A stretch of DNA of 62,268 nucleotides, filler included. It is 7 parts of 7 records of this genome, joined end to end, with 100 filler letters (N's around TTAATTAATTAA, not from the genome) between each part and the next. Parts side by side here need not be neighbours in the genome. Positions count along the whole stretch, not along the records: positions 1 to 5,492 come from SRR31156797_27785; 6 more parts are not named here. One strand, 5' to 3'. The translations under genes were made by a program, and so were the position numbers. Within the stretch, counting starts at the first letter, position 1; every line of letters starts with the position of its first letter. Positions 1 through 62,268 of the stretch are shown here, piece after piece. The notes under the pieces are model-generated. The model did not search any database. It worked only from the letters and a program-made list of their open reading frames with translations, and had not been told where the DNA came from.

Positions 1-507
1 TGTCCTTTATAAGGGGGGGGGGTAGTCCAAGATTATTGCAAACCATTAGGCCTTCTCCGTAATATTACACAGTTCTTATTCTGAATAACATGTAGCTACT
101 ATATGATATCCAGAAGGCTTTCGTTACCCACAACCAAACTTTCTTTCGATACACCCTGACCACAAAAATTGCAAGGAGACCTCCTCCCAAAAACGTATTT
201 ACAACTTTTCACATTCGACACCCCCTCCATAAACCCCTAACATCATTGATGTTTTTTCACGAAAGGAGATTTCCATGTCACAATCTTTAATTTTTATGAT
301 CTCAGCCAGTTATATATCGGTTACTAAAAGCAACCTTTTAATACGCGTCATTTCAATCCAGTATTTTTGCGAGGTTCGACAAGAAACTGAATCATCCAGT
401 TATATAAGATTGTCGATCCATAATCATCCTCAAACTAGGATGATGCCATCTCAAAATAAAGTCTGATCCTTTAAAGAGTATCTTCCCTATCTATGGCTGG
501 GGTGAAA

Positions 508-676
508 TGCGTACATTTTGCGTACATTGAATGATAAGTCGTTGTTTTTATTAATCGTGCGACACTCTTCGTAATAAGCAAGCCAGCGGTTCGACTCGGC
601 TCATCGACTCCGCTCCCCTAAAGACATGCATTATAGCCTTTGTTATCCCCATTGGTACAAAAATGAGGTACACAAA
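508..676 (+). mobile_element. att-like junction of an integrative element: degenerate 3' half of tRNA-Thr(CGU) (568-612) flanked by arm-type direct repeats and an IHF-like site
   Basis: 568-612 reads TTCGTAA-TAAGC-AAGCC-AGCGG-TTCGACT-CGGCT-CATCGAC-T-CCG, in register with anticodon loop (CGT), variable loop, T-arm and acceptor 3' strand; no 5' half. TGCGTACATT x2 at 508/519, GGTACA(A/C)AAA x2 at 654/667, and TAAGTCGTTGTTT (535-547) is one mismatch from the IHF consensus. Confidence 0.7.
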
Positions 677-694
677 AACAAAGGATTCCACACA

Positions 695-916
695 TTGGCC
701 CCAGCGCCCCATCCCATCCTGAGACCTTCGGGTTATTATTTTCGTTTTGTTGTTCCGGTAAATTTGCGTTCGGCGTTCTCCAAGCGTGAACTCAAGTTTT
801 CCCTCAAAGTTACTTTTGGAATCTATGTCAAGCGAGGGGCCGCAAGGGAACTGTACGATAAACTGGTGAAGCTTCAGCTCCTGAAGAGTTCTAAGCGGGT
901 TCGGCCTGGGCCATGA
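695..916 (+). pseudogene. Truncated tyrosine-integrase N-terminus (DUF6538-like arm-binding domain) fused to an unrelated tail
   Basis: TTG start after AAGGA. The peptide APHPILRPSGYYFRFVVPVNLRSAFSKRELKFSLK fits the YxFRxxVPxxL...ELxxSL pattern. It stops after 73 aa with no catalytic domain and lies beside the att-like site. Confidence 0.65.
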
Positions 917-1042
917 CAAGGCACGGGGGATCTACCGGTCAAGTTTCGTGAATTTAATTTGTATCAGCTTATTGGATATTGTATCATATAAAATCTTGTA
1001 TCCCTCTTTAATTCATCCGGTCGTTTTTTATAAGGAGAGAAT

Positions 1043-1351
1043 ATGCTTGCAAATTATTACAAAGCTACAGTTCCCAAAAAAAATTTAGGCCAAGCAATTC
1101 CACAAATGTGTAAAGTTCAAATTCATTTTATGGAAAATGTTGATGGATGCCTTAAATTTCAATTTAGCCAGGATCTGGAAGACCAATCCATAATATATTT
1201 ATTTGTTATCTGGAAGAATAGAGAACTATATGAGGCGAATCTTAATTCAGAATACCAAGAAACGGAAATATTTAAAGATTTTATGAAACATAAAGCAGCA
1301 ATAGTTTCGGCAGAACAATTTACCATTTCAGAAAGTATAAATGTTGCCTGA
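1043..1351 (+). CDS. Small AT-rich protein, possibly ABM (antibiotic biosynthesis monooxygenase)-like fold
   Basis: Strong RBS AAGGAG; 102 aa; GCLKFQFSQDLEDQSIIYLFVIW resembles the ABM GCxxFxxxxDxxDxxxxxxxExW pattern. Confidence 0.5.
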   Translation: MLANYYKATVPKKNLGQAIPQMCKVQIHFMENVDGCLKFQFSQDLEDQSIIYLFVIWKNRELYEANLNSEYQETEIFKDFMKHKAAIVSAEQFTISESINVA

Positions 1352-1635
1352 ATTACTGAAAATTAGCCGGCACGGCAGATATGCCGGAGTTCCGGTCCCT
1401 TACGGCACCCTGGATGAAATCATGGCACGTCACGGATTCAAATAGGCTCCTGTCTCTAAATCTCAATTTTATGTCATCTCGCTCTATTTCACGCCACCGC
1501 TGACAACTTGACTTGACTTCCGCAATTCGAAGAGATAGGTTCTTTTTTAAGACATTCGGAGTAATAACTTTTTTTATTAACCATAAAAAGGTTATGGCAA
1601 AATGATGTGCATCATGGCCAATAGTTATTGAAAAA

Positions 1636-3078
1636 ATGATCGAATATCCAGATGATCCCATATTCCAGAGGGCGTACGCCCTTGCGATCACAAAGCCTGT
1701 CTGTCGACTGCAGCCCCATCGGGAAACATCTCCATTTTATGGGATCGATCACTTTTCGCTTTTTGTAAATACGATCGAATTCTGCCTTCATTCACTTGCC
1801 CTGGGCAGCCTTGACAGTGAGTTGCAGCGGGAAGACCTGAAGAATAAGGTTTTCAGCCTTATCAATTTTCAGTTTGAGGCACTTAAAAATATAAATCCGA
1901 AAACAAAAATCCCAGGGCCGGGTGAAATCGATAAGTATTCCAACGAATTTATCGATACGCTTTTGAATGTAAAAGAAGGCAAGGAATTTACCGATCGTAT
2001 TTACTCGGGTTCAGACAATCAATTTTATGAAATCCGGTTCCGGCTGTTATACGAACTGGATGCATTTGACGGCTCATTCACCATTCAACCCTCGGTGGAA
2101 TGTATCAATTTGTATCTGCAGGCGCTTTCCCAGCCCCTGATTGACAAAACCATTGCAACACAGGCCATTCTTGAACACCAGATTAAATCAGGAAAGCTGA
2201 CCCAGGCCATTCAGACAGCCGAAGAGCATTATAAAGTAACACTTCAGCAAAAACAGCACCTGATGGAACTCAAGACGAACATCAGCATCAACCTTAAAAG
2301 TGTTCATTGGACCCGGGACATTATACCCCAGGTTGAAGAGGCCGAAGAAAACCTGGCCCTGTTTCTGGATTCTGATAAGCGCATCATTTTTCATATCGAA
2401 AATGATCCCAACCTTGAAGAAGACAGTGTCGAACTGCTGACCTCCATCCGCACAAAGGTCATGGCCTGCGCCAACACGTACAGCCAGCTGCTGACCGAAA
2501 TTACCACCATGGGCTCCCATCTCAGGAAAGCCCAGGATGATCAGGCGTTTATCGATTCGACCCGGTATGAACATCTCCCGAACATTGTCGGAGACATTAT
2601 CCTTCCGATAATGGGCGTTCCTGAAAATTTGATTTCCACGTTGAACGAGAAAATTTACCCGGCAATTATTCCGCCTTCCATATCCTATGTGGATGACCTG
2701 TCCTTCATCGTAAACCGTGCGCTGGTTGAAAGAACCGCGGAGGAAAATGGCGTCCCCGACCAGGACGAATTCCAGGAATTCCTGCGGGAGGAGGAACCGC
2801 TTGTTTCGGAACGGCATCTGTCCGAAATCCTGTCTGTGCTGGATCGTATTTGCGTAACCGAGGAAAGCATACGTCTTTCGAATTTACTTGATCATCTTGT
2901 TGATGAAAGTTATTCCCAAAAAGCGGCCGCCGTCCTGCTTGCACATTTCATATTCCAGGCTCCCGGGAACTACCACGGATTCATCGCACGGAAAACAGAT
3001 ACGACATTTAAATTTGAAAACTTTTCATGCGATGATGTCCTATTGATCCGGTCAACAACAAAAGAGGAAGCGTTATGA
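1636..3078 (+). CDS. Putative kleisin-like subunit (JetA/MksF-like) of a divergent SMC system
   Basis: 480 aa, helical; first gene of a coupled trio ending in an SMC-like ATPase; ATGA overlap with the next gene. Confidence 0.6.
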   Translation: MIEYPDDPIFQRAYALAITKPVCRLQPHRETSPFYGIDHFSLFVNTIEFCLHSLALGSLDSELQREDLKNKVFSLINFQFEALKNINPKTKIPGPGEIDKYSNEFIDTLLNVKEGKEFTDRIYSGSDNQFYEIRFRLLYELDAFDGSFTIQPSVECINLYLQALSQPLIDKTIATQAILEHQIKSGKLTQAIQTAEEHYKVTLQQKQHLMELKTNISINLKSVHWTRDIIPQVEEAEENLALFLDSDKRIIFHIENDPNLEEDSVELLTSIRTKVMACANTYSQLLTEITTMGSHLRKAQDDQAFIDSTRYEHLPNIVGDIILPIMGVPENLISTLNEKIYPAIIPPSISYVDDLSFIVNRALVERTAEENGVPDQDEFQEFLREEEPLVSERHLSEILSVLDRICVTEESIRLSNLLDHLVDESYSQKAAAVLLAHFIFQAPGNYHGFIARKTDTTFKFENFSCDDVLLIRSTTKEEAL

Positions 3079-3788
3079 GTGTTATTGAGGATGCATCATA
3101 CCTTATTACATGCGGTCTTAAACCAAAGCTTGTACCCAATAAGAATCCAAGATACCGCGAGCTTCTGGAACGGTATAATCTGGATGCGGACTTTCAGGGG
3201 GTGGTGGATGAGATTACGGCGGGTCAGGGACTGGTAATTCTTGATTCCTCACGGCTTTTGGTGCTGGGGCTGAAGGACAGGAACAGCCCGTTTGCCCCAA
3301 CGATCCGTGATGTTTTCGGTAATGTCAAACCTGAAGAGCGGATGATGATCGGCATGTCCATTCTTGCCCTGGCAGCCTTTTGCTATCCAACACCCGAAAG
3401 CCTTGATAACCCCCAGGTGATTTATCCTTCATGCTACAATATCCGGGAAAGAATGCGCGAGCTCGTTGAAATGGCCTCCAAGATCGAAACAGACGAGGAA
3501 GTGCCCGGTCTCAGGCAGGTATGGGAAATCATCAAATCCAACGAGCCGATTCAGCGGAAAAACGAGAAGCACATAAGGGGCTCCCTTGCCTGGGCGGTCA
3601 AACAAGCTTTTTCGTTTCTTGAATCACGAAATTTCATTTCCCAGACAAGTGATGAGCAGGAGGGGACATTCGCCACCCGGGAAAAATTCCGGGTCCATGT
3701 TAAAAACATGATGCTCCATCGTTCCTTCCAGGTGGTGCAGGAACTGACCGCCATGGTGCCTTCAAATAAAACAGCCGAGGAGCTTTAA
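3075..3788 (+). CDS. Putative KITE/winged-helix subunit (JetB/MksE-like)
   Basis: 237 aa between the kleisin-like and SMC-like genes; wHTH-like C-terminus (VKQAFSFLESRNFI...GTFATREKFR); TAATG overlap with the next gene. Confidence 0.6.
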   Translation: MSVIEDASYLITCGLKPKLVPNKNPRYRELLERYNLDADFQGVVDEITAGQGLVILDSSRLLVLGLKDRNSPFAPTIRDVFGNVKPEERMMIGMSILALAAFCYPTPESLDNPQVIYPSCYNIRERMRELVEMASKIETDEEVPGLRQVWEIIKSNEPIQRKNEKHIRGSLAWAVKQAFSFLESRNFISQTSDEQEGTFATREKFRVHVKNMMLHRSFQVVQELTAMVPSNKTAEEL

Positions 3789-5492
3789 TGCCATATCTAC
3801 TGAATACATGGTTTTCAAGGGCAGGACATCCGGCTGCACGCTTTTATGATCTGCAGGTTGAATGCTGCAGCCCGGACAATGCGTCGGAGTATACAGACAC
3901 CATTGTCATGGCGGAAAACGGGGTCGGAAAGAGTTCCATCATTCAGCTCATGATTTCGGTTTTCATTCCAAACAAACGCATGATTACCGGCGGAAAAGGG
4001 TTTGATGACGTTCGCGCCCTGGATTCATACTTTAAAACCGGGGAAGTGGCCTGGGTTGTCCTTGAATTCACGGTCGACGACAAACAGGAAGTTTTCTTTG
4101 ACGATAAGCCCACCCGTATTGTCGGGTACATGGCATACAAATCCACGGCCCGGGACGATGCCGGTAATTTTGAATTGAAAAGGCATTTCTTCAGTTTTAA
4201 AACCGGCTCCGGCTTGTCCGTTGATGATATCCCGATGATGGAAAAAATATCATATAATGAGGCGTGTGATTGGGCCAATGGTATTTTAAAGCAGCATCCC
4301 AAGTCAGAACCCTTCAGCCACAAGCGCCAGTCCCAATGGACAAATTTCCTGAAAGATATCAATATTCATCCGGAGCTTATGAAAATGCAGCTTATGATGA
4401 ATAAAAAAGAGTCCAATGCCGATGAAATCTTGAAATTGTCAAATATCAATGAATTCGTCGACCTTGTGCTGACGCCGCTGATCGATCCCGAAAAAACGAG
4501 CTCCCTTCCTGAAACCATCGAAACACACCGCAATGAGCTTGCCAATATTCCGAACCTCCGGAAAGAGCTGGCGTTTCTGACTAAATTGTCCCAGCAGGTT
4601 TCCTTGCTCCAGGAGCCGGGCAGGAATTTAAAGCGTCTTGAAAAAGAGGTTCGCGGGTCAGAAAAAAAAAGGGAGCGGATCGCCGATAAAATATCCAACA
4701 CAGTATCCCACCTGGAAGAAAAGTCCCTGCAAATTAAATCAGATACCCGCACCGCAAAAAATGCAGTAAATACCGCAACAGATGAAATCAAAGGGATAGA
4801 GGCCTCCCTTCTCTGGTTTAAAATGAGGAAACTTCAAATCCTGAAAGAGATTGCCCGGGCAGGCGAAGCCTCGGCAATTAAAATCCTGGAACAGGCCGAA
4901 CATAAGCTCAAACTGCTTGAAGCCGCTTTTTGCCTGGGGGAACTGTTAACGGTCAAAGCCAAAATCCGTTCCATTGATGAGGCGATCGCCAAAGCCGATC
5001 TGCCTGCCAGAACAACGCTTAAGCAACTCCACGGTGTTGGGGCAGCTCTTTATAAGTTATGCGACGAAAGGATCCAGGCGATCAACAGGGAACGGTCTGA
5101 GACTCAAGACAAACTGACACTATTCCGGAAGGAAAAAGAGGCCCTGGTTCGCAAGGAATCCGGTCTGAATAGAGACATGGATCATAACCGGGAAACCATT
5201 TTGAAAATGGAAGAATGGTTGGCAAAGGCCACGCACGAATTCAACCTTCTTGTGGAAACAGGACGGATACTGCCCCAGGAGAATTTTGAAGAAGCCAAAG
5301 AACGGTGTGTCAGTGAAATATCGGACACGAAAAAATCGATTGAAGACAAGACCCGTTCCATGGTGCAATTGGATGAAAAGATAGCAGCTCTTATCAAGGC
5401 GAAATCTGAAAACAAGGTTAAAAAGGAACATTGTAAAAATCAAATTGAGAAAATCAAGGAAGAGATTAAACGTTACAGGGAAAGCCTTGAAA
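3788..5492 (+). CDS. SMC-like ATPase (JetC/MksB-like), 3' truncated by contig end
   Basis: N-terminal Walker A variant AENGVGKSS, Q-loop-like MKMQLMMNKKE, then more than 300 aa of heptad-rich coiled coil; open to the linker. Confidence 0.8.
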
Positions 5493-5592
5493 NNNNNNNN
5501 NNNNNNNNNNNNNNNNNNNNNNNNNNNNNNNNNNNNTTAATTAATTAANNNNNNNNNNNNNNNNNNNNNNNNNNNNNNNNNNNNNNNNNNNN
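5493..5592. other. Artificial contig linker
   Basis: N44-TTAATTAATTAA-N44 (stops in all six frames); composition changes across it. Confidence 0.98.
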
Positions 5593-5593
5593 G

Positions 5594-5821
5594 GACAGCC
5601 TCGAGTTCAAGATGCTCACCGCCGCCATACTGGGGGGGGCCAGCCTCTACGGCGGCAAGGGGTCCATCCTCAATTCGGTGATAGGTCTGATATTTCTGGC
5701 CACCGTGGTGAACGGGATGATCATCTATAACATCGAGCCCCTGTTGCAGCAGTTCGTGGTCGGTCTGATCCTGATCGTCTCCGTCTTCGTCGATACGAAA
5801 CTGAACAAGGAAAAGTCATGA
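5594..5821 (+). CDS. Sugar ABC transporter permease (RbsC family), 5' truncated
   Basis: AAILGGASLYGGKGSI motif; hydrophobic. Confidence 0.9.
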   Translation, partial: DSLEFKMLTAAILGGASLYGGKGSILNSVIGLIFLATVVNGMIIYNIEPLLQQFVVGLILIVSVFVDTKLNKEKS

Positions 5822-6807
5822 AAGCTTTTAATATGAATGAAACCGTCAGGTCCCTGTTCCGGTCAAAGGAGTCGGTCGCGCTGATCCTGGTCCTGTTCAT
5901 GGCGCTGTTTCTGCTGGCCTTTTCGCCCCACTTTCTGGACCCCAATAACCTGGACTCCCTGCAGACCAGCATCGCCCCCAGCGCGATCATCGCCATCGGC
6001 ATGATGCTCCTGCTGGTCCATGGCATGTTCGACCTTTCCGTGGGTTCTGTCATGGCCCTCTGCGGCGTCATCACGGCCATGCTGCTGAGCCGCGGGGCGT
6101 CCGTGCCCCTGGCCATGCTGGCGGGGCTGGGCGCGGGGACCCTGATCGGGCTGTTGAACGGCCTCCTTGTGGCCTGGGCCGGAATCAATCCGCTAATCAC
6201 CACCATAGGGGTGATGTACATGGGGCGTGGGATCTCGGAGATCCTGCTGGTCGGGCAGGGCCGGGAGGGATTCAGAAATTTCGATCAGGCCTTTATCCAG
6301 CTGGGGGTGGGGAAGTTCCTGGGCGTCTACTACATGTTCTGGATCATGATCCTCCTGGTCGTCCTGGCCCAGCTCTATCTGATCTATGTCCCTTCCGGGC
6401 GCCGGCTCTACTGCCTGGGAGGCAACGAGGAAGCCTCCCGCATGCTGGGCATCGGCATCCGCTGGATACGGATCGCCAGCTTTGCCGTCAGCGGATTCCT
6501 GGCCTCCCTGGCGGGGATCCTGTCCACCGCCCGCTTCGAGATGGCCAACCGCTACATGGGGCAGGGGATGCATATGAATATCATCATCAGCTGTCTCATC
6601 GGCGGCGGAAGCATTGCCGGGGGGCAGGGCTCCATATGGGGCGGCCTGCTGGGGGTCAGCTTTATGGCCCTGCTGAACAACGCCTTCAACCTGATGGAGG
6701 TCGCCCCCCACTGGCAGAACGTCGTGGTGGGAACCATATTGGTTCTGGTCGTCGTTTCCGACGGATATGTCTCTATTCGGAAACAGCGGGCTCAGGGACG
6801 GGGCTGA
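5818..6807 (+). CDS. Sugar ABC transporter permease (RbsC family)
   Basis: FDLSVGS, GRRLYCLGGNEEASRMLGI and IGGGSIAGGQGS motifs; multiple TM segments. Confidence 0.92.
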   Translation: MKAFNMNETVRSLFRSKESVALILVLFMALFLLAFSPHFLDPNNLDSLQTSIAPSAIIAIGMMLLLVHGMFDLSVGSVMALCGVITAMLLSRGASVPLAMLAGLGAGTLIGLLNGLLVAWAGINPLITTIGVMYMGRGISEILLVGQGREGFRNFDQAFIQLGVGKFLGVYYMFWIMILLVVLAQLYLIYVPSGRRLYCLGGNEEASRMLGIGIRWIRIASFAVSGFLASLAGILSTARFEMANRYMGQGMHMNIIISCLIGGGSIAGGQGSIWGGLLGVSFMALLNNAFNLMEVAPHWQNVVVGTILVLVVVSDGYVSIRKQRAQGRG

Positions 6808-6818
6808 GGAGAGTCTGT

Positions 6819-7580
6819 ATGAACTACGAACTGAAGAACAAGGTGGCCTTCGTCACCGGCGGTTCCTACGGGCTGGGACGGGGGCTCTGCGAGAACCTTG
6901 CCTCCGAGGGAGCGGATATCGCGGTGAACTACCGGAGCTCCCCCGGCAAGGCCGCCGCCCTTGTGAAGACCCTTGAGGAGAACTACGGCGTACGGGCCAT
7001 AGCCGTGAAGGGCGATGTGAGCCGGGAGGAGGATATCCTGAGGATCTTTTCCGAGATTACCGAGGCATTCGGCCGCCTGGATATTCTGGTCAATAACGCG
7101 GGGGTCTGTCCCCAGTCGGATATCAAGGACATGAGCCTGGATATGTGGCGGAACACGATGAATGTGAATCTGGACGGGATCTTCCTGACAAGCAGGGCCA
7201 TGGTGAACTGGCTCGTCGGCCAGGACCGTCCCGGAAGGATCATCAATATCACCTCCCAGGCGGCCTTCAACGGCTCAGCCACGGGCAAATCGGCCTACGC
7301 CTCCAGCAAGGGAGGGGTGACCTCCTTTACCATATCGCTTGCCAAGGAGGTGGCGGGCTACGGCATCAACGTGAACGCCGTGGCCCCGGGGATGATGCTG
7401 ACCGACATGACCCGGGAGATCCTGGAGACCGATGCCGAGCGCTATGCCTCCACCATCCCCCTGAAGCGGGTGGCCGATATCGACGAGGTGGCCCGGGTGG
7501 TCAGCTTCCTGGCCTCCCGGGGGGGCGACTACATCACCGGAACCACCGTCCATGTGAGCGGCGGCCTGTGCATGCGCTGA
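6819..7580 (+). CDS. SDR-family oxidoreductase (FabG-like)
   Basis: TGGSYGLG, NNAG and YASSK motifs; start reassigned to ATG 6819 after GAGGAG. Confidence 0.92.
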   Translation: MNYELKNKVAFVTGGSYGLGRGLCENLASEGADIAVNYRSSPGKAAALVKTLEENYGVRAIAVKGDVSREEDILRIFSEITEAFGRLDILVNNAGVCPQSDIKDMSLDMWRNTMNVNLDGIFLTSRAMVNWLVGQDRPGRIINITSQAAFNGSATGKSAYASSKGGVTSFTISLAKEVAGYGINVNAVAPGMMLTDMTREILETDAERYASTIPLKRVADIDEVARVVSFLASRGGDYITGTTVHVSGGLCMR

Positions 7581-7614
7581 TTGAGAAGACTGTAAGAGCA
7601 ATGAATGATCAAGG

Positions 7615-8673
7615 ATGGAAGAGATGAAAGAGACAATGAGAGCCGTCGTTTACCACGGCGTGGAGGATATCAGGATTGAGGAGATCCCCGTTCCCCCCTG
7701 CGGAGACGGGGAGATACGCCTGAAGGTGGACGCCTGCGCCGTCTGCGGTACGGACATGAAATCCTACTACTCGGGGAACCCCCGGATCCAGGCCCCCATC
7801 GTAATGGGGCATGAGTTCACGGGAATCGTCGAGACCGTGGGGAAGGATGTGAAGGATTTTGCGATCGACGACAGGATCGTCATGGCCACCTCCGTCTCCT
7901 GCGGGGAGTGCTTCTACTGCAAGCGGGGCAACAACAACCTCTGCGCCGACCTGAAGCCCATGGGTTTCCACTTCCCCGGAGGGATGGCCGAATACGTCGT
8001 CGTCCCCGAGCTGGCCCTTAGGAACGGCCACGCCGTCAAGGTGCCCGAAGGGATTAGGGCGGAGCACGCCGCCCTGGTGGAACCCCTGAGCTGCGCCGTC
8101 AACTCCAATGAGAACAGCGGCACCTCACCCGGGGACACGGTGGTCGTCTCCGGGGCAGGTCCCCTGGGAATACTGAATCTTTGTGTTGCCAGGGCTCTGG
8201 GAGCTGATAAACTGATACTGGCCGAGATCTCCGAACCCCGCCTGAAGCAGGCCGAGGCCTTCGGATTCGACGCCCTGGTCAATCCCCTTGAGACGGACCT
8301 GAAGGAGTTCGTCATGAGGGAGACCGGCGGTACAGGGGCCGATGTGGCCATCGTCGCCGCGCCGGCGGCCCAGCCCCAGGAAGCGGCACTGGATCTGGTG
8401 CGCAAAAGGGGCAGCGTCTGTCTCTTCGCCTCCCTCCCCAGCGGCAAGAGCATGCTGCAGGTGGACAGCCGGACCGTCCATTACGGCGAGATCCGTCTGG
8501 TCGGCACCAGCGACTCCACCCCCGCCCAGGTCAGAACGGCTGTGGAACTGCTGACCCGGCCGGACTTCCCCGGCGACAAGATCGCCAGCCATGTCCTGGA
8601 TCTGGGGGACGTGAAGAAGTCCTTCGAACTGATGAAATCGGGCGAGGCCCTCAGGGTCGTACTGAAGCCATAG
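7615..8673 (+). CDS. Zn-dependent polyol/sugar dehydrogenase (MDR family)
   Basis: CGTD, GHE, structural-Zn CGECFYC...C and GAGPLG motifs. Confidence 0.92.
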   Translation: MEEMKETMRAVVYHGVEDIRIEEIPVPPCGDGEIRLKVDACAVCGTDMKSYYSGNPRIQAPIVMGHEFTGIVETVGKDVKDFAIDDRIVMATSVSCGECFYCKRGNNNLCADLKPMGFHFPGGMAEYVVVPELALRNGHAVKVPEGIRAEHAALVEPLSCAVNSNENSGTSPGDTVVVSGAGPLGILNLCVARALGADKLILAEISEPRLKQAEAFGFDALVNPLETDLKEFVMRETGGTGADVAIVAAPAAQPQEAALDLVRKRGSVCLFASLPSGKSMLQVDSRTVHYGEIRLVGTSDSTPAQVRTAVELLTRPDFPGDKIASHVLDLGDVKKSFELMKSGEALRVVLKP

Positions 8674-8683
8674 GAGGCGTTCC

Positions 8684-10183
8684 ATGTATTTTCTGGGAAT
8701 CGATAACGGCAGCACCATCGCCAAGGCGGGGATCTATGACGAGAGGGGCCGGGAGATAGCCGTTTCCGGCTGCAAGGCCGAGATCGTCAGTCCCCGCGCG
8801 GGCTGGTACGAGCGGGACCTCGACCGTCTGTGGGAGAGCAATGTCCGGGCCGTCAGGGATGCGCTGGAAAAGGCGGGCCTTAGGGGGGCCGATATCACAG
8901 CTGTCTCCCTGACGGGTCACGGAAACGGCCTGATCCTCTGCGACGGGGAGGGCCGGCCCTGCGCTCCCGCCATAGAGGGGGCCGATTCCCGGGCCCTGGA
9001 GTTTGTGGAGCTCTGGAACGGCGACGGTACGTTCGAAAGGATCCTGCCCAAGATCCTGCAGAGGCTCTGGCCGGCCCAACCGGCGGCCCTTCTGGCCTGG
9101 TTCGGGAAGTACCGACCTGAGGTACTGGAGCGGGCGGCCCATGTCTTTATGGTCAAAGACTATATCCGCTTCAGGCTGACGGGCAGGGCGGCCGCAGAGC
9201 TTTCGGATATATCGGCTACCAGCCTGTTCAATGTTCGCGACGGCGTTTACGACGATGAAATCCTCAAGGCCCTGGGCCTGGAGGAGTGCCGCCGGCTTCT
9301 GCCCGAACCCATGGGCTCCACCGACATCGGCGGATCTGTGACTTCACACGCCGCCGCCCTGACCGGACTGGCCGAAGGCGTTCCCGTCGCCGGAGGCGCC
9401 TTCGATATCGACGCCGCCGCTCTGGCAACGGGCGTGATCGACGAGAGCCGGATGAACGTCATCGCCGGTACCTGGTGCAACAACCAGTACGTCAGCTCCG
9501 TTCCCGTAGAGTCGAAGGATCTTTTTATGGTCAGCCGCTTCGCCGATGGGAAGCAGTGGCTGGTCCTGGAGGGGAGCGCCACCTCCGCCAGCAATCTGGA
9601 GTGGTTTGTCAGCGAGTTTATGGAAGAGGAGAGGAAGGCTGCGGAGGCTGAAGGCAAATCGGTCTACCGGATCTGTGACGAGGCGGTGGAGGGGGTCGGC
9701 CCTGAGGAGTCTGAGCTTATCTTCGTCCCCTTCCTCTACGGCTCCAACGCCTCGGCGAAGGCGAAGTCGGTCCTCCTCGGGCTTCAGGGCCATCACAAGA
9801 GGGCCCATGTGATCCGGGCGATCTTCGAGGGAATCGTTTTCTCCCATCGCTCCCATATGGAAAAGCTGATGGAACACCGCGAACTCCCCGAGGCCGCCCG
9901 CATGGCGGGAGGGGCCGTCAACTCCCGGGTCTGGACCCAGCTCTTCGCCGATATCCTGGGGCTGCCCATGGAGATTACCCACGGGAAGGAGCTGGGATGC
10001 CTGGGGGCCGCCCTCTGCGCGGCGGTGGGAACCGGCGCCTACGGATCGATTCCCGAGGCGGTGGAAGGCATGGTGAGGCTGAAAGAGAGGGTGGAGCCCC
10101 ATCCCGCCCTGAAAGAGGAATACGACCGGAAGTACGCCCTGTACAAGAGGGCGATCAAGGTTCTGGACCCTTACTGGGATTAG
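8684..10183 (+). CDS. FGGY-family carbohydrate kinase (L-xylulose kinase-like)
   Basis: LGIDNGST, TGHGNG, IAGTW, PFLYGS and RAIFEG motifs. Confidence 0.92.
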   Translation: MYFLGIDNGSTIAKAGIYDERGREIAVSGCKAEIVSPRAGWYERDLDRLWESNVRAVRDALEKAGLRGADITAVSLTGHGNGLILCDGEGRPCAPAIEGADSRALEFVELWNGDGTFERILPKILQRLWPAQPAALLAWFGKYRPEVLERAAHVFMVKDYIRFRLTGRAAAELSDISATSLFNVRDGVYDDEILKALGLEECRRLLPEPMGSTDIGGSVTSHAAALTGLAEGVPVAGGAFDIDAAALATGVIDESRMNVIAGTWCNNQYVSSVPVESKDLFMVSRFADGKQWLVLEGSATSASNLEWFVSEFMEEERKAAEAEGKSVYRICDEAVEGVGPEESELIFVPFLYGSNASAKAKSVLLGLQGHHKRAHVIRAIFEGIVFSHRSHMEKLMEHRELPEAARMAGGAVNSRVWTQLFADILGLPMEITHGKELGCLGAALCAAVGTGAYGSIPEAVEGMVRLKERVEPHPALKEEYDRKYALYKRAIKVLDPYWD

Positions 10184-10231
10184 GTGGCAAACAGCTTTTC
10201 CTGTCCCTTTTCTGAATCTATAGGAGACACA

Positions 10232-11248
10232 ATGAACGGCAAAGAAAGAATCCTCAAAGCCCTCCGGCGGGAAACGCCGGACAGGATACCTACGTTCGAA
10301 TGGTTTATCGATGCGGGTGTGGGAAAGGCCCTCACGGGGAGCGACGATCCGGTCGCCGTGGTGGAGGGCCTGGATGTGGACGGTATCAATATCCGTCTGG
10401 ATTACGGGAAGGAGAAGATCGATGATCAGACCTTCCGGGACGAATGGGGCAGCGTGCGCAAGCTGACGGGAGATGCCATACCCGCCATCGTCGAGTATCC
10501 CGTCAGGGACATCGCCGACCACAGTTCGTATACCTTCCCTGACCTTCAGGCGCCCGATCGCTTCGCCACCATCGAACGGGCCGTTGAGGCCTTCGGCGAC
10601 GAGCGGGCGGTGATCCTGAACATCCGTGACGGCTTCTCCGACATGAGAGACCTCCTGGGCTATGAGAACGCTCTGGTGAACATGATGATCGAGCCCGAGG
10701 CCTTCTCGGATCTTCTGAAACGGGTGGTGGAGTACAATCTGGAGGCCGCTCGGATCTGCCGGGAACGGTACGGGCTGGAGGTGGTCGGAACCACCGACGA
10801 CGTGGCCAACGCCGACGGCCTGCTGATGAGCCCCGACAGCTACTACGAGAGGCTCGGCCCCGCCTTCCGAGAGCTGATCGGAGGGTATAAATCCCTCGGT
10901 TATCTGACGGTCAAGCACTGCGACGGTGATGTGCGTTCTCTCGTCGAGTTCTGGATCGACGCGGGCATCGACTGCCTCGATCCCATCGATCCCGGGGCGG
11001 GGCTGGATATGGCTGAAATGAAGAGGGCCTACGGCGGACGCATCTGTCTGAAAGGAAACATCGACTGCACGGGACATCTCTGCGACGGTACGCCCGGGGA
11101 GGTGGCCGCGGAGGTGGAGGAGTGCATTGCCAAAGGCGGCGAAGGGGGCGGGCTGATCCTCTCGTCCAGCAACACCATCCACCGGGGAGTGAAGCCAGAA
11201 AACTACAGGGCCATGCTGGACGCCCTGCGCGACAGCGGCCGGTACTGA
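10232..11248 (+). CDS. Uroporphyrinogen decarboxylase (URO-D)-family protein of unknown function
   Basis: ERILKALRRETPDRIP, DEWG, KHCDG, KGNID and GLILSSSNTIH motifs; RBS AGGAG before ATG 10232. Confidence 0.85.
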   Translation: MNGKERILKALRRETPDRIPTFEWFIDAGVGKALTGSDDPVAVVEGLDVDGINIRLDYGKEKIDDQTFRDEWGSVRKLTGDAIPAIVEYPVRDIADHSSYTFPDLQAPDRFATIERAVEAFGDERAVILNIRDGFSDMRDLLGYENALVNMMIEPEAFSDLLKRVVEYNLEAARICRERYGLEVVGTTDDVANADGLLMSPDSYYERLGPAFRELIGGYKSLGYLTVKHCDGDVRSLVEFWIDAGIDCLDPIDPGAGLDMAEMKRAYGGRICLKGNIDCTGHLCDGTPGEVAAEVEECIAKGGEGGGLILSSSNTIHRGVKPENYRAMLDALRDSGRY

Positions 11249-11285
11249 GGGCGTTTGAAGCCTGGTCCGGCGGGGGAGGGACGCG

Positions 11286-12050
11286 ATGAATCTGAACAAG
11301 GAACCCATTTACCGGCAGTTGACCGGAATCCTCAAAAAGAGCGTCACCGACGGCGGCTTCGCGCCGGGAGACCAGTTTCTGACGGAGAAGCACATCTGCG
11401 AGAGCTACAACGTCAGCCGGGCTACGGCGGGCAAGGCCCTTTCCGCCCTGGTCGCCGAGGGGCTGCTGGAATTCAAGAAGGGGGTCGGCACCTTCGTCAA
11501 GGAGAAGACCAGCCCCCACGACCTGCAGTCCCTGATCAGTTTCAGCGCCATGGCCCGGGAGCTGGGAAAGCAGCCGAAAACCGAGGTCATGGAGTTCGAA
11601 AGGATGAGCGCGGAGGAGGCGGGGGAGACGGCTTGCGAGAGGCTGGGCTGCGAGGAAGACCTCCTCTACTGCCGGAGGATAAGGCTGCTGGACGGCCGTC
11701 CTTCCCTCCTGGACCGCCGCTTCATCAGGTCCTCCCTCAGTCCGGATCTGGGGGAAGAAGACCTTCGGGGCTCCCTGATCTGCTACTGGACCGAAACCCA
11801 GTTCCTGAGCATCGGGAGCATAGAGCAGCTGATCAGCGCGGTGAGCCTGACGGAGCCTGAGGCGGAGGTCCTGGAATGTTCCCCCGGGGAGTGCGCCCTG
11901 AGGCTGCAGTCCGTCGGATTCCTGGAGAACGGGGAGGCCCTCTGGTATGAGGACTCCCTGTTCCCCGGAAACCAGTATCTGATTAAGAACAGGGTGGACA
12001 ATCTGAGCGGATTTCTGCCTGCCCGGAGGATCTTCGTAGGCGAGAGCTAA
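11286..12050 (+). CDS. GntR-family regulator with UTRA domain (HutC subfamily)
   Basis: PIYRQL...YNVSRATAGKALSALVAEGLL...GVGTFV; about 250 aa. Confidence 0.9.
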   Translation: MNLNKEPIYRQLTGILKKSVTDGGFAPGDQFLTEKHICESYNVSRATAGKALSALVAEGLLEFKKGVGTFVKEKTSPHDLQSLISFSAMARELGKQPKTEVMEFERMSAEEAGETACERLGCEEDLLYCRRIRLLDGRPSLLDRRFIRSSLSPDLGEEDLRGSLICYWTETQFLSIGSIEQLISAVSLTEPEAEVLECSPGECALRLQSVGFLENGEALWYEDSLFPGNQYLIKNRVDNLSGFLPARRIFVGES

Positions 12051-12109
12051 GGACCGGAGACCACGTGTTTCCGGATAAGAACGAAACATATTACCAAGGA
12101 GACAATTAT

Positions 12110-12886
12110 ATGAGTGTTGATTTAAGAGGAAAGACCTGTGTCGTCACCGGGGCGGCCAGGAGCATCGGGCTGGCTATTGCCGAAATGTATGTCGGCCTGG
12201 GCGCCAATGTCGCCATGCTGGACATCAACGACGAGGTCGTGAGGGAAGCGGAGAGGCTGGACGGCGACACGGCTGTCAGAGGCTATGTGGCCGACATCAC
12301 CGACCGGAGCGCCGTTATGGATGTATTCGATAAGATCGCTGACGAACTGGGCCCCGTCTACGCTCTGGTGAATAACGCCGGATTCGTGGACCAGCAGACC
12401 ATTGACGACAGCGAGCCCGACAGGATCGACCGCTGTATGAAGATCAATGTGAACGGCACCATCTACGCCTGTCAGGGGGCTCTGAAAACCATGCGCGGCC
12501 TCGGCAACGGCCGGATCATCAATTTTTCTTCCAAGTCGGGAAAGACAGGCTCCGCCCTGATGGGCGCCTATTCGGCCGCCAAGGGCGCCATTATCGCCCT
12601 GACCCATACCCTGGCCTTCGAGCTGGCGGGGGACAACATCAAGTGCAACTGCCTCTGTCCCGGCATCGTGGACATGACGGGGGTCTGGAACTCCGTGAGC
12701 CAGGGCTATGTGCGTGAGATGAATATGAGCCGCGACGAGATCATCGACAAGTTCACGGCGAAGATCCCCCTGGGGCGTCTGGCGGCGGTGGAGGACATCG
12801 TGGCCTATGTCAGATTCCTGACCATAGACGGCGACTACTGTACCGGCCAGGCCCTGAATATTTCCGGCGGAAGGGAGATGCACTGA
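12110..12886 (+). CDS. SDR oxidoreductase (sorbitol-6-phosphate dehydrogenase-like)
   Basis: TGAARSIG, NNAG, SSKSGKTG, YSAAK and TGQALNISGG motifs. Confidence 0.85.
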   Translation: MSVDLRGKTCVVTGAARSIGLAIAEMYVGLGANVAMLDINDEVVREAERLDGDTAVRGYVADITDRSAVMDVFDKIADELGPVYALVNNAGFVDQQTIDDSEPDRIDRCMKINVNGTIYACQGALKTMRGLGNGRIINFSSKSGKTGSALMGAYSAAKGAIIALTHTLAFELAGDNIKCNCLCPGIVDMTGVWNSVSQGYVREMNMSRDEIIDKFTAKIPLGRLAAVEDIVAYVRFLTIDGDYCTGQALNISGGREMH

Positions 12887-12887
12887 T

Positions 12888-13574
12888 ATGGATAAGAAGA
12901 TCTGCAGATACCTGGATTCGGCGGTACTCAAGCCCGGGATGAACAGAGAAGAGACGGTCGAGGCCATTCAGACGGCCATCGACTACAACTCAAAGACGGT
13001 CTGCGTCAGGCCCTGCGATATAGACCTGGCCAAGGGGATGAGCGAGGGGACGGACACGGGAGTGTCGGTGGTCCTCAGCTTTCCCCATGGTTCGGGGCTG
13101 AGCGAGGTGAAGGCCCTGGAGGCCGGGGCCTATATCGAGAAGGGGGTCGATGAGATCGATATGGTGGTCAACTACGGCTGGGTCCGTTCGGGGCTCTGGG
13201 ATCTGGTGGAGAAGGATATCCGCGCGGTAAGCGATGTCACCCGGCCCGCTGGCGTTCCCTTGAAGGTCATCATGGAGAGCAGCGAGCTAACGCTGGAAGA
13301 GGTGGCCCTGTGTACCGAGGCCGCCATCCGCGCGGAGGCGGATTTCGTCAAAACCTCAACGGGATTCGCCTCCGGAGGGGCCTCGGAGGAGGCGGTCAAG
13401 ACCATGCTGGAAACGGCGAAGGGACGGATAAAGGTCAAGCCTTCCGGCGGTATCCGCGATTACGAGCGGGCGAAGATGTTCGTCGACATGGGCGTGCACC
13501 GTCTGGGTAACGGATTCTCATCCTGCCCTGCCATCTGCGACGGGGTAAAAAGCGACGGCAGGGAAGGGTATTGA
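12888..13574 (+). CDS. deoC: Deoxyribose-phosphate aldolase
   Basis: SFPHG, DEIDMV, LKVIME, ADFVKTSTGF and KPSGGIR motifs. Confidence 0.93.
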   Translation: MDKKICRYLDSAVLKPGMNREETVEAIQTAIDYNSKTVCVRPCDIDLAKGMSEGTDTGVSVVLSFPHGSGLSEVKALEAGAYIEKGVDEIDMVVNYGWVRSGLWDLVEKDIRAVSDVTRPAGVPLKVIMESSELTLEEVALCTEAAIRAEADFVKTSTGFASGGASEEAVKTMLETAKGRIKVKPSGGIRDYERAKMFVDMGVHRLGNGFSSCPAICDGVKSDGREGY

Positions 13575-13698
13575 TACGGTTGGGATTCCCTGTGCGGGGG
13601 CTGTATGCCGGCTGCGCCGGGAATCCGCTTTCCGATGATGCGATCCCTCTCTTTCGTTCCCCGACCGGGATTCGACGCATAGAACCAGATCTTGGCAT

Positions 13699-13785
13699 TC
13701 ACTCCGCAGATTCAAGGAAGGCCGCTGCCTCCTCAAGGCCGTGCTGGCTGAACACTCTGACCCCCTCTGAGGCGAGGAGGGCGGC
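13699..13785 (-). CDS. C-terminal fragment of a probable DUF523-family protein (5' truncated)
   Basis: Manual translation AALLASEGVRVFSQHGLEEAAAFLESAE* resembles the DUF523 C-terminal AALLxxxGIxVFS motif. Confidence 0.55.
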   Translation of the reverse strand, partial: AALLASEGVRVFSQHGLEEAAAFLESAE

Positions 13786-13786
13786 G

Positions 13787-13886
13787 NNNNNNNNNNNNNN
13801 NNNNNNNNNNNNNNNNNNNNNNNNNNNNNNTTAATTAATTAANNNNNNNNNNNNNNNNNNNNNNNNNNNNNNNNNNNNNNNNNNNN
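13787..13886. other. Artificial contig linker
   Basis: N44-TTAATTAATTAA-N44. Confidence 0.98.
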
Positions 13887-13887
13887 G

Positions 13888-15345
13888 GCCAATATGAGCC
13901 ACGAGATCAGAACCCCATTGAATGCGGTGATCGGTTTTACCGAATTGCTCGAAACGATGGTTGTTAACAAAAAACAAATCAACTATCTCCAATCCATAAA
14001 ATCCGGAGGCAAAAACCTGTTGATGCTGATCAATGACATCCTTGACCTGTCGAAAATCGAGGCCGGAAAACTGGAATTCAAATTCGAGCCCATTAATCCA
14101 TACCTGTTGATTGATGAAATCAAGCAAATTTTCTCCATTAAAATTGCAGAAAAAGATATCGATTTTATTGTTGAGGTTGAAGATGATATTCCAGGCAGCC
14201 TGATCCTGGATGAAGTCAGGCTACGCCAGGTAATTTTTAACCTGATAGGAAATGCCATAAAATTTACCGAAAACGGTTATGTAAAATTTACTGTGAACAA
14301 GCTGGTTGATGAAAGTGATACCAGTAAAATTGATCTGGTGGTGGGAGTTGAGGATACCGGTATCGGGATTCCTGAAGATCAACAAGGACGAATTTTTGAT
14401 GCTTTTCAGCAGCAGAGTGGCCAGAGCACCCGGAAGTATGGCGGTACAGGACTTGGGCTATCAATAAGTAAACGGTTGGTTGAAATGATGGGGGGTGAGA
14501 TCAAACTCGAAAGCGAAGTGGGAAAAGGCTCCTTGTTTTCATTTATCCTGCACGATGTGCCAATCGGAGCTACCCTTGACGAATTGGCTGATGATGAAGA
14601 GATAGATGTTGGCAACATCGAATTTGAGGCGGCAAAGCTGATGATTGTTGATGATGTGGAATCCAATCGTCGGATTATAAGCGAAAATTTTTCCAAAACA
14701 AACATAAAACTGATCGAGGCTGAGGATGGCCACAAGGCTGTTTTACTTGCCAGCCAGTTTATGCCTGATGTTATTTTTATGGACATCCGTATGCCGGTGA
14801 TGGATGGATTTGAAGCAGCCCGGATGATCAAAACAAAACGAAAAACTACAAAAATAAAGATCATTGCACTCACCGCTTCTGTACGAAGTGACGACCAGGA
14901 TGATGACTATGAAAAATATTTTGACGGCTATCTTCGGAAGCCGGTAACGCGTGTGGAGCTTTTCAGGGAGCTGATGCGATTTATTAAGTATGCTGAAATC
15001 AGAAAAAAGCAGCCTGATCCGGAAATGGTTTTGGATGAACCTGATGAAATTGCTGAATTGAAAATTTCGAAAACGAATGCCAAAAAATTGTTGGATGAGA
15101 TGGAAGGGAAGCTTAAAAAAATGTGGCATACCGCCAATACCTACCAGATGAGCGATGAAATTGAACTATTTTCAAAAACAGTCATTTCAGTCGGGAACGC
15201 TTTCCAGGTTAGGGCCTTAATAAATTATGGGGAGGCACTCCATGATGCTGTGGATCAGTTTGATCTCGAAGGTATGGACGCCAACCTGAAAAAATTCCCT
15301 CAGATGCTTAATAATCTGAAAAAGAGGATCGGGGAATTTATATAA
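13888..15345 (+). CDS. Hybrid sensor histidine kinase (HisKA-HATPase-REC), 5' truncated
   Basis: [33 protein letters not shown] and DIRMPVMDG motifs. Confidence 0.95.
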
Positions 15346-15351
15346 AAGAAA

Positions 15352-15382
15352 TTTGCAGATATTGCAGGTTTTGGTACTTTTG
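15352..15382 (+). promoter_or_regulatory. Bacteroidota sigmaA-type promoter
   Basis: TTTG (15352-55)-N19-TACTTTTG (15375-82) matches the TTTG-N19-21-TAnnTTTG consensus, about 25 nt before the next CDS. Confidence 0.7.
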
Positions 15383-15407
15383 AGGTGAAATATATTGTAA
15401 GAATCCT

Positions 15408-16553
15408 TTGATGTTCAATGCCAATCCTAAAATATTACTTGTTGATGATAACCCGATAAATATTAGGGTGGCTGCAAAAATTCTGAAAGAGCATAATTAC
15501 AACATTTCGTTCTCCCAGTCAGGTCCTGAAGCCATCAAAAAGGCAACCACAATAGATTTTGATTTAATGTTGCTTGATATTATGATGCCCGAAATGGATG
15601 GTTATGAGGTGTGCAAAATCATGAAAGAAGATCCGGATACCAGCAAAGTCCCTATCATTTTTCTTACGGCACGCACGGAATCAGAAAATGTGGTAAAGGC
15701 ATTTGAACTTGGTGGTGCGGATTATGTGACCAAACCATTCAATGGCAAGGAACTGCTTTCGAGGGTTGAGACCCATATCCGGCTTAAGCGCTCCCGGGAG
15801 GAGTTGGAGCAAACCAATCAAAAATTGAGGGATTCCAACAATACCAAAGATAAAATGTTTTCAATCATCAGCCACGATCTCCTGGGGCCTGTTGGTAATA
15901 TTAAAGAGTCGCTGGAAATGATCGCAACTGATGAGGTTCAGATGGATCAGGAAAGCATGACACAGTTCATAAAGGCTACTTGGAATTCGGTTGGCAATGC
16001 ATATGCATTGCTTGAAAACCTGCTTTACTGGGCACGAAACCAGCAGGGGCGTATGGTGTACAACCCCAGGCCACTGAATTTCAATACAGTTGTTCATGAA
16101 ACATACGGGCTCTTGCAGGGGGTGGCTAAAAATAAATCGATCAGTTTAAAAACGGACTTTTTAGAAGAATACAAAGCTTTTGCTGACAAAAATGCAGCAA
16201 AAACCATATTACGGAACCTGGTTTCCAATGCCATTAAATTTTCCAACCCGGGGGGGCGGATAGTAACTACAATTGAGGATCACGATGATGATTTTTTATT
16301 GATCTCAGTAAAGGATAATGGTGTTGGAATGGAGCCGGAAAAAGCCCAAACCCTTTTTGTGAAGAAAGAAAAAATAGAACCCCGGTGGGGAACAAAAGGT
16401 GAAAAAGGGGTAGGCCTCGGATTGGTAATTTCCAAAGAATTCGTTGAAAAACACGGCGGGAGGATTTGGGTAGAAAGCAATCCGGGTGAAGGAAGCAAAT
16501 TTTATTTTACAATTCCGAAATACGATAAACTATATGGAGACACAAGCAAGTAA
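15408..16553 (+). CDS. Hybrid response regulator/histidine kinase (REC-HisKA-HATPase)
   Basis: LLVDD, LLDIMMP, KPF, then SHDL, NAIKF and GLGL motifs. Confidence 0.95.
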   Translation: MMFNANPKILLVDDNPINIRVAAKILKEHNYNISFSQSGPEAIKKATTIDFDLMLLDIMMPEMDGYEVCKIMKEDPDTSKVPIIFLTARTESENVVKAFELGGADYVTKPFNGKELLSRVETHIRLKRSREELEQTNQKLRDSNNTKDKMFSIISHDLLGPVGNIKESLEMIATDEVQMDQESMTQFIKATWNSVGNAYALLENLLYWARNQQGRMVYNPRPLNFNTVVHETYGLLQGVAKNKSISLKTDFLEEYKAFADKNAAKTILRNLVSNAIKFSNPGGRIVTTIEDHDDDFLLISVKDNGVGMEPEKAQTLFVKKEKIEPRWGTKGEKGVGLGLVISKEFVEKHGGRIWVESNPGEGSKFYFTIPKYDKLYGDTSK

Positions 16554-17385
16554 AAAGAAAATTCTCATTGTTGATGATGTACCTAAAAACATTGAGCTTG
16601 CAGCCAACATACTGCAAACAAAAGATTATAATATAACTTTTGCCAGGAGTGGCCCCATTGCCCTTGAAAAAGTAAAATCTATTGACTTCGATCTGATTTT
16701 ACTGGATGTGATGATGCCCGAAATGGATGGCTTTGAAGTTTGTAAAATCCTGAAAGATGATGAATCGACGAAAGACATCCCGGTGATTTTTGTTACAGCA
16801 AAGTCGGAAACCGAAAATGTGGTAAAGGGTTTTGAACTCGGTGCGGTGGATTATGTTACCAAACCTTTCCAGACCGAAGAGTTACTGGCAAGGGTTAAAA
16901 CACACATTGATATCCGGGCCAAACTTGTTGAGAAAAAGAAGATTGAGAATCAGCTTAGCGAAGGAGCCGCTGAGGGAAGCGAAGACACCGAAGAGTTGAA
17001 AAAGCAACTGGAATCGAGGAAGGCTGAATTGGAGAATGTCACACTGTTTTATGAGTTGAGAAGTCAGATGGATAAATTAATCCAGGATAAAAGCCCAGTG
17101 GCCCGCATGGAAATACGTCATATCAAAGAAATGATTTCAAACCTTTTTATTGATAAAAGTAACCAGGAATTTCACAGGTCGCTCAAGCAAAATTACCCGA
17201 AACTTACCTTTGATGATCTCAGGCTATGTTCCTACCTCAAACAAAGGTTTTTAAACGTAGAGATTGCCGAGTTTCTCGAAACATCACCTGAGGCGGTTTA
17301 TACACGTAAATCAAGGCTCCGGCAAAAATTAAATCTTACCAAAGACGAGGATATAACCGACTTTCTGGCCAACTATAAATATTAG
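16534..17385 (+). CDS. Response regulator with C-terminal LuxR-like HTH
   Basis: REC domain, then YPKLT..DLRLCSYLK...EIAEFL...AVYTRKSRLRQKLNL; start reassigned to ATG 16534. Confidence 0.9.
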   Translation: METQASKKKILIVDDVPKNIELAANILQTKDYNITFARSGPIALEKVKSIDFDLILLDVMMPEMDGFEVCKILKDDESTKDIPVIFVTAKSETENVVKGFELGAVDYVTKPFQTEELLARVKTHIDIRAKLVEKKKIENQLSEGAAEGSEDTEELKKQLESRKAELENVTLFYELRSQMDKLIQDKSPVARMEIRHIKEMISNLFIDKSNQEFHRSLKQNYPKLTFDDLRLCSYLKQRFLNVEIAEFLETSPEAVYTRKSRLRQKLNLTKDEDITDFLANYKY

Positions 17386-17440
17386 GTAACTGGCCTTACT
17401 GGGGTTATTTAATATTTATGTATCTCGATATGTAATTATC

Positions 17441-17507
17441 TGTAAGGAGGTTGTAAGTTCCTGTTATCTACCTAATTATTCTGATTTTCTTTTTGGTTGT
17501 ACTTTTG
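17441..17507 (+). promoter_or_regulatory. Direct-repeat regulator site and -7 promoter element
   Basis: TGTAAG-N5-TGTAAG at 17441-17457 (11-bp period); TACTTTTG at 17500-17507 with no good -33 element. Confidence 0.6.
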
Positions 17508-17513
17508 CAGCTG

Positions 17514-17639
17514 CAAACGAGTAAAATAAATTTTCTTGTTTAGCATTTAGGTTAGGATGCCTCAAATTAATATAGATGGTATCTTTTTTCATAAACGTTA
17601 GGTTAGGAAACCTGCCATAAAGGTGGGTTTCCATTTTTT
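17514..17639 (+). ncRNA. Candidate ~125-nt sRNA
   Basis: Bounded by the TAnnTTTG promoter element and an intrinsic terminator; carries two copies of TTAGGTTAGGA, each preceded by CAT; no convincing + strand ORF. The start position is inferred. Confidence 0.55.
17606..17639 (+). terminator. Intrinsic terminator
   Basis: GGAAACCTGCC-ATAAA-GGTGGGTTTCC followed by ATTTTTT. Confidence 0.8.
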
Positions 17640-17654
17640 AAGGAAAAATCTAAA

Positions 17655-17810
17655 ATGGAAACAAAAATTGATTATGGTTTACCGCTGGGAGAAAGCCTCC
17701 TCCATTGGATTAAACTTGCAGAGATTGATCTGGATTTTGTTGCACAAATCTATGATATGGAGCAGGTAGCCATTGGCGATAGCTTACAGGAAGCCGGAGT
17801 AGCGGTTTGA
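17655..17810 (+). CDS. Small acidic hypothetical protein (51 aa)
   Basis: Manual translation METKIDYGLPLGESLLHWIKLAEIDLDFVAQIYDMEQVAIGDSLQEAGVAV*; A-rich Bacteroidota-style initiation context (TCTAAAATG). Confidence 0.45.
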   Translation: METKIDYGLPLGESLLHWIKLAEIDLDFVAQIYDMEQVAIGDSLQEAGVAV

Positions 17811-17955
17811 GATTGAAAGATCGGGATTTGAAATTGTGGAACAGAAATTGTGTTATTTAGATTTGTTCTTTTATTTGATGATAAAAAAGATTTAAGCACT
17901 AAAATGCGTTAATAATAAATAGTGATCCATATCACTACATGTAATCCTCCTTTAG

Positions 17956-17990
17956 GCCCCGGATTGTCTCCCGACAATCGGGGCTTTTTA
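17956..17990. terminator. Terminator-like hairpin downstream of the minus-strand dnaA cluster
   Basis: GCCCCGGATTGTC-TCCC-GACAATCGGGGC followed by TTTTTA. Confidence 0.7.
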
Positions 17991-17991
17991 T

Positions 17992-18699
17992 TTACCGGTA
18001 TAGCAGGAATACCGCTGGTTTCTTATGTAAATCGATAGACTTCTTTTTCCAATCCCCAATTGAAGCCGTTATAATTTTTTCGTTTTCTGTGGTAATTTCT
18101 GAAGCCACACAAAGCTTTATTTTGGAGTTACAATTCGAGATCAGTGCTTTTAACATACGGTTATTCCGGTAGGGTGTTTCAATGAAAATTTGGGTCTGCT
18201 CCAATTGAAAAATTGCGTCCTCAAGTTTTTTTATTTGTTTTTTTAGTATTTGATTGTCGATGGGAAGGTAGCCGTGAAATGTGAAGTTCTGTCCGTTAAA
18301 TCCCGAAGCCATCAACGCCAGGATAATTGATGATGGGCCTGTTAAAGGTACAACCGGTATGGATGCTTCATGGCAATATTTTACAACCTTTGCTCCAGGA
18401 TCAGCTATGCAAGGCACACCGGCTTCAGAGAGCAAACCAACTGGTTTTCCGTGCTTTATGATACCCACAAATGATGCAGCCGATCCATATGCTGTGTGCT
18501 TGTTCAGGATATGGAACTTTACTTCATCAAAGTCACGCTTATATCCTGTCCTCCGGAGGAAACGCCTGGCTGACCGCACATTTTCAACGATAAATTCGTC
18601 AAGGTCACGGATGACCGAAAAAACCTGTGAAGGCAGCACCAACTCGGGTGGAGTATCACCAAGGGTTACGGGTATCAGGTATAGTGCGTTTTTAAGCAT
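17992..18699 (-). CDS. SAM-dependent tetrapyrrole-methylase family protein (RsmI-like)
   Basis: LYLIPVTLG, LLSEAGVPCIADPG, GPSSIILALMASG and IETPYRN motifs. Confidence 0.9.
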   Translation of the reverse strand: MLKNALYLIPVTLGDTPPELVLPSQVFSVIRDLDEFIVENVRSARRFLRRTGYKRDFDEVKFHILNKHTAYGSAASFVGIIKHGKPVGLLSEAGVPCIADPGAKVVKYCHEASIPVVPLTGPSSIILALMASGFNGQNFTFHGYLPIDNQILKKQIKKLEDAIFQLEQTQIFIETPYRNNRMLKALISNCNSKIKLCVASEITTENEKIITASIGDWKKKSIDLHKKPAVFLLYR

Positions 18700-18701
18700 G
18701 T

Positions 18702-19649
18702 TTACCAGGGGAGGTTTTTCAGGTCAACATTGCCACCGGAGACAATCAGGCCGATCCTTTTATTACGGTGATCAAACCTATTTTCCATAATCGCGGCAAG
18801 AGGCACGGCAGACGAGGGTTCCACAATAATCTTCATCCTTTCCCAGATAAGTTTCATGGCATCGATAATAGCCGTTTCAGTGGTGGTTACTATGTCGTCA
18901 ACATGGTTCATGATGATTTCAAAAGTGATACTGCCCAGTGAAGTTCGCAGCCCATCGGCAATGGTATCCGGATTAATTGATGGAATGAATTTTTTTTGTG
19001 TAAATGACTGGTAGGCATCATCAGCATTTTCAGGTTCGGCAGCGATTGCCCGAGTGCCAGGTGCAAAAAAACTTGTTGAAAGCGCTGTTCCGCTCATTAA
19101 GCCACCACCTCCAACAGGAGCCATAATGATATCCAGGTTGCCGGTTTGTTCAATAAGCTCTTTGGCCGCAGTTGCCTGGCCGGAGATGATTACCGGATTA
19201 TTATAAGGGTGGATTTCTTTGGCATGTGTTATTTCCAATACCTTCTTCAGGGTTTCCTCACGTGAAGCTAAATTGGCTTTACAAAAAGTGATTTTTCCGC
19301 CATAATGTTTCACTGCGGCAACTTTAACCGGGCTGGAATTTTCAGGCATAACAATGTGGGCATCAACACCTCTCAATGATGCTGCACGTGCCAGCGCTGC
19401 GGCATGATTGCCTGATGAGTGAGTAGCAACACCGTTGGCCATCGTTTTTTCATCCAACGAAAATACTGCATTTACAGCCCCCCGGGATTTGAAGGCTCCG
19501 GCTTTCTGGAAATTCTCACATTTAAAGAAAATTTCACAGCCCAGAATGTTGTTTATGGTGGATGAGCTTAATACTGGTGTTAAGTGAACGTGATCCCTGA
19601 TTCTTTCAGCTGATGACCTGATGTCGTGTATAGTTGGGATTGGATTCAT
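18702..19649 (-). CDS. PLP-dependent serine/threonine dehydratase (serine racemase-like)
   Basis: KCENFQKAGAFKSRGA, SSGNH, PVGGGGL and SGGNVD motifs; no ACT domain. Confidence 0.92.
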   Translation of the reverse strand: MNPIPTIHDIRSSAERIRDHVHLTPVLSSSTINNILGCEIFFKCENFQKAGAFKSRGAVNAVFSLDEKTMANGVATHSSGNHAAALARAASLRGVDAHIVMPENSSPVKVAAVKHYGGKITFCKANLASREETLKKVLEITHAKEIHPYNNPVIISGQATAAKELIEQTGNLDIIMAPVGGGGLMSGTALSTSFFAPGTRAIAAEPENADDAYQSFTQKKFIPSINPDTIADGLRTSLGSITFEIIMNHVDDIVTTTETAIIDAMKLIWERMKIIVEPSSAVPLAAIMENRFDHRNKRIGLIVSGGNVDLKNLPW

Positions 19650-20119
19650 TTACTTCTGACTTTCAATATTCGGTCCGTGATTTTATCGCAGGCTCTGTCG
19701 ATCATATCAAAAACGATTTCGAAACCATTTTTTCCGCCAAAATAGGGATCGGGAACACCAATGTTTTCACCTGGCATCGCTTCATTCATGAGCATTCTGA
19801 CCTTTTCACGGTCAGCTTCATTCCTGGCTAGTTTCAGTATGTTTTTATAGTTGCTTGAGTCCATGGCATAAATCAGGTCGTACTCATCAAAATCACGGGT
19901 GTGAAATTGCCTGGCAGTATGGCTATAAATATCGATATTGTTTCGTTTTGCAATGTCAACCGATCGGGGGTCGGCCCCTTCACCCACGTGATAATTTCCG
20001 GTTCCTGCCGAATCAACCTGAGCGTCAAGGCCGAGTTTTTCAACTTTATCATGCAAAATGCCTTCTGCCAATGGGGAGCGGCAGATATTTCCGAGGCAAA
20101 CCATCAGTACTTTAGTCAT
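19646..20119 (-). CDS. Low-molecular-weight protein tyrosine phosphatase
   Basis: VCLGNICRSP and DPY motifs; start reassigned to ATG 20119. Confidence 0.93.
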   Translation of the reverse strand: MTKVLMVCLGNICRSPLAEGILHDKVEKLGLDAQVDSAGTGNYHVGEGADPRSVDIAKRNNIDIYSHTARQFHTRDFDEYDLIYAMDSSNYKNILKLARNEADREKVRMLMNEAMPGENIGVPDPYFGGKNGFEIVFDMIDRACDKITDRILKVRSK

Positions 20120-20165
20120 AGTAAAAGGAAGAAAAGTTTGTGATAAAATTTTTGGATTATGCTGC

Positions 20166-21614
20166 TTATAGCTTAATCTTTTTGTCGAGGTCTTCAACAT
20201 ATCCCTTAAACACCTTATCGGTATCGCGGAGGTTTTTAACCGTTTTGCAGGCATGCAGCACAGTGGCGTGATCTTTATTTCCACATTGCAACCCGATTTG
20301 CGTTAAAGAGGCTTTGGTGTGCTCCTTCGAAAAAAACATAGCCAGTTGGCGTGCCTGAACAATGTTTCGCTTTCTCGTTTTTGAGTTCATCTGATCGATG
20401 GTAAGCCCAAAATATTCTGAAACAATCTTCTGGATGTAGTCGATGGAAATTTCCTTGTTTGAGTTTTTTATAAAATTATCGACTATTTGTTTGGCCAGGT
20501 CGAGGGTTATCTCCTTTTTGTTCAGTGAAGCCTGTGCCAAAACAGAGATCATCGCGCCTTCAAGTTCGCGTATATTTGACGTAACACTGTAAGCCAGGTA
20601 TTCCACAACATTATCAGGCATCGTTATTCCGTCGTTATACAATCTTTTTTGCAGAATAGCAATCCGGGTTTCAAGATCGGGAGACTGTAGATCAGCAGTT
20701 AATCCCCACTTAAATCGTGAAAGAAGCCGGGCCTCCATGCCTTCAATTTCAACCGGTGGTTTATCAGAAGTAATCACCAACTGCTTTGAGTGCTGGTGAA
20801 GCTGATTAAAAATATGGAAAAATACGTCCTGTGTTTTTTCTTTTCCGGAGAGGAAATGAATATCGTCAATAATCAGTACATCAATCAGCTGGTAAAAATT
20901 GGTGAAATCGTTTTGATTGTTGTTTCTCACCGACTCAATGTATTGGGCAATGAACTGATCGGAAGTTACATAAAGTACAGTTTTTTCCGGGAATTTTTCC
21001 TTCACTTCCAGCCCGATGGCATGTGCGAGGTGCGATTTACCCAGGCCCACCCTGCTGTAGAGGAAAAGTGGATTGAATGCTGTTTTGCCCGGATTTTTTG
21101 CGATGGCCAGGCCGGCAGAACGTGCCAGGCGATTACAGTCGCCCTCGATAAAGTTATCAAAAGAATATCGTTCGACCAGTTGGGAATTCACTTTTACTTT
21201 TTGGATTCCTGGGATAACAAAAGGATCCGGGATTTCTTTTGATGTTGTTTTGATGTTAAACGGCATGTTAACATCAGGATTGATTGTTGCCTTGCGTTTT
21301 GATGTAGGCACAACCACCGAAATAGGATCCTGTTGACGGTTATAGGAATTATCCATAACGATGCTATACTCAAGCCGTCCATTAACACCAAGCTCTTTTT
21401 TTATCGTTCTTCTGAGCAGGCCAATGTAATGTTCCTCCAACCATTCGTAAAAGAATTGACTCGGTACCTGGATGGTTAAAACATCATCAGATAGCCTGAC
21501 AGGTTTGATGGGTTCAAACCACGTCTTAAAACTCTGACCATTAATGTTATCCTTGATAATTTTTAAGCAATTATCCCAGACTTTTTTGGCAATATCGTCA
21601 TTATTATGAACCAC
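20166..21614 (-). CDS. dnaA: Chromosomal replication initiator
   Basis: SFKTWF, FNPLFLY..VGLGKSHL, LIIDDIHF, NIRELEG, ARQLAM and DHATVLHA motifs. Confidence 0.98.
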   Translation of the reverse strand: MVHNNDDIAKKVWDNCLKIIKDNINGQSFKTWFEPIKPVRLSDDVLTIQVPSQFFYEWLEEHYIGLLRRTIKKELGVNGRLEYSIVMDNSYNRQQDPISVVVPTSKRKATINPDVNMPFNIKTTSKEIPDPFVIPGIQKVKVNSQLVERYSFDNFIEGDCNRLARSAGLAIAKNPGKTAFNPLFLYSRVGLGKSHLAHAIGLEVKEKFPEKTVLYVTSDQFIAQYIESVRNNNQNDFTNFYQLIDVLIIDDIHFLSGKEKTQDVFFHIFNQLHQHSKQLVITSDKPPVEIEGMEARLLSRFKWGLTADLQSPDLETRIAILQKRLYNDGITMPDNVVEYLAYSVTSNIRELEGAMISVLAQASLNKKEITLDLAKQIVDNFIKNSNKEISIDYIQKIVSEYFGLTIDQMNSKTRKRNIVQARQLAMFFSKEHTKASLTQIGLQCGNKDHATVLHACKTVKNLRDTDKVFKGYVEDLDKKIKL

Positions 21615-22113
21615 GTTTATAGCTCTTTATCAATTAGTTATACAAATGTCTTTCCTTTGAAGTGGATTAGGGAAGTGTGTAATCCTTAAAATATCTCCGC
21701 AAATTGTTTACAAATGTGCGTTAAAAAAATCTTGAAAAAAAAATTTTTTGCACTTGTATTTTATCAAAATTATCTTATAGTCTGAAAATGGAATTGAATC
21801 ACTATCTGACACAAAATATTTATTTTGAACAGATTACTTTTGCCTGCAAAGTATCGAAATATGTTAGATTATACTATCTTATTTTCCTTTACTATACTTT
21901 GTTGAATTCAAGTGATCGGGTACCTAAAAAACACTTTCACTCTCATCACTGTGCAGCCGTTAAAAGTACATTTATTAAACTGAATCAGCCGGTGGTTAAA
22001 CTTAAAAAAGCTTAATGCAATTGATAGTACGAGTTGTACTCCATTTGATGGTGATCAGGCCATCATATGTTGTCAGGATTAATACTAATTTTACGGGCAT
22101 AATACGATAACCT

Positions 22114-24123
22114 ATGGATCTATTTATACTCAAGGATATTACCATAATTTTTGGAATTGCTGTCGGTGTTGTTTTTGTCTGTCAGCAACTTAAAATACCG
22201 CCCATCATTGGGTATTTGCTTACCGGCGTGCTTGCAGGGCCTAATGGATTTTCATTAATCAGCGGAGTTCACGAGGTAGAAATTCTTGCGGAGGTGGGTG
22301 TGATTTTGCTGCTTTTCACCATTGGTATTGAATTTTCACTTAAGAACCTGGTAAAGATCAGGAATACGCTGCTAATAGGTGGCGGTGTTCAGGTGTTTTT
22401 AACCATCGGTGCTTTTTATCTCATCACCAGAATGGACATCATTGGTGTACAGGATGGGAATTCCATGAATGAAGCAGTTTTTATGGGTTTTTTGATTGCC
22501 TTGAGTTCAACGGCTATCGTGCTCAAACTGCTTCAGGAACGGGGTGAATTTGTCAGTCCTCATGGAAGGACTATTCTGGGCATATTGATTTTCCAGGATA
22601 TTGTGATCGTACCCATGATATTGGTGCTTCCATTCCTTGCTGGAGTTTCTGTTGAAGGTGGTGATGGCATTTGGGAGATACTGATCAAAGTTGTGGCGGT
22701 TATACTTTTGGTTTTTATTGGGGCCAAATATGTGGTTCCCAAGTTGCTTTACCAGGTTGCGAAAACCAAGAGCCGGGAGTTGTTTTTGTTGACGATTATC
22801 GTGATTGCCCTTGCTGTGGCATACCTTACATATATGGCCGGGTTGTCGCTGGCATTGGGCGCATTTCTGGCCGGCCTGATTGTTTCAGAATCCGATTACA
22901 GCCAGCAGGCCTTTGGAAACGTTGTGCCATTTCTGGATGTTTTTACCAGCTTCTTTTTTGTTTCGATAGGAATGCTGCTTGATGTGGAATTTTTATTGTC
23001 CAAACCTGTGATGATTCTGATTGTGACATTGGGAGTAATCCTTATCAAAACCATTATTGCAACGACAGCTGGTTTTGCACTCGGGTTTCCATTACGAACC
23101 TCCCTGCTGGTGGGATTTACTTTGGCGCAAGTGGGTGAATTCTCGTTTATTTTGTCCAAAAAAGGCCAGGAGTTGGGTTTATTGTCTGATGGTAATTATC
23201 AGTTGTTCCTGGATGTTTCTGTACTTTCTATGGCAGCTACTCCATTTATTATTGCCGCGGCTCCCAAATTTGCCGATTTCCTTTTGAAGTTGCCCTTACC
23301 AGGTAAAATAAAATCCGGCTTGAGGCCTGGCTCAGGAGAAGATGAGAATATTGCGGGAATAAAGGATCACCTGATTATAATTGGGTATGGGATCAATGGG
23401 AGAAATGTTTCGAAAGCTGCAAAATTTGCAAGCATACCATATGAGGTTATCGATCTCAATGCCGAAACGGTCCGCGTAGAAAAGAAAAAAGGTGAGCCCA
23501 TATTTTTCGGTGATGCCACCCAGGAGGTAGTGCTTGAGCATGCTTCCATCCGCGAAGCTATGGTGCTTGTGATAACCCTGCCCGGTTCGGCTGAAGTGCG
23601 TAGAATTACCCAAACGGCACGTAAAATGAATCCACATCTCCATATTATTATTCGCACACGTTTTGTAAATGATATGCAGGATCTTTTTAAACTGGGAGCG
23701 GATGAGGTGATTCCGGAGGAGTTTGAAACTTCAGTTGAAATTTTTACCCGGGTTCTGGCCAAATATCTCATACCAAGAGAAGAAATTGAAAACCTGGTGT
23801 CACAGGTTCGTTCCGATGGCTATGAAATGTTCAGGAGTCTCTCAATAGGGGATGGGAATTACGGTAAGCTCGCTGTAAAAGTTCCTGAAATTAACATCAA
23901 CACCATGCATGTGTGCAGCGATGCTGTAATAAATGGCAAGTCGTCAGCTGAAATGGCTTTCGAAAATAATTATGGAGTAACCCTTTTGGCGGTAAGTCGT
24001 GAAAATCAGACATTTCCTAAGCCTTCTCAGGATTTTAAGTTTCAGGAAAACGATATTTTATTTTTCCTGGCTTCACCTGAAAAGCTCACCAAAATATCCG
24101 ATTTGTTTACTTCTCCCGGGTAG
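22114..24123 (+). CDS. CPA2-family cation:proton antiporter with TrkA-N/TrkA-C domains (Kef-like)
   Basis: ALSSTAIV, LIFQDI, LAQVGEFSF, IIIGYG and FFGDAT motifs. Confidence 0.93.
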   Translation: MDLFILKDITIIFGIAVGVVFVCQQLKIPPIIGYLLTGVLAGPNGFSLISGVHEVEILAEVGVILLLFTIGIEFSLKNLVKIRNTLLIGGGVQVFLTIGAFYLITRMDIIGVQDGNSMNEAVFMGFLIALSSTAIVLKLLQERGEFVSPHGRTILGILIFQDIVIVPMILVLPFLAGVSVEGGDGIWEILIKVVAVILLVFIGAKYVVPKLLYQVAKTKSRELFLLTIIVIALAVAYLTYMAGLSLALGAFLAGLIVSESDYSQQAFGNVVPFLDVFTSFFFVSIGMLLDVEFLLSKPVMILIVTLGVILIKTIIATTAGFALGFPLRTSLLVGFTLAQVGEFSFILSKKGQELGLLSDGNYQLFLDVSVLSMAATPFIIAAAPKFADFLLKLPLPGKIKSGLRPGSGEDENIAGIKDHLIIIGYGINGRNVSKAAKFASIPYEVIDLNAETVRVEKKKGEPIFFGDATQEVVLEHASIREAMVLVITLPGSAEVRRITQTARKMNPHLHIIIRTRFVNDMQDLFKLGADEVIPEEFETSVEIFTRVLAKYLIPREEIENLVSQVRSDGYEMFRSLSIGDGNYGKLAVKVPEININTMHVCSDAVINGKSSAEMAFENNYGVTLLAVSRENQTFPKPSQDFKFQENDILFFLASPEKLTKISDLFTSPG

Positions 24124-24295
24124 GGATATGATAAGACCGACCGATAAAAAACAGGGTATTAGGTATCGTCTAACATTTATTGGAATTTCATCAACAGAAT
24201 CCATGAAAAACCGGATACTTGTTGAAAGACTTAAACCGGATGATTTGAATGATTGCTTTCGGATGTAATTTCTCCACAAGACGCTCAGGTATGCA

Positions 24296-25606
24296 TCACC
24301 TCATGATGGTTATCGACCCCTGGAAAACATCAGTGCCAAAGTAGCCTTCGGCTTCCAGAATGTAAAAGTACACGCCCTCCCTTAGGTTTTCTCCATCCCA
24401 GTCGTTGTTGTAATCTTTTTTTGAATAAACTCTTTTGCCGTACCTGTTGTAGATTTTTACCTGATTGGTGATATAATGACTCAGCGAGTCAATTCTAAAA
24501 TATTGATTGAATGGGTCTCCGTTTGGTGTGATCACATTAGGAACAGAAAGTTCCAGTGGTTTGACATCTACCTGCATGGTCACTGAATCGATACATTCAT
24601 CATTGGTTGTATATTTTAGCCATACGTCATAAACCCTAACGGTATCAAAAACGATGTCCTGCGGAGCTTCCTGTTTTGAGTACTGCTTGTCATCACCAAA
24701 GTCCCAGTTAACATCGATGATCTGGATACTGTCAGCCGATTTGTTTTCATAAGAGAAGTCCACTACTGGATTTTTGATGAAGATGTTGTCCTCCGGGTCG
24801 CGGATTATCTCAACCTCCGGCATATCAAAGACCTCCACAGGTAGCATGGTGTCGCGCACACAGTTATACTGGTCGGTAACCTCAATCAGATAATCTGTTT
24901 CGCACAGTCCAAACACGATGGAATCGTACTGAACCGGCGTGGTAGTTGGCCAGATATAGGAATAGGGCGGCAACCCACCGCTGACAATAACCTGGAGCTG
25001 GCCTTTGCAGGTACCCGGACAGCCCATATTGATCTGATTGACTTCCTCAAAGTTCATCCGGGGGTAAAGCCATATCTGAACACTGTCAACACAGGTCATA
25101 ATGCCCAGACTATCCGTAATTGAAACATACACGGTTGTGGTATCGAGTCTTGGGATCACATCTACACAGGCCGCAGTGTCATATTCAATAAAAAGATCAG
25201 GGTCGTTGGAAGTCCAGTGGTACATCAGTGTGTCGGGTTCTACACAAAGCGTTACCGGATAAGTGTAGCACGTCTGGATTGTATCCACCATATCGATTGA
25301 GGCATTTTGAAAAAATACCCACGTCGAGTCTTCCACAACTTCCATCGATTCAAGTGTACACATCACAAAATACCAGCCGGTATCCTGCACCTGGATGGTT
25401 TGGGTTTGTTCGTCGGTACTCCAAAGATAACTCTGGAATCCTTCACCTGCATCAAGCAATGTGCTGTCAGCAAAGCAGGCCAGAGTTGTATCTGGCAGCT
25501 GTGGTTCTTGTGCCTCAACCTTCAAAAATGATGCTGTAAAAAGCAATAGCGAAACAATGGAAATAGCCCTAAATAATTTGATGACCTTATGTTTTTTGTT
25601 GTTCAT
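24296..25606 (-). CDS. T9SS cargo protein with SprB-like repeat, PKD-like domain and type-B (gliding motility-associated) CTD
   Basis: Signal peptide; C....GQLQVIVSGGLPPYSYIW; WDFGD; PNVITPNGD..N...IYNRYG...WDG...GVYFY. Confidence 0.9.
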   Translation of the reverse strand: MNNKKHKVIKLFRAISIVSLLLFTASFLKVEAQEPQLPDTTLACFADSTLLDAGEGFQSYLWSTDEQTQTIQVQDTGWYFVMCTLESMEVVEDSTWVFFQNASIDMVDTIQTCYTYPVTLCVEPDTLMYHWTSNDPDLFIEYDTAACVDVIPRLDTTTVYVSITDSLGIMTCVDSVQIWLYPRMNFEEVNQINMGCPGTCKGQLQVIVSGGLPPYSYIWPTTTPVQYDSIVFGLCETDYLIEVTDQYNCVRDTMLPVEVFDMPEVEIIRDPEDNIFIKNPVVDFSYENKSADSIQIIDVNWDFGDDKQYSKQEAPQDIVFDTVRVYDVWLKYTTNDECIDSVTMQVDVKPLELSVPNVITPNGDPFNQYFRIDSLSHYITNQVKIYNRYGKRVYSKKDYNNDWDGENLREGVYFYILEAEGYFGTDVFQGSITIMR

Positions 25607-25663
25607 TCGAAAATTTCAATTTCGGCTGCGAAAATATAGATAATTCATCAACCTGCTAAAGCT

Positions 25664-26038
25664 TTAATACATTCCGTGTGCAAGCATCATCAGGGTGCAG
25701 TTTTCCACCACATCTATCTGTTTTTCAGTTGCCAGTGCTTTCAGTTCATCGTTTTCCGCACCCGGATTCATAATCAGGCGTTTGGGTTTCAACTGATTTA
25801 TAATGTAATCGTAATAGGGTGGCTGATTTCGCGCTCCAATATAAAGTGTTACTGTGTGTACATTTTTAACCTGCGGAAATCCTGTTTGAATGGGTATAGT
25901 CCCTATTTTCTCCTCACGCAGCCCAATGGCTGTTACGTCGTGTCCAAATCTGTTCAGTTCCATAACAGCAGTGTACGAATACCTGAATGGCCGTGGGCTT
26001 GCACCAATAACAACTGATTTCTTTTTGCGATTATACAA
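25664..26038 (-). CDS. CoA-binding domain protein (YccU-like)
   Basis: VVIGASP...YS, HTVTLY, MNPGAEN and CTLMML motifs; probable TTG start at 26038. Confidence 0.85.
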   Translation of the reverse strand: MYNRKKKSVVIGASPRPFRYSYTAVMELNRFGHDVTAIGLREEKIGTIPIQTGFPQVKNVHTVTLYIGARNQPPYYDYIINQLKPKRLIMNPGAENDELKALATEKQIDVVENCTLMMLAHGMY

Positions 26039-26195
26039 GAATGATGTTTCCCTTTTCAATGCAAAGTTTAGCGATTTATTGCAGAAACCTGAAAAATTTT
26101 CAGATTTCATAAAATTCGAATTTACTGGTTTTGAGTGGCTAATAAATAATGGGGCAATTACCATGTCATAAAGTCATTGTAAATGAGGTGTTTAG

Positions 26196-26247
26196 CTGAC
26201 AAAATTTCAGGTGGTAGGCTCTTTTTTCCGGTGGCAGGCAAATTGAT
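26196..26247 (+). promoter_or_regulatory. Sigma54-like promoter variant with upstream imperfect palindrome, before clpB
   Basis: TGGCAGG-CAAA-TTGA (26232-46) has correct -24/-12 spacing but A replaces the -12 C; CTGAC-AAAAT-TTCAG at 26196-26210. Confidence 0.45.
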
Positions 26248-26285
26248 AGATGCAGACAGTAATAAAATATGAAAGGAATATAGAT

Positions 26286-27260
26286 ATGAATTTTAATAAT
26301 TTCACAATAAAAGCACAGGAGGCTGTTCAAAAGGCCCGGGAAATTGCACAGGGAAATCAGCACCCTCAAATTGAGATTGCCCACCTTTTAAAAGGTATCC
26401 TGGCTGCCGACGAAAATGTAATTCCATTTCTTTTGAAAAAGCTGGAAGTGGATATTGCAACTCTGCACACTGACCTTGAAAAGATATTAGGTGCTTTTCC
26501 GAAACAAACCGGCGGGCAGGTTTATTTGTCTGCTGATGCAAACACAGCATTGCAAAAGGCCATGTCGTTCCTCAAAGAATTTGGAGATGAATTCGTCTCT
26601 ATTGAGCATATTCTGCTGGGGATCATTTCAATTAAAGATAAAACATCTGCATTGCTTACGGAGAATGGTGTGAATCGAAAAAATCTGATCGAGGCTATTA
26701 AAGATTTACGAAAGGGAGAAAAAGTGAAAAGCCAGAATGCTGAAGATACCTACAATGCACTAAATCGCTATGCCCGAAATTTAAATGAACTGGCATCACA
26801 GGGGAAGCTCGATCCGGTGATTGGGCGCGATGAGGAAATCCGCCGTATTTTGCAGATTCTATCGCGAAGAACTAAAAACAACCCGATCCTGATCGGTGAG
26901 CCCGGTGTGGGTAAAACTGCCATTGCCGAGGGCATTGCTCACCGGATCATCAATGGGGATGTGCCGGAGAACCTCAAATCCAAGCAAATATTTTCGTTGG
27001 ATATGGGGGCATTGGTTGCCGGTGCAAAATATAAAGGTGAATTTGAAGAGCGCTTGAAAAGCGTTGTAAAAGAAGTTGTTGGCGCGGATGGAGAGATCAT
27101 TCTTTTTATTGATGAGATTCATACCCTGGTGGGAGCCGGTGCAGGTGAAGGTGCCATGGATGCTGCAAACATTCTTAAGCCTGCACTTGCCCGTGGTGAG
27201 CTGCGCGCCATTGGTGCAACCACACTCAAAGAATATCAAAAATATTTTGAAAAAGATAAA
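26286..27260 (+). CDS. clpB: Chaperone ClpB, 3' truncated
   Basis: Clp N-repeats, [23 protein letters not shown] and LFIDEIH motifs. Confidence 0.95.
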
Positions 27261-27360
27261 NNNNNNNNNNNNNNNNNNNNNNNNNNNNNNNNNNNNNNNN
27301 NNNNTTAATTAATTAANNNNNNNNNNNNNNNNNNNNNNNNNNNNNNNNNNNNNNNNNNNN
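27261..27360. other. Artificial contig linker
   Basis: N44-TTAATTAATTAA-N44. Confidence 0.98.
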
Positions 27361-28653
27361 GATACCAACGTGCTAATCCATCGTCCCGACGCCATCCTCT
27401 CCTTCAGAGACAGCGAGGTGGTCATACCCATATGGGTTCTGGAAGAGCTGGACAAACTGAAGGGCGAACATGAGGGCCGGGGCCGCAGCGCCCGGGCGGC
27501 GATCCGCTTTCTCAACGATGTGAGCCGTCACGGCAACCTTCAGCAGGGGGTCAAGCTCGAGTCCGGCGGCGTTCTGAAGGTGGAGCTGGAATACGACCGC
27601 TCGGTGGAGGAATCCCTGAGCTCTTCCAAGATGGACAACAAGATCATCCTCTGCGCCAAGTACCTGCAGCGCACCAGCCTTCACAGGAACAGCCCGAACG
27701 TCTTCTTCGTTTCCAAGGATATCAACGCCCGGATCAAGGCCATATCCATAGGCATCAAGGCGGTGGACTACGAGAAGCACAAGGTCAATATAAAATACCT
27801 CTACGACGGCTTCAGGGAGCTGCAGATCGACAAGGCCACCATGGATGCCCTCAGGGAGAACGGGGATGTCCCCATGCCCGAGGTGTCGGTCTATCCCAAC
27901 CAGTACCTCATCCTCAAGGAGAATCTGGATGACAAGGCCTTCCTGATCGCCCGCTGCGACGGACCCGAGCAGAAGCTCAGGCTGCTGGAGCCGGCCCTGG
28001 AGCCCATCCTGGGGATACGGCCCCTCAATCCCCAGCAGCGCATCGCCTTCGATCTTCTCATGAACGACGAGATCAAACTGGTCACCCTGATCGGCAAGGC
28101 GGGAACGGGCAAGACCCTTCTCTCCCTGGCCGCGGGGCTGCAGAACACCATGGAGGAGAAGAACTACGCCCGGGTCCTCCTGAGCCGGCCCGTCATCCCC
28201 ATGGGGAAGGACATCGGATACCTGCCGGGGGCCAAGAACCAGAAGATGAGCCACTGGATGCAGCCCCTGTTCGACAACCTGGAGTACATCATCGACGTGG
28301 CCCACAAACAGAACCTCAAGAGCATCGACCAGGTGCTGAACAACAAGATCATCGAGATAGAGGCCCTGACCTATATCAGGGGCCGGTCCCTGCCCAAGCA
28401 GTACATCATCATCGACGAGGCCCAGAACCTCAGCCCCCACGAGGTGAAGACCATCGTCAGCCGGGCAGGGGAGGGCACCAAGGTGGTGATCACCGGGGAT
28501 CCCCATCAGATCGACAATCCCTATCTCGATGCCGAATCCAACGGGCTGACCTGCCTGGTCGAGGCCTTCCGGGACGTGGACATCGCCGGTCACGTGACCC
28601 TGGGGCACTCGGAGAGAAGCCCCCTGGCCGAACTGGCGTCGGAGCTGCTGTAG
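27361..28653 (+). CDS. PIN-PhoH (PhoH2) family protein, 5' truncated by a few codons
   Basis: DTNVL PIN start, VLEELD, SKDINARIKA, GKAGTGKT, YIRGRS and DEAQN motifs. Confidence 0.95.
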   Translation, partial: DTNVLIHRPDAILSFRDSEVVIPIWVLEELDKLKGEHEGRGRSARAAIRFLNDVSRHGNLQQGVKLESGGVLKVELEYDRSVEESLSSSKMDNKIILCAKYLQRTSLHRNSPNVFFVSKDINARIKAISIGIKAVDYEKHKVNIKYLYDGFRELQIDKATMDALRENGDVPMPEVSVYPNQYLILKENLDDKAFLIARCDGPEQKLRLLEPALEPILGIRPLNPQQRIAFDLLMNDEIKLVTLIGKAGTGKTLLSLAAGLQNTMEEKNYARVLLSRPVIPMGKDIGYLPGAKNQKMSHWMQPLFDNLEYIIDVAHKQNLKSIDQVLNNKIIEIEALTYIRGRSLPKQYIIIDEAQNLSPHEVKTIVSRAGEGTKVVITGDPHQIDNPYLDAESNGLTCLVEAFRDVDIAGHVTLGHSERSPLAELASELL

Positions 28654-28980
28654 ATGGCAAATTACAGCAAAAAGGTTCAGACCGAGCTCACGCGCCTGAG
28701 AAGGCAGGCCTTCAAGGCGGCCCAGGATCAGGAGCTGGAGGCCCTGGGCAAGGAGTTCGACCGCTGGAGGAAGAACAGGATCAGCTCGGATACCCTGGAG
28801 AAGGCCATCGACGGGCACAAAGGCTTTAAAAAGGAGATGCTGGAAAAGCTCTACAGGGAGGACGGCGATCCGGGAATCCCCGTGGCCGACGCCCTGATGC
28901 GGGGCATACTGAAAAGGGAAGATTTAACGAAGGAAGCTTATAATTCTATTGAGATTTTGATCGATCTGGTTAATATTTAA
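28654..28980 (+). CDS. Hypothetical protein
   Basis: 108-aa ORF abutting the PhoH stop; coding-like codon usage. Confidence 0.75.
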   Translation: MANYSKKVQTELTRLRRQAFKAAQDQELEALGKEFDRWRKNRISSDTLEKAIDGHKGFKKEMLEKLYREDGDPGIPVADALMRGILKREDLTKEAYNSIEILIDLVNI

Positions 28981-29053
28981 AGTAGCAGCGGTCGGAAAAC
29001 CATCGCGTTTTCTCAGGCCCGTCGGGTATTCATTCCCCCTCGAAGGAGTGTCT

Positions 29054-29296
29054 ATGGATGAGGTAAAATTCTGTTCTTATTGCGGTAAATTAACCAGTTC
29101 CTCCTACAGCTTCTGCCCCTGGTGCGGAAAAAGCCTCCAGGTGAAAACCGATCTGAGCGAGGTCCTCAACAAATCCATGGACAAGCTGGAGAAGATCCAG
29201 TTGGAAGAAAGGCTGAACGAGCTGGAGAAGCTGGAAAGCTGCCTGGAGCATCTGGAAGAGGAGATCGACGCCTTCATCTCCAAGGCCTCCTCCTGA
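29054..29296 (+). CDS. Small zinc-ribbon plus coiled-coil protein
   Basis: CSYC...CPWCG then an E/L-rich helix; AAGGAG RBS before ATG 29054. Confidence 0.8.
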   Translation: MDEVKFCSYCGKLTSSSYSFCPWCGKSLQVKTDLSEVLNKSMDKLEKIQLEERLNELEKLESCLEHLEEEIDAFISKASS

Positions 29297-29376
29297 GCGC
29301 TTTCATCCGTCTGATCGGGGCATTCCCCTTTTATCTTATAATCTTATTCCTTCGGTCATCCGATAATAAATGAGAT

Positions 29377-31644
29377 ATGCATCGAAAAATACTCTCTTTC
29401 CTGATGATACTCTCCTCCCTTCTTCCCCTTTGCGGCCGGGGCGACACCCTTGGGGCCCAGAGCCGCAAGATAGAATTCGATTCGCCCGATATCAACGACA
29501 GGGGCGAGATCATCCTCCGGGCCCTCTATCCTTCCCTCGCCGGGAATGACTACAGCGCTTTGATCAGGGGCTCCGCCCAGACCCTGAGGTCCGAGGCCCT
29601 GACCCTTTATCCCGAGCGCAGCTGGTACTTCGCCGCCCGGAACGAATACATGATCTATAACGCCTTCGGCTGTTTCAGCTACGATATGTCCGGAGGCATC
29701 TGGAGGGAGAACGATTTCGTCCCCTCATTCTCCGGTGGAACGCCCCTGTCCATACTCTCCCGCCTCCCCCTGGAGATGAGCCCCGACGGACGCTACGCCC
29801 TTTTCGTCTTTGAGAAAGAGGACGGCAAGGCCTCTCTCAGGCTCTTCGACCGGGACAGGCGGGTCATGATGACCGTCACCTCCGGCCTGGAGAGGGATTA
29901 CACCCTGCCCATGGCCAAATGGTCCCCCGATTCCCGCTACTTCATCTACAGAAGGGGCCGGGAGCTTTACTATTTCTCCCTGGACCAGTACCTGGCCGAC
30001 CGCATCCCCGCTGAAACCTTCAGGAAGACAGGATTCAGGGATATCCGCTCGGCGGTGTGGAGCTCTTCCAACTACCTGTACGTGGTCAGGGAGCGTTCCC
30101 TGTACAGGGTGCACAGCTCCGAGTTCTTCACCCGATCCTTCTACTCCGATCCCTTCAGGAGCGGCAACGTCTGGGCCCGGCTGCCCCTGGCCTTCGAACC
30201 CGCCTTCGACCGCTACTCCATAGACGGGGAGGGGCGGAGTCTCTTCCTGCTGAAAAACGGCCGGGAGGGCATGGTCGTTCCCCTGGCTTCGGATACCCTG
30301 ACCCAGGCCCCCGTGCTCTATCTGAACGCCGAATCCTCGGTCAAAGAGTCTGTGTGGATGCCCGACGGTTCCCTGCTTCTCCTGGTGGACGGGGGGACGG
30401 AGAAAGACCGCCTTATGCTTTACAGAGGCGGGGAAGGCGGGGCCTTCGAAGAGCTTATGAGGGGCGATCTCAACGGATTGAGGGCCCGGGAGAGTTCGGG
30501 CCGTTACGCCCTGATCAGGGACAACGCCCTGGAGATCCATCTGACCGCCGACGACTCGGAGGCCGATCTGGTCATCCCCTTTGCGGGGGGGCTGGACTTC
30601 TTCTGGACCCGGGACGGCTATATCGGAAGCGGGAGCGAACGGAGCGTGCTCTTCTCCTCCGACGGCAGGGAGAAGGATACCATCGCCCTGAGCCGCTGCG
30701 ACGCCGCCGGATTCAGCCCGGCGGGGGATCTGGTCGTCCTGAGCGGCGGCAGCTGGTACGGCTATGACGAGGCCCTGAGCTGGTCTTACCGCGGACGATC
30801 CGCCGAGCTGCGCCCTGCCCGGCAGAGCGCGGGGGACTACAGGATCTATCAGGAAAAGCTGACGGGCAGCTGGTACGACACGACCCTGAAGGTCAGGCTG
30901 AGCAGCGGCTTTACCACCAACGATTTCATCCGCCTGCCCGCCCTCCACCCGGAACGGCAGGAAAGGGACGCGGCAAGCCGCAAGAGCCATCCCTGGTTCT
31001 TCGATCACGGCACCCGCAGCGAGGGCAGGGAGCTGACCCTGGTCTTCAACGGCATCGACCATGCCGAGGGGACGGCGGATGTCCTGGAGATCCTGGACGC
31101 CTACGGCATCAGGGCGACGTTTTTCCTGAACGGAAACTTCATCCACGCCAATCCCTATCTGACCAAGCGGATCTCGCGCTCTGCCCATACGGTGGGCTCC
31201 CTCTTTTCCACCTGGTTCGATATGTCCGATCCGGCCTACAGCATCGACACGGAGTTTCTGAAGAAGGGGCTGGCCCGGAACGAAGACGACTACTTTATCG
31301 CCACGGGAAAAGAGATGGCCATGCTCTGGCACACCCCTTACTATTATCTGGACGAGGATGTGCTGGATGTCTCCTCGGCCTTGCAGTATGTTTATATAGG
31401 GACCGATCTGCCCCATGACGACCGCCCCGAGCGGATCTACCCCGGCAGAGGCCCCTATAACGCCCTGGATGAGGCCCGCGCCCTTCTGGGAAGGATCAAG
31501 CCGGGAGGAATCGTCGCCCTGACTCTGGGACGGGGGGCTGTTCAGGAGGAGTATCTGTTTTCTTTGCTGCCCTATCTTATTGACGAGCTGCTGCGCCAGG
31601 GATATGAATTTGTGGATCTGCAGAGGATGATGGATGCCAGATAG
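29377..31644 (+). CDS. Secreted beta-propeller plus polysaccharide deacetylase (CE4)-fold protein
   Basis: N-terminal signal peptide; SPDG/WSPDS repeats; LTLVFN...ATFFLNG...WHTPYY...PGGIV. Confidence 0.8.
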   Translation: MHRKILSFLMILSSLLPLCGRGDTLGAQSRKIEFDSPDINDRGEIILRALYPSLAGNDYSALIRGSAQTLRSEALTLYPERSWYFAARNEYMIYNAFGCFSYDMSGGIWRENDFVPSFSGGTPLSILSRLPLEMSPDGRYALFVFEKEDGKASLRLFDRDRRVMMTVTSGLERDYTLPMAKWSPDSRYFIYRRGRELYYFSLDQYLADRIPAETFRKTGFRDIRSAVWSSSNYLYVVRERSLYRVHSSEFFTRSFYSDPFRSGNVWARLPLAFEPAFDRYSIDGEGRSLFLLKNGREGMVVPLASDTLTQAPVLYLNAESSVKESVWMPDGSLLLLVDGGTEKDRLMLYRGGEGGAFEELMRGDLNGLRARESSGRYALIRDNALEIHLTADDSEADLVIPFAGGLDFFWTRDGYIGSGSERSVLFSSDGREKDTIALSRCDAAGFSPAGDLVVLSGGSWYGYDEALSWSYRGRSAELRPARQSAGDYRIYQEKLTGSWYDTTLKVRLSSGFTTNDFIRLPALHPERQERDAASRKSHPWFFDHGTRSEGRELTLVFNGIDHAEGTADVLEILDAYGIRATFFLNGNFIHANPYLTKRISRSAHTVGSLFSTWFDMSDPAYSIDTEFLKKGLARNEDDYFIATGKEMAMLWHTPYYYLDEDVLDVSSALQYVYIGTDLPHDDRPERIYPGRGPYNALDEARALLGRIKPGGIVALTLGRGAVQEEYLFSLLPYLIDELLRQGYEFVDLQRMMDAR

Positions 31645-31858
31645 CTTCGGAAAGGGGGGGACGATGAGGATTGAAAGGAATTCGGCCGCGGGACATCTTG
31701 AATTTATTGGGCATGAGCTATAGCGTATTCAGACATGCCCCGGTTCCGGGAAAACCGGAAGGCCGATGCGGGAAAAAAAATTATTTAAAAAAAATATTTG
31801 AGCTTAAGTATCTTATTGCCGAGAATAGAAAGAAGATAATTGGGAGGGTTTGCCCTGC

Positions 31859-32275
31859 ATGAAGAATAATCCGTTGAATGCTTATCGCCAGACCAGAGTC
31901 AAAACAGCCAGTCAGGGACGTTTGATCGTTATGCTTTATGAGGAGGCCGTCAAACAGCTGGACATAGCTTTGGATGAGATGAACAAGCCCCGGAAGAAGC
32001 TGGACAAGGTACACAACAGCATCGTCAAAACCCAGGACATCATCACCGAGCTGATGGCTTCCCTGGACTTCGAAAAGGGCGGGGACATCGCCCAGAACCT
32101 CTACAATCTTTACATGTTTTTCAACCAGCAGCTGCTGGATGCCAATATGAACAAGGAGTCCTCGGCTCTCAAGGATATCCGCGACATGATGGCCGAGCTG
32201 AGAGACGCCTGGACATCCATCGAGGGGCAGGCCGCCTCCGGGCAGACTTCCGTTGGTGTGAACATCGCCGGATAG
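31859..32275 (+). CDS. fliS: Flagellar export chaperone
   Basis: AY....VKTASQGRLIVMLYE, ELMASLDFEKGG.IAQNL..LY and LRDAW motifs. Confidence 0.95.
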   Translation: MKNNPLNAYRQTRVKTASQGRLIVMLYEEAVKQLDIALDEMNKPRKKLDKVHNSIVKTQDIITELMASLDFEKGGDIAQNLYNLYMFFNQQLLDANMNKESSALKDIRDMMAELRDAWTSIEGQAASGQTSVGVNIAG

Positions 32276-32281
32276 GAGCGT

Positions 32282-32692
32282 ATGCCCGCCTTCCCCTGGT
32301 TCGCAATCCTGGTCGGGAACCTCGTTTCCGCCTATGACTCTTACAACTCCCTTCTCAAGCAGATCAACCGTCTCTCCGATAATCCGCTGAAGGCGCGGCT
32401 GCAGCCCTTCCTCCCCGAGGAGGAGAGGCGCGGTCGTAAGATTATAAAAGCGGAAACCGTTCTGGCGAACTGGCTGAAAGAGGCCCCCCGCCTGGCCGAC
32501 GAGGCGCCCGCCGAACTGGCCCTTTTGCAAAAGAAGAGGGAGGAGTGCCGCATTTTGCGCAATGAGGGTAGCCGCGTCCTGAAAAGCGGATTATCCTTAC
32601 TGGAAAAGGAGGGCAGGATGGTTCGCAATCCCGCCCTTCGGAAATCCAGAGCAAAGGAAGCGGCCCCCCGGCTGATCGACATTAAACTATGA
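32282..32692 (+). CDS. Hypothetical helical protein (position suggests a FliT/FlgN-like chaperone)
   Basis: 136 aa with AGGAG RBS, between fliS and polA; ATGA overlap with polA. Confidence 0.55.
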   Translation: MPAFPWFAILVGNLVSAYDSYNSLLKQINRLSDNPLKARLQPFLPEEERRGRKIIKAETVLANWLKEAPRLADEAPAELALLQKKREECRILRNEGSRVLKSGLSLLEKEGRMVRNPALRKSRAKEAAPRLIDIKL

Positions 32693-33503
32693 AAGACCCC
32701 CTCTATCTCCTTGACGGATACGGCCTGATCTACAGATCCTACTTCGGCTTTATCCGCTCCCCCCTGAGAAATCCCGAAGGACGGAACATCTCCGCCGTGT
32801 TCGGCTTTTTCCGATCCCTGTTGAACATGCTTGCCAAACGGGATACGAAGAACCTGGTGGTCCTGATGGACTCCAAGACCAAGACCTTCCGCCACGAGAT
32901 GTACCCCGAGTACAAGGCCACCCGGGACAAGACCCCGGATGACCTGTTCGAGCAGATTCCCCTGATCGAGGAGCTGCTGGAGCTGATGGGATTCACGGTC
33001 CTCCGGGTGGACGGCTATGAGGCGGATGACCTGATGGGAACCCTGGCGGTCAGGGCGAAGGCCGAAGGGCGCCCCTGCTATATCATCTCCGGGGACAAGG
33101 ACCTTCTCCAGTTCACGGACGAGGGCATCGGCATTCTGAAGCCCGTGAAGAGCGACTTCGAAGAGCTGGACCGGGACGGGGTCTTCGAGGACCGGGGCGT
33201 CTGGCCCGAGCAGATCGTGGACTACCTTTCCCTGGTGGGCGATACGGCGGACAACGTCCCCGGCGTGGCGGGCATCGGGCCCAAGACGGCGGCCAAGCTC
33301 CTCCAGACCTATACCACTCTGGAAGGCGTCTACGAGCATCTGGACGAAATCAAGAGCAAGAGCCAGCGGGAGAAGCTGGAGAAGGACAGGGAGAACGCCT
33401 TCTTCAGCAAGGAGCTGGTCATCATCAAAACCGACGTGCCCCTGCCCGACGGCTTCGATCCCGCGTCCCTGACCATCAGCAACTTCAACTCGGAAGAGGC
33501 GGC
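32689..33503 (+). CDS. polA: DNA polymerase I, 5'-3' exonuclease domain, 3' truncated
   Basis: LLDG, TFRHEMYPEYKATR, YEADD, SGDKD and GDTADNVPGV.GIGPKTA motifs. Confidence 0.93.
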
Positions 33504-33603
33504 NNNNNNNNNNNNNNNNNNNNNNNNNNNNNNNNNNNNNNNNNNNNTTAATTAATTAANNNNNNNNNNNNNNNNNNNNNNNNNNNNNNNNNNNNNNNNN
33601 NNN
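33504..33603. other. Artificial contig linker
   Basis: N44-TTAATTAATTAA-N44. Confidence 0.98.
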
Positions 33604-34357
33604 CAAATTTCTCATGGTGACACAGGGCGATGTCCGCGCTCATCCGAAGGTAGTCGGCCCTGGGATAGCGTTTCAGGGCCTCGTTCAGGGTTTCGAATCC
33701 GATGGTGGCGTGGCTCTTCATGATCTCGAACTCCTTGTCGTCGAACCGTCCCGGCTTGAGCAGCACATAGTCCGGGATGCCGATCTTGCCGATATCGTGG
33801 AGGGGGCTTGTCAGAAAGATGTTCTCCACAAACACCGTGGTGATCTCCCCGGGGGGATCGTCCAGACCGGCCATGGCATTGGCAAGGGTCCTGGAATAGA
33901 AGCGGATTCGTTCCAGGTGGTTGCCGGTCTCAGGGTCCCTTGATTCCGCAAGCTTGGCCATGGAGAAAATTACCAGATCCCGGGTTTCAAATCCGAGGAT
34001 GCGCTGTCCTACCTGGATGCGTACCGCTAGCTCCTCCTTGATAAAGGGCTTGGTGATGAAATCGTCCGCCCCGGCCTTCATGCTTTCCACACAGTCCTTG
34101 GTGCCGGTCTTGGCAGAGACCATGATCAGGTAGGTGTAGCGGCTGCCTTCGGCTTGGCGGATCCGGGCGCAGAGCCCCGGACCGTCCAGGCCGGGCATGA
34201 GCCAATCGGTGATGACCAGCCGGGGCCGCTCGGCCTTCCACATCTCCCAGGCCTCCAGACCGTTCGATCCCACAAGCAGTTCATAGCCGAGGCTTTGAAC
34301 CAGGACCTCCATTTTTTTCCGGCTCACCAGTTCATCATCAACGATCATTACCTTCAT
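33604..34357 (-). CDS. REC-HD-GYP (RpfG-like) c-di-GMP phosphodiesterase, 3' truncated
   Basis: REC domain, then AESRDPETGNHLER, LHDIGKIGIPD and HHEK. Confidence 0.92.
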
Positions 34358-34394
34358 TTGTACCGCCTTTTATCCACGTCTCATTTCACTCGAC

Positions 34395-37394
34395 TCAACA
34401 GGGGCATCCCAATTCCCTGGCATGGTTCGCCAGTCGTTCCAACTCATTTTCAAGCCGTGCCAACGCCGCTTCGCCCGGATCGTTTTCCAGCCCATGGGCA
34501 AGGTCTGCAAGCCTGTCCGCCGTGAGGTTGGCCGCTCCCCCCTTGATGGCGTGGGCCTCTCTTTTTATCACATCCCCCTCCATATCTGCCAGGGCCTTTT
34601 TCATGGTGGCGACTTGTTCTTTTGTAATGGCCATAAAACCGGTCAGGAGCTCCAGGACCAGTTCCCTTTCTCCGTCAAACTCCTCGATGGCCCGCTCCAG
34701 CGCCATGGGCGGCGTCTCCTCCTTCGGCTCGGCCGGGGCATCGGGGGAGGCAGGGCCGGTCCCCCAGCGGTCCACCATGGCAAGCAACGCTTCCCGGCCC
34801 AGGGGTTTGGTGATGTAATCGTTCATGCCTGTGCTGAGGCATTGCTCCCGGTAGCCTTTGACGGCATGGGCGGTCATGGCGATGATGGGCACGGGGGGCC
34901 GGTCGGAGACGGGGTGGTTCCTTTCCACCTCCCGGATCGCCCGGGTGGCTTCGTAGCCGTCCATCTTCGGCATCTGGAGATCCATGAGCACCAGGTCGTA
35001 GCAGTGCTGGCCAAAGGCCTCCACCGCCTCCTGGCCGTTTTCGGCAAGGTCCACACGGTAGCCGGCACGGGTCAGGTGGGCCATGGCCACCTTCTGGTTG
35101 ACCGGATAGTCCTCCACCAGGAGCAGGTGCCCCTTTTCCCGGTGCTCGACCGGCCGGATCGGGTGTCCAGGAGGATCCTCCGCCATGCCGGTGTCTTCTT
35201 CCGGCAGGTTCGTCCCTTGTTTCTCCAGGGTGTCCGGGCGGTCGAAGGCCACGGTGAACCAGAATCTCGAGCCCTTGCCCGGCTCGCTCTCCACATCCAT
35301 GGTGCCCCCCATGAGTTGCACCAGCTGCCTGGAGATGGTGGTGCCAAGGCCGGTGCCGCCATATTTGCGGGTGGTTGACCCGTCCGCCTGGGTAAAGCTG
35401 TCAAAGATGGTGGCAAGCTTGTCCCGGGAGATCCCGATGCCGGTGTCCGTGACCGAAAAAACCATCCTGTATTTCCGGCCCGGCCCGGCTTCCCCCTCGG
35501 CCCTGATACCGATCTCCCCCTGGTGGGTGAACTTCAAGGCATTGCCCACAAGATTGGTCAGGATCTGTCGCAGCCGGGCAGGATCCCCCATCAGCCTGGG
35601 GGGCCGGGTGCCGGGCAGGGTGACGGTGAGGGCCACGCCTTTTTGCTCCGCCTGGAGGGCAAACCGCCTGGCCACGGAGTGGACGGTTTTGCCCACATCA
35701 AACGGGATGCTTTCCAGCTCGATCTTTCCGGCCTCGATCTTGGAGAAGTCCAGGACAAAGTTGATCACCTCCAGCAGGGAATCGGCCTCTTCGTTGATGG
35801 TTTCGACAATGGTCTGCTGTTCCCTGTTGAGACCCGTATCAAGGGCCAGCTCCGCCATGCCCAGGATGCCGTTCAGGGGGGTCCGGATCTCGTGGCTCAT
35901 GTTGGCCAGGAACTGGCTCTTGGCAAGGCTGGCTGCCTCGGCGGCCCGGCGGGCCTTTTCCAGGGCCCGGTTGGCCCGGCGGATCTCGGCATCGGCTTTC
36001 TGCCGTTCGGTGATATCCACAAAGGCCGCGAGCAGCACCTCCTCCCCGTTGAGTACGATGGGCAGCGCGGTTTTGAGAATGGGGATCTCGCCCCCATCCC
36101 GGGTCAGCAGGATCTGTTCGCTGGCGTCAATGGTCCGGCCCAGGTCCAGGAGGGGGCAGGCCCCTTCCGGGGCCGGGCAGATGGTGCCGTGGCACACCTT
36201 TCCCAGGACCTGGTCCATGGTCTCATGTTCCATCATGGCCAGGGCCGCCTGGTTGGCATGGCGAATCCGCCGGTCCTTGCCAATGATCATCACCCCGTAG
36301 GGAAGGCTGTCCAGCATGGTCTGGAGCATGGCCTGGGAGCGTCTCAGCTCAAGGGTCTGTTCCTTGACCTGCTCCTCAAGGGTGTCCCTGTGACGGGCCA
36401 GGGTTTCCTGGGACTGGAACAGGCTCTTGAGTACCTGGTTAAAGGCCTGGGCAAGCTTGCTGAACTCCACGTGGTGGATGGCGTCTTCATCAAGATAGCG
36501 CCTGGAGGGGTTGTCGGCAATGGTCTGGGCCTGCTCGGCCATCAGTTCCAGGGGTGTGCTCACCTTTCTTGCAATGGCAAAACTGACCGCCAGGGTCAGG
36601 GCGAAGATGGCGCTGCACAGGATCAGCAGCAGGATGATCAGGGAGAGCTTGTCCGCCTTGAGGCCTGTTGAGGAGGCGGCAAAGAGAAACCCCGGCAGAT
36701 TTTTCATGTGAAAAAGGTGGGTGTCGGTATCCCCGTCCAGTGCAACCCGTTGCCCGGTTTTCAGATTCACAAGCCCGTCCGGGGTGCGTACCAGGAGCCG
36801 GGCCCCGTACTGGGTGTCGAACCGCTGCCAGAACTCCCTGTCTTTTTGGATTTCATACAGGGCATAGCCGGTGGCGATCCGCTTCTCTTTTCGCATGATG
36901 GGAACGGAGAACGCGGCGATGATTCGGTTGTTCAAATAATGGAAGCCATTGGGCAGGAGAGCGTCGCCGGCCTCCTTGTCCCCCGGTTGGGCCATCCAGT
37001 CCGCCAGGGGGGGCGGAAGCCCGGGAATGAATTTCTCCGCCTTTGGGTCCAGGATCGTGAAGAAAACCCCCCGGGATTGGGGATACTGGCGTTCCATCAT
37101 CTCGAGGAGCTGGCCGTGGACCCCAAGCATCACAACGATCCGGACGGCATTGTCCTGGCCCAGGAACGCGAGCTGGGAGTTGATGGATGCCACCCTGTCC
37201 TGGACCTCCATGGTCGCTTCGGATTGCCGGAGCTTGAGTTCGTGGAAAAATTCCCGGGTCATGCTGCTGCTCAGGATGCTGTACAGCACCCCCACCACCA
37301 GGAAGAGGGAGAGGAAAATCAATGCCACCAGTATGGTGACCAGAAAATTGGAGAATTTCTTTTGCCGGGGGAAGGAGGGGATGGTTTTTGCCAT
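34395..37394 (-). CDS. Membrane hybrid sensor kinase (HAMP-PAS-HisKA-HATPase-REC-Hpt)
   Basis: Two TM segments, [20 protein letters not shown] and Hpt AHAIKG motifs. Confidence 0.95.
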   Translation of the reverse strand: MAKTIPSFPRQKKFSNFLVTILVALIFLSLFLVVGVLYSILSSSMTREFFHELKLRQSEATMEVQDRVASINSQLAFLGQDNAVRIVVMLGVHGQLLEMMERQYPQSRGVFFTILDPKAEKFIPGLPPPLADWMAQPGDKEAGDALLPNGFHYLNNRIIAAFSVPIMRKEKRIATGYALYEIQKDREFWQRFDTQYGARLLVRTPDGLVNLKTGQRVALDGDTDTHLFHMKNLPGFLFAASSTGLKADKLSLIILLLILCSAIFALTLAVSFAIARKVSTPLELMAEQAQTIADNPSRRYLDEDAIHHVEFSKLAQAFNQVLKSLFQSQETLARHRDTLEEQVKEQTLELRRSQAMLQTMLDSLPYGVMIIGKDRRIRHANQAALAMMEHETMDQVLGKVCHGTICPAPEGACPLLDLGRTIDASEQILLTRDGGEIPILKTALPIVLNGEEVLLAAFVDITERQKADAEIRRANRALEKARRAAEAASLAKSQFLANMSHEIRTPLNGILGMAELALDTGLNREQQTIVETINEEADSLLEVINFVLDFSKIEAGKIELESIPFDVGKTVHSVARRFALQAEQKGVALTVTLPGTRPPRLMGDPARLRQILTNLVGNALKFTHQGEIGIRAEGEAGPGRKYRMVFSVTDTGIGISRDKLATIFDSFTQADGSTTRKYGGTGLGTTISRQLVQLMGGTMDVESEPGKGSRFWFTVAFDRPDTLEKQGTNLPEEDTGMAEDPPGHPIRPVEHREKGHLLLVEDYPVNQKVAMAHLTRAGYRVDLAENGQEAVEAFGQHCYDLVLMDLQMPKMDGYEATRAIREVERNHPVSDRPPVPIIAMTAHAVKGYREQCLSTGMNDYITKPLGREALLAMVDRWGTGPASPDAPAEPKEETPPMALERAIEEFDGERELVLELLTGFMAITKEQVATMKKALADMEGDVIKREAHAIKGGAANLTADRLADLAHGLENDPGEAALARLENELERLANHARELGCPC

Positions 37395-37395
37395 G

Positions 37396-38469
37396 TTACT
37401 CCGTGATCACTTCGTCGGCGGCCATGAGGATATCCGAAGGGATGGTGATTCCCAGTTGTCTGGCCCGTTTGAGGTTGAACACCAGGGCGTACTTCCTGGC
37501 ATCCTGGATGGGAAGGGTGCCCGGGGAGGCGCCATTGAGGATGCGTGCCACCATCTGGCCCACCTGGACGCCCATGGCGTGGAAATCCACGGCCGCCCCG
37601 CCAAAGAGCCCCATGTGGGCAAAGGCGTAGTTGAGGGGGATCTCGGTCTTTTTCGAATGGGTGACGGTCCAGGCAAAAATTTCAGGCGCGGTATAGGTGG
37701 CGCCGCCAGCATCCTTGAGCAGCAGCACCGCCGGGTAGATGGCGCCGGTGGCGGGGTCCTGGTTTGCCTGGAGAATTGCCCCCTGATACTGTTCCCAATC
37801 CGTGATGGTGATGATCTCCCAATCGCAGGGGATGGTGGCGTTGGCCATCTCAAGGCGGATCTGCCTGTGGATGGCGGTCCCCGTGGGGGAGGTGTCCACA
37901 AAGATCCTCACCTTTTCAAGGCCGGGCAGCAGCCGTGCGTGGACCCGGATGGCATCGGCGATGTAGAGCTTTTCATAGACGCCGGTGATGTTGTGCCCCG
38001 GTCGTTGTCGTGTTTCCATGAACCGCTTGATCCTGTTGTACGCTTCGGGCTGGCCGTTCAGGCCGCAGAAAACGATGGCCATGGGGGTATCCGTAAGCGC
38101 CAGGGCCACAGTCCTGAAGGCATTGTCATCCAAGGGAACAAGGATATGGGGCTTGAAACGGTGGATGGCGGCCCGGGCCGTTTGGGCCTGGCGGTGAATG
38201 AGGGCGGGGGTGTTGTTTGTCCGTTTGGTGTCCATGTAATAGGCCTGGACCTTGAAATCGACGTTTTCTTCAAACCCCGCGGCGTTGAGGGCCGAAAGCA
38301 CGCCGTCGTGCTGGGGTTGGCCGCAGACATGGTTCTCTTCATAGCTGTGAAGGATAAAAATGCGATGCATTTCATCCGGGTGGGAAAAGGCGGTCCGGAA
38401 AGGCGTCAGCGCAAGGCATACCCCTGTTAGAACCGCAACGAAAAAAGGCGCCCAAACCGGACGGCTCAT
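37396..38469 (-). CDS. ABC-type substrate-binding-like periplasmic protein
   Basis: Signal peptide; ILHSY, YMDTKR, LDDNA, NITGVYE and FNLKRARQLGITIP motifs. Confidence 0.85.
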   Translation of the reverse strand: MSRPVWAPFFVAVLTGVCLALTPFRTAFSHPDEMHRIFILHSYEENHVCGQPQHDGVLSALNAAGFEENVDFKVQAYYMDTKRTNNTPALIHRQAQTARAAIHRFKPHILVPLDDNAFRTVALALTDTPMAIVFCGLNGQPEAYNRIKRFMETRQRPGHNITGVYEKLYIADAIRVHARLLPGLEKVRIFVDTSPTGTAIHRQIRLEMANATIPCDWEIITITDWEQYQGAILQANQDPATGAIYPAVLLLKDAGGATYTAPEIFAWTVTHSKKTEIPLNYAFAHMGLFGGAAVDFHAMGVQVGQMVARILNGASPGTLPIQDARKYALVFNLKRARQLGITIPSDILMAADEVITE

Positions 38470-38855
38470 AATCCTATCTTCCTGATCTTTTCGTCCACGA
38501 TCTCCCTGGAAAAGGGCTTGATGATATAGTCGTCACACCCTGCCACAATGCTGAGGAGGACCGTCTCCTGATCCGCATGGGAGGTGACCATCAGTACCTT
38601 GACTTTTCCATTTTCCCGGACGTTGTTCTCCTCTTCAATCTCCCGCAGCCGGGATAACACCTCGGTGCCCCTCATGTCGGGCAGGGAGATATCCAGGGTG
38701 ACGAGGCCAAACCCCTCCCCCTTTCCAAGGGCCTTGGAAAAGAGGGTCAGGGCCTGGCTCCCGGTGGCAACCCCGGTGCATTGCCCTAATTTGTCCAGGA
38801 TGGTTACCATTTTCTTTCTGCTGACAAGTTCATCATCAACAACAAGAATCTTCAT
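38466..38855 (-). CDS. Stand-alone response regulator (CheY-like)
   Basis: VVDD, LDISLP, MVTS and KPF; 129 aa. Confidence 0.92.
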   Translation of the reverse strand: MKILVVDDELVSRKKMVTILDKLGQCTGVATGSQALTLFSKALGKGEGFGLVTLDISLPDMRGTEVLSRLREIEEENNVRENGKVKVLMVTSHADQETVLLSIVAGCDDYIIKPFSREIVDEKIRKIGL

Positions 38856-39028
38856 TGTCCCTTCCTTTTCGCTATCGGGTTAACCGCTCTTTTCCGGGGA
38901 AGGCGTTTTGCTTTCTTGTTTTCCTGCTTCCCTCACTGGTTCCATAGTGTATATACCGGAAACCGCATGTAAATTCATGGAAAAAAATCGTTTTTTCGGG
39001 ATATCCCTGTTTCCGTCCCTCCCCGGGC

Positions 39029-40471
39029 TTACGGTTGCCCGGCAAGGGGCAGGGTGATGGTGAAGGTGGTGCCCTTGCCGGGGGTGCTTTTTACCGCGAT
39101 ATCTCCCCCATGGTCCCTGATGAACCCGTAACAGACCGAGAGCCCCAGCCCAACGCCCTTGACGCTCTCTTTTTTGGTGGTAAAGAAGGAGTCAAAGATC
39201 TTTTCAAGATGCGCTTCTTCAATGCCGATCCCTGTGTCGGAGATGTCGATCCTCATTTCCCGGGCATCCTGGGTGGTGGCAAGGGTCAACCTCCCGCCAT
39301 TGGGCATGGCGTCCAGGGCATTGGAAAACATGTTTAAAAAGACCTGGCGGAGTTGATCCTTGGAAGCGCAGACATGGCCCGGGTCTTCCATGAACCGGGT
39401 GGTCATCTTGATGCTGTTTTCCCGGAACCTTTTTTCATAGAGCAGCAATATTTCCTCAAGGATGGTGTTGACGTTGAGGTTGATCCGGTCCACCTGGTCC
39501 GGGGTGGAAAAGGTGAGCATCTTTTTCAGCATGTCGGCCAGGCGTTCGGTTTCGGACAGGGACATGTCAAGGAGTCTTCGCCGCTTGCTTTCAGGCGGAA
39601 TCTCCGTTTTCATCAACTCCAGGGTGTTCATGATACCAAACAGGGGATTGTTGAGCTCATGGGCGATCTGGGAGGTGAGGCGCCCCATGGCCGCGAGTTT
39701 CTCCGATTGCAACAGATGCTGGCGGGTTTCGTTCAGCTTGCGTTCCATCCTGAGCCGTTCGTCGAGATCCACGATAATGCCCTCGTACCCCAGGACGTTT
39801 CCCCTGTCATCGTAGCGCACATGGGTGGTCAGGAGCACGTGGATAATGGACCCGTCCCGCTTTTTCCACTCCACCTCATAATCGATTACTTTTCCCTCCT
39901 TTTCGACGATATCCTGATAGGCCTTCCTGTCATCGGCGTCACGGTAAACCTGGGTGGCAAGGTCGAGTCCCAGGAACTCCTCCTTGTCCTCGTATCCCAG
40001 CATGGAGAGAAGGGCGGGGTTGACGTCCAGAAACCGGCCCTGCTTGCTGCTGGTGAACACCCCGCAGCCCACATTGTTGAACAGCCGCCGGTAATTCTCT
40101 TCAGAGGATCTCAACCGCGCCTCCTGGGCCTTGGTGCGGGTGATGTCCCGATAGATCACCAGCTGGGATCTGCTGCCGTTCTTGTTGCTCATGGGGATGG
40201 CAATGACATGGAAGGATTTGCTGAATCTGGGAAGAAACACTTCCCCATGGAGGGTCTTTTGCCGGGCAAAGACCTGGTCGGCCCTGCACCATGGGCAGAC
40301 CCCCTTTTCCTGGTTGATCACGGAGTAACATTTTTTCTCCACCCCCTCGCCAAAGAGGGAGACCATTGCCTTGTTCATGTACGTGATCACAAAATCGTCA
40401 TTGATGATGTAGATGCCGTCTTCAATGGCGCCGAGGGCATCCGTCAACCGGAGCATGGGGGTATCTGGCAT
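39029..40471 (-). CDS. Cytoplasmic PAS-PAS histidine kinase (NtrB-like)
   Basis: Two PAS domains, QSEKLAAMG, AHELNNPL and GVGLGL motifs. Confidence 0.93.
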   Translation of the reverse strand: MPDTPMLRLTDALGAIEDGIYIINDDFVITYMNKAMVSLFGEGVEKKCYSVINQEKGVCPWCRADQVFARQKTLHGEVFLPRFSKSFHVIAIPMSNKNGSRSQLVIYRDITRTKAQEARLRSSEENYRRLFNNVGCGVFTSSKQGRFLDVNPALLSMLGYEDKEEFLGLDLATQVYRDADDRKAYQDIVEKEGKVIDYEVEWKKRDGSIIHVLLTTHVRYDDRGNVLGYEGIIVDLDERLRMERKLNETRQHLLQSEKLAAMGRLTSQIAHELNNPLFGIMNTLELMKTEIPPESKRRRLLDMSLSETERLADMLKKMLTFSTPDQVDRINLNVNTILEEILLLYEKRFRENSIKMTTRFMEDPGHVCASKDQLRQVFLNMFSNALDAMPNGGRLTLATTQDAREMRIDISDTGIGIEEAHLEKIFDSFFTTKKESVKGVGLGLSVCYGFIRDHGGDIAVKSTPGKGTTFTITLPLAGQP

Positions 40472-40659
40472 GGCTGTCTCCTTAATTTTTTGTGGGGGGA
40501 TGATCTATCTACAGAGATAGAGGGGACGCACCGGTTTGTCAAGCAGGGGATGGGGAAAAATACCAAATCCACGTTCTTTTCTTGAACAATACCGGGTTAG
40601 CGGCTATAGAAATAAAGGATCGACCCCCTAAAGCAAATATTTTATTGGACAGATACGCC

Positions 40660-41955
40660 ATGGATATCGTTGTGAAAAACGGCATCGTATTGACCATGAA
40701 CAAAGGGATGGAGATCCTTCGCCAGGGATGGGTGGGGGTGGACAAGGGATGTATCGCGGCCATGGGCAGCCACGACACCCTGCCCTTGCCGGGGGCGGGA
40801 ACGGTGATCGATGCCGGGGGCGGGATCATCATGCCGGGCCTGGTCAACTGCCACACCCATGCCCCCATGACCCTGTTCCGGGGCCTTGGCCGGGATCTTC
40901 CCCCCATGGCGTGGCTCAATCGCCATGTTTCTCCCACGGATGAACGTCTTACCCGGGAATCGGCATACAAAGGGAGCCTGCTGGCCTGTGCCGAGATGAT
41001 CCTTTCCGGCACCACCTGCTTCTGCGACAGCTACCGGTTCGGGGAGACCGTGGCACGGGCCGCCGTTTCCGCCGGCCTGAGGGCGGTGGTGGGGGAGCTT
41101 ATCACCGGTTTTCCCGGGGACGGGACCATGGCGGCCCGGGGGGAGCGGATCAACACGCTTCTGGCCCGATGGGGCAACCATACCCTGGTGACGGTGGCGG
41201 TGGGCCTGCCTTCCGTGGCGGATGCGTCTCCCGGGCAGTTACGGGAGGCGGCGGCCCTTGCGCGAAGGCACGGGCTTCCCCTGGTGATGCCGGTGGCGGA
41301 GACGGAACATGAGGTCGCCCGGATAGAAAAAAAGTATGGCAGGACCCCGGCCGGGTTCCTTGAAACCCTTGGACTCCTTGGCCCCGACCTTGTGGCCTGC
41401 CACTCCATCCATTTGACAGAAAAGGACATGGCCCTTTACCGGCAGTATGATGTCAAGGTGATCCATTGTCCGGAAAGCGACATGGTGTGCGCCTCAGGGG
41501 TGGCGCCCATCCCCCGGCTCCTTGGGCGCGGCGTCACCGTGGGACTTGGCACGGACGCCGTGGCAGGCAATGGTGATCTTGACCTGTTCTGCGAGATGGA
41601 TACCGCGGCAAAGCTCCATAAGGTCTTTGCCATGGATCCCGAGGTGGTGGATGCCGAAACCGCGGTAAAAATGGCGACCATTAGCGGGGCAAGGGCCCTG
41701 GGGCTCGACAGGTTCACCGGCTCCCTCGAGACGGGCAAACGGGCCGATATCATTGTGGTGGATCTGTCCGGCCATCATCTTGTGCCCATGTACAATCCCT
41801 ATTCCCATCTGGTCTATTCCGCCGCTGGCAGCGATGTTGCCGCGTCCATAATTGACGGAAAGCTTGTGATGGCCGACCGGGAGATCAACACCCTGGACCC
41901 TGGCGCGGTGATGGAAGGGGTGCGCCGAATCTGCCGGCCCCGGGGCGCCCTGTGA
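40660..41955 (+). CDS. Amidohydrolase of the MTA/SAH deaminase family with a degenerate active site
   Basis: MPGLVNCHTH, GTT, HCPES, GLGTD and GSLETGKRADII motifs; PVAET replaces HVAET. Confidence 0.85.
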   Translation: MDIVVKNGIVLTMNKGMEILRQGWVGVDKGCIAAMGSHDTLPLPGAGTVIDAGGGIIMPGLVNCHTHAPMTLFRGLGRDLPPMAWLNRHVSPTDERLTRESAYKGSLLACAEMILSGTTCFCDSYRFGETVARAAVSAGLRAVVGELITGFPGDGTMAARGERINTLLARWGNHTLVTVAVGLPSVADASPGQLREAAALARRHGLPLVMPVAETEHEVARIEKKYGRTPAGFLETLGLLGPDLVACHSIHLTEKDMALYRQYDVKVIHCPESDMVCASGVAPIPRLLGRGVTVGLGTDAVAGNGDLDLFCEMDTAAKLHKVFAMDPEVVDAETAVKMATISGARALGLDRFTGSLETGKRADIIVVDLSGHHLVPMYNPYSHLVYSAAGSDVAASIIDGKLVMADREINTLDPGAVMEGVRRICRPRGAL

Positions 41956-43299
41956 TCAATGGCACGGCTTTTTTTTGAGCGCAAGTCCGTGTTTTTTCAG
42001 CTTCCTCACCACACTTGACTGGTCAATCCCCAGGTATTCGCCCATGGCCCGGGTGGTGCTGTGCAGGGACATGGCCTTGATCAATATCTTTTTTTCAAAG
42101 TCAAGCATTTGCTCTTTGAGAAAGTACGCCGACGCCGTCGGGGGCTGGTGGCTCACAATGCTCAGGATGCTCTCGTCCAGGGCATCGGTTTCGCTCAGGA
42201 CCACAATCCGTTTGATGATATTTTTCAGCTCGCGCACATTGCCGGGAAACGGGTAGGACTGAAGCTGACCGATCAGCTGGGGCGAGATACTGCGATGCTG
42301 GCCGTATCGGTGGTTGTACTTTTCAAGAAAGTGGGTCACAAGCCCGAAGATGTCCTCGGGTCGCTCCTTCAGGGGGGGGATCCTGAGGGTGAAGGCGTTG
42401 ATCCGGTAGAGAAGGTCCTCCCGGAACCTGCCTTGGGCAACAAGGGCCTGGAGGTCACAGTTGGTGGCCGCGATCACCGTGCACTCGACCTTTTTCGCCC
42501 GGGTGCCGCCGAGCCGGGTGATCTGAAAGTCGTCCAGGTATTTCAGCAGTTTTGCCTGGAGGGGCAGGGGCAGCTCCCCGATCTCGTCCAGAAACAGGGT
42601 GCCTTCATGGGCGATCTCGAACAGTCCGGCCTTGCCCTGCTTTTTGGCGCCGGTAAAGGCCCCGCCTTCGTAGCCGAACAGCTCGGCCTCCAGCAGGTTC
42701 TCGGGAACCGCAGCGCAGTTGAGCTGGACAAAGGGATTGTCTTTCCTGGGGCTCTTATCGTGTATCAGCTGTGCCAGAAGGCCCTTGCCCGTGCCGGATT
42801 CGCCCAGGACAAGGATTTTTGAAACCCCGGAGGTGGCAAGCTTGAAGCTTGTCCGCAGGACCTGCCGGTACCTGGGGTTCCGGGCCACCACCTCGTGGGG
42901 GCCGAGCCGGACCATGCCGGGATCGGTGAACTCCGCCTCAGCCCCGGCGCAGATTCGTCGGGCCTCCTCAGGGGGCAGGTGGGAGATATCCTGCTCCTTG
43001 ACCACGATGCGGAAGATCTCCCCCCGTTCGTCCACATGGGGGATGCCGGTATTGATCGTTACGATCCCGGTCCGCTTGGCCTCCGCCTGGACCACGGCTT
43101 TTTGTTTGGTCCTGAAAATATTGTGGGCCACGGAACGGTCATAAATGCCGTCCCTGATCAGGTCCAGGTAACACTTGCCGATCAGGGCGCTCTCCTTGAC
43201 CGCCCCGTATTTTTCCGCGGTCTTGTTCACCGCGATTACCCGGCCGAAACCGTCCCATATCCAGATGCCGTCCGGTGAAGAATTAAGAAATTGGTCCAT
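41956..43299 (-). CDS. PAS-containing sigma54 enhancer-binding protein
   Basis: GESGTGK, intact GAFTGA, LFLDEIGE, FPGNVREL and a TyrR-like C-terminal HTH; start uncertain (ATG 43299 chosen). Confidence 0.93.
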   Translation of the reverse strand: MDQFLNSSPDGIWIWDGFGRVIAVNKTAEKYGAVKESALIGKCYLDLIRDGIYDRSVAHNIFRTKQKAVVQAEAKRTGIVTINTGIPHVDERGEIFRIVVKEQDISHLPPEEARRICAGAEAEFTDPGMVRLGPHEVVARNPRYRQVLRTSFKLATSGVSKILVLGESGTGKGLLAQLIHDKSPRKDNPFVQLNCAAVPENLLEAELFGYEGGAFTGAKKQGKAGLFEIAHEGTLFLDEIGELPLPLQAKLLKYLDDFQITRLGGTRAKKVECTVIAATNCDLQALVAQGRFREDLLYRINAFTLRIPPLKERPEDIFGLVTHFLEKYNHRYGQHRSISPQLIGQLQSYPFPGNVRELKNIIKRIVVLSETDALDESILSIVSHQPPTASAYFLKEQMLDFEKKILIKAMSLHSTTRAMGEYLGIDQSSVVRKLKKHGLALKKKPCH

Positions 43300-43497
43300 T
43301 GTCACACCCTTCACCTGATCTAAACCGGCGCCTTGTTTTGTTGAACATCTCCGAATGACAGTACATCCTATCCTTTCCCGTTGTGATAGGGGAAACAAAA
43401 AAATCAATCACTACCCATCGCGATATTTCGCTAAGCCGTTAGAATATCTATTATAGGTTGCCAAGTCAATGCTAAAACCCACCAAACCATTGGTTTT

Positions 43498-43684
43498 GAT
43501 GCAAAATTGCGTTGATGTAAAATGGGATAGATGCAAAAGCGCATCGCGTTTGACCTGGCAAGTGTCCTGTTTGCCCCACCGTCCGGCGTTTCGGCGTTGA
43601 TGCAAAAATGCATTTTTCGGTTTTGCTTCCCCAAAGGGAGGGCGGAAAGGGGCTTTCGGCGAATTGTCGATGCGTTTTTGCATC
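43498..43684. promoter_or_regulatory. Five GATGC-N6-GCATC-type palindromes (putative enhancer/operator sites)
   Basis: GATGCAAAATTGCGTT (43498), GATGTAAAATGGGATA (43514), GATGCAAAAGCGCATC (43530), GATGCAAAAATGCATT (43599), GATGCGTTTTTGCATC (43669). Confidence 0.75.
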
Positions 43685-43762
43685 GCTTGCCTGGGGGCAC
43701 CATGGCCCACAATCCGGAACAGGGCCATTCTACCCCCCCTTGCCCAGGGAACTTCCGTTCCT

Positions 43763-43777
43763 TGGCACGTAAGTTGC
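43763..43777 (+). promoter_or_regulatory. Sigma54 (-24/-12) promoter of the methyltransferase operon
   Basis: TGGCACG-TAAG-TTGC, a perfect consensus match. Confidence 0.9.
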
Positions 43778-43873
43778 TGTATATAGCGAAAAAATGAAAG
43801 CGATGGGTTTTTTACTGGAGTAACAGAGCCCGTGAGCAACGGGTTGAAACGAGACCAAAGGAGTTGCCAAATT

Positions 43874-45295
43874 ATGCTAAACAGGTTGCAGTCCCTTGAC
43901 AGGGCCCAGATGGAACGTTTGCACAGCGCTTGCATGGAAGTCTTGAACAAGACCGGAATTCTCTTCAACGAATCCGAAGCCGTGGAAATCTTTAAGGAGA
44001 ACGGTTTCCGGGTGGATGGAAACAAGGTGTTTTTCGAGGAAGAGCAGGTGATGAAGGCACTGGAAACGGCCCCGTCCGAGTTTACCATTCGTGCCAGGAA
44101 CCCTGAAAAATCGGTCCGGATCGGCGGAGATCATTTTGTCCTGAGTCCGGGCTGGGGGGCCCCGTTCATCGTTGATGCCAAAGGCAGCAGCCGGGCCGCC
44201 ACCATGGCGGATGCCGATAATTTCTGCAAACTGGTGCAGACCTCCCCCCACCTGGATATGATCGCCAGCTCCATGGTGCCCCCCAAGGATCTCGATCCCA
44301 AGACCGCCACGGCAGAACTCCTTGCCGCCTGCTTCACCATGAGCGATTTGCCCATTACCACCAACCCCTGCACCCGGGAGAACGCCATCGAGACCGTGGA
44401 GATGGCATCCATTGTTTGGGGCAGCCGGGAGGCGGCCACAGCGTCCCCCGTGTCCATCGTATCGATCAACCCCACTTCTCCCCTGACCTACACCCCGGAA
44501 GCCGCGGGGGGCCTCATTGAGCTGGCCCGGGGCGGACAGGCGCTCCTGATTTCAAGCATGGTCATGGCGGGCCTGAGCGGTCCCATCACCCTGGCCGGCA
44601 GCGCTGTCCTGGAGATGGCTGAAAGCCTGGCCGGCATCGTCCTGGCCCAGCTGGTCAACCCAGGGGTGCCCTGTGTGTCCGGCGGCACCTCCTGTTCGGC
44701 GGACCTGCGGTTCTGCACCGCTTCCATCGGCAGTCCCGAGCTGGTCAAGCTCATGGCCATCTCCACCCAGATGTGCCGGTATTACGGGCTTCCCTGCCGG
44801 TACGGCGGGGGCTTGACCGATGCCCACTTCCCGGACATGCAGGCGGGGGTCGAATCCACCCTCAACATCGCCCTGAGCCTTGTCTCCGGTGCCCACTACA
44901 TGCACCAGGCCTGCGGCATCCTCGGTTCCTACACGGAGATGAGCTTTGAAAAGTTTGTCCTGGATGAGGAGATCGGCGGCATGGTCAAACGGGCCATTGC
45001 CCCGGTTGAGATTACCGATGAGACCCTGGCCCTCGATGCCATTGACCGGGTCGGCTGCGGCGGCAGCTTTCTCATGGAGCCCATGACGGCCAAGCGGTGC
45101 CGGTCTGAATTTTTCATGCCAAAGGTATCGATCCGGGAAACCTACGAGAAGTGGAACAGCAACGGAAGGGCAGATGTCACAAAGGCGGCGGAAAAACATG
45201 TCCAGGATCGCCTTGCCGCCTATGTGAAGCCCGACATCGATCCCGGCATTGAAAAGGATCTCAAGGCGTATATCGCGGCCAAGGCAAACGCGTAA
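43874..45295 (+). CDS. MttB-superfamily (trimethylamine methyltransferase-like) corrinoid methyltransferase, non-pyrrolysine
   Basis: APSEFTIRARNP, NPTSPL, MAGLSGPITLAG, IGSPE, DMQAGVES and SFEKFVLDEE motifs; no in-frame TAG. Confidence 0.92.
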   Translation: MLNRLQSLDRAQMERLHSACMEVLNKTGILFNESEAVEIFKENGFRVDGNKVFFEEEQVMKALETAPSEFTIRARNPEKSVRIGGDHFVLSPGWGAPFIVDAKGSSRAATMADADNFCKLVQTSPHLDMIASSMVPPKDLDPKTATAELLAACFTMSDLPITTNPCTRENAIETVEMASIVWGSREAATASPVSIVSINPTSPLTYTPEAAGGLIELARGGQALLISSMVMAGLSGPITLAGSAVLEMAESLAGIVLAQLVNPGVPCVSGGTSCSADLRFCTASIGSPELVKLMAISTQMCRYYGLPCRYGGGLTDAHFPDMQAGVESTLNIALSLVSGAHYMHQACGILGSYTEMSFEKFVLDEEIGGMVKRAIAPVEITDETLALDAIDRVGCGGSFLMEPMTAKRCRSEFFMPKVSIRETYEKWNSNGRADVTKAAEKHVQDRLAAYVKPDIDPGIEKDLKAYIAAKANA

Positions 45296-45423
45296 AAAAA
45301 ACGGTGTGACAACCTCGCCTTTTGACAAGGTACACTGAATAGCAAAGCCCACGGTCCCTTGGAGAGGGAAGATCCTTTCCAGGGGGCTGATAACCCATTA
45401 AACGATTTTAAATGGAGAACCAG

Positions 45424-45735
45424 ATGTCTGATTACAAGGAAATTTTGGAGGTATTGCTCACAGGAGACGGTGAAAAACTTGAAGCCCTCGTGAAGGAGGC
45501 CCTGGATAGTGGTGCGCCCGCAAACGAGATTCTCAACCAGGGACTCATCGCCAGCATGGATGTTGTGGGAGCCAGGATGGAGTCCGGTGAGATGTTCATT
45601 CCCGAGGTGCTCATGAGTGCCCAGGCCATGGGCGGTGCCGTTGAGATCCTCAAGCCCCTGCTTTCGGAAGATGATGCGTCCGTGGCCGGCAAGGTGGTCC
45701 TTGGAACGGTCAAGGGCGACCTCCACGACATCGGG
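45424..45735 (+). CDS. Cognate corrinoid protein (MttC/MtbC-like), 3' truncated
   Basis: MFIPEVLMSA.AM and GTVKGDLHDIG (DxHxxG); GGAG RBS. Confidence 0.93.
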
Positions 45736-45835
45736 NNNNNNNNNNNNNNNNNNNNNNNNNNNNNNNNNNNNNNNNNNNNTTAATTAATTAANNNNNNNNN
45801 NNNNNNNNNNNNNNNNNNNNNNNNNNNNNNNNNNN
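45736..45835. other. Artificial contig linker
   Basis: N44-TTAATTAATTAA-N44. Confidence 0.98.
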
Positions 45836-46714
45836 CTTGAAGGTCTTATAGAAATAGGTCGCGTTTTCAAAGCCACAGGATTCGGCAACAGAAGACACTG
45901 TTAAGTTCGAGTTCACCAGCATTTGACGTGCTCTCTCTAACTTGCGCTCCAAAATGTATTTTACCGGACTCTTCCCTGTATATTCATGAAAAAGGCGCCT
46001 CAAATAGGCCTCGCTCAGATTTGATAATTCAGCCAATTCAAAGAGCCTCATTTCCTTCCTGTTGATATTCTCATTTATATATTCGAGTACGGGAACAATA
46101 TATCTTAGAGTTCCTTTTGGACTTGGTAAATCACTTTTTTTTGTAGTTGAGATCAGCTCATTTATGATACGCGGATAAAACATGTTAAAGAGACTGGAAA
46201 CAGCCCAGAATCTCCAATCGGTCAGGTCATTGTGGATAACAATGCAGTATTCTCTAACGAGTGAAATCTGATAATCGGTCAATTTACCATGAATCAATTG
46301 GATTCCGCTTATTGTAAACAAGTCTAATTCATTGAGATATTTATATTCGAAATGGAAGACTTTGCAAACCATATCAGAATTACCCACAGGTGATACATTA
46401 TGAGCTATGTTATTGGGAATTATCAAATAATCATTACGCTTAAGAATTACACTTTTACCTTCTTGCCCCAATGAGAAGGCTACTTGCCCACTTTCTATGA
46501 CCCAAAGATAGGAGTAAGATCGTTTTCTTATTGGAATCCTCCAACCTTCAAGGGTTTTCCAGGAATTCGCTGATAAAACAGAGAAGGACGATCGATCAAT
46601 AAGGTTCCTCAAATTGTCAGATAAGTTTAACCATTCCGTAGACTCTTCAGGATTGGTTATTTGCCATGAAGATATTGCCCTTGTTTCGAAATGTTCATAT
46701 TTTGGTTCGTTCAT
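45836..46714 (-). CDS. AraC-family regulator, 3' truncated
   Basis: Cupin-like N-terminus; LAELSNLSEAYLRRLF...SP..Y...VAESCGF...YF. Confidence 0.92.
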
Positions 46715-46807
46715 TTTAGTTCATTATTTTACAAATCCAAATATAGTCAAGTAGTGAGTTAATAGCGGCCTGATAGAAACAGGCTAGATAAAAAAAAAGG
46801 AAAGTAC

Positions 46808-47482
46808 ATGAGTAATGATGTTGAATGGAATAACGATGAAGAACTTTTTTCGTTAATCAAAGAAACCCTCTATACACCAGTGGTTGGCGATATTCTTGAT
46901 GAACTTGGCTATTACCATCAGTTCCTGCCTCAGAAAATCCAAGCTATGAAAGAAGATATGAAAGTTGTAGGCCGGGCTATGCCCGTGCTTATGATCGATG
47001 TCTTTGGTCAACAGGAAAAGCCGTTTGGATTATTGACCGAAGCTTTGGACCAGCTTGAGAAAGGAGATGTATTTATTGCCTCCGGCGGGACGAAAAGATG
47101 TGCCTACTGGGGTGAAATTTTAACTGCCACTTCTAAATTCAGAAAGGCTGCTGGTGCTGTCATTAACGGGTATCACAGGGATACACCACAGGTCCTCGAA
47201 CAAGATTGGCCGGTTTTTTCAGAGGGAAGATATGCGCAGGACTCATCGGTCAGAACCAAAGTGCATAATTACAGATGTCCGATTGAAATCGGAGGGGTCT
47301 GGATTGAACCGGGAGATCTTGTTTTTGGAGATTTGGATGGCGTGCTGATCATCCCACAGAAGTGTGAAAAGAAGGTTGTGATGAAAGCTCTTGAAAAAGC
47401 TCGGGGAGAGAAACTGGTTCGTAAAGAAATTGAAAATGGTTTGTCCAGTACCGAAGCCTTTGAAAAATACGGAATTCTGTAA
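46808..47482 (+). CDS. RraA/HMG-aldolase family protein
   Basis: VVGDILD, AYWGEIL, GYHRD and [16 protein letters not shown] motifs. Confidence 0.9.
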
Positions 47483-47510
47483 ATTGGAAACTCATCATAT
47501 GAAAGAGAGT

Positions 47511-47858
47511 ATGGATAAATCAATAGTGTTTAAAATCCATGAGAAAGACAACGTTGCAACGGCTTTGACTAATATAAAAATTGGCGAAGCCCATATCAAT
47601 GGGGATCATTCCTTGAAGGTTGTTGAGGCTCGTGAAGAGATCGACATGGGACATAAGCTTTCCATAAAAGACATTGAAGCGGGGGAACATATTATTAAAT
47701 ATGGTGTGATCATCGGAATGGCCACAGAATTCATTAAAAAGGGAAGCTGGGTTCATCTCCATAACTGCAAGTCACTCTATGACGAACGCTCATCGACACT
47801 TGATTTGAGGACTGGGGTATCTACTGATATAGATTATAAATCGGAGTACACACAATGA
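47511..47858 (+). CDS. SAF-domain small subunit of a split UxaA/GarD-family dehydratase
   Basis: DNVATAL, GHKLS, IIKYG and WVHLHN motifs. Confidence 0.9.
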
Positions 47859-49063
47859 AATCTTTGAGCTCTATTCGATGGAATGGATTCTTAAGGAAAG
47901 ATGGGCGTAAGGGAATAAGGAACAAGGTCCTTGTTATTTACACAGTCGAATGCTCGTCCTTTGTAGCGAAGGGTATATGCGATGCTTTTGATAATGATGT
48001 AGATGTCATTGGCTTCGGCGGTTGCACCGACAACAATTACGCCGTTCAGATGCTACTGGCCATGACCAATCATCCCAATGTCGGAGCCGTATTAGCTGTC
48101 GGTCTCGGTTGTGAGTATGTTCAGCCGGATAAAATCGTCAAAGTTGCAAAGGAAAACGGACGTCTTGCTGAGGGGTTTTTTATTCAGAACCACGGCGGGA
48201 CGAAAAGCTCTATCGAGAAAGGGATTAAAATTGTAGATAAGTTCCTGAATCATATGGCAACGCACACAGATATTGTCGAAATGGGTATTCAAGACCTTGT
48301 GATCGGATCTGAATGTGGAGGATCAGACTACACATCCGGATTGGCAGGGAACGTCGTTGTAGGGAGTTTCTTTGACTGCCTTGTGTCCCATGGCGGAACA
48401 GCGATTTTTGAAGAGATTGTTGAGGCTATAGGTTTAAGAGATTTACTGGCTGGGCGAGGAAAAGATACGAATAGCAGGGATGAGATTCTCGCGGCCTATG
48501 ACAAAGCTGTTGAATACTGTAAATCGGTTAAACAGTATTCCATCTCTCCAGGTAATTTCGTCGGCGGGATGACCACCATCGAGGAAAAGAGCATGGGTGC
48601 TGTTATAAAAAGCGGAACCAAGCCTATCGAAGGGGTTATTAAGGTTTCTGAAGCTCCGACATCCCCCGGTTTGTGGTTGATGGATAGTGTTCCAGATCCC
48701 CATTTCATGGGATACGGTTATACAAATCCCAATGACAGCGAAGGACTGATGGATTTAATTTCTGCTGGAGCTCATATCGTACTGTTTGTCACGGGACGTG
48801 GATCGGTTGTCGGCAGTGCCGTCTCGCCGGTTTTAAAGATAACCGGAAATCACATAACCCATGAAAATCTGATTGATGATATGGATTTTGATGCTAGCCC
48901 CGTATTGAATGGACAGAGCAATTTGAATGAACTGACCATGCAACTGGTGGAGCATATCATTCGAATGTGCAGGGGCGAGAAGTCCAAGTCGGAAGAACTG
49001 GGCCACAAGGAGTATTTCGTACCCTACAAATATCAGACTCCCAGTAGATATAAAAAATGTTAA
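47855..49063 (+). CDS. Large subunit of a split UxaA/GarD-family dehydratase
   Basis: [15 protein letters not shown]...[20 protein letters not shown] and FVTGRG motifs. Confidence 0.92.
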
Positions 49064-49075
49064 TCAAAGGAAAAA

Positions 49076-49846
49076 ATGATGAATTATAAAGATAGTTTTA
49101 GTTTGGAGAATGAGATAGCTCTGGTAACAGGAGGGGCTACGGGACTCGGTTTCGCTATTTCAAAATGCCTCATCTCCGCCGGTGCAAAAGTGGTGATTGC
49201 CGGGTTCGATCCGGAGGATACTCTTAAGGAGGCTTGTGAGAAATTGGGACCTGGATCGAGTTATAAACAATACAATGTTACCGAGACCCATAAAGCCGAT
49301 TTATTGGTAGCTGAAATATGTGAAGAGATCGGAGATATCACTATTCTGATTAACAATGCAGGAAATCACTGTAAGAAACCCATCGAAGAGATGAGTGACA
49401 AGGATTTTCAGTCGGTTCTGGATGTTCACATCATGGGAGCATTCGCTTTGACGAGGGCTGTTGTTCCGATTATGAAAAAGAATAAAAGGGGAAGCATCCT
49501 GTTCCAGGCGTCTATGACAGCTTTCCTTGGACAGCCCTTTGTCGTTGCCTATTCAGCAGCGAAATCTGCCTACCTTGGAATGGTAAGAACTTTGGCTACA
49601 GAACTCTCTGCTGAGGGCATACGGATTAATGCTATCGCCCCGGGATGGATTGACACACCTATGTTGCGAAAAGCCATCGAAGGAGACGATGTCAGAAAGA
49701 ACAAGATTCTTGGCCGGACGCCAATGCAAAGATTCGGTCAGCCTGAAGATATTGGATGGGCAGCGGTATTCCTGTGCTCCCGAGCCGCAGGTTTCATCAA
49801 CGGTGTCGCCCTGCCTGTTGACGGAGGTGCTCTCATTGGCTTCTAG
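49076..49846 (+). CDS. SDR oxidoreductase (gluconate 5-dehydrogenase/KduD-like)
   Basis: TGGATGLG, NNAG, YSAAK, RTPMQRFG and PVDGG motifs. Confidence 0.88.
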   Translation: MMNYKDSFSLENEIALVTGGATGLGFAISKCLISAGAKVVIAGFDPEDTLKEACEKLGPGSSYKQYNVTETHKADLLVAEICEEIGDITILINNAGNHCKKPIEEMSDKDFQSVLDVHIMGAFALTRAVVPIMKKNKRGSILFQASMTAFLGQPFVVAYSAAKSAYLGMVRTLATELSAEGIRINAIAPGWIDTPMLRKAIEGDDVRKNKILGRTPMQRFGQPEDIGWAAVFLCSRAAGFINGVALPVDGGALIGF

Positions 49847-49859
49847 GAAAAAGCCCTTT

Positions 49860-51245
49860 ATGGATAAAGATTTTCTCCTGTTCAATGAAACAGCGAAGAT
49901 CCTCTATCATAACTATGCAAAAGGAATGCCGATTTTTGATTATCACTGTCATCTTCCAGCCAGAGAAATAGCCGAAAATAAAAAGTATAAAAATATCACT
50001 GAGCTCTGGCTCGGCGGTGATCACTATAAGTGGCGGCTTATGCGGAGCAACGGCATTGAAGAGAGGTTTATCACAGGAGAATCGGAGGATAAAGAAAAAT
50101 TCCTCAGGTGGTGTGAGACCGTACCTTTTTCCGTTGGGAATCCGCTTTACCACTGGACTCACCTTGAATTGCAGAGATTCTTCGGTATTGATGAACTTGT
50201 ATCTTCTAAAACATGGGAATCAATCTGGAATCAGTGTAATCAGCAGATTTCTGGAGATGATTTTACCGCAAGAAGCCTTATATCCCGATCCAATGTGAGC
50301 CATATTTGTACCACAGATGATCCCATTGACAGTCTGGAGTATCATATTCAGATGGCAGAAGATGGCGATATGGAAACAATCGTGCTGCCCACATTCAGGC
50401 CCGACCACGCACTCAATATCAATTCCGATGCATTTATACCGTGGATTACGCAACTGGGAGAAGTTGTCGGTTATGAGATAGGCTCATTGAATCAGCTATT
50501 GTCGGCTTTGAAACAGCGGATTGATTATTTTGACAGGATAGGTTGTAGAACCTCGGATCACGGCCTTGATACTTTTGAGTATTCGATTTTAGATGAAGAA
50601 AAAGCTGAGTCCGTATTTGCCCGAAGGTTTAGTGACGGGAAACTGACTCATGAAGAACTCAGTGCCTATAAAGGATTCGTACTGAATGCCCTGGGCAGGG
50701 AGTACTCCAAGAGAGGCTGGGTCATGCAGCTTCATATAGGCGCCTTGAGAAGCAACAATTCAAAGATGGAGGCAAAGCTTGGTCCCAGCACCGGTTTTGA
50801 TTCCATCAATGATGGTACGTTTGCACCAGAACTTTCAGCTTTTCTCGATGATCTTAACAGTTGTGACGATCTGCCTAAAACCATCCTATATGTACTTAAT
50901 CCTCGTGATAATTACGTCATTGCTACTATGATAGGGAATTTCCAGGACGGATCGATTCCAGGGAAGATTCAATTCGGTTCGGGCTGGTGGTTCTGCGACC
51001 AGAAGGATGGAATGATTGATCAGATGAAAGCTCTCTCCAATCTTGGACTGCTAAGCCGGTTTGTGGGAATGCTTACGGATTCAAGAAGCTTCCTTTCCTA
51101 TACCAGGCATGAATATTTTCGGAGAATATTGTGCAACCTTGTGGGAGGGTGGGTAGAAAATGGAGAATACCCTGATGATACAGAGTTTCTTGGTCAAGTT
51201 GTTCAGGACATCTGCTACAATAATGCGAAGGATTACTTTCAATAA
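49860..51245 (+). CDS. uxaC: Uronate isomerase
   Basis: PIFDYHCHL, GDHYKWRLMR, CTTDDP, GSGWWF and MLTDSRSFLSYTRHEYFRR motifs; start reassigned to ATG 49860. Confidence 0.96.
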   Translation: MDKDFLLFNETAKILYHNYAKGMPIFDYHCHLPAREIAENKKYKNITELWLGGDHYKWRLMRSNGIEERFITGESEDKEKFLRWCETVPFSVGNPLYHWTHLELQRFFGIDELVSSKTWESIWNQCNQQISGDDFTARSLISRSNVSHICTTDDPIDSLEYHIQMAEDGDMETIVLPTFRPDHALNINSDAFIPWITQLGEVVGYEIGSLNQLLSALKQRIDYFDRIGCRTSDHGLDTFEYSILDEEKAESVFARRFSDGKLTHEELSAYKGFVLNALGREYSKRGWVMQLHIGALRSNNSKMEAKLGPSTGFDSINDGTFAPELSAFLDDLNSCDDLPKTILYVLNPRDNYVIATMIGNFQDGSIPGKIQFGSGWWFCDQKDGMIDQMKALSNLGLLSRFVGMLTDSRSFLSYTRHEYFRRILCNLVGGWVENGEYPDDTEFLGQVVQDICYNNAKDYFQ

Positions 51246-51299
51246 GCAGTCTCAGGTCAGCACGTGAATTGAGTCTCTATTGATTCCTGCCTCAGTTTC

Positions 51300-51360
51300 A
51301 GAGATTTCCCTCTTTCAGATTATGGGTTCAATACCGGTCTGCAGAGGGAAATCTCTTTTT
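51300..51360. terminator. Long hairpin between convergent genes
   Basis: AGAGATTTCCCTCT (51300-13) pairs with AGAGGGAAATCTCT (51343-56), followed by a T-run. Confidence 0.75.
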
Positions 51361-51363
51361 CAT

Positions 51364-52491
51364 TTATAGCCGTCTCAGATAGTCATATGCCTTTCTTTGA
51401 TCTTCCGGAGTGGAACAATAGGTTGTGACAATACTCTTTAGCTTACGGTTTTTTAGAGCCTGGCAGTTACCGATTACAGTATCAGAATCTCCGACGATCC
51501 TGATGTGCAGGATTATACCTGTGTCTTCAAAACAGTTCACCAGAGTTTCCAGGTCATTAGGGGAAGGGTCTGTCTGATTCCCAACGGCACCGTCCGCCAT
51601 TATTAGATCAGGAATAGATACAATCAGAGCACTCCTGTCGGACCAGTTCCCACAGGAATGGAATACGGGGCCTTCAAAGTCTCCCGACGCTGTCAGGAGA
51701 GGGGCAAGGGCGTAGTCCAGGTAGTGATCGTCTCCGAACATAAGGATATTGTCATCGCTGAAGCCCACCCCGCGGAATACCCGCGATGAGGCAAAGCCGT
51801 GCCCGGGCTTTACCAGAGCGTTACCAATAAGATCCCGCTGCTTTTTCAGGAAGTCCCGCTGGAGTTCCCCAACAAGGATTAAAAGGGCCTTCAGGTCATC
51901 GGGGTTATCATAGATCTCAAACATGTATGCCGATGAATCCAGAAGATAGGAGGAGACAATGTTCAGGGGCGACTGGGTATCGGACAGGCTGATGGGAAGC
52001 TTTCCCTTCGTTTCCTCGAGAAAGTACTCGATCATCTTCAGAACTTTTCTTCCGACGGGACTCTCTTCTACGGGACATAGATATGCATCAAGGGCTTCTC
52101 TGGCCGATTGGAAGGGCGCTTCAACGGCCGGTGCCTGTCCGTCCTTCCAGAGATACTCGACTCCAAAGGAGCTGGAGACCGTTCCGATTCCGTACCAAGG
52201 TTCCAGAAAGTTAGGAATGTCCGCTTTATAGTTCATGCTTTCCTTTAGCGCTCCCAACTGCAGTTCAAGGGAGGCTTTCATGTCAGCACAGCCCCATGAG
52301 TAGACCTCGGGAACCCGAAAGCGCCGGTAGACAAGCGTTCCAGTATCGCGGTTGTCAAAGTCTCGGCAGCGCTCCAGCAGAGACTGCTCATAATCGGAAT
52401 ATTCTTCAAAATTGAAGTCACAGGGTTTTACAGGTAATACCCGGGAGCCCTGGGCATCTGCCAGAGCGGTATTGAATACATCTTCTTTCAT
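51364..52491 (-). CDS. URO-D-superfamily protein of unknown function
   Basis: DTQSPLN, YDNPD, GFSDD and FHSCG motifs. Confidence 0.7.
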   Translation of the reverse strand: MKEDVFNTALADAQGSRVLPVKPCDFNFEEYSDYEQSLLERCRDFDNRDTGTLVYRRFRVPEVYSWGCADMKASLELQLGALKESMNYKADIPNFLEPWYGIGTVSSSFGVEYLWKDGQAPAVEAPFQSAREALDAYLCPVEESPVGRKVLKMIEYFLEETKGKLPISLSDTQSPLNIVSSYLLDSSAYMFEIYDNPDDLKALLILVGELQRDFLKKQRDLIGNALVKPGHGFASSRVFRGVGFSDDNILMFGDDHYLDYALAPLLTASGDFEGPVFHSCGNWSDRSALIVSIPDLIMADGAVGNQTDPSPNDLETLVNCFEDTGIILHIRIVGDSDTVIGNCQALKNRKLKSIVTTYCSTPEDQRKAYDYLRRL

Positions 52492-53354
52492 TTCATTTTC
52501 CAGTTATTATTTGACGCCGGCAGAATAGAATCGAGCCAGCGGATACTCATCCCATGCCATGAGGCAATATGGGGATCGGGATAACGTTCCTTTTCATCCT
52601 CTCTGACCTCTTCGGTAGCCAGGGAAAGTCCATGGGTTCCATAGGTAAAGAGATGGAATTCGAGAGGAACTCTTTTTTTTCGCAGTTGCTGTACAAAGAG
52701 CAGAGCATTCTCCATTGGGACAAGGGGGTCTGCCACGGTATGCCAGATAAAAACGGGCGGCGTATCAATCTGTACATGCTTTTCCAGGGAAAGATGCTCT
52801 TTCAGAGTCTCATCCTTGGAATCCCCCATGAGATTTCTGATTGATCCTTCATGAGCGAATTCTCCACTGGTAATGACCGGATAGGAGAGAATCAGGGCAT
52901 CCGGCCGGTTCTCCCCATCTTTGCAGTGAAGATCATTTTTCAGATAATCCTTATCCCAGTGGACTCCCAGACTCGCAGCAAGATGTCCTCCTGCGGAAAA
53001 ACCGCATAGGATGATCTTTTCTGGATCGATACCGAGTTCTTCTGCGTATCTGCGCAATAGGACCACTCCGTTGGAAAGGTCCGACAGACCGGCCGGAAAA
53101 CGGTCCGGAGCCAGTCTGTAATGCAGTACCGCTGCATGATATCCAAAGGCATTGTACGCCCGTGCTATGGGAGCACCCTCCCGGGGGGAGGTATGCTCGT
53201 ACCCTCCTCCGGGGCAAATCAGAACAAGAGGAGCCGGAGATTTCCACCTCTGAAGGAGGTGGAAGTCAAGTTCGGGTCTTTTCCCTTCCTCTGAAACGCC
53301 TGCAGAGTTTCTGAGTTGCCTCTGTATTTCAGCCAAGATCATGTTTTTGTTCAT
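52488..53354 (-). CDS. Alpha/beta hydrolase (carbohydrate acetylesterase-like)
   Basis: ICPGGGY, GFSAGGH, LSYPVI, D..V and HGL motifs. Confidence 0.9.
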   Translation of the reverse strand: MNKNMILAEIQRQLRNSAGVSEEGKRPELDFHLLQRWKSPAPLVLICPGGGYEHTSPREGAPIARAYNAFGYHAAVLHYRLAPDRFPAGLSDLSNGVVLLRRYAEELGIDPEKIILCGFSAGGHLAASLGVHWDKDYLKNDLHCKDGENRPDALILSYPVITSGEFAHEGSIRNLMGDSKDETLKEHLSLEKHVQIDTPPVFIWHTVADPLVPMENALLFVQQLRKKRVPLEFHLFTYGTHGLSLATEEVREDEKERYPDPHIASWHGMSIRWLDSILPASNNNWKMK

Positions 53355-53356
53355 GG

Positions 53357-53895
53357 TTAAGACATAAGCATATTCGGAAGCCACATCACCACAACGGGAA
53401 TATAGGTGATGATCAGTAGTGTTATGATCATAACTAGAAAGAAGGGAAGCATGGATTTTGCGACCTTCTCCATAGGAATGCCTGCAATGGCGCTGCCTAT
53501 AAAGAGGGTACTGCCGACTGGAGGAGTGATAAGTCCTATTCCCAGATTGAGAATCATAATCACACCGAAGTGGACAGGATCGATGCCCAGCTTGGTTACG
53601 ACAGGGGTAAGGATCGGCGCCAGTATCAGAATCAGTGAGGCCATATCCATGATCATTCCCATAACCAGCAGCAGTATGTTGATCAGAAACAGAATCACTA
53701 TTTTGTTGGAAGAGAGGGCCAGAAGACCGTGAGCAACCATGGCGGGTATCTGCAGATAGGCGACAACATAACCGAAGGCGCGGGCAAAGCTTACCAGGAT
53801 CATAACGATCGCCAGAGTTTTCATAGCTCTGGTCATTATCTGATAGAAGGATGAAAAGGTGATCTCCCTGTATACAAGAAAGGTGACGATCATAG
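53357..53895 (-). CDS. TRAP transporter large permease (DctM), 5' truncated
   Basis: GIDPVHFG, GLITPPVG and LITYIP-type motifs. Confidence 0.92.
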
Positions 53896-53995
53896 NNNNN
53901 NNNNNNNNNNNNNNNNNNNNNNNNNNNNNNNNNNNNNNNTTAATTAATTAANNNNNNNNNNNNNNNNNNNNNNNNNNNNNNNNNNNNNNNNNNNN
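53896..53995. other. Artificial contig linker
   Basis: N44-TTAATTAATTAA-N44. Confidence 0.98.
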
Positions 53996-54041
53996 CATGC
54001 CAACCTATTGAGAATATATTAAATGTTTAAATTAAATCAGA

Positions 54042-54090
54042 AATCAGCACCTTAATTAACAGATAAACCCCAACATGGCAAGAACGTTGC
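54042..54090 (+). promoter_or_regulatory. IHF-consensus site plus sigma54-type promoter
   Basis: AATCAG-CACC-TTA (54042-54) matches WATCAR-N4-TTR; TGGCAAG-AACG-TTGC at 54076-90. Confidence 0.55.
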
Positions 54091-54273
54091 GACTGCCGCC
54101 CCCCACCCGGCGAACCGTTCCCGGGGGATTGTTCCGGCAAAAAAGCCCGGTGTCCTTATATAATAAGGAGAGAAAAGCGCCGGCATTACCGCCTTCTGAA
54201 AAACAATTTGACATCCCGCCGGTAAACAGCTAAATATTTAAGTTTTAAAATGATTCAGAGAGGAGACTCCATA

Positions 54274-54651
54274 ATGCTTGAACTGGATTTCAACAAAACT
54301 GGCGGGCTGATTCCTGCCATTGCCCAGGATCATGAAACAGGGGATGTGCTGATGCTTGCCTACATGAACGAGCATGCCTGGAAGGAGACGCTTGAATCGG
54401 GGATGGCCACCTACTATTCCAGATCGAGAAATACACTCTGGAAAAAAGGGGAGACTTCGGGAAATCTCCAGGTTGTCAAGGAAATCAGGGTCGACTGCGA
54501 CAACGATACGGTTCTCCTCAAGGTGGAACAGATCGGCGGCGCAGCCTGCCATCTTGGATACAAGAGCTGTTTCTTCCGCAAAACAGACAAAAACGGCGAA
54601 ACAACCATTGTTGAACAAAAAATATTTGACCCGGAAAAGGTATATAAGTAA
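54274..54651 (+). CDS. hisI: Phosphoribosyl-AMP cyclohydrolase
   Basis: [28 protein letters not shown] and ACH.G..SCF motifs. Confidence 0.96.
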
Positions 54652-55526
54652 TGAAAAAAACGCTCAAACTCGGAATACCCAAGGGTAGTCTTCAGGATGC
54701 CACCATCTCTCTTTTCAAACGATCGGGCTGGAAAATCAACGTCAACGGACGAAACTATTTCCCGGACATCAACGACGACACCATCGAATGCGCCCTGTGC
54801 CGGGCCCAGGAGATGTCCATCAATGTGGAAAGCGGTATCATCGATGCCGGACTTACCGGCAAGGACTGGATCGCCGAGCACCAGTCCGACGTCCATGTGG
54901 TTTCCGACCTTGTATACTCCAAGGTGAGCGCCAAACCGGCAAGATGGATCATCGCCGTTGCCGGGGATTCCCCCATCAACAGCCTGGAGGATCTCCAGGG
55001 CAAAACCATCTCCACCGAGCTGGTCCAGTTTACCCGCCGGTTCTTCGAGGAGCGTAACATCGACGTCAATGTCAAATTCTCCTGGGGAGCCACCGAGGCA
55101 AAGATCGTATCCGGCCTGGCCGATGCCATCGTGGAAATCACCGAGACCGAAAGCACCATCAAGGCCCATAACCTCAAGGTGATCCACGAAATCATGCAGA
55201 CCAACACCCAGCTCATTGCCAACAAACAGGCATGGCAGGACCCGGCCAAACGCGAAAAGATCGAACAGATCGCCCTGCTTCTCCAGAGCGCGCTTGTGGC
55301 GGACAAACTTGTGGGAATCAAGATGAACGTTCCCGGAACCATCATCGAGAAGATCGTATCCCTGCTGCCAAGCCTCAACGCCCCCACGGTGGCGTCCCTC
55401 TATCAGTCCACCTGGTTTTCAGTGGAGACCATCGTCGACCAGAGCGTGGTCCGGGACCTCATCCCCGAGCTGATCAAAGAGGGTGCTGAAGGAATCATCG
55501 AATATCCCCTGAACAAGGTGATCTAA
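54651..55526 (+). CDS. hisG: ATP phosphoribosyltransferase, long form
   Basis: LGIPKGSL, DAGLTGKDW, SWGATE and LADAIV motifs; C-terminal regulatory domain present. Confidence 0.96.
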   Translation: MKKTLKLGIPKGSLQDATISLFKRSGWKINVNGRNYFPDINDDTIECALCRAQEMSINVESGIIDAGLTGKDWIAEHQSDVHVVSDLVYSKVSAKPARWIIAVAGDSPINSLEDLQGKTISTELVQFTRRFFEERNIDVNVKFSWGATEAKIVSGLADAIVEITETESTIKAHNLKVIHEIMQTNTQLIANKQAWQDPAKREKIEQIALLLQSALVADKLVGIKMNVPGTIIEKIVSLLPSLNAPTVASLYQSTWFSVETIVDQSVVRDLIPELIKEGAEGIIEYPLNKVI

Positions 55527-56693
55527 ATGAAACCGATAACACCGGCAAAACGGACCGAGGAGATCACCCCCTTCATCGTGATGGAGATCCTTGAGAAAAT
55601 CCATGAGATGGAGGCCGTGGGCATTGACGTGGTTCACCTGGAGATCGGTGAACCGGACGTGGACACCCCTGAATATATCAGGACGGCCACCCTTGAAGGC
55701 TTTGACCGGAATGAGACCGGCTACACCCACAGCCTGGGGGATATCCGCCTGAGACGGGCCATCGCGGACTACTATCGAAAGAATTACGGGGCAGAAGTGG
55801 ATCCTGCACGGATCCTCGTCACATCAGGCACTTCGCCGGCCATGCTGCTGCTCTTTTCAGCACTGGTGGAACGGGGGGACGAGATCATCATCTCCGATCC
55901 CCACTACGCCTGCTATCCCAACTTCATCCGATTTGCCCAGGGCGTTCCCGTGACCGTGCCGGTGTTTGAAAACGAGGGGTTCCACTACACCCCGGAAGCC
56001 ATCGAAGCAAAGATCACGGACCGGACAAAGGGAATCATGATCAACTCCCCGTCCAATCCCACGGGAACGATCATGCCCGGGAAACGGATGGAAGAAATCG
56101 CCGCCCTTGCCCGGTCTTACGGACTGCCGGTGATATCGGACGAAATCTACCACGGCCTGGTCTACGAAGGCAGGGCCCCCTCCATCCTGGAGTTCACGGA
56201 TAACGCCTTTGTGTTCAACGGCTTCTCAAAGCTCTTTGCCATGACCGGCCTGCGGCTGGGCTACCTCATCGCCCCGGAAAGTTTCATGCGGCCCCTCCAG
56301 GTACTCCAGCAGAACTTCTTCATCTCGGCCAACTCCCTCATGCAGATCGCGGGCACCGCGGCCCTGGAACAGGCCGAGACAGAGACCCGGACCATGTGCG
56401 AGATCTACGACCGCCGCCGCAAATACATGCTCCAGCGGCTCAAGGAAATGGGGTTGACCATCACCAACGAGCCCACCGGCGCCTTCTATGTATTCGTCAA
56501 TGTCAAAGAGATCTCCACCGACTCCTATGGCCTTGCCCTGGATATCCTTGACAAGGCCCATGTGGGGGTAACCCCGGGGATCGATTTTGGCAAAAACGGC
56601 GAGGGATATATCCGGCTCTCCTATGCAAACTCCATGGAGAACATTGAAAAAGGATTGAACCGCCTGGAACAGTACTTCAAGGCCATACAATGA
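55527..56693 (+). CDS. Class I/II PLP aminotransferase (aspartate aminotransferase family)
   Basis: GEPD, NSPSNPTG, SDEIY and GFSK.FAMTGLRLG motifs. Confidence 0.93.
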   Translation: MKPITPAKRTEEITPFIVMEILEKIHEMEAVGIDVVHLEIGEPDVDTPEYIRTATLEGFDRNETGYTHSLGDIRLRRAIADYYRKNYGAEVDPARILVTSGTSPAMLLLFSALVERGDEIIISDPHYACYPNFIRFAQGVPVTVPVFENEGFHYTPEAIEAKITDRTKGIMINSPSNPTGTIMPGKRMEEIAALARSYGLPVISDEIYHGLVYEGRAPSILEFTDNAFVFNGFSKLFAMTGLRLGYLIAPESFMRPLQVLQQNFFISANSLMQIAGTAALEQAETETRTMCEIYDRRRKYMLQRLKEMGLTITNEPTGAFYVFVNVKEISTDSYGLALDILDKAHVGVTPGIDFGKNGEGYIRLSYANSMENIEKGLNRLEQYFKAIQ

Positions 56694-57274
56694 TTATCAA
56701 AGAAGCAGCGTTCATCAAAAGCGCCACCAAACCGGACCAGTACACCGAGCCCCTGTACCCGGAGCTTGCCTTCGCAGGCCGCTCCAACGTGGGAAAATCC
56801 TCGTTGATCAACACCCTGCTCAACCGGAAGAAACTGGTCAAGACCAGCTCAAAACCGGGCTGCACCCAGCTCATCAACTTTTTTATCCTCAACAACGAGC
56901 TGTCCATCGTGGACCTTCCGGGATACGGCTACGCAAAGGTATCCAAAAAGGTCCGGGCCCAATGGGGGCCCATGGTGGAGCGGTATCTCAAGGTCCGGGA
57001 AACCCTGAGGGCCATGGTGCTTTTGATCGACATGCGCCGGGAACCGGGGAAAGAGGAATTCGGCCTCATCGACTGGTTTGAGGCCAACCGCATCCCCTAT
57101 CTCGTCGTATTGACCAAGGCGGACAAGCTGTCCAAAAGCAAACAGCAGGCCCGCATCAAAGCCATTGCAGAAAGCCTTGGCATGGAGAAGGAGACGCTTA
57201 TCCCCTTCTCCTCAAAGACCCGCCTCGGCAGGGACAGGGTCTGGAAAGAGCTGACCCCCTTTCTCACCCCATAA
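56690..57274 (+). CDS. engB: Ribosome biogenesis GTPase YihA/YsxC
   Basis: GRSNVGKSSLIN, DLPGYGYAKV and TKADK motifs. Confidence 0.96.
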   Translation: MIIKEAAFIKSATKPDQYTEPLYPELAFAGRSNVGKSSLINTLLNRKKLVKTSSKPGCTQLINFFILNNELSIVDLPGYGYAKVSKKVRAQWGPMVERYLKVRETLRAMVLLIDMRREPGKEEFGLIDWFEANRIPYLVVLTKADKLSKSKQQARIKAIAESLGMEKETLIPFSSKTRLGRDRVWKELTPFLTP

Positions 57275-57332
57275 TGGCATCGGGGCCGGATTTTCACATC
57301 CGTCCCCTTAAAATTAGGAAGTAAAAAACACC

Positions 57333-58229
57333 ATGAAAACAACAGAAGACAACAACTTCAGAGCAGGGTTCATCGCCATTGCAGGGGCTCCCAATGCCGG
57401 GAAATCAACCCTTCTCAACACCGTGCTCGGACAAAAGATATCCATAACAAGCAAGAAACCCCAGACCACCCGGGACAGAATCCTGGGGGTGGTTGAGCGC
57501 CCCGCTTCCCAGGTGATCTTCATCGACACCCCGGGAATCCATAAGGCAAAGTCCCTGCTCAACCGAAAAATCGTGGACCAGGCCCTGTCGGCCGTGGACG
57601 ATGTGGATGCCATCCTTCTCATGATCGATGTCACCTCCCGGGACCTGGAGTCGGAAGCGATCATCATCGAGCAGCTCGAAAAGCGAAACAAGGAAGTGAT
57701 CCTCGCCCTGAACAAGACCGACCTGATCAAAGGCAATGAGGTCCTTCCCCTGATCGCCCATTACTCATCCCTGTATGAATTCAAGGCCGTGATCCCGGTC
57801 TCCGCCAAGACCGGCGCCCAGACCGAGGAATTGCTCCGTGAGGTGGAGCGCTGCCTGCCCGAAGGCCCCAGGCTCTTTCCCGAAGACACCCTCACCGACC
57901 TGTCTGAAAAATTCATTGCCTCGGAGATGATCCGGGAAAAGGTTTTCAGGCTCACCGGCATGGAGATTCCTTACTCCATTGCCGTTACCGTGGACTCCTT
58001 TAAGGAGAAAAAACGGATCATCGAGATCCATGCCACCATCCATGTGGACCGCAACTCCCAAAAGGGCATCATCATCGGAAAAGGCGGCCAGATGCTCAAG
58101 AAAATCGGGGAGAAGGCACGGCGGGACATCGAACGGATGACCGGCTCAAAGGTGATGCTCAAACTCTTTGTCAGGGTGACAAAAAACTGGAGCCGGGATG
58201 AAAAGATCCTGAAGGAGTTCGGATACTAG
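57333..58229 (+). CDS. era: GTPase Era
   Basis: GAPNAGKSTL, KPQTTR, DTPG, NKTD and KH-domain IIIGKGG motifs. Confidence 0.97.
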   Translation: MKTTEDNNFRAGFIAIAGAPNAGKSTLLNTVLGQKISITSKKPQTTRDRILGVVERPASQVIFIDTPGIHKAKSLLNRKIVDQALSAVDDVDAILLMIDVTSRDLESEAIIIEQLEKRNKEVILALNKTDLIKGNEVLPLIAHYSSLYEFKAVIPVSAKTGAQTEELLREVERCLPEGPRLFPEDTLTDLSEKFIASEMIREKVFRLTGMEIPYSIAVTVDSFKEKKRIIEIHATIHVDRNSQKGIIIGKGGQMLKKIGEKARRDIERMTGSKVMLKLFVRVTKNWSRDEKILKEFGY

Positions 58230-58230
58230 G

Positions 58231-58530
58231 ATGGACCACTTTTTCTTCTCTGTTGATGAAGATCTCCAGAAACGGGAACGGCAAAAGGCAAGGGATCTTC
58301 GCAGCAGCCAGTGGTGGAAGCGGCGGCGGTCCCAGGGGATCTGTCATTACTGCAACAACCAGTTTCCCCCCAAAGAACTGACCATGGATCACCTGGTGCC
58401 CATTGCCCGGGGGGGACGTTCCGTCAAATCCAATGTGGTACCCTGCTGCAAGGAGTGCAACACCAAAAAGCGCCAGCTGTTGCCCCTTGAGTGGGAGGAG
58501 TACATGCAGACCATCTCCCCCAAAAAATAA
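58231..58530 (+). CDS. Small HNH endonuclease-family protein
   Basis: CHYC...TMDHLVP..RGG....NVVPCCKECN. Confidence 0.92.
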   Translation: MDHFFFSVDEDLQKRERQKARDLRSSQWWKRRRSQGICHYCNNQFPPKELTMDHLVPIARGGRSVKSNVVPCCKECNTKKRQLLPLEWEEYMQTISPKK

Positions 58531-58535
58531 CAAAT

Positions 58536-58572
58536 AAAAAAACCCGGGCACGATCAATGGTCGTACCCGGGT
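58536..58572. terminator. Terminator hairpin between convergent genes
   Basis: A-run followed by ACCCGGGCACGATC-AAT-GGTCGTACCCGGGT. Confidence 0.75.
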
Positions 58573-58597
58573 ATAACGATCGCTTAAAGAGCAGCGA

Positions 58598-59458
58598 TTA
58601 CTTTTTCTTTGCGCTGTTGCAGAGCCTGTGCACGGTCTGTGCGTGCCACTCTCCCCGTCCGGAGAATGTGGGCTGTCCCAGCTCAACCAGATGCTGTGCC
58701 ACCTGATCAAATGTCGCGCCTTTTTCACGCATGGAGTTGACGATCTCCAAAACCTCATCCCTGGAGAGCAGCGCCTTCCGGGGGTTGCTCTTCTGGGCGG
58801 CCTTGAGCTTCTGGGCCTTGGTGCGCTTGAGAACCTTGACTTTATCCTTCTTGGCCTTCTCGGCAGCCGCTTTTTCCTCTGCCAGTTTTACGGCCTTGGG
58901 CTTACGGCCCCTGCGCTTCTTTACCGGCGCTACCGGCGCCGGCGTCTCAGCCACCTTTGGTACCTCAACCTCTGCTTCCTCCACACATTCGTACCCGGAT
59001 TCGTCAAAGGCGTCTTCAATTCTCTCTTCCCGTGCATAGCGATCTTCCACAAACCGATCCTCATCCTGGAGGGCGGGAACCGCAATGACCCGAAGATACT
59101 CGGCAATCTCAGCCAGGAACTCAACCTTACGTTCCTCGGCTGCGGCCAGCCGCTCCTGGGCAGCGCCAAGGAACTCCTGGTTTTTCAGCATGGTCTCGGC
59201 AAGGGCGGTGATATTTTCAACAACTTCCGAAGAGATCATCACGGGCTGGGAGTCACAGACCTGATTCTGGGGGTTGTTTCTCATGGGACGCTTTGCATTG
59301 CCAACCCTGGAATTCTGATAGGGGTTGTTGGAATGGAAATGAGCAGGCGGATTGTTGTAGTGCTGATGCTGATGCTGGCTGTTATCAAAGCCTCTGCGGG
59401 TTTTTGCAGCCCGGTTGTCCTTCTGATTTCCTCGAAGGTTTTGAAGAAAATCGTTCAT
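58598..59458 (-). CDS. Hypothetical protein with disordered N-terminus, AT-hook-like motif and C-terminal recombinase-type HTH
   Basis: AAGGAG RBS; KKRRGRKPK; ATFDQVAQHL...PTFSGRGEWHAQTVHRL. Confidence 0.8.
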   Translation of the reverse strand: MNDFLQNLRGNQKDNRAAKTRRGFDNSQHQHQHYNNPPAHFHSNNPYQNSRVGNAKRPMRNNPQNQVCDSQPVMISSEVVENITALAETMLKNQEFLGAAQERLAAAEERKVEFLAEIAEYLRVIAVPALQDEDRFVEDRYAREERIEDAFDESGYECVEEAEVEVPKVAETPAPVAPVKKRRGRKPKAVKLAEEKAAAEKAKKDKVKVLKRTKAQKLKAAQKSNPRKALLSRDEVLEIVNSMREKGATFDQVAQHLVELGQPTFSGRGEWHAQTVHRLCNSAKKK

Positions 59459-59719
59459 ATATAAAATCTCCTTTACTTAATATAAAAAAGCCGGTGAAAG
59501 CCAGCTGATTGCGACACAAACATATATCTTAACGGGTTCGGCATGTTCCTTATAAGCAACCAGGATCAGCACGAAAAACATGCCCCACTGAAACATACCT
59601 AAGACCGAGATAGGTCCTTATCTAAGATTTATCGCATTATGTCAAGGATTATCTACGATATTTTATTCGCAAAGGAAATGACACGGTTTCGCACTGCAAT
59701 AACAAAGCAGCAAAGAAGG

Positions 59720-60757
59720 TCAAGACCATTCAAGAATGACCTTTCCGGAACGGCCAGATGCCATCTTCCTGAACCCGGTTTCAAACTCGGTATAGTGATA
59801 TCGATGGGTGATCAAAGGCTGAATATCCAGACCGGATTGAATCATGGATGTCATCTTATACCAAGTCTCGTACATCTCCCGACCGTAAATCCCCTTGATG
59901 GTAAGCCCGTTAAATACCACCACATTCCAGTCAATGGCGGTTTCTTCAGGCATGATCCCCAGCATGGCGATCTTTCCGCCATGGCAGATGTTCCCCAGGA
60001 TCGAATTAAAGGCGGCAGGGTTGCCCGACATCTCCAGGGCCACATCAAACCCCTCCTTCATCTCAAGGGTTTTCTGGGCATCCGCAACGGTCTCCCGGGT
60101 AACATCGACGGTCAGGGTGGCACCGGCCTGCCTTGCAAGGCCGAGGCGGTAGGGATTCACATCGGTCACCACCACATGACGGGCGCCCCCATGGACGGCA
60201 ATGGCACAGGCCATACACCCGATAGGGCCGGCGCCGGTGATGAGCACGTCCTCCCCCAGGATATCGAAGGAGAGCGCCGTATGGGTCGCGTTTCCCAACG
60301 GGTCAAAGCAGGCAAGCACATCAAGGGGAATCTGCTCGTCGCAATACCACACATTGGTCACGGGAATCGAGAGATACTCGGCAAAGGCGCCGGGGCGATT
60401 CACCCCCACACCGCTGGTCCGCCTGCACAGATGGCGCCGCCCGGCAAGGCAGTTCCTGCAGCGCCCGCACACCAGGTGGCCTTCCCCGGAGACCAGGTCC
60501 CCCGGCATGAAGTCATGGACATTTTCTCCTACGGCCTCCACGATGCCGACGAACTCGTGCCCCACCTGCATGGGAACAGGAATGGTCTTCTGAGCCCAGG
60601 CATCCCATTCATATATATGAACATCGGTTCCACAAATCGCGGTTTTTTTAACCTTGATAAGAACATCGTTCGCGCCGGGTTCGGGAACCGCGACATCCTG
60701 AAGCCAAAGACCGGTTTCCGGCTTTGCTTTGACCAGAGCCTTCATCGTTGCCATCAT
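59720..60757 (-). CDS. tdh: L-threonine 3-dehydrogenase
   Basis: [28 protein letters not shown] and [15 protein letters not shown] motifs. Confidence 0.96.
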
Positions 60758-60980
60758 TCGCCTCCCGTGATTTTTTTATACGGTTGGGGGATGTTATTCC
60801 CAGACACTCCACCCCATGGTACACCCAACCGCTGCAGGGCGAAAGCAATTTTTAATAAAAACAGGCGATCCCCCCAGCGTGGTTGCACAAAAAAAGCCCG
60901 GAAACATGAATTATCTTGACAAAATCATGGACTAGGGATCATATATTCTACTTAATCTAATTTTATCAACGGAGGAACGA

Positions 60981-62045
60981 ATGGAACTATCCATCACTGA
61001 AAAGCCGGAAAAGGGCACCCGTCCCGAAGACGCCAAACTCGCCTTTGGATCGATATTCACAGACCACATGTTCAACATGGACTACTCTCCGGACAAGGGA
61101 TGGCACAATCCCCGCATCGAGCCCTTTGCAGACCTTTCACTCTCCCCTGCCACCATGATGCTCCACTACGGCCAGGCGATCTTTGAGGGCCTGAAGGCCT
61201 ACAAGACCGACGACGGCAGCATCCGGCTCTACCGGGCAAGGGACAACTTCGAGCGGCTGAACAAAAGCGCCCGGGGAATGTGCATTCCGGAAATCGATAT
61301 TGATTTTGTCATGGAAAGCATGAAGACCCTGTTGAAACTTGAGAAAAACTGGATTCCCGAGACCATGGGAACCTCCCTCTACATACGGCCCACTGTCATT
61401 GCCACCGACCCCTACCTCGGTGTCAGGGCATCTGAAACCTACCGGTTCTTCATCATTCTTTCCCCGGTGGGCGCCTACTACTCAGCCGGGTTCAACCCGG
61501 TCAACATCTGGATCACCAAAGACCATGTCCGGGCGGTCCGGGGCGGCGTGGGCGAATTCAAGACACCGGCCAACTACGCGGCAAGCCTCTATGCCTCCGA
61601 AAAGGCGAAAGAAAAGGGATACGCCCAGGTACTCTGGCTCGACGGCGTGGAGCAAAAGTACATCGAAGAGGTCGGGGCCATGAACATCTTCTTTAACATC
61701 AATGACGAGCTGATCACCCCGGAACTCAACGGCAGCATCCTCCCCGGCATTACCCGGGACTCGGTTCTCCAGCTGGCCAAGAGATGGGGCATGAATGTCT
61801 CGGAACGGAAAATCAGCATCGATGAAGTGGTCCAGGCCCAGAAGGACGGCAGCCTGAAAGAGGTATTCGGCTCCGGTACCGCCGCCGTCATCTCTCCCGT
61901 GGGCGAGATTCGCTACGGCGACGACGTCATGACCATTGCGGATGGGAAAACCGGTCCCATGGCCCTGAAATTCCACAAGGCCATCACCGAAATCCAGTAC
62001 GGAAAGGCAGAAGATACGGAAGGATGGATCGAAAAGGTCGACTAA
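60981..62045 (+). CDS. ilvE: Branched-chain amino acid aminotransferase
   Basis: FTDHM, LHYGQAIFEGLKAY, LYIRP, EEVGAMN, ILPGITR and GTAAVISP motifs. Confidence 0.96.
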   Translation: MELSITEKPEKGTRPEDAKLAFGSIFTDHMFNMDYSPDKGWHNPRIEPFADLSLSPATMMLHYGQAIFEGLKAYKTDDGSIRLYRARDNFERLNKSARGMCIPEIDIDFVMESMKTLLKLEKNWIPETMGTSLYIRPTVIATDPYLGVRASETYRFFIILSPVGAYYSAGFNPVNIWITKDHVRAVRGGVGEFKTPANYAASLYASEKAKEKGYAQVLWLDGVEQKYIEEVGAMNIFFNINDELITPELNGSILPGITRDSVLQLAKRWGMNVSERKISIDEVVQAQKDGSLKEVFGSGTAAVISPVGEIRYGDDVMTIADGKTGPMALKFHKAITEIQYGKAEDTEGWIEKVD

Positions 62046-62161
62046 AGACCGACACCGGTTCCGCCAAGGAAAACGGGCCTTAAAACAGCAGTTTATTAAA
62101 GGGGTTGTCATGGAATTCATCCAAATTCTTGACAACCCTTTTTTAATCTGCTTAGTTATGA

Positions 62162-62268
62162 CTGAGCGCTCGATCAACACCCTTGAAAAGTTCAGGGGGG
62201 TGGGGCAGGCTCAGCGTATTGATCGCCGGGGTCACCTCTTTGGGGTCAGGCCTAGCTTATTAGCTTAT
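62162..62268 (+). ncRNA. Candidate structured RNA/leader with pseudoknot (runs off the window end)
   Basis: Follows TTGACA (62129). CTGAGC pairs with GCTCAG, inner CCCTTGAA with TTCAGGGG, and crossing CGATCAA with TTGATCG. Confidence 0.4.

What the first reader, a model, noticed from the sequence alone, without database searches (positions are those of the whole stretch)
1636..5492. Divergent three-gene condensin (Wadjet/MksFEB-like) operon at the edge of an integrative element
Seen: three translationally coupled genes (ATGA and TAATG overlaps) of 480 aa, 237 aa and more than 568 aa. The last has an atypical Walker A (AENGVGKSS, Ala in place of the first Gly), a Q-loop-like segment and a long coiled coil. 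Known: the order kleisin-KITE-SMC and these sizes define MukFEB/MksFEB/JetABC, and Wadjet adds a Toprim nuclease, JetD, to cut plasmids. Inference: the motifs (GHPAARF, GLKPKLVP...YRELL.RY, ALAAFCYP.P..L) do not look like housekeeping Smc-ScpAB or MukBEF. They recall, from memory only, an uncharacterised trio annotated as hypothetical in Actinobacteria. Its position about 1 kb from an att relic suggests a mobile defence system, perhaps an unclassified Wadjet subtype. No jetD is visible upstream and the downstream side is lost.
Basis: partly seen in the sequence, partly recalled or inferred. Interest (0 to 1): 0.8.

Follow-up and report, generated by a model that had tools for sequence, protein, structure and literature searches.

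The report
Truncated type III Wadjet anti-plasmid operon
These three genes are the front part of a known kind of bacterial anti-plasmid system (Wadjet type III), cut off where a short assembly contig ends, so the finding is ordinary apart from belonging to a little-studied branch.

Summary
The three coupled genes exist as described: 1636-3078 (480 aa), 3075-3788 (237 aa), and 3788 onward (568 aa readable). The third gene stops only because its contig ends at 5492. The window is seven contigs joined by N44-TTAATTAATTAA-N44 linkers.

PADLOC places ORF1 in JetA3 (E 5e-38, full length) and ORF3 in JetC3 (E 1e-42, first third of the profile). ORF2 hits JetB3 only weakly (E 2e-3). However, its family links to JetB3 profiles, and a confident model (pLDDT 92.6) matches JetB/MukE best.

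Full-length orthologues of ORF3 (78-81% identity, 1470-1476 aa) are complete JetC3. The nearest complete relatives (30-40% identity) have JetA-JetB-JetC-JetD3.

So this is the 5' part of a divergent type III Wadjet operon, not an unclassified subtype. Whether jetD follows cannot be seen here. More distant high-GC relatives carry the same trio without jetD in 5 of 5 loci. The "att relic" and "island edge" are not confirmed.

Side observation: all 12 full-length JetC3-like proteins examined read LDNP where the Walker B Asp-Glu is expected.

The parts
1636..3078 (+). jetA (type III kleisin), 480 aa, complete
   Evidence: PADLOC JetA3 PDLC00567: E 5.4e-38, residues 5-476 against profile 9-485/504. 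It is 34.6% identical over 477 aa to the JetA of the complete JetABCD3 locus L001, and 85-91% identical to P0002/P0001. The AF2 model is moderate (pLDDT 68.4) and shows N-terminal WHD, helical bundle, low-confidence linker and C-terminal WHD. The four Foldseek matches with E<=0.001 are chains of MukBEF entries and of the Wadjet-II JetABC entry.
3075..3788 (+). jetB (KITE subunit; DUF6063/JetB3-like), 237 aa, complete; its start overlaps the jetA stop (ATGA)
   Evidence: Direct PADLOC JetB3 hits are weak, E 2.3e-3 and 3.1e-2. The exhaustive search found 304 representative relatives at E<=1e-3. Of 102 aligned relatives, 20/17/7/4/1 hit five JetB3 profiles and 14 hit Pfam DUF6063. AF2 pLDDT 92.6. 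All ten best Foldseek chains come from MukE/MukEF/MukBEF/JetABC entries. VIA best is 8dk1_E: Z 8.8, rmsd 4.6, 171 aligned. It is 40% identical to L001 JetB.
3788..5492 (+). jetC (type III SMC-like ATPase), N-terminal 568 aa only: N-terminal head half and first part of the coiled coil; cut by the contig end; its start overlaps the jetB stop (TAATG)
   Evidence: PADLOC JetC3 PDLC00588: E 1.2e-42, residues 38-564 against profile 54-573/1484. The fragment is 81% and 78% identical to the N-termini of P0153 (1470 aa) and P0154 (1476 aa). Both match JetC3 end to end, at E 4e-106 and 8e-112.
3911..3937 (+). Walker A of JetC (A42-ENGVGKS-S50)
   Evidence: N44, G45, G47, K48 and S49 are invariant in 15 of 15 aligned JetC3-type N-termini. 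The first position is Ala or Leu and never Gly.
5493..5592 (.). artificial contig-join linker (N44, TTAATTAATTAA, N44); not biology
   Evidence: The same linker occurs six times in the window and splits it into seven pieces with GC 0.41-0.61.
626..916 (+). context: truncated integrase N-terminal fragment (DUF6538 only, no catalytic domain)
   Evidence: Pfam PF20172: E 1.2e-7, profile positions 1-33/60. The ORF ends at 916.
1043..1351 (+). context: small ABM-domain protein, 102 aa
   Evidence: Pfam PF03992: E 4.2e-7, 30.5 bits against a cutoff of 23.1.

Best explanation
Window 1636-5492 is the 5' part of a type III Wadjet (JetABCD) operon. It holds jetA (kleisin), jetB (KITE) and the first 568 codons of an approximately 1470-codon jetC (SMC-like ATPase). 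The three genes are translationally coupled. The operon is cut by the end of a short assembly contig. The remainder of jetC lies outside the window, and most likely a jetD Toprim nuclease gene does too.

Shown here:
- family membership of JetA and JetC by profile;
- a KITE-like fold for JetB;
- collinearity with complete JetABCD3 loci.

Inferred from published work on types I and II:
- JetA bridges the JetC heads and dimerises the complex, and JetB dimers sit on JetA.
- The complex loads on DNA and extrudes loops using ATP.
- On a small circular DNA, extrusion runs to completion and stalls. JetD then cleaves the DNA, so plasmids are restricted while the chromosome is spared.

The locus belongs to a divergent low-GC branch of type III. 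Its closest named relative is annotated only as 'hypothetical' in Desulforapulum autotrophicum HRM2.
For: - Profile hits: PADLOC JetA3 E 5.4e-38 (full length) and JetC3 E 1.2e-42.
- Full-length JetC orthologues P0153 and P0154 (81% and 78% identity) match JetC3 over 38-1421 of 1470/1476 aa.
- Their C-terminal heads carry an SGGE signature and a Walker-B-like LILDNP.
- JetB: 304 relatives, family links to JetB3 profiles, a pLDDT 92.6 model, and best structural matches to JetB/MukE.
- Complete loci L001 and L003 are A(484/496 aa)-B(242/240)-C(1470/1466)-D(359). Their fourth gene hits JetD3 PDLC00594 at E about 4e-58 and Pfam JetD_C.
- The window ORFs align collinearly to L001 A/B/C at 35/40/30% identity.
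- In D. autotrophicum HRM2 the three orthologues carry consecutive accessions ACN17964/63/62. I read that as adjacency; it is an inference.
- The contig end is shown.
- Mechanism and classification come from passages read in 10.1101/2025.03.10.642339 and PMC10586767.
Against: - jetD is not visible. The rest of jetC and jetD are not on any other piece of the window (tblastn).
- No whole genome is held, and two genome-contig scans found nothing.
- The direct JetB3 hit is weak (E 2e-3). No Pfam or NCBIfam model reaches its cutoff for any of the three ORFs.
- The JetA model is only moderate (pLDDT 68.4). In VIA-align its MukF matches (Z 11.3-12.8, rmsd about 11) tie with unrelated helical bundles such as CorA (Z 11-12.3).
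- More distant relatives with the same trio lack jetD nearby in 5 of 5 loci.
- The mechanism has been shown only for types I and II. Type III is described as 'largely uncharacterized'.
- The JetC3 family lacks the canonical Walker B Glu, so its ATPase cycle may differ.
Confidence: 0.8

Rival explanations
1. A nuclease-less JetABC/MksBEF-like trio. The operon ends after jetC, and the complex organises or silences DNA (chromosome or plasmids) by loop extrusion without cleavage. This has been proposed for MksBEF of Pseudomonas aeruginosa and for MksB of mycobacteria.
For: - In the high-GC relatives L012, L015, L019, L023 and L025, JetA3 (E 2.7e-188) and JetC3 (E 0) lie in a conserved order: MFS transporter, GntR, JetA, JetB, JetC.
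- What follows JetC there is a membrane protein with a NIT histidine kinase, or a GMC oxidoreductase with an amino-acid permease.
- No JetD match was found in 5 of 5 of these loci, which have 1.8-5.4 kb beyond jetC.
- Loss of JetD giving MksBEF is discussed in PMC10586767. A mycobacterial MksB operon with MksEF is described in PMC11329512.
- The window itself cannot show jetD.
Against: - The window's proteins are closer to the JetD-bearing low-GC clade. Identities are JetB 36-40% against 27-31%, JetA 33-34% against 12-22%, and JetC 29% against 19%.
- In that clade 3 of 3 loci that reach past jetC have jetD3. L003 and L004 are near-identical, so this is about two independent cases.
- The JetD search in the high-GC loci was limited. 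It used tblastn with two closely related queries and family scans of selected ORFs only.
Confidence: 0.15
2. A new Wadjet subtype in which JetABC3-like sensors are coupled to an effector other than JetD.
For: - All three proteins are missed by Pfam and NCBIfam.
- There is no PDB sequence relative.
- The JetB3 hit is weak.
- The downstream gene is unseen.
Against: - JetA3 and JetC3 profile hits are strong.
- The nearest complete loci carry an ordinary JetD3.
- No alternative effector gene was seen next to any relative examined.
Confidence: 0.04
3. A different SMC-like system (Lamassu LmuB, Rad50/SbcC, RecN, or housekeeping Smc-ScpAB) that only resembles Wadjet.
For: Weak hits only: LmuB E 0.013-0.7, Rad50 NF002572 E 0.0075, and SMC_prok_A E 0.13.
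Against: - These scores are far below family cutoffs (14.6 bits against 1087; 9.9 against 729).
- The JetC3 hits are 30-40 orders of magnitude better.
- The two upstream partners are a JetA3 kleisin and a KITE protein, which Lamassu and Rad50/SbcC systems lack. That last point is from my own knowledge.
Confidence: 0.01

Closest known systems
Wadjet type III (JetABCD-III), as defined by Doron et al. 2018 (recalled; not readable here) and modelled in PADLOC-DB v2 (JetA3/JetB3/JetC3/JetD3)
   Same: - Gene order A-B-C, and sizes of 480 aa, 237 aa and about 1470 aa (the last from orthologues).
- Profile hits to JetA3 and JetC3.
- JetD3 follows jetC in the nearest complete loci.
   Different: - It is a divergent branch. 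JetA scores 129 bits, against 625 bits for a high-GC member.
- JetB barely reaches the JetB3 profiles.
- jetD is unseen because the contig ends.
Wadjet type I JetABCD (E. coli GF4-3, P. aeruginosa PA14; PDB 8dk1, 8as8, 8q72) and MksBEFG of Corynebacterium glutamicum
   Same: - Kleisin-KITE-SMC architecture.
- The best structural match of the JetB model is 8dk1_E (Z 8.8).
- The mechanism assumed here, total loop extrusion of small circles followed by Toprim cleavage, was established on these systems (abstracts and passages).
   Different: - No detectable sequence similarity: phmmer against PDB sequences found nothing for JetA, for the JetC fragment, or for a full-length orthologue.
- The JetC1 PADLOC hit is only E 5e-4.
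- The Walker B reads D-N rather than D-E in the type III sequences examined.
Wadjet type II (Neobacillus vireti JetABC, PDB 9qe0)
   Same: - The SMC-kleisin-KITE core.
- 9qe0_E is among the four Foldseek matches of the JetA model with E<=0.001.
- 9qe0_D aligns to the JetB model at Z 6.3.
   Different: Type II has a tandem KITE subunit (abstract). Here JetB is a single 237-aa KITE.
MukBEF / MksBEF (nuclease-less condensins)
   Same: - MukF-like and MukE-like folds for ORF1 and ORF2.
- The three-gene order.
   Different: - No sequence-level match to MukB/E/F or MksB/E/F models in Pfam or NCBIfam.
- The nearest complete relatives carry a nuclease gene.

Membership tests
Wadjet type III (JetABCD-III) | JetA3-type kleisin encoded first | tested here: met
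   PDLC00567: E 5.4e-38, covering 5-476 of 480 aa. The model shows WHD-bundle-linker-WHD. The Foldseek top matches are chains of MukBEF/MukEF and Wadjet-II entries, including MukF(1-287) 1t98.
Wadjet type III (JetABCD-III) | JetB3 profile match for the second gene | tested here: inconclusive
   Direct hits are E 2.3e-3 (PDLC00573) and 3.1e-2 (PDLC00571). Of 102 family members, 20/17/7/4/1 hit five JetB3 profiles at E<=1e-3; the same member may hit more than one profile. The JetB of the complete JetABCD3 locus L001 scores equally weakly, E 1.4e-3.
Wadjet type III (JetABCD-III) | KITE (tandem winged-helix) fold of the second gene product | tested here: met
   AF2 pLDDT 92.6. The ten best Foldseek chains are all from MukE/MukEF/MukBEF/JetABC entries, with best E 3.2e-3 and none at E<=1e-3. 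VIA gives 8dk1_E at Z 8.8 with 171 aligned, and MukE 7v8p at Z 7.8 with 168 aligned. Only the KITE proteins align over the full length.
Wadjet type III (JetABCD-III) | JetC3-type SMC-like ATPase: N-terminal head half and coiled coil | tested here: met
   PDLC00588: E 1.2e-42 over profile 54-573/1484. The Walker A core N-G-x-G-K-S is invariant.
Wadjet type III (JetABCD-III) | JetC hinge and C-terminal head half (signature motif, Walker B) | not testable with these tools
   They lie beyond the contig end at 5492. They are present in the 78-81% identical orthologues P0153 and P0154.
Wadjet type III (JetABCD-III) | JetD (Toprim nuclease) gene in the operon | not testable with these tools
   The contig ends inside jetC, and no JetD lies elsewhere in the window. 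No genome is held. JetD3 follows jetC in 3 of 3 low-GC loci that reach that far, and in 0 of 5 high-GC loci.
Wadjet type III (JetABCD-III) | Restriction of plasmid establishment | not testable with these tools
   This needs an experiment.
MukBEF/MksBEF (nuclease-less condensin) | Trio without an associated nuclease gene | not testable with these tools
   The downstream sequence is missing.
Smc-ScpAB | Match to the SMC equivalog model at its cutoff | tested here: not met
   TIGR02169: 9.9 bits against a cutoff of 729.4, E 0.13, on the N-terminal 568 aa only.
Rad50/SbcC | Match to the Rad50 model at its cutoff | tested here: not met
   NF002572: 14.6 bits against a cutoff of 1087, on the fragment only. 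The full-length orthologues match JetC3 end to end.

The most novel reading that the evidence does not exclude
Type III Wadjet motors, this one included by inference from its 78-81% identical orthologues, may run a non-canonical ATPase site.
- All 12 full-length JetC3-like proteins examined read L-D-N-P where SMC/ABC ATPases have the Walker B Asp-Glu.
- None of the 15 aligned N-termini has the first Walker A glycine.
- The segment where a Q-loop would be expected has an invariant Asn and Glu instead of Gln.

If the catalytic base really sits elsewhere, type III would differ mechanistically from every characterised SMC complex. In high-GC Actinobacteria the same trio appears to have shed JetD and settled behind a GntR regulator.
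Probability: 0.3. Interest if true: 0.55.

Novelty: new member of a known kind. Interest (0 to 1): 0.2.

Why it matters
In itself it matters little. It adds one truncated member to Wadjet type III, a recognised anti-plasmid system.

Three modest points of value:
- This Desulfobacteraceae-like branch is missed by Pfam and NCBIfam and is annotated 'hypothetical' in D. autotrophicum HRM2. The annotation could be corrected.
- Pfam DUF6063 appears to be the JetB3/KITE family.
- Type III remains biochemically uncharacterised. The family-wide D-N Walker B and the JetD-less actinobacterial trio are concrete features that a structural or biochemical study of type III could address.

Tried and rejected
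Searches that gave nothing:
- The window's own genome is not held.
- Genome-contig scans with JetA and with alignment A1 found no relative.
- A viral-contig scan with the JetB alignment found none.
- The plasmid collection gave no match by DNA or by JetA protein.
- A word-based search with the JetA profile A4 added nothing beyond P0001 and P0002.
- PDB sequence searches with JetA, the JetC fragment, full-length P0154 and a profile of JetC3 C-terminal heads gave no meaningful relative. The Walker B reading therefore rests on motif order and spacing, not on alignment to a solved head.
- tblastn of L001/L003 JetC and JetD against the whole window found no C-terminal jetC or jetD on the other six pieces.
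- A search of the records behind L012-L025 for the JetD3 profile was not possible, because those records are not held.

Readings considered and dropped:
- VIA-align on the JetA model does not separate MukF from CorA-type helical bundles, so I do not lean on it.
- The att site or island boundary: no tRNA, no Rfam hit and no meaningful repeats.
- Promoter and terminator scans were at chance level.
- The minus-strand ORF 1353-1691 overlaps the jetA start and has no family hit. I regard it as spurious.
- In the high-GC loci the plus-strand 'ORFs' just after jetC were wrong-frame translations. The likely gene there is a minus-strand membrane protein with no Pfam hit.

Papers: Doron 2018 (PMC6387622) and Deep 2022 (PMC9637719) are not held. 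What I say of them is recalled or taken from papers that cite them. Supplementary files were not consulted.
Full report
**What is in the sequence**

The window holds three same-strand ORFs:
- 1636-3078, 480 aa;
- 3075-3788, 237 aa;
- one starting at 3788.

The first pair overlaps by ATGA and the second by TAATG. Purine-rich Shine-Dalgarno-like stretches lie in front of the second and third starts, read directly from the same calls.

The third ORF is readable for 568 codons up to 5492. From 5493 the sequence is 44 N, TTAATTAATTAA, then 44 N. This six-frame-stop linker occurs six times in the window, against none in 100 shuffles. It splits the window into seven pieces with GC 0.444, 0.613, 0.414, 0.582, 0.584, 0.449 and 0.538.

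The window is therefore a chain of separate assembly contigs. The finding sits on a 5.5-kb piece. The gene is 'lost' downstream because the contig ends there. The GC step at about 5.5 kb is a join, not an island border.

**Family assignment**

Pfam and NCBIfam give nothing above cutoff for any of the three proteins. The best Pfam hints are DUF6063 for ORF2 (E 0.033) and AAA_29 for ORF3 (E 0.062).

PADLOC-DB is clear for two of the three:
- ORF1 matches JetA3 (PDLC00567) at E 5.4e-38 over residues 5-476.
- ORF3 matches JetC3 (PDLC00588) at E 1.2e-42, covering profile positions 54-573 of 1484. That is the N-terminal head half and the first coiled-coil arm.
- ORF2 reaches JetB3 only at E 2.3e-3.
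- Hits to other SMC-like families are negligible: LmuB E 0.013, Rad50 14.6 bits against a cutoff of 1087, and SMC 9.9 bits against 729.

**ORF2 is a KITE protein of the JetB3/DUF6063 family**

- An exhaustive HMMER search found 304 representative relatives at E<=1e-3, of which 91 are at E<=1e-10.
- I aligned 102 of the listed full-length relatives (A2).
- Of those 102, 20, 17, 7, 4 and 1 hit five JetB3 profiles. A member may hit more than one profile. Fourteen hit Pfam DUF6063.
- The language-model atlas also places ORF2 next to clusters partly labelled DUF6063. A MukE/MksE cluster appears at a lower score of 0.86.
- AlphaFold2 on A2 gave pLDDT 92.6 and pTM 0.88.
- Foldseek found no match at E<=1e-3. 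Its ten best chains all come from MukE, MukEF, MukBEF or JetABC entries, with best E 3.2e-3. Nse1/Nse3 and ScpB follow further down.
- In VIA-align the best chain is 8dk1_E, from the P. aeruginosa JetABC head construct: Z 8.8, rmsd 4.6 Å, 171 residues aligned. MukE chains follow at Z 7.2-7.8. Single winged-helix regulators align to only one half of the model.
- These Z values are moderate. The argument is that only KITE proteins cover the whole model.

**ORF1 as a kleisin**

The model was built on 19 sequences (A4). It is only moderate, with pLDDT 68.4. It shows an N-terminal winged-helix region, a long helical bundle, a low-confidence linker at about 303-388, and a C-terminal winged-helix region.

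Foldseek gives four matches with E<=1e-3. Three are chains of MukBEF entries and one is from the Wadjet-II JetABC entry 9qe0. MukE-MukF entries and MukF(1-287) follow.

VIA-align does not discriminate. The MukF-containing chains score Z 11.3-12.8 at rmsd about 11 Å, and they tie with CorA-type helical bundles. For ORF1 the profile hit is the stronger evidence.

**Relatives and what lies downstream**

The word-based search found only two close JetA relatives:
- P0001, 91% identical;
- P0002, 85% identical, a 'hypothetical protein' of Desulforapulum autotrophicum.

A 'longer' search with the JetC fragment found two full-length proteins:
- P0153, 1470 aa, 81% identical;
- P0154, 1476 aa, 78% identical, from D. 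autotrophicum HRM2.

Both match JetC3 end to end, at E 4e-106 and 8e-112. The window's jetC is therefore a truncated read-out of an approximately 1470-codon gene.

In HRM2 the three orthologues have consecutive accessions: ACN17964.1, ACN17963.1 and ACN17962.1. I take that to mean the genes are adjacent. The next gene could not be retrieved.

A metagenome scan with a four-sequence JetB alignment returned 33 loci. They fall into two groups.

The six closest loci (L001-L006) have GC 0.36-0.41 and JetB identity of 36-40%.
- Three of them reach past jetC: L001, L003 and L004.
- These three show A (484/496 aa), B (242/240), C (1470/1466) and a fourth gene of 359 aa.
- In L001 and L003 the fourth gene hits JetD3 (PDLC00594) at E about 4e-58, and Pfam JetD_C above its cutoff.
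- L004's fourth gene is identical to L003's. The three loci therefore amount to about two independent cases.
- The window's ORFs align collinearly to L001 A/B/C at 34.6%, 40.0% and 29.9% identity.
- No other piece of the window holds the rest of jetC or a jetD.

The remaining 27 loci have GC 0.65-0.76.
- Five of them have 1.8-5.4 kb beyond jetC: L012, L015, L019, L023 and L025.
- L012's JetA and JetC hit the type III profiles at E 2.7e-188 and E 0.
- Genes there were picked by third-position GC. The order is an MFS transporter on the opposite strand, then a GntR/FCD regulator, JetA, JetB and JetC.
- After JetC comes either a convergent membrane protein and a NIT-domain histidine kinase, or a GMC oxidoreductase and an amino-acid permease.
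- No JetD match appeared in any of the five by tblastn at E<=10, nor in the ORFs I scanned.
- That test is limited. The tblastn used two closely related queries, and not every ORF was scanned.
- These loci are the more distant clade. Identity to the window's proteins is JetA 12-22% and JetC about 19%.

**Motifs**

- *Walker A.* The window's JetC reads A42-E-N-G-V-G-K-S49. In 15 of 15 aligned N-termini the core N-G-x-G-K-S is invariant, and the first position is Ala or Leu, never Gly.
- *Q-loop region.* Where a Q-loop might be expected, the conserved segment is M-N-x-x-E-x-x-A, with no conserved Gln.
- *Walker B.* In the C-terminal heads of 12 of 12 full-length relatives, an SGG[E/Q] signature is followed about 35 residues later by L-D-N-P. 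The twelve are P0153-P0156, L001, L003, L012, L015, L019, L023, L025 and L032. By order and spacing this is the Walker B, with Asn where SMC/ABC ATPases have the catalytic Glu.
- I could not anchor that reading on a solved structure, because neither phmmer nor a profile of these heads finds any SMC head in the PDB sequences. My searches for 'JetC', 'Walker B' and 'Wadjet-III' returned no paper holding all three terms (listing only).

**Surroundings**

Upstream of jetA lie:
- a 283-nt AT-rich spacer;
- a 102-aa ABM-domain ORF at 1043-1351;
- a 96-aa ORF at 626-916 whose only match is the first 33 positions of DUF6538 (E 1.2e-7).

From my own knowledge, DUF6538 is an N-terminal module of some tyrosine integrases. 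No catalytic domain follows it here, so this is a truncated integrase remnant.

There is no tRNA and no Rfam family. There are no repeats beyond short chance-like pairs, and promoter or terminator matches do not exceed shuffles. An 'att relic' and an 'integrative element edge' cannot be established from 1.6 kb of flank on a contig whose other end is missing.

**How it most likely works**

By membership, JetA is the kleisin, JetB the KITE dimer and JetC the SMC-like ATPase.

For types I and II the published model is as follows. A dimer of JetABC motors loads on DNA and extrudes loops. On a small circular DNA it extrudes the whole circle and stalls. The JetD Toprim nuclease then cleaves the DNA. 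All four subunits are needed to suppress plasmid transformation (passages read in PMC10586767, and in 10.1101/2025.03.10.642339).

The same preprint says types II and III 'remain largely uncharacterized', and it extends the principle to type III only 'by extension'. Wadjet-III is also reported to lack a hinge channel (PMC12647877). For this locus the mechanism is therefore inferred. Only the parts list is shown.

**Verdict**

- It is not an unclassified subtype. It is a divergent, truncated member of type III.
- Whether jetD follows is open. I put it at roughly 0.75-0.8, given the nearest complete relatives.
- Novelty: new member of a known kind.
- Interest: low.
- The only parts worth a specialist's second look are family-wide: the D-N Walker B, the JetD-less actinobacterial trio behind a GntR regulator, and the equation of Pfam DUF6063 with JetB3.

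Noticed in passing
window 5493-5592, 13787-13886, 27261-27360, 33504-33603, 45736-45835, 53896-53995: The window is a pseudo-molecule. Seven contigs are joined by N44-TTAATTAATTAA-N44 linkers, and piece GC ranges from 0.41 to 0.61. Any feature that spans or abuts these joins is an artefact, including GC shifts and ORFs that run into the linker. The wide GC spread may mean a mixed bin.
   Followed up: partly
P0153-P0156; L001:2610-7022, L003:7584-11984, L012:10848-15482, L015:10865-15568, L019:6225-10940, L023:10874-15325, L025:10847-15466, L032:5815-10260: All 12 full-length JetC3-like proteins read L-D-N-P about 35 residues after the SGG[E/Q] signature. That puts Asn at the position of the Walker B catalytic Glu. 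It could not be anchored on a solved structure.
   Followed up: partly
L012, L015, L019, L023, L025 (high-GC metagenome loci): A conserved cluster: MFS transporter on the opposite strand, then a GntR/FCD regulator, JetA3, a JetB-like gene and JetC3. No JetD was detected in 5 of 5 loci, which have 1.8-5.4 kb beyond jetC. The downstream genes look like housekeeping genes. This may be a domesticated, nuclease-less type III trio.
   Followed up: partly
window 3075-3788 and alignment A2: Pfam DUF6063 ('unknown function') is hit by 14 of 102 members of the ORF2 family. Many members of the same family also hit JetB3 profiles, and ORF2 folds like JetB/MukE. DUF6063 is probably the type III Wadjet KITE subunit.
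   Followed up: partly
window 626-916: A truncated integrase N-terminus: only the first 33 positions of DUF6538 match, and there is no catalytic domain.
   Followed up: partly
window 11-22: A run of 12 G lies close to the start of the window. It may be a sequencing or assembly end artefact.
   Followed up: no
window 1636 (jetA start); P0002 compared with P0157: RefSeq gives the HRM2 JetA orthologue as 439 aa, starting at the Met that aligns to residue 44 here. GenBank gives 482 aa. Homology to the JetA3 profile and to L001 JetA extends to residues 1-5 of the long form, which favours the long start.
   Followed up: partly
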